This document shows positions 1-40,555 of a stretch of 40,555 nt of DNA, in pieces; the stretch's first letter is position 1, and the number at the start of each line of letters is the position of its first letter. The position numbers and the translations under genes are program-made. Location: NCBI GenBank assembly GCA_003971905.1, contig RSEE01000129.1, positions 124,001-164,555 on the forward strand. The letters run 5' to 3'. Below the pieces are notes generated by a model, which was not told the origin of the DNA, ran no database searches, and was given only the letters and a program-made list of their open reading frames with translations. Origin of the DNA: Moniliella sp. 'wahieum' (Eukaryota).

Positions 1-1669
1 ACGGGGGTCGCTGCTTCGCTGCTATCGACATGCACGAGCCATGGGGTCGGACCAACATGTCCAAAGGAAGCAACACGAGGCTGTGGGGTAGCACGTAATA
101 CAGGGTGGTGCATCCAATATGTCCCGACCCTACGCAGTGCGATGAACATTTCAACACCGCTAGCTCGGCACTCGGAGGGTGCTGCCCGGTGCGGGAGCAG
201 AGGGGTATCCATAGGGCCAGCGCAGGTCACCGGTCACCGGTCACCGATCACCGCAGCGGGTGGATACCAGGGAGACGCATACGTACATCCCACACATGTC
301 AGATCTAGCAGATCGGGAGCGCTCGCAGTGGGCCCATGCGTCGGACGTACGAGACGGAGGACGATAGTAATATGGGTGCGTGATGCCCTGAAGTCATGGG
401 ATCGGTGAGATCTCAGTCCGAGATCCGAGATCTCTGAGGCTGGGCGGCTGTGCGCTGGCTGAGGCGCTAAGGCTGAGACTTCCTCTGGCGCCTGTGCATG
501 GGCCTGCGGAGGCACGGGCGCACTCTGCATGCGCACTCGTTGCAGGGCAGCTTGGTTGTTTGCAGGCGCCACGCTGAAAGCTGCAGCGCGCTGCTCTGGG
601 CGCTGGGCGCTGGGCAATGCCGGCACAGCTGCCACTGAAAACGTCCAACTTGAATCGGAATCTGAGTCTGAGATCTGAGATCGGAATAGAGTTGATCGAG
701 ATGATCGATGATCGATGCAAGGGACGTGTGACGCTATGCATGATGCCGAGGGTCTGCCCGGGCCGTCAGATGCGCTGCGCTGCCGGCCAGCCTTCTGCTG
801 CCGCATCACTAGCAGCAGCATCACACATCACGCGCCGCGACGCCCCTTGCATCTGCATGCATCGCCACTCCCACCATCCCCACCACCACCACCACCACCG
901 CCGCCACTCGCTGCTGTCCAACCACCCGCCACCGTCACATCCTCTCCGCCCGCCGTCCCATCCTTTGGGCCCCTGGCTGTCCGTCTTCTATTGCTGTAGC
1001 TGTTGCTGTTGCTGCTACCCTCCTAGTAGTGCTGCTGCTGCCGCCGCCCGTGCAGCCTCTCCTTCTTGCCGCTTAACCGCAGCCCCTCCGCCGCTGCTAC
1101 CACCGCAGCCTCTGCGCTTCTCCCGCGCCACGCGTCCGCCAGCTCTTCCTGGCATTTAACGGCGCTGTTCACCCCCGCCCCCACCCTCTCCCACCGCCTC
1201 TTCTCCCCCCCGGCAGCCGATCCGCGCCCTGCCACTTCTTCCTCTTCCACCCCACCACCCCCACCCAACCCAACCGTAGCGCTCTGTTTGCGCTGCTCTT
1301 ACATGGCTACTTGATTGTCCCACTTCCTTATCTCCCTTCGTGTTGACCTTCCGTGAGTCTTTTCTGTTGCCTTTTCCTGCACCCACATTTCTTGGCTAAC
1401 CTGCTTGCCCCCTCGTCTCTCTGCACCGCTGTCAACAGGATACCGTCAAGGTCGTTTTCCTCACTGGTAGCCATCCCATTGCGCCCATCCCAAGTTTTGC
1501 CGTCTCCAGCCCAGTCCAGTCCCTCACCGCCTATCAATCCCGCTATCTGCTACCGAACATCCACTTCTGCTGTGGACTATTCTCGCGTGCTTGGTTTATT
1601 CTGGTATTTTTCGCTACCGACTCGTCTCGATTGATTGTACCATCCTCCTCACCCTCGTGCCGTTTTCCC

Positions 1670-4600
1670 ATGACCGATCCCCAACAAACCGATCTGTCCG
1701 CCTTCTTGAACATGAACCACGGCTCCGCCACCCCCTACGGCCACCCCAGCTCGGGTGCTCCCCTTTCGATGATGCCCTCTCTGAGCGGCACTAGTCTTTT
1801 CCCCGAAAATTTTTCTTCTCTGTTAGACATCAACATGGCTCCCTTTGATCCCGATCACATCCCCGGGTGCCACTCCCCTGTTTGGTATGCCTCCTCCTAC
1901 CCTGGCCGACGCTGGCTTCCCTACCGACTCTGGTGCCGAATTTGGCGATTCGATGACGTCGACCCGACCATTTGGAGCCTATGATACGCATCCCTCGGCC
2001 CCCATGGCCTTCCCACCATCAGCACCTGCTTCTCAAAATGGAGTAGCCATGGGTCTGGCACGTACGGGCCAAGGCACGATGGGTATCTCCTCTGCCCCCC
2101 TTCCTTCTGACGCCCCGCTTGACCAACCGATGATGGGCGCGGTGATGCCTATTTTGATGGACTCGGGCTACCACCAGCGCATTCTTCAGTACCACCGCAG
2201 TCTTGCCCAACACTGCCTAGGCCCGCAACCTCTCCCCCCCGCCCCTATGTCTGGCAACGGTATTCCGGCCACTATGCAAGGGGGGCAGTCGTCGCTGTCT
2301 CTGCAAGAGCGTCGCCGCCAGAAACGGCTGGAGCAACAAGCTGCGCGCCAGCGCCAGATGCCTCAACACATCACATCTTCTCAACCGAAGCGCACAGCTT
2401 CGTCTACGGGGTTCACTCCTGATTTCCCCCCCGCCCCATAGCCGCGCAAAGATGACAGAGGCGGCGGCTACAGTTGCCGCTCAGGTGCGATCATCTGATT
2501 CCAAGACCACAGGCCTCAACACGACGCAGGAAGGCGTCCTCCTTCCTTCCTCCGCAAGTGTGCAGGACACCGTCGACGGTCGTCAGGCAGAGGCTCCGTC
2601 TAAGGAATTGTCGCCACAGCTACCGCACCATCCCTACTCTGCGTCCGGTTTCGATGTTCTCAAAGCACTTATCAAGGTTGCTTCGCGGCCCAATCCGATG
2701 TCAACATTGGTCCGGTGGACCAGTCGTGTTCCTTTACGATTGTCGATGTGGAATTACCGGACCAGCCGATTGTCTACTGCTCGGACACGTTTCTTCGTCT
2801 GACGGGGTACGAGGAACACGAGGTGCTCGGGCGGAACTGTCGGTTCCTTCAAGCGCCTGCCGGGCTGGTGCAGAAGGGCTCGGAGCGATATGCAACGGAC
2901 CACCAAGCGGTTGAGCATCTGGCCAAGTTTTTGGCCCAAACCAAAGAGTGCCAAGCGAGTCTGATCAACTATCGTAAAGATGGCCAACCGTTTATCAATT
3001 TGGTCACGATTGTGCCCATCACGTGGGACGATGCGGAGCGGATCAAATACCTGGTGGGCTTCCAGATTGACTTGGTGGAGCAACCCGGGTCAATTGTGGA
3101 AAAGATGTCGGATGGTTCGTACTTTGTCAATTACTCGGCCATCAACCCGACGGCCTCTGGCCCGGCAGGGCTGACGGCGCTTGCGTCTCACTGTCTCCCC
3201 CCGAGGCTCGTGGGCCCCGGCGACGGTGAACCTAACCCCTGAGGAACTGGCGATGGAGCGCAAGTTGGACAATGCTGAGAATGTAGCCAAGGCAGTGAAG
3301 GGCAAGTTGGAGCAGCCCTCGTGGGCCAATTTGATCCTGGACAATGCGCACGACCTTACCTTTGTCCTCTCGCTCAAGGGCACCATCTTTTACATGTCTC
3401 CGTCGGTCGAACACATTCTTGGGTTCTTGCCCTCGGACCTGATCGGCTGCTCGATCGCCGACTTTACCCATCCTTCAGACGTGGTACCGGTATTCCGGGA
3501 ACTGAAGGACTCCACCTCCAACGCCTCCATTGCTGCCTCGGCCCGCTCGGCGTCCCACCGTCGTGGACGCACCCAACGCGACTTGGCACCCACGGTCAAC
3601 CTGCTGTTCCGCATGCGCTGTAAAAGCAACTCGTACCGCTGGATCGAGTCGTCGGGCAAGTTGCATCTCGAGCAGGGCAAAGGGAGGAAAGTTGTTGTCT
3701 CGACCGGACGACCGCGACCTGTGTATTATCTTGCGCAGGACATCCTCACCCGCATGGCTTCGACCCAACTGGGATTTTGGGCGCGCGTGTCGACGGACGG
3801 GTTGTTCCTCAATGTGCTTTCGCCCGTGGCGAACGTACTGTGTGTACCGCCGCGCGCATTGATGGGCAAAAAGTTCCATGAACTGTGCGAGCCTGCTGCG
3901 GCAGTCGCGCTTGGGCAGGCGGTACACACGTCCCATCCGACAGCTGTGTTGCATACCCTGTCGGCGACCGAGGGGCAAACAGTGAATGTAGTGTCGAGTT
4001 TGTATCCCAGCCCATTGATGGAGCCGGAGACGGTGCATGCGTCGGCGCATGTGAGCGTCTGGATGCACATTGCGCGTGCCACCACCAAGCAGATGGATGA
4101 ATGGCCCGCCAACCTCGTCCTTTGTCCCGACAAGACCGCCAACGAGGAAAAGAGGAGTCGAACGTGTTTTGCGAGATGGCGCCAGGGCGTGGATCGAGTT
4201 GGTGCTACGAACTACACTTGCTCAAAAACATCAATCGACGACTCAAGGAAGATCTGCGTACGGTGCACAAGAACCGTCTCGGATCCCGTTCCCATTCCTC
4301 CTTGCTCGACCCCACCCTACCTGTGGGACGGCGCCGTCGGGCCAAGAACGCCCCTTTGACCGATGCGGCGATTCGGGAGATGCTCTACTCGGCGCTGCAG
4401 CCTCAACCCGGCGAGCGTGGACCGTTTGCTCCTGTCCAGGGCAAGCCACTTTGCACCCGTTCCTCCTCTTCCGAGGAAGGCAGCGCAAGTGGGAGTGGGA
4501 GCGGGAACGGAAGCGGGAACAAGGACCGGGGCGGCACCAGTCGCTCTTCCACTACCCCCACCGTGTCCAACCCGGGCTCAGGGATTCGGTCCACCGTCTC

Positions 4601-4887
4601 CTCGGACCTGTTACCACGAGAAAGTTCCGAGTCGACCAGTGCCACTTCGCAACTTGCGTCTGAGGAGAGTGGGAAAGAGGTCGGCAAGCCCGATACTCCC
4701 CTTTCGTCGGCCGCGACCGTACGATATGACCTCGGGTCCGGACGGCTCCACCGAGTCGTCTCTCCTCCTCGGCGCGGATTACCTCACGTACCTCCCTCCC
4801 GCTTCGTTTTCGCGCGACGCCTTGGGTTCCGGCACGGGCTCCGGCTCTGCCTCTGCCTCCGGCTCCGGCACAGGATTCGCACCTTGA
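1670..4887 (+). CDS. wc-1: White collar-1 blue-light photoreceptor (LOV + PAS domains, no C-terminal GATA zinc finger seen); several frameshifts
   Basis: N-cap YSASGFDVLKALIKVASRPNP, then LOV with GRNCRFLQ (about 2829) and NYRKDGQPFINLVTIVP. PAS repeats follow (LSLKGTIFYMSPS...HPSDVVPVFRELKD...WIESSGKLHLEQGKGRK), then the C-terminal RGSSWCYELHLLKNINRRLKEDL motif. Assembled from ORFs 1631, 1845, 2452, 2715, 3181, 4101 and 4363; start ATG (MTDPQQ) and stop are inferred. Confidence 0.92.
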
Positions 4888-6618
4888 TCTCAATTCATCC
4901 ATCCTCCCGAGCTGTGTACCGGTTTATTTTGTCCCCTCTGCATCGTTTTTGTTCGTGGTAGGCTGTTCTTCCATGACAACATATGTGACATGTGGCATGA
5001 TGGGACGATCCTCTCCTTTTGACGCTCGTCTCATCTCTCTCCCCCCTCTGGGTTGTTCTTGTTCTTTGTTTCTTGTTTCCTGTTCGCCATCCCGCATCCT
5101 CCTTGTTTTTTGTTGGTTGCGGGGGTACCGAGGATCATGTCGATTGGCATACTCGGTCGCAGCTGCTACGTGCTCTTGTTGTCTGTTTTGTATCTTGTTC
5201 GTACCTCGTGGACTGTTGTTTGGTGGCGAAATTAGGCGCAGCGAAAACCCTTGAACCTGTGGTCCAGCACGCACCCGTGGTTCGTGCTCGCGTTGCGTTG
5301 GCCATATGCAGCCTGCATGGTCCATTGGCGCAGGGTGAACGTTGAACGTTGTACGTTGATTGATAGTATCTTGCTACTTGCTATTCTACCCGCGACTTTA
5401 GTATCTATAGATGCGAGACCTTCCTCCGGGATAGGAGATAAGTCAGCGAGGCAATGGAGGATAAGCTGTACATGCTCTCTCTTCCGTGGCCACTATATGA
5501 TCTCGATAGTCAACTTCTCGCCTCCACACCTTGAGACCAGGCGAGACGCATTCCGACTCCCGTTGGCAGCGCACTGCTACTGACCAAACCCACATCCATT
5601 CCATCCAGACGGAGATGTCACTGCTAAGGAGGATATAGCAGAGTGTGAAACGATACTTGCGACGAATAAAAAACACTACAGTTCGGCTTCGTGAACTTAG
5701 GAACCGAAACAAGAAGGATGAAAATGGAAGAGTATCATAGGAGAGTAGGGCGGGCTACCAAGCACACCACAGAACAACAACCCTCTGGATCGAGATCACA
5801 CTCACTTGTGATCAGAATGAGGACGGTGTGCTTGCTTGCAGGGCGAGCTAATAGTAGTACCAGATCCACATGAAGCAGCGAGGACTTTTGGCACAGCCAT
5901 CGTCACTCTTGCCAATGATTCTCACTTCCTGATACATTATAGGTATAGACCCCCCCTTTGAACTCCTCGTATCCAAATAGCACATTGAGAGGCTGCCGGG
6001 TGGTGGAGCACGGCGGTTGAGGCGATGAAACGACCTTCGCCCACCATTGTCTGAAACACCTTCCCTTAAACCGATGACCGAAACGTCCATCCGTGCGCAA
6101 CGCACCCCAACGAAGAGAGAGGATGGTAGTAGGGGGGGAGCCATTGGTATCGTGGTACCCTGCTGTTCCCTGTTCCCTGTGGGCTTTGCCCGAAACGAAG
6201 AGCAAGATGAGAAGACAGGATGGACGTTGCAGTGGCCTGTGCCCCGCAAATCTCGCTGGACAACTGTACGGGTCACAGTGGGAGCGCATGGGCCCGGACC
6301 GTGGGCGACGACAGAGCGGATGGGAGAACCGGCGCGGGCGTGAAGGCCTAGCATGAGTTTGCGTTTAATACCCGTCGCTGTCGTGGCAGCGTACTTCTGT
6401 TCTGCTTGTCCTCTTTTCTGTTCTTCTGCCCTTTTTATACTCACTGGGTTGAGTGCCTATCGATCATCGAGATCATCTATCTACCCTATCAACCCCATCT
6501 ATCCCATCTACCTCGTCCCTCTCACCAATCTCATCCACAGGTACGCCGCCTGTGCAACGCGCAGCAAAGTCGCTCGAGTAGGACTGGGAACCATGCATAT
6601 CGCGCTCTCTGTCCTGTC

Positions 6619-9600
6619 TCACGCCGCTGTTCCCACCAGCGCCGGTGTGGGCGCCCGGTCAAACAGCAAGCGACGTGGGGGCGGGAGTGTAGGTCGTGTA
6701 CTGACGAGCGAAGGAAGGCCCGTACCCAAGCCATGGGTTGGCTTGCCCATGATGATGCTCTCGGACACACCTTCGATCCCATCGTTCTTCCCAAACATGC
6801 GGCATCAACAAGTGGTCCGTCGTCTTTTCAAACGACGCGAGCATCAGCACGCTGTCCTTCATCTTGGCCACACCAAAGCGCGTGATGCCCAGTACTTCGC
6901 CCTTGTACGACATGACGTCCGCCAAGAGCATGACGTGGCGCGGATCGACGCCCAAGCCATGTGCGCTCATGGTTTCTTGAATCTCGTTGTAGATGGAGGA
7001 ACGGGCAGCTTCGATGCCCAACACGTCGCACATTTCCATCACGTGGTTGGTGTAGGTATGCGTGCCGACGACGCCGACGGTGGTCATGACTTCCTTGAGG
7101 CCGTAGCCTTCGGCCCGGACCTTGTAAATGCCCTTTTCGGGTGTGACGATCGCATGAAGAATATGTTGGTTGCCAGCGACCACAATCGAGTCCAATTGCC
7201 GCCGCAGCGCCGAGAGCGCATACGACCCATTCTCATCTTCTCGGTCAATGTAGATGCGGATCCGGCCCAGCTTCTCCGACATTTGCACACGCGACTCGTT
7301 GATGCGCAACTTGGGCGTCTTGACAATCGCCCGCTTCACGTCCGCCACACTGATTTCCAACTGCAGTTTGGAGATGGTCTCGAGATCGACGTGCAGGCCA
7401 ATGTAGGCATAGTCCCGTCCTACCACCCCTCCACCACGCTCGTCACGTCCGTCAAGTACGTCTTCTCGATCCGGCCCTTGACGATCCGTGCCGCTGCCTC
7501 GCTCTTGTCCGATACCAAGCTGGTCTCGATGATCGGGGTGGAAATCACCTTGGCGGCATTGATGATCTCTTTGATCCGCGGTACACCGCGCGTGACGTTC
7601 ATTGAGGCCACACCGCAAAGTGGAAGGTTTTGAGGGTCATTTGTGTGCCCGGCTCACCAATGGATGAGCGCCGATCGCTCCGACAGCCGTGCCCGGTTCG
7701 GACCTTGGCACGCATATACTTTTCCCGCACAACTGCAAGAACTTGTCCACGGCCGCTACGGTGACCTTGGTCTTGTTCTCCACCACTTGGATCGACGCAG
7801 CGTCCGCACCCATGGTCAGGTCCGTATCTTCGTCCCAATCCCCTTCGCGTTCTTGCGCCGGGTAGAGACCATAAGCCTCCCGAATCTGCGCGGCACGCTT
7901 CACCACCGAATCCACGATGAACGCACGGATCTGTTGGCGGTACATGAGCGTGGACTGGGCAAAACGAGGCTGGGCAAGATGCTTGTCCACCAGCTCTGTG
8001 ATTTCAAACGGCAACAAGGTGCGCGAGGGAACGTTGCGCGTGATGGCGCGCGCGTGGCGCCAGGTGCGCATGTACTCGACCGGCAGTGCATCGGCTTCGA
8101 GCTCGGCCGGGTCCAACCCATCGTCTCCATAGACGAATTGGACCACGCCTCCTACCGAGTTACGGACCGATGTGTCGTAGTGCGTCGACAGGTCTTCCAG
8201 CGCCTTCATCAACCGACGTTGCATGTACCCCGTCTCGGCCGTCTTACTGCCGTGTCGACGAGACCCTCACGGCCCGAGATGGCGTGGAAGAGGAATTCGG
8301 TGGGGTAAGGCCAGTGTAGAACGAGTTGCGAACAAATCCTTTACTCGGCGGGTCCTTGCTCTCTTGGCAAAGTGCGGGAGCGAACGTTCTTGGAACCCAT
8401 TGGGAACACGTTTGCCACTAATAATTTGCTGTCCTACACAGGCCACCATTTGCGCCACATTGATCGTGGATCCCTTGGAACCACATACGGCCATTACCAG
8501 CGGAGCGTTGTGGCGACTCAGTTCGGACATGCAGATGTCACCCACATCTTTCCGAACATCCGACAGCACGCCCGAAATCTTGTTTTCCAGCGTCAGGTCT
8601 TGGTCGCACCCAGGCTCGTTTTGCAGCTGGCCCAACTTGGCCTTCTCGATCAGGTCCAAGCAGCGCGCATAGGCAACCTCAACCTTATCGTCCTTGTGGG
8701 TCGACAGCTTGATGCCCGGCATGACATCGTTAATGCCCAAGGAAAAGCCTTGGTTGGTCAACCAGCGTGCGCACGTCTTGGCCAACCGGTTCATACCTTC
8801 GCTCGCCACGTTCGAACCATAGTCGCGCTGCATCACACCAAAGATGGAGTTCTTCTTGCCATCTCCCACCGACGCCTTGTCCACCACACCACACATGATC
8901 TCACTGTTCTGAATCACGAGGAAGCCATCGTTGGGCGACATGTCCTCAATGTACCCAGCGCGCGGCTTTTCAAACGTACGGCACTTGGCCTCTAAGTTGA
9001 CCAGCACATGGCCCGCTTCGCGGTTGTTAGGGCGCATTAATAGGCCAAACGCTTGCTTGCCTGTCCAGAGCCGCTCTGGCTTGAGGATGGTTGGCGGCGG
9101 AAGGTCAATGTGCGTAGTGCCATCGCCAAACGCAGCGCACACCTGGGCCAACTGGGCACGGTTGAACAGCCGGTCACGCTTGGTCAAGAGGTACGACGCT
9201 GTAATAAAGTCTTGGGTCGCCGCAATGATCGGTTCGCCGTTGCGGGGGTAATCAGGTTTTTTTGACGCCCATCAAGATGGTGGCCTCGGTACGGGCCTCT
9301 TCAGTCTGGGGAACGTGCATGTTCATCTCGTCGCCGTCAAAATCGGCATTGTAGGGGTTGCAGACACACTCGTTGAGACGGAACGTACGCCATGGCCGCA
9401 CCTTGACGCGGTGGCTCATGATGGACAGCTTGTGCAGCGAAGGTTGCCGGTTAAACAGCACAATGTCATCGTCGTGAATGTGGCGTTCGACAATGTCGCC
9501 AATCTTGAGGTGCTTGGCGCCTTCTTCGCGTCGCGCCATAAACTTGATCATACGCTTAAAGCCGGTCACCCCATCCTCAATAAAGTTGGCACCCGGATGC

Positions 9601-10915
9601 ACGTCCGGACCATTGATCACGGCCTGTCGGAGTTTTTCAATGTTGTGTTCGTTGACGCGCTCAGGGTATGTCAAGATCTTGGCCACACGCTCGGGCACAG
9701 CCACCTCGTCAATACGCAAGTTGGGTCGGGGGGATGACGGTACGACCAGAGAAGTCGACACGTTTGCCGCTCAGGTTCCCACGGAACCGACCTGCCTTAC
9801 CCTTGAGTCGTTGACAGAACCCGCGAACGGGTTTCCCCGCGCCAGGACCCATGCTCTGCGCTACACCAGGCAGCTCCGAGTTGATGTAGAGTGCACAAGT
9901 CATTTGGAGAAAGTCCCATTGCTCGACGAGCTGGTTGATGGGCGCGCCGCGCGAGATGGAGGTGCGCACCAACGCATTGGCAAACACAATCTCAGCAATC
10001 TTGATTGTCAGGTCATCCTCATTGGTCGCCGTCTCTTGCTGCACGGCAGGGCGGATGCAAAACGGGGGGACGGTGATGTACTGCCACAGATACTCCTCCG
10101 GCGACCGTGTTCAGGACGGAGACCTAGCAGCTCGCAGTCCTCGTCCGAGATGCGCTTGAACAGCTCGAGGACCTTGAGTGGGTTCAGGTCGTCCTGTGCA
10201 CGATTGAGGTGCTGTTTGACGTCGGTCCCGCTCCCAGGGCCAGAGCCGCCGGTGCTGATCATGTAGTCGAACGAGTCATAGAACTGAGCTTGTTCCTCGG
10301 CCGTCTTTTTGGCCGGAACTTTTCGTGGACGATTTTCAACGGCCCCGCCTTCTTGACAACGCCGTTGGTGTTGCCACAGTGGGGGCAGTGGACGACTTTG
10401 CGAGCGGCTGTGTTGACCTGCTTGAAGGTTTGGGTGCGCTTGAGGTTCTCGAGCCCACGACGGCGAAACGCGCGCAAGTACTTGCGTCGGTCCGCTTCGT
10501 CGAGCAGGACGGTGGAGCAGCTCTTGCAGATGACCTGGAGGATGGAGATGGTGTGCTTAAAAAAGCCGACGTGGAAGACGGGGAGCGAGTTTGACATAGC
10601 CAAAGTGGCCGACACAGTCGCTCATATCCTTGTGGCACGTTTCGCATGTGCCGTCCTTGCTGACACACCTGGAGCGCACGAGAGGGTCAGAACGAAGAGG
10701 CCGGGCCAGAGAAGAGGGGAGGCAGGGAGGGAGAGCGGACGTACGAGGCGAGCATCGTTGGGCCCGCCGGGCATGGGCTTGTTGGAGTTGGGCTCATAGA
10801 GAGAGCGGTCGACGACCTCGACCTGGGAGAGCTCGACAATCTCCGAGGGCGACAGGACGCCGAACTGGATGGACTTGATGCTCTTGGGAGCGCCCGACTT
10901 GACGATCTCCTTCAT
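6619..10915 (-). CDS. RPC1: RNA polymerase III largest subunit; intron 10669-10744; frameshifted
   Basis: Catalytic [67 protein letters not shown] and [28 protein letters not shown]. It lacks the YSPTSPS CTD of RPB1. Intron has GTACGT donor, CTGAC branch and CAG acceptor. Stop TGA at 6619-6621 after frame correction. Confidence 0.96.
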
Positions 10916-11721
10916 GGTGGGGGGGGGGCGGGCGCAGCCGAGGGAGGCAGCCGCTGGGCGGGGGCTGTGAGCGGCGATGGGCTGGGCGGTGGGTGGATGC
11001 GCTTTGGACGAGACGAGCGACGTTGAAAAAAGTGGGCGAGGAGCTTAGCTCAGCATGGGCATTTGTGCGTCCAGCTGCATTTGAAACTTGAAAGCGGGTT
11101 GTGCTTAGGCAAGAAGGGGCGGGCGGAAAGGGCAAGCCGGGCGGAACGCACAACGCAGAGCGGCGGCCGGGGGCGCTACGCTGCCTGCCTGCGTGGGTTT
11201 GGTTGGCGCTGGCCCACAGCGCCGCAGACCCCAGGCGAACTGGCGCTGCGGCCCAGCGCAGCGCAGCCGAGTAGGGTTGCGCTTGCGCTCGTGGATTGTT
11301 CTCGAAGCGCGCCGGCATGCGCATCAGGCTGGCGCCGTGCACCCCGGGACCCTGGCCCGCGCCCGCACGTGGCGAGTGTCGCGCCGCGCCCTGCCCCGCG
11401 CCACCCGGCCTGCGGCACAGGGCCAGTGGCAGCCGACGCTCACCGGTGGTGCACAGATCAGCGGTCGTCCCTTCCCATCCGCGGCCCCGCTTATTGGCGG
11501 GAAGCGTTCATGCATAGGCACAATGGCGGATGGCCGATGACGAATGGTGCATGATCGATGATCGATGAGCAACGTCGACGCGGCTGAGCCCGAGGGAGGC
11601 GTGGTTGGATGCGTGTGCGCTTGGCCGCTGGACGGCGTCTGGCCAGTGCACGGCTGCCCACGCCCCCCACCACCACCTGCCGCCCCCCTCCACCACCCTC
11701 CCCCCTCCCCCCCTGCACGCC

Positions 11722-13130
11722 ATGTCCAGCGCCATCAACGGCGTCCACCTGCCTCCCCTTGCGACAGCACCGTCATCAAGGTCCTCGCCACCGTCGGCTC
11801 TGCCGCCCCCAATGCCCCCCCGTCGAGATCGGGTACAACTCGTGCAAGGTCATTGGCAACGGCTCCTTTGGCGTCGTCTTCCAGGCCACCCTTGTCCAGG
11901 GGCTCGAGCCCAAGCCCGGCCAGGAGGAGGGCCACAAGGACATTGCCATCAAGAAGGTTCTCCAGGACAAGCGCTTCAAGAACCGCGAACTGCAGATCAT
12001 GCGCATCATTGACCACCCCAACGTGTGCGACCTGCGCGCCTTTTTCTACTCCAACGGCAACAAGGTACGTTTTCGGCATCCCCTCTTGGCCGCACAGCGT
12101 GCACTGTCGCTAACCTAACCTTTTATCCCCTGCCCGAGAAGGACGAGGTGTACCTCAACCTCGTGATGGAGTATGTGCCAGAGACGATTTACCGCTCCTT
12201 GCGGACGTATGTCAAGGCCAAGCAAAACATGCCCATGATCCTCATTAAACTCTACATGTACCAGCTCTTCCGCTCTCTCGTCTACATCCACTCGATGGGC
12301 ATCTGCCACCGCGACATCAAGCCCCAAAACCTGCTGCTCAATGCCCAGGCCGGCGTGCTCAAACTCTGCGATTTTGGTTCGGCCAAGATCCTCAACCCGG
12401 GCGAACCCAACGTATCCTACATTTGCTCTCGCTACTACCGCGCTCCTGAACTGATTTTCGGTGCGACCAACTACACAACCAGCATTGGTGCGTACTATCC
12501 CCTTCCTTCTGTCTTACTGGCTGGCTGGCCCCTGGCGGCTATCCTCCCTTAGGAGCGTTGACGTGACTGACCAAGTGGGTCCTATCCATTCTACATAGAC
12601 ATTTGGTCTACCGGCTGTGTCATGGCCGAACTGATGCAAGGACAGCCGCTTTTCCCAGGTGAGAGTGGGATTGACCAATTGGTAGAGATCATCAAGATTC
12701 TCGGCACACCCTCGCGTGAGCAGATCAAGGAGATGAACCCGGCGTACATGGAGCACAAGTTCCCGCAAATCCGCCCGCATCCGTTTAACAAGGTCTTCCG
12801 TGCGCGCACCCCTCGGATGCGATCGACCTCTTGTCCCAGTTGCTCGTCTACACCCCCACTGCACGGCTGAGTGCAGCCGAGGCCTTGGCTCACCCGTACT
12901 TTGACGAACTGCGGCAGCCACCGCCCGAAGGTCAGACGAGCCATTTGTTGCCGAACGGCCGCCCGTTCCCCCCATTGTTTAACTTTACCCGCGAAGAACT
13001 GTCGGTTCGTCCTGACTTGATTGGGAAGCTGGTGCCTCCGCATGCCGAAGCGGCACTGCTGGCCCAAGGCATCGACGTGCACAACTTTGATCCCATCCCA
13101 GCCAGCGCACTGCGTGCTTCGCTCGATTAG
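11722..13130 (+). CDS. GSK3: Glycogen synthase kinase-3 (Rim11/GSK3) Ser/Thr kinase; introns 12065-12138/12141 and 12488-12598
   Basis: [90 protein letters not shown]; both introns have GT donors, CTAAC/CTGAC branch sites and AG acceptors. Confidence 0.96.
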
Positions 13131-14706
13131 GACACATTTGTCCGAGCGCCTCCCCCACCACCCAGGCTTGCGAGCAATGCTTCTCGTCCGCCCGACCTGG
13201 CTGGACAATGATGCTTTGCCTGGACAAATGCCGTGCCTGTTCGGGCAGTTCAGACTGAACTTGTTTGGACGGACACAGGTCCAGGGGCTTGTTGTTGGCT
13301 AAGGTGCTCTGGGCTACGATCCTACGATCCTACGATCCTATGCTATGTTCCCTTGCGCTGTGCTTGTTGCCAGCGAGTGTGCGCGAGGGGCAAGCGATTC
13401 GATTGTCACATGTCATGGACGTCTATTGAAGTCGTGTACAAAGTCCCCCTCCCCCCCCCTTCCCCCCCCCCCACGTCCCACTCATACATTCTATTTCGCC
13501 CATGTGCGCTTGTCCTACCGCCTTACCGTGCCCATCCCGCTGGGAGACACTGCTCCCTCCCACTTCCGTGCCCCCGACGTCCCCGGAGCACAGAACTCGG
13601 CATCCCGCCACTACCCACCCCACCGCGTCCCTGCTGTAGCTGCACTGCACTGGGTGCCCGGCACGATGGGCGCCTTGGTAGAGCATCCTCAGGGTGCGCT
13701 GGCACATGGGTTACTGGCGCTGCAGGGGGTACTAGGGTAGGTATAGGGTGACTCATATAGACGACCTTGGTAGCAGTGCAACGACGCACGTGGACACGAG
13801 GTCATAAGCGCCGGGGTTTTGGGAGCCCGAGGGCGCGGGGGATAGTGACCTGGGGGGGCTCAAGCAGTAAGTAGTATCTAAGTGGTATCCCCTTAGTAAG
13901 GCAAGCTCATGCTCAAGCTCAGGCTCAGGCTCAGGCCCAGCTTGGGAACCATTGAATGCTGTGGTGATGGCAAGGCCCTCGAGGGCGTGGGGGTTGTGCA
14001 CCCGCGCCCGAGCACCCAACAGCAGCATGGTGCAGGAGGACACTGGACTTTAGTATACTTAGACTGTATAGTGGGGTGAGGCATGTGGGTTACCAGGAGT
14101 ACTCTGACTGAGTACTGAGTTCAGTCTGTGTGGGGATGGAGCGGCGGGACGCCACACTGGAACGGATAGAAGGTGTAAGGTGTAGAAGTAGTAGATCCCG
14201 ACTACGGTATAGTGCGACAGGTGCCAAGGTACGACCGCAGGACTGAGGCTGGCGTGGGGTGGCGTGCAGGTTCCTGAGGTCGGCCTGAGGCTCAGGCCCG
14301 ACGCGGCAACATACTACCGTATGGTCTGGGCGTGGGGTCCACATGGGTCGTCTCGCATATAGAACTGAGTGTGCATAGCGACTGGAGGACCCGAAGCTGG
14401 TCCGAGGACACCCACAAGGATAAACCAACGAAGGTTGTCGAAAGAGGGCCAGAGGAACTACCATCGTAAAGCTAGCCAAGCTAAACTAAGCTACTAACCG
14501 ATTGCGCTGGGTCCAGAACCTGCCTCATCGAATCGCACCTACCCGCACCACTGCTTTTCTCTTTTCTCTGTGGAGATCCAACTGCACCTGGACGCCCGTG
14601 GGAACGCGCCGGCGCCTTGTGTACAAGGAAAAGATACGTTACCTTTTCCACCCGTTCTGCACAGAATGGATTCAATTCAATTCAAATTCCTCATTCCCAT
14701 TCCCAT

Positions 14707-17255
14707 TTACACTTCCACCGCCCACCGACTGGCCACCACCAGCGCCGCCTGGCGGCCGGACCAACGGGGAGGGAATGCGTTTGGGCACGCTGCAGTGCAG
14801 GAACCAGGGCGCGAGCCAGCGGTGTCGCGCGTCGGGCAACGACACGCCACTGTCCCCCCCAATCGTAGAGAGCTGCTCATCTTGGGAGAGGTCGTAGGCT
14901 CGGGCTCGGCCACGCCCGGTGGTATGAAGTAGCGCCAAACCAACGCGCACGCATTGGCGCGCACAGCGTCGGGACGCGGAAAGGGAGGCGGAGAAGGAGG
15001 TGCCAAGAGCGCCACAAGCGCATCTTGTCCTTCCTTCTGCGTCTCCGAGATGGAGAGGGCAAGGGCGACGGTACCTGCACCTCCGGGACGTAGGTGGGAC
15101 GCAACGAGAGTAAGGGCCAAAACGGTCTTCGGCTTCCAGTTGCGCATGCCGCGCTTTCTGGCCATCGATAAACAACTGTACAAGACAGTGTACGATGGTT
15201 TGCTGTCCCAGCTGAGCCTTGGCTTGGGCTATGGCTGTGGCCGGTCCCAAGGAGGACTTGTACCCCTTCCGCAGGGCTGGCAGTGGACGCGGCGCTGCGG
15301 TGGGCGGACGAAGCACGCTCCGCACCGTTGCTGCCACCGCCCGGGCTGACTGGAGTTTGGACCCGGTACGTCCGACCGGGCGGCCAGAGCGGCCAAGGAC
15401 CCAATCAGGCCCTTGAGCCACTTGGTTGCCGCCTGCCCATTGTCCTGGACCAGCATCTTGATCAGCCCAGCGGCCACTTGCTGCACGGGTCGCGCCAGGT
15501 CAAACTGGGTAGTGAGCAGGTGGCTCGCACTGGCCACAGTACCCGCTTGCACCAACTGGGAGCGTACATGGGCCAAAGGTGGTACCGCCATATTCTTCAG
15601 CAAGCCCAATGCGCCATGCGCGATTCGCAAGTCGGCCCCCGTTGGCCGCACCAGTCCCATCGGCTTGTCCAGCTCGTGCTCCGACTCGTGCTCGTTGGCT
15701 GGGTGTCGGAGGTTGGTTCGGAAGCGGCCAGTGTGGCCTGGAGCAAAGCGGCAGCACGAGTACCTACGCCCCGCTGTGCCAACGCTTCTACGTTCGTATC
15801 GCTTCGTGCTAGGTTGCCGAGCACAAGCAAGCCGAGCGCCGTCAAATCGGAACGGGGTACGAACGAGTCGGTCTTGGTGCCTTCAGGAGCGGATGGGGAG
15901 GATGGATAAGGATGCGGATGCGGATGCGGATGCGGATGGGGTTGAGGTTTGAGGTTGGGCTGCAGCGTCCAACCATGCATCCACACGCGCCAACAGTCCC
16001 GCCTGTCCAGCAAACAACCTTGCATCAACGCATCTTCTCCTGCCACAATTACCATCGTACGTCCGGCCGCACCCTTGGCAGTGGCATAAAGTTTACGCGC
16101 CCCATGCCTCGTCCTGGTTCTCGCTTTCACTTTCGTTGTCGTTGCCGTTTTCGTTGTCGCTCTCGTCCTCGCTCTCGCCCGCCTCGTCATCGTCCTTGTC
16201 CTTGACCTGATCCTTTCCTCCCGAAGGCGCGGTTGGACGGGGCCAGGCAGTGGGTGGCGAAGCGCGTTCAAGAAAGTGGACCAGGACCTGGAGGCCACAC
16301 GGTCCGTGCTGCAAGGGGGAGAGCATAGCAACGCGAACGGCGGTACTCTTGTCGGCGCCTTCTTCCAGTGCCTTGGTGGTATACGAAAGCAACTCGGCGT
16401 CCAAACTCATGTTGGCAGCATCGCCCTCGTCGTGGTCCTCGCCATGGGGCGAAACGGCAAGGAAAGCTTGCAAGACCGAGGTGGCCGCTTGGACCAAGGC
16501 CAGTCCCAACTCCTCCTTGGCCCCAACCGCCTGATCAGCCGCGTCGGCCTTGGCTTCTCCTTCGTCGGGCTCGGCCAGGGCAAGAGGCAAAAGGTCATTG
16601 AGCAACTGCCACGCCCAGACAGCCGCCATAGCCCCCGTCGAAGAGCCGGGGTGAGCGGGCAAGTGAATGCCAGCAGCCGGCTGGGCAGGGGGCGGGGAAG
16701 CAAGATGAAGCAAAGTGGTCAGCAGCCCGGTTGGGCCGCCATACGCTCCAAGAACGCCGCTCCACCATAGCCTACGTTGAGAAGTGCGGCCACCGCGGCC
16801 CGCACAGCCGTTAACACCGTCTCGCGTACCGCGGGGTCCGCCGCAAGTGGGAGGAGCGCAAGGAGCGCCGTCGTCGTTGCGCTGGCCACGTCGGCATCGA
16901 GAAGCGCGGTGCGGTTCGCGTCCGAGTCGGCGACAAAGTTGGCAGAGACACGGAACAGATGCGTCAGGGCAGACACAAGCGGAGGCAGGGCAGGTGGATC
17001 GGTGGGGGCAGAACCGGGGACAGAGATTTGCTGGGCGGCCTGGGTCAGGAGCGGGGCCACGGCCGAGGCGAGCGGGGTGGAGGCGGCGGCAGTGCGGGCG
17101 GCGGGCTGGCGCAAGAGGCTGGCCAAAGCATCGGCGGTGTGGGCGACGGCGGTCCAGGTGGGCGGGGTGTCGGGGGGGGAGGAGCAGAGGGCAGGGAGGA
17201 GGGTGTGGTGGGCGGCAGCAAGTGCGGCGGCGGCGGCGGCGGCGGGCTGGCCCAT
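14707..17255 (-). CDS. ARM-repeat protein, probably SmgGDS/RAP1GDS1-like GTP-GDP dissociation stimulator; frameshifted, 3' end uncertain
   Basis: Helical repeats LFRVSANFVADSDANR, LGLLVLGNLARSD, HGALGLLKNMAVP and DAVRANACALV across ORFs 16719-17255, 16093, 15597, 15229 and 14707, with an acidic insert. Family call rests on remembered motif resemblance. Confidence 0.65.
15909..15939 (+). repeat. (GGATGC)n hexanucleotide microsatellite inside the ARM gene
   Basis: ggatgcggatgcggatgcggatgcggatgg read directly. Confidence 0.85.
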
Positions 17256-18517
17256 GCTCGCGGTGGTGGGCGATGGCAGGTGGCAGGAGGAGCGGCGGGG
17301 CAGCCGGCAGGCTGGCTTGCAGCGTTGTGCGTTGTGCGTCGTGCTTCGTCTTCAAGTTGAAGCTTCAAGCTTCATGCGCCGCCCACAACCAACGGAGGAA
17401 ATGTGGCGCTGAAATGTTCAGGTGCGATGCGCCGCTGCTCTCCGAGATCCACGTCTTGTGTGCAATGGTTTGTCCCGCATCTGCTTCGCCCCGTCACCAG
17501 CTTCACGCTTCGCCTGCCTTACTTGGATGGCAAGGACAGAGCTTCCTCACATACCGTAGTCTATATGCAGTCTTCTGGATGGCGCCCCCAAACGTTCCTG
17601 AGAACACCACCACGGTGGGGGTAAGAGTAAGAAAGTGACGAGGGCCGGGGGCTATGACAGCGGATGGACCGTTGTTCCGGTTTGCGGCATTTCTGTATCA
17701 GGGCCATGCCGCATGTCCTTGAAATGATGGTTAGCGAGAGTGTTTCTCGGTGACTATACGTTCTGTTGCCACATTATACCATACTATGCGACGGACCCGT
17801 GTGCTTTCCTCCCGCTCACATGGTGTCCTTGTGGCACCGTTGGGGTCAGCCGCTGACAGGCGAAGCGGTCCGGATGGTGGGAATACTTAAGTATGATGTG
17901 GCTGTTTGTCTCCGTTTCTTATTCTTTATTTCCCACTGTCTCTATCATTATCTTTTCCCTCTTTTCCCTTTCCGTCGCCGTTTGCTGATGGGGAGTGATT
18001 GCAACAGGCTTAGCGCTTATTAGCAGTGGCCAGGTGGTACAAAAGGGCTCAGGGGGGTGGTGACTGTGGCCAATTCTGACAGGATGCCGGTATTTGAGAA
18101 CAACAAGCGCAAGAGACGGACGCACACACATCTTGCGTATCTCTCTTTCCTCACTTTTGCGTTTTAATGCCGCAATAAGCGGTTTCTCCCAATCCTCCCT
18201 CCCTTTTGCCGGCGTGATTCCAATCTATCCACCCACACTTCCTTGTCCGACACTCCCCTTTGGATACTGCATTTGTTGAGGCGCGCCTGTTGTGGGATAC
18301 TCATGCCGCATCTCTCTTCCCTTCCACACTTACTACCGCTGCGAACACCGCGAGCTCTCCTTACCAATGGCGCTCTGTGCGCGGTCGGCGGTCTGTGCGG
18401 TTACGTCACCTCACAATGCGGGGAAGCGTTCTCCGATCTTCGGAGGCATGGCTGCTCCATCGACTATTTCCATCCCCTCGGCTGAAAACTGGCCCCAACA
18501 GGAAAGGAAAAGCAGCA

Positions 18518-18579
18518 ACCCTAGCGCTGGCGGCCAGTCTGTACCCTAGCGCTGGCGGCCAGTCTGTACACTGGCGCTG
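18518..18579 (+). repeat. 25-bp tandem duplication (two perfect copies plus a partial one) upstream of homocitrate synthase
   Basis: ACCCTAGCGCTGGCGGCCAGTCTGT at 18518-18542 and 18543-18567, then ACACTGGCGCTG. Confidence 0.9.
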
Positions 18580-18901
18580 CGCCACCCGTGGGTTGGGCCC
18601 AGGGGGCGCACCCAGCCACGGAGATGGCCAGAGTGGCGCTGTGCTGGGCCGCCGGTGGGCCGCACCGTGACGGAGAAAACTTATCGCCCGAAAAGTTCAG
18701 CCAGCCAGCATCGCAGCGGTGTTGGATGCGAAGGTGCTCATCTCGGGTTGCTCCAGCCCCATTGAACAAACGACTCAGGCCATGGCTTGGAGCAGGCCAG
18801 CCACTGCCGCGTATTAATAAAGCTGTGGCCCAGCCCCTCGCCCCGACCGCCCTCACCACCACCACCCACCACCACCTCCATCCCCTCCTCCTCCCGCCAT
18901 C

Positions 18902-20311
<1,410 letters not shown>

Positions 20312-21167
20312 GAGAAAGCGCTTTTCGAGCCTCCCTGGCACATGCTGTCTTCCCCGCCCCCATTTAATCTTTCCCCCGCGCTTACACCATACTGAGCTCT
20401 GCTCGATCAAAAGTTGGAGCAAACTGGCTATGTCTTTTCGCCCTCTCCTCTCCCTCCCTCCATTCGTCGCCCCCCAACGATTGCGTGTATTTGTATCTCC
20501 TTCTCATCGATCCTGGCTGCTGCCGGCGTTGAAGCATTTGTGTCGCCTTGCCTCACACTATGCCATGCACCGATCCTACCCCAAATGAATCCTTCCAACT
20601 TGTCGACTTCAGTCCACTGTGCTTGTTTCTGGTAGTAGGAAAGAAAGTTTCTCGTGGGAAAAAAGCATCAATGCCTCGCCAGTTCACTCGAACAGCCATT
20701 TCAGTCACTACTCAGCAGCTCTTGTCATGCATGTCTCTGTGGATCGAGGATCCCTTTCAAGCCTCAGGCCTCACAGGCCCACACTTCACAGGTAATGCCA
20801 CGCTGCTGCCACGGATCTCTTCGACGTCGAATCCGAACATCGTTCCTATTCAACCTCTCACACCTGTTTTTCAGGTCCATCGTAGCACGCAGATGTATAT
20901 ATGCCTGCAGTACAAAATACTGATCAAAGCCACCGAAGAGACAGCGGGGGATGATCGATGACCATTGCTTCCAATCGCTCACAACATAGGGATCGGACAT
21001 ATAAGCGCTACGACGGAAGATGGGCATGGGGGATGCTGACAGGGCCAGCGGTTTTGGGACGAGGGCACATGCCATGCGAGCATAGGGACCACGCGAGATA
21101 TCCACGACAGAACGGTGCAAACTGCCCTGGGTTCCTCGAGACACGATACCGACGACGTCAAAGCAAC

Positions 21168-22172
21168 TTAGTTGGCCGCCTCGCGCTGAGCACGGCGCTG
21201 GTCGCGCTCCTCGGTGATGGTGAGCTTAATGCCACCGCCAGGGGAGGGAGATCAAGTGCTGACCGTCGTTGCCAGTGATGAAGATGTTGCCAATGCGGGT
21301 GGAGAACTCGCGGCCGATCGGGTCGGACATGGACAATGTCAAAGCCCCCGGGTGAGAGTCACGGCCAATGATCACGCCCACACGGCCCTGGTTACGGCCG
21401 CCAGTAGCCATGACCGAGGCGCCCTGTTGGAACTTGACAATCTCCTCCAGCTTGTTCTCAACCAAGTTGAACTTGATCGAGTCGCCGGCCTTAACGTCCG
21501 GGTCCGGTAGCGGATGGTGCGGCCGTCGTGGGTGACAATGTGGGGCACGCCGCGCGGGCCGAGCTCTGCACGCTTAACCTTGAGAGCTTGTAGGCAGCCT
21601 CCTCGGGGGCAATGCGGTGGACCACAAACCGGCCCTTAACGTCGTAGAGGATACGGAAGTACTCGCCCGACTTTTCAATGCTAATCACGTCCATAAAGCC
21701 CGTGGGGTAGGTAATGTCGGTGCGGACCTTGTTGTCAACCTTGATCAGGCGCTGCTGAACAATGGTGTTGACCTCGCGGCCGTTGAGCGCGTACTTCAAG
21801 CGGTTGCGCAGCAGCACCTAGACCCAACACCACAACAGCGTCAGTTGTGCGCCCAGCAGAAAGGGGGCAAAGGAGGGAGGTAGGCAGACAAGGCCAGAAG
21901 GAGACTCAGACAAGACATCGAAAGAAGGGTGTCGCCACAGAGGATCCGAAAGCCATGCATGATGTGTAGAATAGCATCATCGTCTCTTCAGGGCCAGTCT
22001 GCCTAGAAAGGGGCGCGGGGGGAGGAAAAACGTACCACCATCGGGAGGCTCTCACGGAGCTTGTGGGGCCGGGTGCTGGACGGGGGGCGTACACGCCGCC
22101 GCCGAGCTTGTCGAGCATCCAGCTCGAGGGGGCTGCGAGCCGCTTGAGGTGCTTACGGGGACCACGGACCAT
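21168..22172 (-). CDS. RPS4: 40S ribosomal protein S4 (eS4); intron 21818-22035
   Basis: [50 protein letters not shown] and [12 protein letters not shown]-terminus ...[12 protein letters not shown]. Intron GTACGT...CTGAC...TAG. Confidence 0.97.
21901..21986 (-). ncRNA. Candidate intronic box C/D snoRNA in the RPS4 intron
   Basis: Minus strand reads GAGAC-g-ATGATGC (C-box-like) ... CTGA (D box)-GTCTC. The terminal stem GAGAC/GTCTC flanks both boxes; length about 86 nt; it lies about 55 nt upstream of the branch point. Confidence 0.7.
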
Positions 22173-23271
22173 ATTGGGCAAACAGAAACTGACGCAGGGA
22201 CGGTGGCGGGTAGCGCAAGCGTCGAGCGGGTTGTCGGCAGCAAGCACCCACCTGGCTTGCTTGCTGGGCGCACAGTGCGCCAGGCCAGTCCGCCGGCACT
22301 AAGCAAGTAGGGTTGCAACAAAAGCTTCGCATGGCAGGAGGCGAGTGTGTGCAAGCGCTGCACACAGGCCTGGCAGGACATATGGGGGAGCAATTGCCGC
22401 TGCGTTGCGGCGCAATAACTCGTCATTAGGGTTGCATCCTTCTCTGGCCGACCCGTCCAGTTTCACATTTCAGCTTTTTGCAGTGCGCTGAAATACTGGA
22501 TGGGCTTTGTCCGCTCCGCGTGAGTAATTTTGGTTATTTGCTCTCTTGGGCACTACGCCAGCGCTGATGGCCCCGTGAGACGTGAGCGCGTGAGGCGTGC
22601 GTGAGGCCCATGTGGAGTGTGACGAGCAACAGGCCAAACTCGTTCAGTCTGGGCGTTAAATGTCCCTCTAGCTTTACAGAAAACGCTGAGGCTCAGGCAT
22701 ACTCAACCGAGCTGTCGTGACGCTTGCCCACTTTGCCCGTGGACCGCCAAAGTGCGTCAACCTTTCGCGCTCAGCCCGGCTCCGTGCCCTGCCCCCTCTA
22801 TTTTCCAAGCGGAGGCGCTATAACGGCAAATAGATGAATGCTACGGCGCTGATCCTGGGAAAACACTATACTACGTGACTTGACTGCCCAGAAAACATGC
22901 ATACTTAGTATAATATACACCCCTGTTGGTTGTTGCTTCCTCGATCGCTTTGCCCTCTTTGTTATTGAGTGTGTTCCGACACACTCTGTTGCAACCCCCA
23001 AAAGGGGCTATCCATCAGCCTGCGGTGTAGGTCCCGCGCCCCTAGGACGACAGGGTTGTGACACTATAGACCCCCAACAGCAACTACGGCAACAGTGTCC
23101 ACCAGCACGACTGCCCTTCTGCGCTGCTCAGACGCAGCCATCAACGATCAACGTTTAACGTTTAAACAGAGGGTGCGTCTCGCCGCGCACTCCCACACAG
23201 CACTGGCTACCCCCCCTCAGGCCTCCTATTGAATATTCAATCCCCCTTCTTCCCCCTCCTCCCCCCCTTCC

Positions 23272-23785
23272 ATGACCAAGCCAATCGGCATCGCTCTCCG
23301 CACGTCCTCCTCGTGCGTGCTGTCTGGGAGAACGATCAGGCGACAGTCATTCCCAACGACCAGGGCAACCTCAAAACTCCCACTTCTGTCGCCATCGACG
23401 AATGGCCGCGTCATCAATGAAGTGATGAGAGACCGCTCACCCCATCGACATTACCCGCCACAACACAGTGTTTGGCACCGCTCGCGGATTCGGCGATGAG
23501 GTGGTCCAGTCGGACATGCAGCAGTGGCCCTTCTAAGTGATTGACGTCGACGGCGAGCCCATGGACGAAGCCGAGTTCAAGGGCCAGGCCAAGAAGTTCA
23601 CCCCCCAGCAGATCTCAGCCATGGTGTTGGTCAGATGCGCAAGACGGCGGAAGCGTACGTTGGCGAGCGAGTAGAGGACGCCGTGGTGACCATGCCTGCC
23701 TATTTCGGCCCTCGCAACGTCAGGCGATCACCCACGCTGGCACGATGGCTCGCCTCCGCACCTCGCGCATCATTGACGAGCACAG
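23272..23785 (+). pseudogene. Degenerate 5' fragment of a cytosolic Hsp70 (SSA-type)
   Basis: MTKPIGIALRTSSSCV / VWENDQATVIPNDQGNLKTPTSVA resembles GIDLGTTYSCV..NDQGNRTTPSYVA. Then VVQSDMQQWPF*VIDVDG with an in-frame TAA, EFKGQAKKFTPQQISAMVL, MRKTAEAYVGERVEDAVVTMPAYF and SQRQAITHAG..RIIDE. Conserved residues are lost and homology stops after about 170 codons. Confidence 0.88.
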
Positions 23786-23896
23786 ATCGCCCGCCCTCTG
23801 GTGCTTCCCTCAGATAGACAGCTGGACCCTTGTCGTCCCATAGTAGTCATTGTACAGCGAGATCGCCTGCGCTCTGGTGCCTCCCTCAGACAGTCA
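23784..23896 (+). repeat. Imperfect about 37-bp direct repeat at the Hsp70 truncation point
   Basis: agatcgcccgccctctggtgcttccctcagatagaca (23784-23820) versus agatcgcctgcgctctggtgcctccctcagacagtca (23860-23896). Confidence 0.8.
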
Positions 23897-24227
23897 TGTT
23901 CGCTTGTGCTCATGCGTGTGTTAGTCATGTATAGCCGACCCGGCCTGGAAGCCAGATGTGGAGATGGAGGGTTGTTCAATCAGAGGAGAGTCCTGAGCGG
24001 ATTGGTTGATAGAGGCGAGAGAGAGACAGAGACGATTACAGAGTGGTTTCGTGAGCTAGCCATGTGACCATGTAATCTGTCACGTGATCAGGTTGACACA
24101 TTGCTGCATGATGTTTGTTCGGCAAAAGTCATGTTTCTGTGCACTTCCCATGCCCAAAGCCCCCTCTTTCCCAACGTCCGAAACGGGATCATCGATCATG
24201 ACGGTCACGACCCTGGGTTCTCACTGG

Positions 24228-25000
24228 CTACAAGAGTAGCAAACTGGGATCGTGGGCGTTGACAATCCGCACATCCGGATTACGGCCAAGAAGAGCTCGG
24301 AGAGGCGATGCTGGTTGGAGCGAAGCAGCGCACGGTCGTGAGCAAATGCAGTTTCTTGAATGCGCAAAGACAGTGGAACCTTAGAGACGCGGTCAAGTGT
24401 GCCATGGTGGTAAAACGCGTCTCCGGCATGAAGAATCCAACAACCGTTGTCGCCACGTACCGCGACTGCGGCGTGGCCACGACTGTGGCCAGCTAACGGG
24501 ATCAACAGAATGTCCGGATCAACGTCGGATAACACTGTCACCCCTGAAAAGCCGTGCCACGCGCTTGATCCGGGCGGGTGAATAACAAACTGGGGCTTGT
24601 GGGACCACTGCTCAGAGGCGTAACGCATCCCCTCCCACCACGAAGGATGCTCAAATGCACCCACAGCTTCGTCGGCCGTCACATGAACCTTGGCTTGTGG
24701 AAAGTCGGCGATTCCACCGGCGTGGTCGCCATCGAGATGAGTGAGCACAATGTGCCGCACATTTTGAGGATGGAGGCCAAGTTGCTCAATTTGTCGGTAG
24801 GCGCTCTCGGATTCTTTCACTGCAGGCTGGATCACAAAGCGGTAAGGCCCAAAAGCGCGGGCCGAGTTATTTGCGTCTTGGAGACCCAGCCCTGCATCGA
24901 CGAGGACCAACCCATTTTGGGTTTCCAAGAGAAGGACATGAGAAACCAAGTGGGTGCCAAACAGCTTCATGCTGCCGCAATTGAGGTGATGGATCCGCAT
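24228..25000 (-). CDS. Metallo-beta-lactamase-fold hydrolase, bacterial-like, intronless; one frameshift near the C-terminus
   Basis: MRIHHLNCGSM, LVLVDAGLG, metal motif THLDGDHAGG, GHSRGH and LHAGDAFYH. An alternate frame near 24280 restores PDVRIVNAHDP (last His ligand), ending at TAG 24228. Confidence 0.9.
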
Positions 25001-25915
25001 CTTCTAGCAGCTTTGAAAGAAGAGAATTGACGTGGGGGTTCTCTCGGGCGAGACCGACCAAGGCACACGGGGGGGTCAGGAACTTGGGTGGAGAGTACCA
25101 CTGGTGCCTCCAGCAGGCAAACCGAGGGACCAAAAGGGAGATGGTGGGAGTTTAATATGCAATCGAGCCAATAGTGAGACCAAAGAACACGGGACGCGAG
25201 CACCCCTCGACAGGTCAACTTCACCGGAGATAAGAGCTCACAGGAGCACCACACGCGCCTGCCTTCCGCATATGTGGTGGTACACACTTTCGTTTTCCCT
25301 CCTATCTTCCAAGCATGACCGTGTGACGCGGCGCCACGGGGCTAAGGCGGGCGGCCGAGCCTGGTGGCCGAAGCTTTGCTCCCACCCCAGCCCCTTTTTT
25401 CCCGATTCTTATTCCCCACAACGCCATCCGACACTCGCTTGCCATATCTCCCCTTCATCCATCATCGACCATCCTTCCTTCCCCCGCCTCACATAGTGTG
25501 AATACTATCCTCTCACGTTGTATATCGGTGCCCAGCTCTCCCCTTTGTTCCTTGTGTATGCCACCAAAAGATAGTATAGACGTCTTTCCCCGTGCAATCC
25601 CCCGGCGTCCAGTGGGGTGGCTTGCTTGCCCGGGTGGAGTGTGCGCACGGACACCCACGTCAAGCTTCAAGCGTTAAGCTTCAAGGCCCGTAGCGTCGAT
25701 CGCATACGAGGTATGCACCTTTCTGTGTGTCTGTGGCCGACTCACACGGTACCCCGCGTGGGACTGGGAGGTTGTAGCGAGTGACGTCATGTCACGTGGG
25801 GCAGCCTTGACGCCACGGGGCCCTGCCTTTTGTACCCCCACACCCATCTGCTGCCTGGCAGGGCTGCGTCCCTCTTGGCACCACTGATGCGGCCTCTTCC
25901 CTCTGCCGCCGCCGG

Positions 25916-28817
25916 GTGCTCAGTCGACCCCATCGGTTTGCATGCGCAGCCCGACATGCTCCCCGTCGCCCCCATCCCACACGCCATGCTTCCTCTTCCT
26001 CTTCCTCTTCCGTCGCCGCCGCCAAGCCCAAATCCCACCAGCTTGGGCCCTACCCAGCCCCTCATCCCGACGTGTTTGCGCATGCCGAGCAAGACGAGTA
26101 CTACTCGGACGGAAGCTCCTATGTCCTGTCCAGCGGCGGCGAAGACGACGAGGAGGACCCAGATCAGAACCCGTCCCTTACTCGCCAGCTTGCCGAGACC
26201 GCGGTCGGTGTGCGCGAGATGAGCAAGCAGCTGGGCCGGGCCCGGGTCAAGAGCAAAATCGAGAGTGTCCTCATCATCACCAAGGCACGCGACAACCAAC
26301 TCATCACTTACACCCGCCAACTCGCGCTTTGGCTCATGCTGAGCGAACGTTCCCGTGGGCGGGGACTGATCGTCTATGTAGACCAGCAATTGCAGCGATC
26401 CAAACGGTTTGACCCAGACGGCATCAAGCGCGACTACCCGCATCTGTTCCAGCCGATTGCACATCGCGCCGAGCGCCGCTCTTCAGCCGGTACGCCCACC
26501 GACCCCGATCCCGTCCCTTATGCGGGCCAGCTGCGGTACTGGACGCCCGACTTGTGCACCGAACAACCCGAGCTTATCGATTTTGTTGTCACGCTGGGTG
26601 GGGATGGGACGGTCCTGTTTGCCTCGTGGCTGTTCCAGCGGATCGTACCTCCCGTCTTGCCATTCTCGTTGGGCTCGCTTGGTTTCTTGACCAATTTTGA
26701 GTTTGGCCAATTCAAAAAGGTGATGGAGTCCGTCCTGGACGATGGGATCCGGGTCAATATGCGGATGCGCTTCACGGCAACCGTTTATGTACGTTCCCCT
26801 TTGCCTGTTCTTCGTTGGCTTGGTTCTCCAAACCTAATGTTCCCCTTCAGTCAGTACTGACCACAGAATGGGCACTTTTCAGCGTGTGGTGCGGGACAAG
26901 GAGAATGAAGCGGAGCGTCAATGTGCGATCAAGTGCGGCAAGACGGGTGCGATCTACATGAAGGAAATGGCGCGCGGGGCATGGCAGACGATTGAGAACG
27001 ACAAGCATGAGCATTGCACCTCCAACAAACGCACCAGTCCCGATTCGCAGCAAGGCGATGGCTGTCCGGCCATGGACAAGGAGGTCAAATGCTTTACCAC
27101 CCGCCCTCATGAGACGTTTGAGGTGTTGAATGATTTGGTTGTTGACAGGGGCCCTAGTCCGTTTGTTACGCTGCTCGAGATTTTCGGCAATGAGCATCAC
27201 ATGACAACAGTGCAGGCGGATGGGATCTGCATTGCTACCCCAACAGGTTCCACTGCCTACTCGCTTGCGGCTGGTGGTTCGCTCGCCCACCCCGAGATCC
27301 CGGCCATCCTCATCACGCCCATTTGCCCGCACACGCTTCTTTCCGACCCATGCTCTTGCCCGACAGCATGAACGTTCGCATCGTGGTCCCGTACAACTCG
27401 CGGAGTACTGCCTGGGCCAGCTTTGATGGCCGTGGCCGGGTGGAGCTCAAGCCCGGCGATCATATCAAAGTCACAGCCTCCAGCTATCCGTTTCCCACTG
27501 TATGCCGCGAAAACCAATCGGTCGATTGGTTCCGTGCCATCTCCTCCACCCTCAAGTGGAACGAACGGCAAAGACAAAAATCGTTTGTTGTTCTCGAAGA
27601 CGACGAAGAGGAAGACGAGTTGCAGGAAAAGGACATTCCGTCTCCGTCAGGACAAGAACGAGGCACGCTTCAGTCGCCGTCTTCCCCACCACAACTGGAC
27701 GCGTCTTCCCAATCCCTTGTCCCCCTACAACATACCGTTCATAACAATAACCTTGTTGCCGATTCCGCATCGTCCGCCCCTTCAGGCCCCAATGTCCCTC
27801 GTGCTTCAGAACGGTCTTCACCTCCATCTCCACAACGCAGGGGAGCGAACCAATCATCGGGTTTAAGCTCAAGGGGTGAAGCTTCGTATGATATTGAAGA
27901 GCGCACCCGTCCCGTCACCCCGTGCGAAAGCGTCCCTCCATCCGCTTCTTCCGCCCCAGTACCTTCAAGTGGGGAAATGAGACGGTCGCAATCGGGAAAA
28001 CAGCGCAAGACTGAAGCGCTGCCTCGTTTGCCTCTTTCGCATTTGACTCGTACCCACGCGCCTAAAGGGATGCGAATGAGCTCCTTGCGCTCACCCGCGC
28101 CCCGTTCTCGTTTGGCCTCCCGGTCTGTTCCGGGAAGTGGTGCCCATACACCGGTAAGCGCCTCGGGCAGTAATCTCCCCATGTCTCTATCCACCAGCCG
28201 CGCTCGCTCCCTTCCCCGTCCAACCTTGGCGCACAGCCGACCGCAACAGAGGACTTCCGTGATGAACTGCCGCCTGGAAAGGCGGAGTTACACCCCCATG
28301 CTGAGGACGAAATGGACCAGGACAGGGCCTCAGGTTTGCAGGGCAGCGACGCACCTGCTTCCTGGGCGAACGAGGGCGAGGAACGGAAGAGCGACAGTCC
28401 TCCGCTCTCGTACAGTCCTGACCGGTACGGAAGTCCCGGTCCACCCAAGCCGCCTATCGCGGTCTCGCAACGCCACATGTTAACCGCTGGATTCCGTCAG
28501 CCGTCCCTTACCACGCCCCTTTCGCCCGAGAGGAGCCATCCCCGACGGCGCCAAAGTAGTGTTGCCGTCGAGTTGGCCGCGAGTGCCAACGCAGCGCGGC
28601 AAACTGCGGCGGACCGACGCGCCTCGATCGTGGCGGGCATCCTGGTGGATCATATGATAGCCAGCTCACAACACCCCATCCTCCCCCCGACCCTGGTCGC
28701 GGTGGGCTCAGACGGAGCAAAACGGCTCTTGTGGTCTATGGTGATGACGACTCGGATTCGGAAATTGAGGAGGAACCAAGAAGGGGACATGTTGCCTATT
28801 CCCGCCATGTCCTTTAG
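25916..28817 (+). CDS. ATP-NAD(H) kinase (Utr1/Yef1 type) with a long low-complexity C-terminus; intron 26789-26882; start uncertain
   Basis: [86 protein letters not shown] and [10 protein letters not shown]. Intron GTACGT..CTGAC..CAG joins TVY to RVV in frame. Confidence 0.93.
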
Positions 28818-28998
28818 TTTCCTTCCTCGGATCCATTCCTTCTTCCCAGTCCTCTAGTGTCCTTTACGACCCTCTGTAGGAACCAGTCGGATCAATAGGA
28901 CTGAGCGACTTCAGAGCATAGTGGACGCGAACATATAGTCTGCAGTGGGGACTCCATGGACCATGAATGGACTACATCTTCATCATAGCTTCGCACGG

Positions 28999-30391
28999 TC
29001 AAATGTCTCGCACTGCCGCCGCGCCCGCACTGCGGTACCACTTCACTTTGCCTTCGTCACCCGCGACGAGGAAGCGGCGGGAGATGGGCCCGGTGCCACT
29101 AGCTGCGCCGGCCAAGACGGCCGCCTCGGGTTCGAGAGCGGGTTCAGGGAGCCATTGGATACACCAGAGCGGGGCATCTTCGAACGCAGTGCACACTACC
29201 GCCTTTGGTGACGCTGCTAGGTCCCACAACTTGGCTGTTCCATCCGCCGAAGCCGATGCAACAACCCGTCCATCTTGGCGTGCAGAGAGGCAGGTGGCCA
29301 TCTTGGTGTGGCCCTGCAACATGGCTACCGTATTGTCCGAGGCTTCCGTGCCACGTTCCAGCAACGCCAGTGCATCGTGCACTGTGATTGTCGTATCCTC
29401 CGCACCGATCAGAGGTGGTCCACTTGCACCGCAGTGGGCTGGGTCGCGCCCAACAAGCTCTGCGCCGAGGGAAGGAGGGACCAGGCGAGAGCGCGAACAG
29501 GGGAGGCGTGGTTACTAAATGATGCAACCAGTCCCCCGTCTTTCACGGCATACACCACCACTTGGCCCGAATCGCTCCCGACAGCGAGCAAGTCACCGTC
29601 GGGAGAAAACGAGAGGGTCATCCCCCACCCATGTTTGCCCAGTGCCCCAAGGGCACCCGAGGCTGCCGTAGAGGTACTGGGCAGCAGGCGCGGACGCAGC
29701 ACCTGGCTCGCACGGAACCGCCGCACAGGTTCTAGCAGATCTGTTGCTTTTTTTCCCCGTGGTCCGGCGGCGTGAACAGCATCAAGGTAGGTCTGGCCAA
29801 TGTGGTACAGGGCGCCGGTGGCGGTATTGCCCGTGGTGGCGACCAGGGGCTGGGTGGGATGCAGGGTGGCAACGTACGAGTCTAGCAGAGCATGCTGTTG
29901 CGTCAGTGCTGTCGTGCTCCACGCTGCACCAAAGGGTGCGGGGGTGGGGGGAGCAACGTACCTATTGGAAAGTGCTTGCCTTCGCCTGGGAAGGCCAGGG
30001 GGGCGACCGAGGGCGCAAAGGCGACGCATTCAATCGCGGCTTCTTGCGCAAAGTCAGGCGGGGGCAATGGGTCGTCGGTGGACGCAGACTGGGGCTGGGG
30101 CACAGGCACACGACGTTGGCGCGCAAAAGTCGGCCATCGACCACAGCGCCACCGACCCATCCATCGAAGAGGACAGCACCGCGCCCAGTCGTTCCGACAC
30201 ACACAGCGCGGTGACTGCGGCGCGATGGGGCTGTGGACGCGGCCCAATGAGGCGCCCGACACGGCGTCCCAAGCGCGCACGGAGCCATCAGCGGCGCCAG
30301 ACCAGACGACGTCGCGCGTGGCGGCGAGGGCGTAGATGGGCGCCGAGTGGGCCTCGGGCGACGCAAAGTCGAGCAGAAACTGAAGCGACAT
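28999..30391 (-). CDS. WD40 repeat protein, probably Ski8/Rec14/WDR61-like; frameshifted
   Basis: MSLQFLLDFASPEAHSAPIYALA..SGAADGSVRAWD, SSSMDGSVALW, LSFSPDGDLLAVGSDSG, HASPVRALAWS, LQGH..VASASADGTAKLWD and AGDEGKVKWYRSAG. The WD40 fold is clear; Ski8 orthology is inferred. Confidence 0.75.
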
Positions 30392-30851
30392 GGGCAGCGT
30401 CCCGGCGGTCGCTGGCAGCCTTCCCAGCGTCCCGACACCGCCCGCCCGACGGAGGGAGCACCAGCCCGCCGTTTGAAATTGGAGGTGGGCCATGGCCACC
30501 CGGGCGGAATGGCACAGGGCCGTTCCGCCTGCGCCACACTTAGACGCAGTGCTACCCCAGGCTAGCAGCCAGCAGCCCTGGGCTCGGCCACCCCTTTCAA
30601 CCGGTGGAGAGTTCTGCAGCCAGGTCATACAGACACTGTTGGTGCAGATGTAGTATCCCCTCGCTGGTGGGCCATCATCGCTCGCCCACCTGGCCATCGG
30701 CTATCATTCTTGCTTTTCTCCCGGCCCTTCCGACCCTCTACGACCACAGTAACGCATGTTGCGCTGCATGGCGTGCTTATTATCTTGATTCTTCGAATTG
30801 CTTCCCCCTCCCCCCAATGCGCATACTCTCTCGCAACCTCCACGCCAGTGG

Positions 30852-32468
30852 TTATGTGCCTCGCATAGGCACTGCCTCGCCATCTTCGCCATCCTCAAAC
30901 GCATTCTCATCCAGCTGCTGCTGACTTGGCGCCCGTGTCAGGCCTGCCACCACCCGATTGGCTGCCCGATCGGCTGCTCGGCCGCGACAAGCGTAGGAAA
31001 CTGAAACGGCTCTTACTCTTGCTCCGCTTGACCCCCCGCCAGTGTCGCCCCCCGACACGAGGTTGGCCAAGCCACTCAGCACACCGCTCGATGCTTTGGA
31101 CGCAACACCGGAGCCAGCCTCCGAGTCACCCAGCTCATGTCCTTCCACCGTAGGACGGGCCATGGCCATCGAAGGTCGTCCCGACCTAGGTTCCGATACC
31201 GAGGACGCCTACTGCCCGCTGGTGTCTGAGCTCGCGAGACGGACGTGGAAGGACCGGCGAGCTCGCGGCCACAGAAGCTGGCACAGGAGCGGCTTCTGCG
31301 GGTGTCTTACCTTCCGCTTCTACGGCAGCGGGAGCAGGTTCCTCCTCCTCGTCCGACGTTTCGTCGTCGTCGTCAGATGACTCCAGCTCGTGGCGGTCGC
31401 GTCCTTGGCGTTGCACATGAACCAAACGGGTGGTGCGACCCGGTCTGGTCAGATGGGGCAGATGGTCCCGACCGTAATTTTGCCGCAGGCCAGCAATTAA
31501 GTTGGTCGAGTCGTCGTGCTCGTTGACAAGCCACGGATGCTCCAGGGCTTGCTTGGCCGTCAAGCGCTTGGTCCATCAATGGTGAGGCACAAACGGATAA
31601 AGTCGCGCGCGTCGAGACTGACTTTGCCCCAGTACTTTTCGTCAAAGCCGGCTGCATGCTCGAGCTGATCTTGGCGCAGTGCTTTGGGTGTGATGCCCTT
31701 GAAAGGCGGATAGCCTGTAATCATCACATACGCCACCACCCCCACGCTCCAGAGGTCCACCTCGGCACCGTATTGGCTGTCGCCCAACACCTCGGGTGCA
31801 GCATAGGCAAACGACCCAGCCAGCGACGACATGAGTTCGCCCTTGGTGTTGAGGCCTGGGCCACCCCAAAGTCAACCAGCACAATTTGGGCGTCCTCGGC
31901 CTTGGAACGGTAGAGGATATTATCAGGCTTAATGTCACGGTGGACAATGTTGCGCTCATGCAGGTACTCAACCGCGCTCACCAGACACCGAATGTCCTGG
32001 ACGACCTGGGCCTCGGTCAGCATCCCTGAATGGATCAGACGGTCAAGCATCGACCACGGTGGCCTCCTCCATAACCATGTAGAACTGGGAGCAAACAAGG
32101 GGGTCAGCAGGGATGAGCACTGCGGCGCGGCAGGGAGGCGTGGATAGCACCGCACCGCAAATGCAATGCCCGCAATCCAATGCAACGGGACCTACCTTGT
32201 CTTTGCTTTCAAAGTCATCATAGAGCTTGATGATGTTGGGTGATCGCACTGTTTGAGCACCTGTAACTCCTGTTCCACCAGATGGAGGTTGTCGCGCAGC
32301 AACCGTTTGGCGATAACCTTGATGGCCACCCCCATTGGAGGGTCATGTGCTTTCCAGTAGGCATGGCGGACAATACCAAACGTACCCTCGCCGAGGATGG
32401 GGCCCATGCGATACTGGCGACGCTTGTGGAACGACTCGGGCTGGCCGAGGAGCTGGGAGGTGCACCAT
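30852..32468 (-). CDS. Ca2+/calmodulin-dependent-type protein kinase (Cmk1/CmkA family); intron 32085-32195; frameshifted
   Basis: LLGQPESFHKRRQY N-terminus after frame correction, LGEGTFGIV, VAIKVI, FESKDK|FYMVME, HRDIKPDN, DFGVA, GSFAYAAPE, DLWSVG and TAKQALEHPW, followed by an acidic/Ser-rich tail. Confidence 0.88.
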
Positions 32469-33695
32469 TCCGACGGGGACGGTCAGGCAGCGGGGGTGGG
32501 GGCGGAGGCGACAAGGGGCAGGCGAGGGGGTGGGGGGGCAAAAGAAGAAGGCGGGAAGGCGGCTCTGTCGAACGGGGCGGGACGCGTGAACAGCGGCCTG
32601 GGATTGAAGGCCTGCGGTACGTTGATAATCTGGTCGTTGATGCATGTTGGACGTTGAACGTTCAGTTGAACGTTGAAGATCGAGATCAGGACGCCGCAGC
32701 GGCCGAGGGAGTTCGATCGATCATCGACCAGCCGACCCCAGCAGGGGACAGCACGGGCGCAGCCAAGGTGACGCGTGACGTGACGGCCACTCAGTACACG
32801 GACTGAGTCACCCAGTTGCTCCGACACGCAGACAGGTTCGAGTATTGAGCGAGACACGCGGCCCATGCACACCCTCCCTCGGCCCGCCCTGCCCGAGCCC
32901 GTCGGGAGCTGCTGAGAGCCCAGGCTGAGCAGGGCCAGATGACCAAGACAACAGGCATCCGTGCGTTTCTGACTTGAATGATGACCATGAGGACATTGGA
33001 ATGACGCAGGTCTCGCATCGACCGAGGCACATCTATGCTGTACCCGGACAGGCAGCTCTCCTCGTGGAGCATCGGGATGAATATGTAGTTGTGAGATGCT
33101 TCGTATGCAGCTTCAGCTATCTTCAGCGCACAAACTTGACTGACTCCGCCTATTCTTGACCGTGGCCATGCGTCCGACAGCCCACATGCGATGCATCATC
33201 AGCCGATGGTTTGTAAACAAAAAACCCGAGTTGATACTGCTTAGAGCATTCTCTTTGTTATCGGCTGGTGTGGGCGCAGCGATGCAAGCTTCTTACCCGC
33301 ACGTGGAAGGACGTCCAACCAATCCGAGCTTCCCGGCCTGGACACGCCACAGGGAGAGGCGTCCGCCTGGGCGTCCATGATGCTGGTTAATGCATACGAC
33401 AGCACCCATTGCAACGCTATATATACCCAGCACCAGCCTCTTCATGGCTGCATCATGCATCATGCATCGTACACGATGATAGGCTGCTCTGGTGCCGCAT
33501 GGGGTGCAAGGGCACGGGGCGATTGGTCCAAACCACGTGACCGCGAAATACACGGTTCCGCTCCTGCGGCCGTTCCGCTTCCGGCCTGCCGTCTTCGGGC
33601 GGCGGCAGCTTTGCGGGTGATGGGTTGTTGGTCGCCAGGCGCGTCGACGAGCCTGCGTCGGTCTGCCCTACCTACCGCCTCCCGCTTCGCTCGCC

Positions 33696-34408
33696 ATGCC
33701 GCCAACCAAGCCCAAGGGCGGCCGCATGATGGCCCTCATCAACTACCGTCTCAAGGTCACCCTCACCGACGGCCGCTCCCTCGTCGGCCAGCTCCTGCCT
33801 TTGACAGCCATGAACCTTGTTCTTGCCGAGACGGATGAATTCCGCACGCTCAAGCGTGCCGCCCGCAAGGCCGCTGCCGCTGCCAAGTCCTCCGCCGCCG
33901 CCGCGCTTGAGGACGACAAGGACTCTGACGACGACGACCAGGTCCATGTCCCTATCCCGGAGCAGAAGCGTACGCTTGGTCTCATCATTCTCCGTGGCGA
34001 AGGCATCATCTCGCTTCAGGTCGTCGCGCCTCCGCCGGCCGACAAGCTTCCCGTCCCGCCTGCCATGGTGCCTGGCCCAGGCCAAGGGTTGCCAGCTGGC
34101 CGCGGAATGGGCATGCCCCCCATGCCTGCTGCTGTGCCTCCTGGTATGGCCGGTCGTCCCGTCCCCTATGGCCCGCCGCCGGGATGAGCCTCCTGCTGGC
34201 CGCCGCCTGGCATGCCCTTTGGTCCCCCCGGCATGGCTGGTCGACCCCCCACTGGCCCGCCACCGGGGTTCCTGCGCCCCCTGGATTCCCTCCGGCTGGC
34301 TCCGTCCTGGGTACGCCCCCCTCCCCCCCGTTCGTTATTCGTTACCTCCTCCCCCACTGACGTTTGCGTTTGCGTTTGCGTTGCAGATTTGGCATGCCGC
34401 CGCAATAA
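33696..34408 (+). CDS. SMB1: Small nuclear ribonucleoprotein SmB; intron 34311-34386
   Basis: Sm1 motif INYRLKVTLTDGRSLVGQL..MNLVLAETDEFR, Sm2 motif KRTLGLIILRGEGIISL and a Pro/Gly/Met-rich tail. Intron GTACGC..CTGAC..CAG; last exon GFGMPPQ*. Confidence 0.93.
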
Positions 34409-34845
34409 GCTATCGGTGCACCCATGCCCCGACTGTCCCCCTTCGAATGTTATGACCCTGTCGGCTCAACGCTCAACTCGGAGATAGGCATGCTGTTCTT
34501 GGCCTGCCTGGGTGGGCAAGGCACGTCGCTATAGTTACTAGTTACTAGTCAGTCGCCCGTTGGGCCTGTCATAGCCTTCGCGTTGCACTCGCCATGCGTG
34601 CCGACCGCGGCGGGAATTGCAAATCGAAGGAGGTCAAGCTTCGAGCCGCTCATGGAAAGGGGCGGCGGGTCCAAGCCATTTAATAATCCGGTTTACCGCT
34701 ACCCCTTCTAACATTCAGTACTGAGACTCAGTACTCAGTGCTGGCCTGTCTCTCTTCCCCCTCCGCCCCCTCTTTCCTAAGCTTGAGCTTGAGCTTGAGC
34801 TTCCTCACCCGTGTCACCTTGTCACCTGCTACCCACGCGAGGACG

Positions 34846-35569
34846 ATGCTGGCGGATGAAGCCGAGTTTGCGGCCGCGTGCCAAGTGTACCTTAGCTCCT
34901 TGCGCGCCCCTGCCCGCGCCCCGCTCGGTCTGCATACCTACGCCCAAGGATGGCGATGGAAACACGTCGAGCGGCCGTACCGAGCGCCGACGGGCTACCT
35001 CGTTCGCACGCTCGAGCTTCCTTGGCCCCAGGAGGACGACCAGGGAGCTCTCCCCCCTGATGAAGCCACTGCAGTGCAGGAAGGAGGATGAAGCTCGTTC
35101 GCACATACCAACGGGACGTGGGGTACAGGTCACTCACTCCATCGTCTTTTCTCCCCATGGCGCGTTCCAGTCCTCTACTTCACGCCTCGACTCACGGTAC
35201 GTCCATTCTGTCGCGCCCAAGCTATCGCCTGCCGTGTCTTGCTGGTTCACTTCGTTGACTCTCCCCCCCCCCCCCCGCCTGCTGCCTAGATGGGGAGACC
35301 GAGCGACCACTGACGTTGGAGGAGATGCTTGCTTCCCCTGTCTTTGTTGCGCCACCCACGTTGACGACCGAGCATGAGGCATAGCTTTGCCGCCCTCTCT
35401 CAAACGGACCATCCGTTACGGGGCTGCCCTGCTTTTACCTCCACCCGTGCCAGACGGCGTGCGAATGGAAGAGTTGCTAGCACAGCTTCCGTCTGGGGCG
35501 GACACGAGCGCCTACCTACCTACGTTTTTGTCTCTGCATGCGGCTACGCTCCAGCTGCGCGCGGGCTAA
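34846..35569 (+). CDS. ATG10: Autophagy E2-like conjugating enzyme Atg10; intron about 35197-35289; frameshifted
   Basis: EFAAACQ..GWRW..GYLVR; after frame correction HSIVFSP.WRVPVLYF, LSQTDHP and catalytic FYLHPCQT (ttttacctccacccgtgccagacg); then MEELL. Confidence 0.8.
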
Positions 35570-35712
35570 CTACGCAGGCTGTTCGTCATTCCGCAAACCA
35601 GTTTTTTTTGGGAGGCGGGGGGAGGAAAAGGGGAGGGGAGGGGGAGGGGAGTACGTGGGAAACGGGCACGATACAGTAAGACAGGAAGGAAGGCATGGGG
35701 GAGTGCAGTGAC

Positions 35713-36873
35713 CTATGACTTACTACGCCGACCACCGATATCGCCCTCGTCCAGATCCGGTTTCCCGTGTGCGTGGGTGAGTAGATCCGGAGGAGACTGC
35801 TCCTCCTGCTCCTGGCCCAGCAGGTCTGGTTCGTCCGCCGAGAAGAGGACCTGGGACTCGGACGGGATGGTGCCGAGGGAGCGGGAGGGGGCACCGGACA
35901 CTTGCGCTGGGGGCGCCCGAGCGGGTAGTGCCAGCGCCAGCGGTAGGCGTGTTGGCCATTTTTTGGTCCAACGCCTTGAGTGCCATAGCTCGTCTCCGTT
36001 CCGCTTCGGCGCGCGGCGGGCCGGTGCAAATGGCGTATGCACCGCCGGGCTCGACTCGAGATCGGTGTACTCCCATGGCTGGATGATGTGCAGACGAGTA
36101 AAGATGCCATGGGCCAGGTTGCTCACGATCCCAATCGGCGTGTGGAGGAAGGGCGGGAACCAATTGACAAAGGCAAACGTTTCGCTCCGATCGCCGCGGA
36201 AACTGGCGGTATCGTTGTACTTGAAGAAACGCAGGTACACCCACGAAATTAGCCAGCCAAATTGGATTAGAATCCAAGGGCTCATCAAGCCCACCAGGCA
36301 CAGCACAGTGGAACAGGTGACATAGGCCATGGGCAGACTCTTGACTTGGAACGCAAGTCGGCCATTGAAAATCTGCACACGTGTTGTTCGGAATGATTGT
36401 GTAAAGCCGACGAGGAAGCCAGTTTGGAGCGCGGTCATGCCATGGTACTGCGTGCCGTACATGATCCACTCGGTGCGCAGCACGACAAACTGAACAATGG
36501 CCAAGAACCAAGCAATGATGTTCGACCCCACCAGCACCACCACGCAAACTTGAGCAGCTCCACCCCACCCCACAGCTCTTCAAAGTAACGCGCCATGAGG
36601 GGATGGAAACCAGAGTGAGGATGAGCTCCAGCCAGGAGGTTTCGCAAAACGACGAGGTGAGCAGCGTCCAGGGGTACCAAAAGCTCGACCCGGGCACAAT
36701 CACCAGCCAGGGGAAGGCGACCGCCGAATCGTCCTTGTGCCAGGAGATGGGGTGGACCTCTTGGAACGTCACGCGGAGCAGGAAGAGGAAGACGCTGAAG
36801 CCAACGATGGCAGCGGTCAGGCCGCGCGTGGCGGCGGCAAGTCGCTGAAGAAGGGGATCACGGGCAGGGGCAT
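35713..36873 (-). CDS. TMEM115/DUF1751 rhomboid-like Golgi membrane protein; frameshifted
   Basis: FWYPWTLLTSSFCE, hydrophobic segments, SWVYLRFFK, RGDRSETFAFVNWFPP and RAEAERRRAMALKALDQKM; start MPLPVIPFF. Confidence 0.88.
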
Positions 36874-37129
36874 GGCGGGGCGTGCCCACGGACGGGGGCA
36901 GGGGAGGGGGGACGAAGGAAGAGCCCGACGGAGGGGGAGGAGGAGCAAGGGACGACCGAGGCGGGTGGGTGGTGGGGGGCCGGGAGCGGGCGGGGCAGCA
37001 ACAGCGACTGCGCAGAGGCTGCTTGGGCTGGACGAACGGCCTGAGCGTTGGCCCTGAAGCGGGGCTGCGTGGCTTGCGCCCTGCCTCGCCCGCCGCCTTC
37101 CGATCCTGCCCCGCGGGCCAACCACACGC

Positions 37130-37179
37130 CTGACGTCAGCCGCGCCTCTGCGCGTCTACGTGGCGCTGACGTCAGCCGC
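37130..37179. promoter_or_regulatory. Duplicated CRE/bZIP-type site CTGACGTCAGCCGC upstream of TMEM115
   Basis: Identical 14-mers at 37130-37143 and 37166-37179, each containing the palindrome TGACGTCA; ACGTGGC at about 37158 and 37246. Confidence 0.5.
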
Positions 37180-37432
37180 AGCAGCCTTGCGCGCGTTTTC
37201 TTCTTGCCTCGCCTCGGAATTCTGAGTTGAGAAGGCAGAAATCAGACGTGGCGGCGGCCGAGACGCTGCCAGCTGCCACCACCACCTGCCGCCCCCCCAC
37301 CCCCCCTCCTGTATGGTATGTCTGCCCCCCCCCCCCCCCATGAGGATGATTACCTCTTCACAACAATATCCTCCGAGCCCTCTGGGCCATGTGGAATCTT
37401 TAGGTTCTGCAATACTGAACCCCTTCTTGGTT

Positions 37433-39082
37433 TTATGAACGCTGCCTACTGCGTTGCGAACTGGCACTGACTTCTATTTGTCCCCCCTCCCTCCTCTCGG
37501 TCTGGTTTCTGCAGAGCACAACAAGTAGCAAATGCATTGACGTTATTGCCGCCTCCTTGCGCGCCATGTGTGCTTCCGCCTTCGCCTTCAGCCCGACCAT
37601 AGCGACTGGCCTTGATGTAGAGCCAAGCAACGGTAGTGAACGCCGACAGGGAGAACCACGTAAAGGCATAGTGGCATGTTGGTTGCGGATCTCAATCACC
37701 TTGTTCTTACCTAGCGGATACCCCTCGGCCACGCGATGCAGCGCATCCACCATCGGCCCATCGTACACTTCCTCGAGGTAGATGGGCAGGATGCCCACGC
37801 CTTGCGTCACAGCCGGGTCGTGCGACGTTTCCCTCAGCCGCGCCGCCATGGCGCGCGGGTCAATCGAAAACCATTGGTTGCGCTGCGGTTCGTTGGCAGG
37901 CGTAAAGGTACTGGTGGGGTAGATCCGAGGCAGGAGGTGACAATTGACACGTACTTTTTCGGACTGGTGGGCAGCTTCGTCAGAATTGGAACCATTTGCC
38001 ACGGAGCCATTGGGCCCAGGTCTGTTTGCGGTCGATCTGGGCGGCGGAAGACGGCGTAAGTTGTTCCGGCGTGGCGTACAATCGACTGGGATCCAGGGCG
38101 CGTAAGACCTCAGTGGTGGCCTTGTTCTCTTCGGACACGACGTTCTTGACAAAGTGGTCCTCGGACACCCAGCCGCGATTGACGAGAACAGGCGGCATCT
38201 CGTTCCCTTGCTCGTCGACCCGGATAAAGGGGAGAACGACATTGTATCCCTTGATCGAGTCGCGCGACCGAGGCCCGACAAAGATCATTGGTCCGTCGTG
38301 TCAAACCGTCCGTGCACAGCCACCAGACGGAAACTAAAGTCATCCAACGCATTGAGATTGACGTTGCGCGGCAACTCGAGCGGATCATCCAACAACTTAT
38401 CCTCCAATTCTTCAATCAAGTTCAACTTCCACTTGAGACGCCGCACTTGCCACACAGACCAAACGTCACAAGCGGCACACCAGCGCCACAAGAATCGTCA
38501 CGGGCGATTGGTACCAACGCAACCGTGCTGGCCGATGACTGCCACTGTCATCCAACGAACCCCCTCGGTGCGCTGGGTCTTGACCCGCTCCATCAGCGCA
38601 TCGTACGCCTCGGCAGCCTTGCTTCCGGGCGGGTACTTGAACGTAATGTCGGTCACGTCGTGATTGGGTTCAATCGGCCGCTTTTGCGCTTGCGCACTTT
38701 CTTGGGGCCGCTCGGCCCGGCAGCAGCGGCAGCGGGCGCCGCACCGGCCCCATCGCCTCTTGGGGACGGGACCGAAGAAGGGGAATCAGTCGGGGCGTCG
38801 ACTCGTCGGCAGCAGGGGTGCGAGGCAAGCGCGACTCGGCATCTTCGTTCGGTTGCTCAGGCCGCGGCGCAACAGCTAGCGAGGTCGAGTGGAGTGAGCG
38901 CGCGCGCTCTGGTCGCACCGCCCAGGGAAGACCAAGACAGCGTGCGCGAGCCAGTGCGGGCGCTGCTGCACAACACGCCCAGGATCGACGCGCAGCCAGA
39001 CCGAGGGCGAGACAGCGCAGACGGCTGAGCGGCCGAGGCTGAGGCTCCCGGCGCCGCCCAGACGTACGAGCGCGACGGGCAT
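37433..39082 (-). CDS. SHY1: SURF1/Shy1 cytochrome c oxidase assembly factor; frameshifted, stop approximate
   Basis: WQVRRLKWKLNLIEEL, FRLVAVHGRFD, FVGPR, VLVNRGWVS and, after frame correction, IEIRNQHA-YAFTWFSLS. The Arg/Ala-rich N-terminus fits a mitochondrial presequence. Confidence 0.9.
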
Positions 39083-39462
39083 GGTCGATGAGATCCGAGA
39101 GCTGGCTAGGGTGCTGAGGCTCAGCGCTCAGTCGGTGAGAGGGAGTTACGTAGTGAGCACTCCGTAAGTGAGCCTCACTTGCCTTCCCGAGGAAGGCGTC
39201 GCCCCGAATGCCGACTGAAGCCGCAGACTGGGATTGAATATTGAGATTGACCACACACCCAAAGGCTACTACTTTGCCTTTTGGCGCTCCCAGCGCCCAC
39301 GCCCACCACACCGCCCCAGTTCCGCAGGGGACTGAACCATCGACAAGCACTGCGTGCTAAGCCTCGTTCCCTTGGCTTTGGTCGGTCGGGGGGGCTACGT
39401 CCAGGTTCACGCGCTCACTGGGATGACTTCGAACTAAGATTAAGTTCGTTGGGTTGGAAGCC

Positions 39463-39469
39463 AAAAAAA
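39463..39469 (-). terminator. Pol III oligo-T terminator of the tRNA-Glu gene
   Basis: Seven T on the minus strand, 2 nt after the discriminator base. Confidence 0.85.
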
Positions 39470-39471
39470 GA

Positions 39472-39560
39472 TTCCCCGACCGGGAGTCGAACCCGGGTCT
39501 TGACGGTTCCCTGCTAGCAGCAGTGAGAGCGTCACATCATAGCCGTTGGACCATCGAGGA
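39472..39560 (-). tRNA. tRNA-Glu(CTC) with a 17-nt intron (39507-39523)
   Basis: Acceptor stem TCCTCGA/TCGGGGA, anticodon stem TGACG/CGTCA with loop CT-CTC-A, intron at the canonical 37/38 position and T arm CCGGG-TTCGACT-CCCGG. Confidence 0.95.
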
Positions 39561-40555
39561 CAAGATACACGTTGTGCAATCCACATGACACAAACCCCCC
39601 CACTCACATTACGCCAAACCGCCAAACCGCCACTTTCTCTCCACCCTCCACCACGTCCAGGCCCAACCTTCCGTCCTCCCGTGTCACCATTGGGACTAGG
39701 GGGCCGACCCAATCGCTCGAGTCACGGAAGCGAGAGGCAAATCCAGTGGCAGCGGCGGGACGTACAGGAAACAATGAACCCCTTCCCCTGGCACGTGAGA
39801 AGCGAAGGGATCAGTAAAGACTTGGATTCCAGCAGAGGGACGCGACGCGACGCGCTTGGTCATTCAACTTACGGGTAGATAGAATAACTATCGCAATGCG
39901 GAACGGAAGCTTGCGTAGGCAGTACTCAGTACTCGGTTCAAGAAGAGATTCTGGATTGCGTATGCCGTACGCCGTAGAGCCAGGCCTCGGCCTGAGGCCT
40001 CAGACTGAGGTTTGATCGGGTCGGGGGTATATCGTAAGGACAATTGGGACGATAGGGACGATAGGGACAATATGTACGAGCAAGCCAGCCTCCCCTGACT
40101 ACCCGTCGCGTTGGTGCAGCACAGAGGAACGTAGCATGTCCGACGAGACCAAGATACCAGGGTCAGCAAGGGGTCTACTACTACGCCAGCGCAGCGGCAC
40201 TGGCCTTGACAATCCTGGGCAGACGATGCGCCGCCCACGCGGGACTGCAGTACTCAGTGGCACACAACCTTGTCCGGTCCTTGTGTTATACACCTCGACT
40301 ACATTGATCTCGTTGCAAGCACCAAGCGTCAAGCGCTAAGCGCCTAGCTTTGGAGCTATGGGTACGTACTGCACTTTCTACACTTGGTCCTACATAAGCG
40401 CATGAGCGCTGAGCTGAAGGTGGGGGAGAATGGGCACCGAGAGCCAAGTTGGGGGGGTAGGGAGGGGGCGCCGCTCCTAAAGGAGTGTAAGGCGTGCTGC
40501 GAGACAGAGAGGGGGGGAAGGAGGGAAGGAGGGAAGGAGGAAGGAGGAAGTAGGA

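Follow-up and report, generated by a model that had tools for sequence, protein, structure and literature searches.

Lactonases of the MBL fold that act on AHLs are characterised by the motif HxHxDH~H~D~H, for which a two-zinc mechanism has been set out (PMC13413597, in its accessible part). A putative lactonase with a different signature, HXDXDH, has been described in Acinetobacter baumannii as Y2-AiiA, the product of A1S_2864, its activity not being proved in that study as far as the accessible text goes (PMC6146095). Fungi also possess MBL-fold hydrolases. The benzoxazolinone lactamase Mbl1 of Fusarium (PMC4726666) and AsPLa of Aspergillus (PMC13413597), which are compared here through the accessible parts of their published descriptions, are both ascomycete enzymes with the canonical HxHxDH. 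Yeast BDS1 is an MBL-fold hydrolase that was presumably acquired from bacteria, according to the accessible portion of PMC5610705. A survey of 829 fungal genomes reported 20,093 transferred genes, with Actinobacteria making up 36% of the donors, and its supplement, in the part available, gives MBL-fold best matches for many of these genes (PMC11708051); the table holds at least 84 occurrences of 'MBL fold', a count whose link to the HxDxDH family needs the sequences. Degradation of lactones or AHLs has been reported in basidiomycetous yeasts, in sources available in part. No fungal gene of the HxDxDH/Y2-AiiA type was found in the literature covered, most subscription journals being outside that coverage.

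Here we describe a gene of this type in a stretch of 40,555 nucleotides (the window) on contig C129 of a 69.5-Mb fungal assembly. The explanation that we consider probable is that a single lactonase-type MBL gene was transferred into a fungus of the Ustilaginomycotina, that the window copy is probably intact and that its sister copy has been destroyed.

The gene and its family

The features of the locus to which the text refers are as follows.

21241..22172, minus strand: RPS4-like spliced host flanking gene
22799..24200, plus strand: genome-wide repeat patchwork including an Hsp70 fragment; contig C14 has a 31-nt match only
24228..25000, minus strand: gene for an MBL-fold hydrolase, HxDxDH (Y2-AiiA-like) family; about 257 aa with the frameshift bridged
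24249..24257, minus strand: C-terminal A-H-D motif with the last metal-binding His, in the shifted frame only
24286..24296, minus strand: frameshift of one base, probably a deletion introduced by the assembly
24410..24487, minus strand: H172 (GHSRGH) with D194 and Y197 (GDAFY), aligned with the AiiA region that holds the His, the bridging Asp and the Tyr
24722..24739, minus strand: metal motif H88-L-D90-G-D92-H93, Asp replacing the second His of HxHxDH
24855..25000, minus strand: all of the coding sequence that survives in the sister copy (G000:C14), where it contains a premature stop and is truncated by a high-copy repeat of about 85 nt
25001..25940, no strand: spacer separating the MBL gene from the divergently oriented NAD kinase gene; identity to C14 about 95%
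26219..26788, plus strand: N-terminal domain of NAD kinase (PF01513), host flanking gene, at four syntenic loci

The gene is encoded on the minus strand with its start codon end at 25000, and both the N-terminus MRIHHLNCGSM and the motif HLDGDH, which had been picked out by a sequence-only reading of the window, are present in the open reading frame. That reading had also described a compact intronless gene of about 257 aa ending at 24228. The gene is indeed intronless, but the frame in the assembly runs from 25000 to 24221, with its stop at 24221, and encodes 259 aa. No Shine-Dalgarno-like site was apparent by eye upstream. The protein scores 59.4 bits against Pfam Lactamase_B (PF00753; gathering cut-off 22.7), which places it in the MBL superfamily. 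HLDGDH occupies residues 88-93 and has Asp for the second His of HxHxDH, and the protein thereby departs from the motif of the canonical AHL lactonases (AiiA, AttM, AidB, AhlS, YtnP). The sequence-only reading noted this as a variant metal motif; HxDxDH is the norm of the family and neither peculiar to this gene nor a fungal change, being found in 120/120 top matches, 80/80 genome loci and, among distant representatives, 134 of 150. Further along, GDAFY aligns with DASY of AiiA and puts a Tyr three residues after the bridging Asp.

The A. baumannii homolog, in which the motif reads HLDFDH, aligns with the fungal protein over its full length (39% identity over 249 columns, E 6e-50). Both published primers for A1S_2864/Y2-AiiA map into this homolog with one mismatch each, where none would be expected by chance, and the fungal protein can therefore be assigned to the Y2-AiiA family. 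The two share the HHLxCG start, HxDxDH and the GH and GDAxY motifs; the present gene differs in its branch, which is separate and actinobacterial, and in its location on a fungal chromosome. The earlier suggestion of an uncharacterised subfamily related to lactonases thus stands as to the relationship, which sequence and fold both bear out, but the group is the Y2-AiiA group and not wholly uncharacterised. Y2-aiiA of Burkholderia cepacia is reportedly an active quorum-quenching lactonase (Malesevic et al. 2020, as cited by others). A family member in Burkholderia multivorans, which may or may not correspond to the B. cepacia enzyme, is 39% identical to the fungal protein.

The actinobacterial homologs, known by automatic names only ('MBL fold metallo-hydrolase'), match the fungal protein over its full length and have the same active-site residues. 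The closest among the matches listed, P0002 (64%) and P0003 (63%), are both without organism annotation and likewise carry HLDGDH. A third, P0006 (MEE1296470.1, 57%), is a protein from a metagenome-assembled genome (MAG) of Bifidobacterium sp. and joins the nearest by tree, and the homologs of Rothia kristinae, Streptomyces, Mycobacterium and Nonomuraea are 51-56% identical.

Predicted fold and function

A single-sequence model of the fungal protein was uninformative (pLDDT 33), and the fold results refer to P0002, an intact homolog modelled with a pLDDT of 97.5. This model has a lactonase-type fold (Z 24-27): it matched AhlX with a Z score of 27.4 and AiiA, GcL and 4-pyridoxolactonase with scores of about 24. 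The organophosphate hydrolases (methyl parathion hydrolase and OPHC2-type) gave 18-23 and true metallo-beta-lactamases about 16. With the AHL lactonases AiiA, AhlX, AttM/AiiB, GcL and 4-pyridoxolactonase the P0002 model has the fold in common at TM 0.69-0.77, and the fungal protein has, as they do, the H~D~H ligands and the Tyr after the bridging Asp; they differ from it in having HxHxDH where it has HxDxDH, and identity is 18-28%. In the curated NCBIfam collection the protein scored far below the cut-offs of the lactonase equivalogs (AttM 66.7 against 390, AiiA 56.1 against 375, YtnP 43.8 against 425) and did not reach those of the beta-lactamases (B3 30.4 against 240, B1 16.4 against 200, class B core 26.9 against 100), which suggests a lactonase-like action outside those curated families.

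By alignment with AiiA, and by the roles of the corresponding residues in that enzyme, H88, D90 and H172 would bind one metal ion and D92, H93 and the C-terminal His a second, with D194 bridging the two and Y197 helping to polarise the carbonyl of the substrate. A metal-bound hydroxide would then open the ester ring of small diffusible lactones, be they AHLs, butyrolactones or toxic lactones. As the N-terminus forms the first strand of the fold, no signal peptide and a cytosolic enzyme are expected. A cytosolic metal-dependent lactonase is therefore our best reading of the residues and of the homolog's model, with AHL quenching as one option only. Given an intact gene, lactonase activity seems likely; that AHLs are the natural substrate is possible but doubtful.

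It is unlikely that a protein of the same origin performs other chemistry, the exchange of His for Asp and the conserved N-terminal His and Cys adapting it as a lactamase, phosphotriesterase or thioesterase. Such a protein would account for the matches to methyl parathion hydrolase and OPHC2-type folds, and it draws on the lack of a solved structure of the HxDxDH family among the matches (the best Foldseek and VIA identities were 19-31%) and on bacterial neighbourhoods that give no hint of a substrate. When 160 such loci were clustered only lineage-specific synteny was seen, and 5 of the 19 neighbouring reading frames scanned had Pfam matches, none of which points to a substrate. Lactonases are nevertheless the best matches by both sequence and fold, and the activity claimed for the B. 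cepacia enzyme is in the same direction.

Bacterial relatives and the four copies of the locus

When 5.8 billion proteins were searched, 7,339 matches were obtained among 8,000 scored candidates. By hand count 41 of the best 120 of these are labelled with an organism, in every case one of the Actinomycetota; a profile search with the nearest sequences gave 34 named within its best 120, again all Actinomycetota. No named eukaryote is among the matches listed (the 41 and 34 named in the best 120 of each search), a scope that more distant fungal homologs could escape. The same database contains proteins of Ustilaginomycotina, and the homocitrate synthase of the window finds as its first named matches Ustilago tritici, Tilletiaria, Sympodiomycopsis, Tilletia and Pseudomicrostroma, which is our reason for placing the host in that group.

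A maximum-likelihood tree (IQ-TREE, LG+G4; 44 rows, hand-picked from about 400, with supports from the unrooted tree) joins the fungal protein to P0002, P0003 and P0006 with support of 99.4/100. This four-member clade sits within a clade of 31 tips (99.5/100) whose named members are all Actinomycetota, as would be anticipated from the acquisition from bacteria that the sequence-only reading had proposed and for which it had called for a phylogeny; both best matches and tree neighbours are bacterial. Within the larger clade the four join the Rothia kristinae cluster and Brachybacterium at 72/75, a weak support. AU tests did not reject placement outside the actinobacterial clade for the fungal protein (p 0.077) or for the four-member clade (p 0.23), and FastTree put that clade in different positions in two runs. 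A bacterial origin of the gene is supported by these comparisons of sequence; within the HxDxDH (Y2-AiiA-like) family, the donor bacterium would lie in the Actinomycetota branch or adjacent to it.

GC3 of the gene is 0.59, compared with 0.67-0.81 in 11 neighbouring host segments, and is also below that of six bacterial homologs (0.73-0.95). The family is patchily distributed: in a sample of 401 genomes from the order to which Brachybacterium belongs, only three matched P0006, the best at 47%, and no close relative was found. A metagenome scan yielded only distant bacterial-type loci (40-47%) and did not recover the contigs of P0002, P0003 and P0006. P0002 has matches in 75 records of a plasmid collection, very large replicons among them, and Pantoea accounts for 47 of these 75.

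The position of the gene between housekeeping genes, as described by the sequence-only reading, is borne out. On one side is an RPS4-like gene, so labelled from its N-terminus, and on the other the NAD kinase gene. NAD kinase is found at four places in the assembly, on C129 (the window), C14, C96 and C106. C129 and C14 are colinear over about 30 kb at 94-95% identity, C96 and C106 form a second pair at 94% identity, and these two match the window at about 80-85% over the coding parts of RPS4 and NAD kinase. Four syntenic copies in two pairs suggest an allopolyploid, a hybrid or a mixed assembly. C14 retains the spacer together with 146 nt from the start of the MBL gene, which include a premature stop, and the match then ends in a break. 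The gene is thus physically integrated among host genes on two contigs with a common junction, a result which favours acquisition from bacteria. The spacer may possibly serve as a shared promoter for expression of the MBL and NAD kinase genes. C96 and C106 have neither a protein match to the MBL gene nor a DNA trace of it; the interval between RPS4 and NAD kinase there holds a SET-domain gene instead (L020:3550-4359 on C96), with other copies on C115 and C10. This SET-domain gene, presumably Set9-like, lies here in one subgenome pair only, a single-gene relocation that involves the site at which the MBL gene stands. Apart from the C14 remnant, tblastn of the assembly found no host paralog of the MBL gene.

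The break on C14 adjoins an element of about 85 nt for which the genome offers 543 candidate matches; 40 of these were scored, and 39 proved to be full-length matches elsewhere at 90-96%. Short multi-copy repeats of this kind were noted at L002:1416-1500 (about 85 nt) and at 22802-22868 of the window (about 67 nt), and on C154 the two share an orientation, are separated by about 1 kb and may represent the ends of one element. A CACTA end at 22868 was considered, and its far-end match was not seen by eye. A 31-nt match between the filler on C14 and 24162-24192 of the window was rejected as a remnant of the 3' flank on the grounds that this stretch also matches elsewhere. The 'decayed Hsp70' that was said to lie tail-to-tail with the gene is a convergent Hsp70 fragment (PF00012, 21.2 bits against a cut-off of 20.6), but it has not decayed in place, being a piece of a genome-wide repeat: 22868-23795, which comprises a 5' coding fragment of Hsp70 and upstream DNA, matches C170, C69, C21, C124 and C101 at 76-88%. 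With copies on at least five other contigs this piece resembles a gene fragment captured by a mobile element. Elsewhere in the window, what is presumably a PAS-domain White-Collar-1-like gene (1670-4961) is split into several frames.

The same data would allow for an older transfer, which we regard as unlikely, in which P0002, P0003 and P0006 are fungal orthologs mis-assigned in metagenomes, the recipient was ancestral to the host group and the gene was later lost from the B subgenomes. The four sequences do form a separate long-branched clade, with a GARP/FYMINK ratio (1.7-2.2) below that of most, though not all, of the relatives in actinobacteria. The contigs of P0002, P0003 and P0006 are all 4-6 kb long (that of P0006 being a 4.3-kb MAG contig), from which it follows that the three could be mis-binned fungal genes, and P0006 is isolated among the genomes from the order of Brachybacterium. 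Set against this, the sole named member, P0006, is annotated as Bifidobacterium sp., and the next branch, weakly supported as it is, consists of the Rothia kristinae cluster and Brachybacterium. Mis-binning would in any case make the transfer older and would not remove it.

A more detailed scenario, which is speculative and again unlikely, has the gene taken up by one of the two subgenome lineages, after they had split, from a host-associated actinobacterium resembling Bifidobacterium or Rothia, lodged at the NAD kinase promoter region and used in quorum quenching, with the four loci as a series of gain then loss. Were this uptake and this function true, the gene would be a eukaryotic member of the HxDxDH family, of which there is none among the matches listed.

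The reading frame and the standing of the gene

The match of the fungal protein to its relatives stops near residue 237, and the remaining 21 or so residues of the 259-aa frame are probably wrong. The TAG at 24228 belongs to another frame, which reads GRNPDVRIVNAHDPSLLLL up to that stop. The C-terminus of the family, including the AHDP motif, is found in this neighbouring frame, and a one-base frameshift near codon 238 (24286-24296) must be bridged to reach it; past the break the sequence aligns without gaps with the C-terminus of the closest homologs and gives a protein of 257 aa. With AHDP in the neighbouring frame, it follows that the sequence-only reading, in giving 257 aa and an end at 24228, had read through the frameshift without reporting it. 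The C-terminal xHD metal ligand accordingly lies in the shifted frame, behind what is probably an assembly error.

The frequency of such breaks could be gauged from neighbouring genes. In 6400-10600, which we take from its translated reading frames to be the gene for the RNA polymerase III large subunit (RPC1), bases are missing from the window copy relative to C14 at 21 sites of non-triplet length, over a stretch of 4,201 nt that may include introns, and from the C14 copy relative to the window at 39. These 60 non-triplet indels in 4.2 kb fall mostly within short runs, and frame breaks in this assembly are for this reason to be presumed errors. Homocitrate synthase and NAD kinase together show 3 non-triplet sites relative to C14 in 2,623 nt. 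From these rates between 0.9 and 3.9 breaks are predicted in 774 nt, with a probability of at least one of 0.59-0.98. In a 96-row alignment 57 of the 60 columns conserved at 80% or more are retained in the fungal protein, and two of the three missed are the His and Asp beyond the frameshift. On the indel rates and the conserved columns together we judge that the frameshift is probably an error of an indel-rich assembly and that the window copy of the gene is probably intact.

That the gene was transferred and is now dead or dying, the frameshift being real, the last metal-binding His lost and both copies that hold the gene being pseudogenes, is in our view quite unlikely. The C14 copy is clearly destroyed by its stop codon and repeat insertion, two other syntenic copies have no gene and GC3 has not adjusted to the host, all of which a dying gene would explain. 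The window copy, however, runs for 237 codons with no stop before the break and keeps 57 of the 60 conserved columns, the sequence after the break still fits the family C-terminus without a gap and even essential genes in this assembly commonly show such frameshifts. A vertically inherited fungal gene is highly improbable: MBL-type lactonases and lactamases do exist in fungi and only the best 120 matches were listed, but Mbl1 and AsPLa carry HxHxDH in the accessible descriptions, named eukaryotes number 0/41 and 0/34 among the matches listed and two of the four syntenic copies are without the gene. An assembly chimera or contaminant is barely credible, for all that the assembly is noisy and the 3' side of the gene lies within repeats, since the same NAD kinase-MBL junction occurs on an independent contig that is 5% diverged and was struck by its own insertion of a host repeat, and no other bacterial-looking reading frame was seen by eye beside the gene.

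We therefore return to the transfer of a single lactonase-type gene as the reading to be preferred. Under it the gene would now be arranged head-to-head with its host neighbour, the NAD kinase gene, in one of the subgenome pairs, its sister on C14 would have been destroyed by a repeat and the window copy would probably be intact. The significance of this is modest. The event is a well-supported but ordinary transfer from bacterium to fungus, and such transfers already number thousands, with many MBL-fold genes among them, in the accessible part of PMC11708051; what is added is the identity of the family and the pattern of presence over four copies. If intact and active, the gene would be a candidate for the degradation of lactones or AHLs in a basidiomycete. 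It may also open a way into a large bacterial family that has Asp for a zinc-binding His and is without a close solved structure, and, with the gene present, truncated, absent and absent in its four copies, the locus may let gain and loss be dated inside one assembly.
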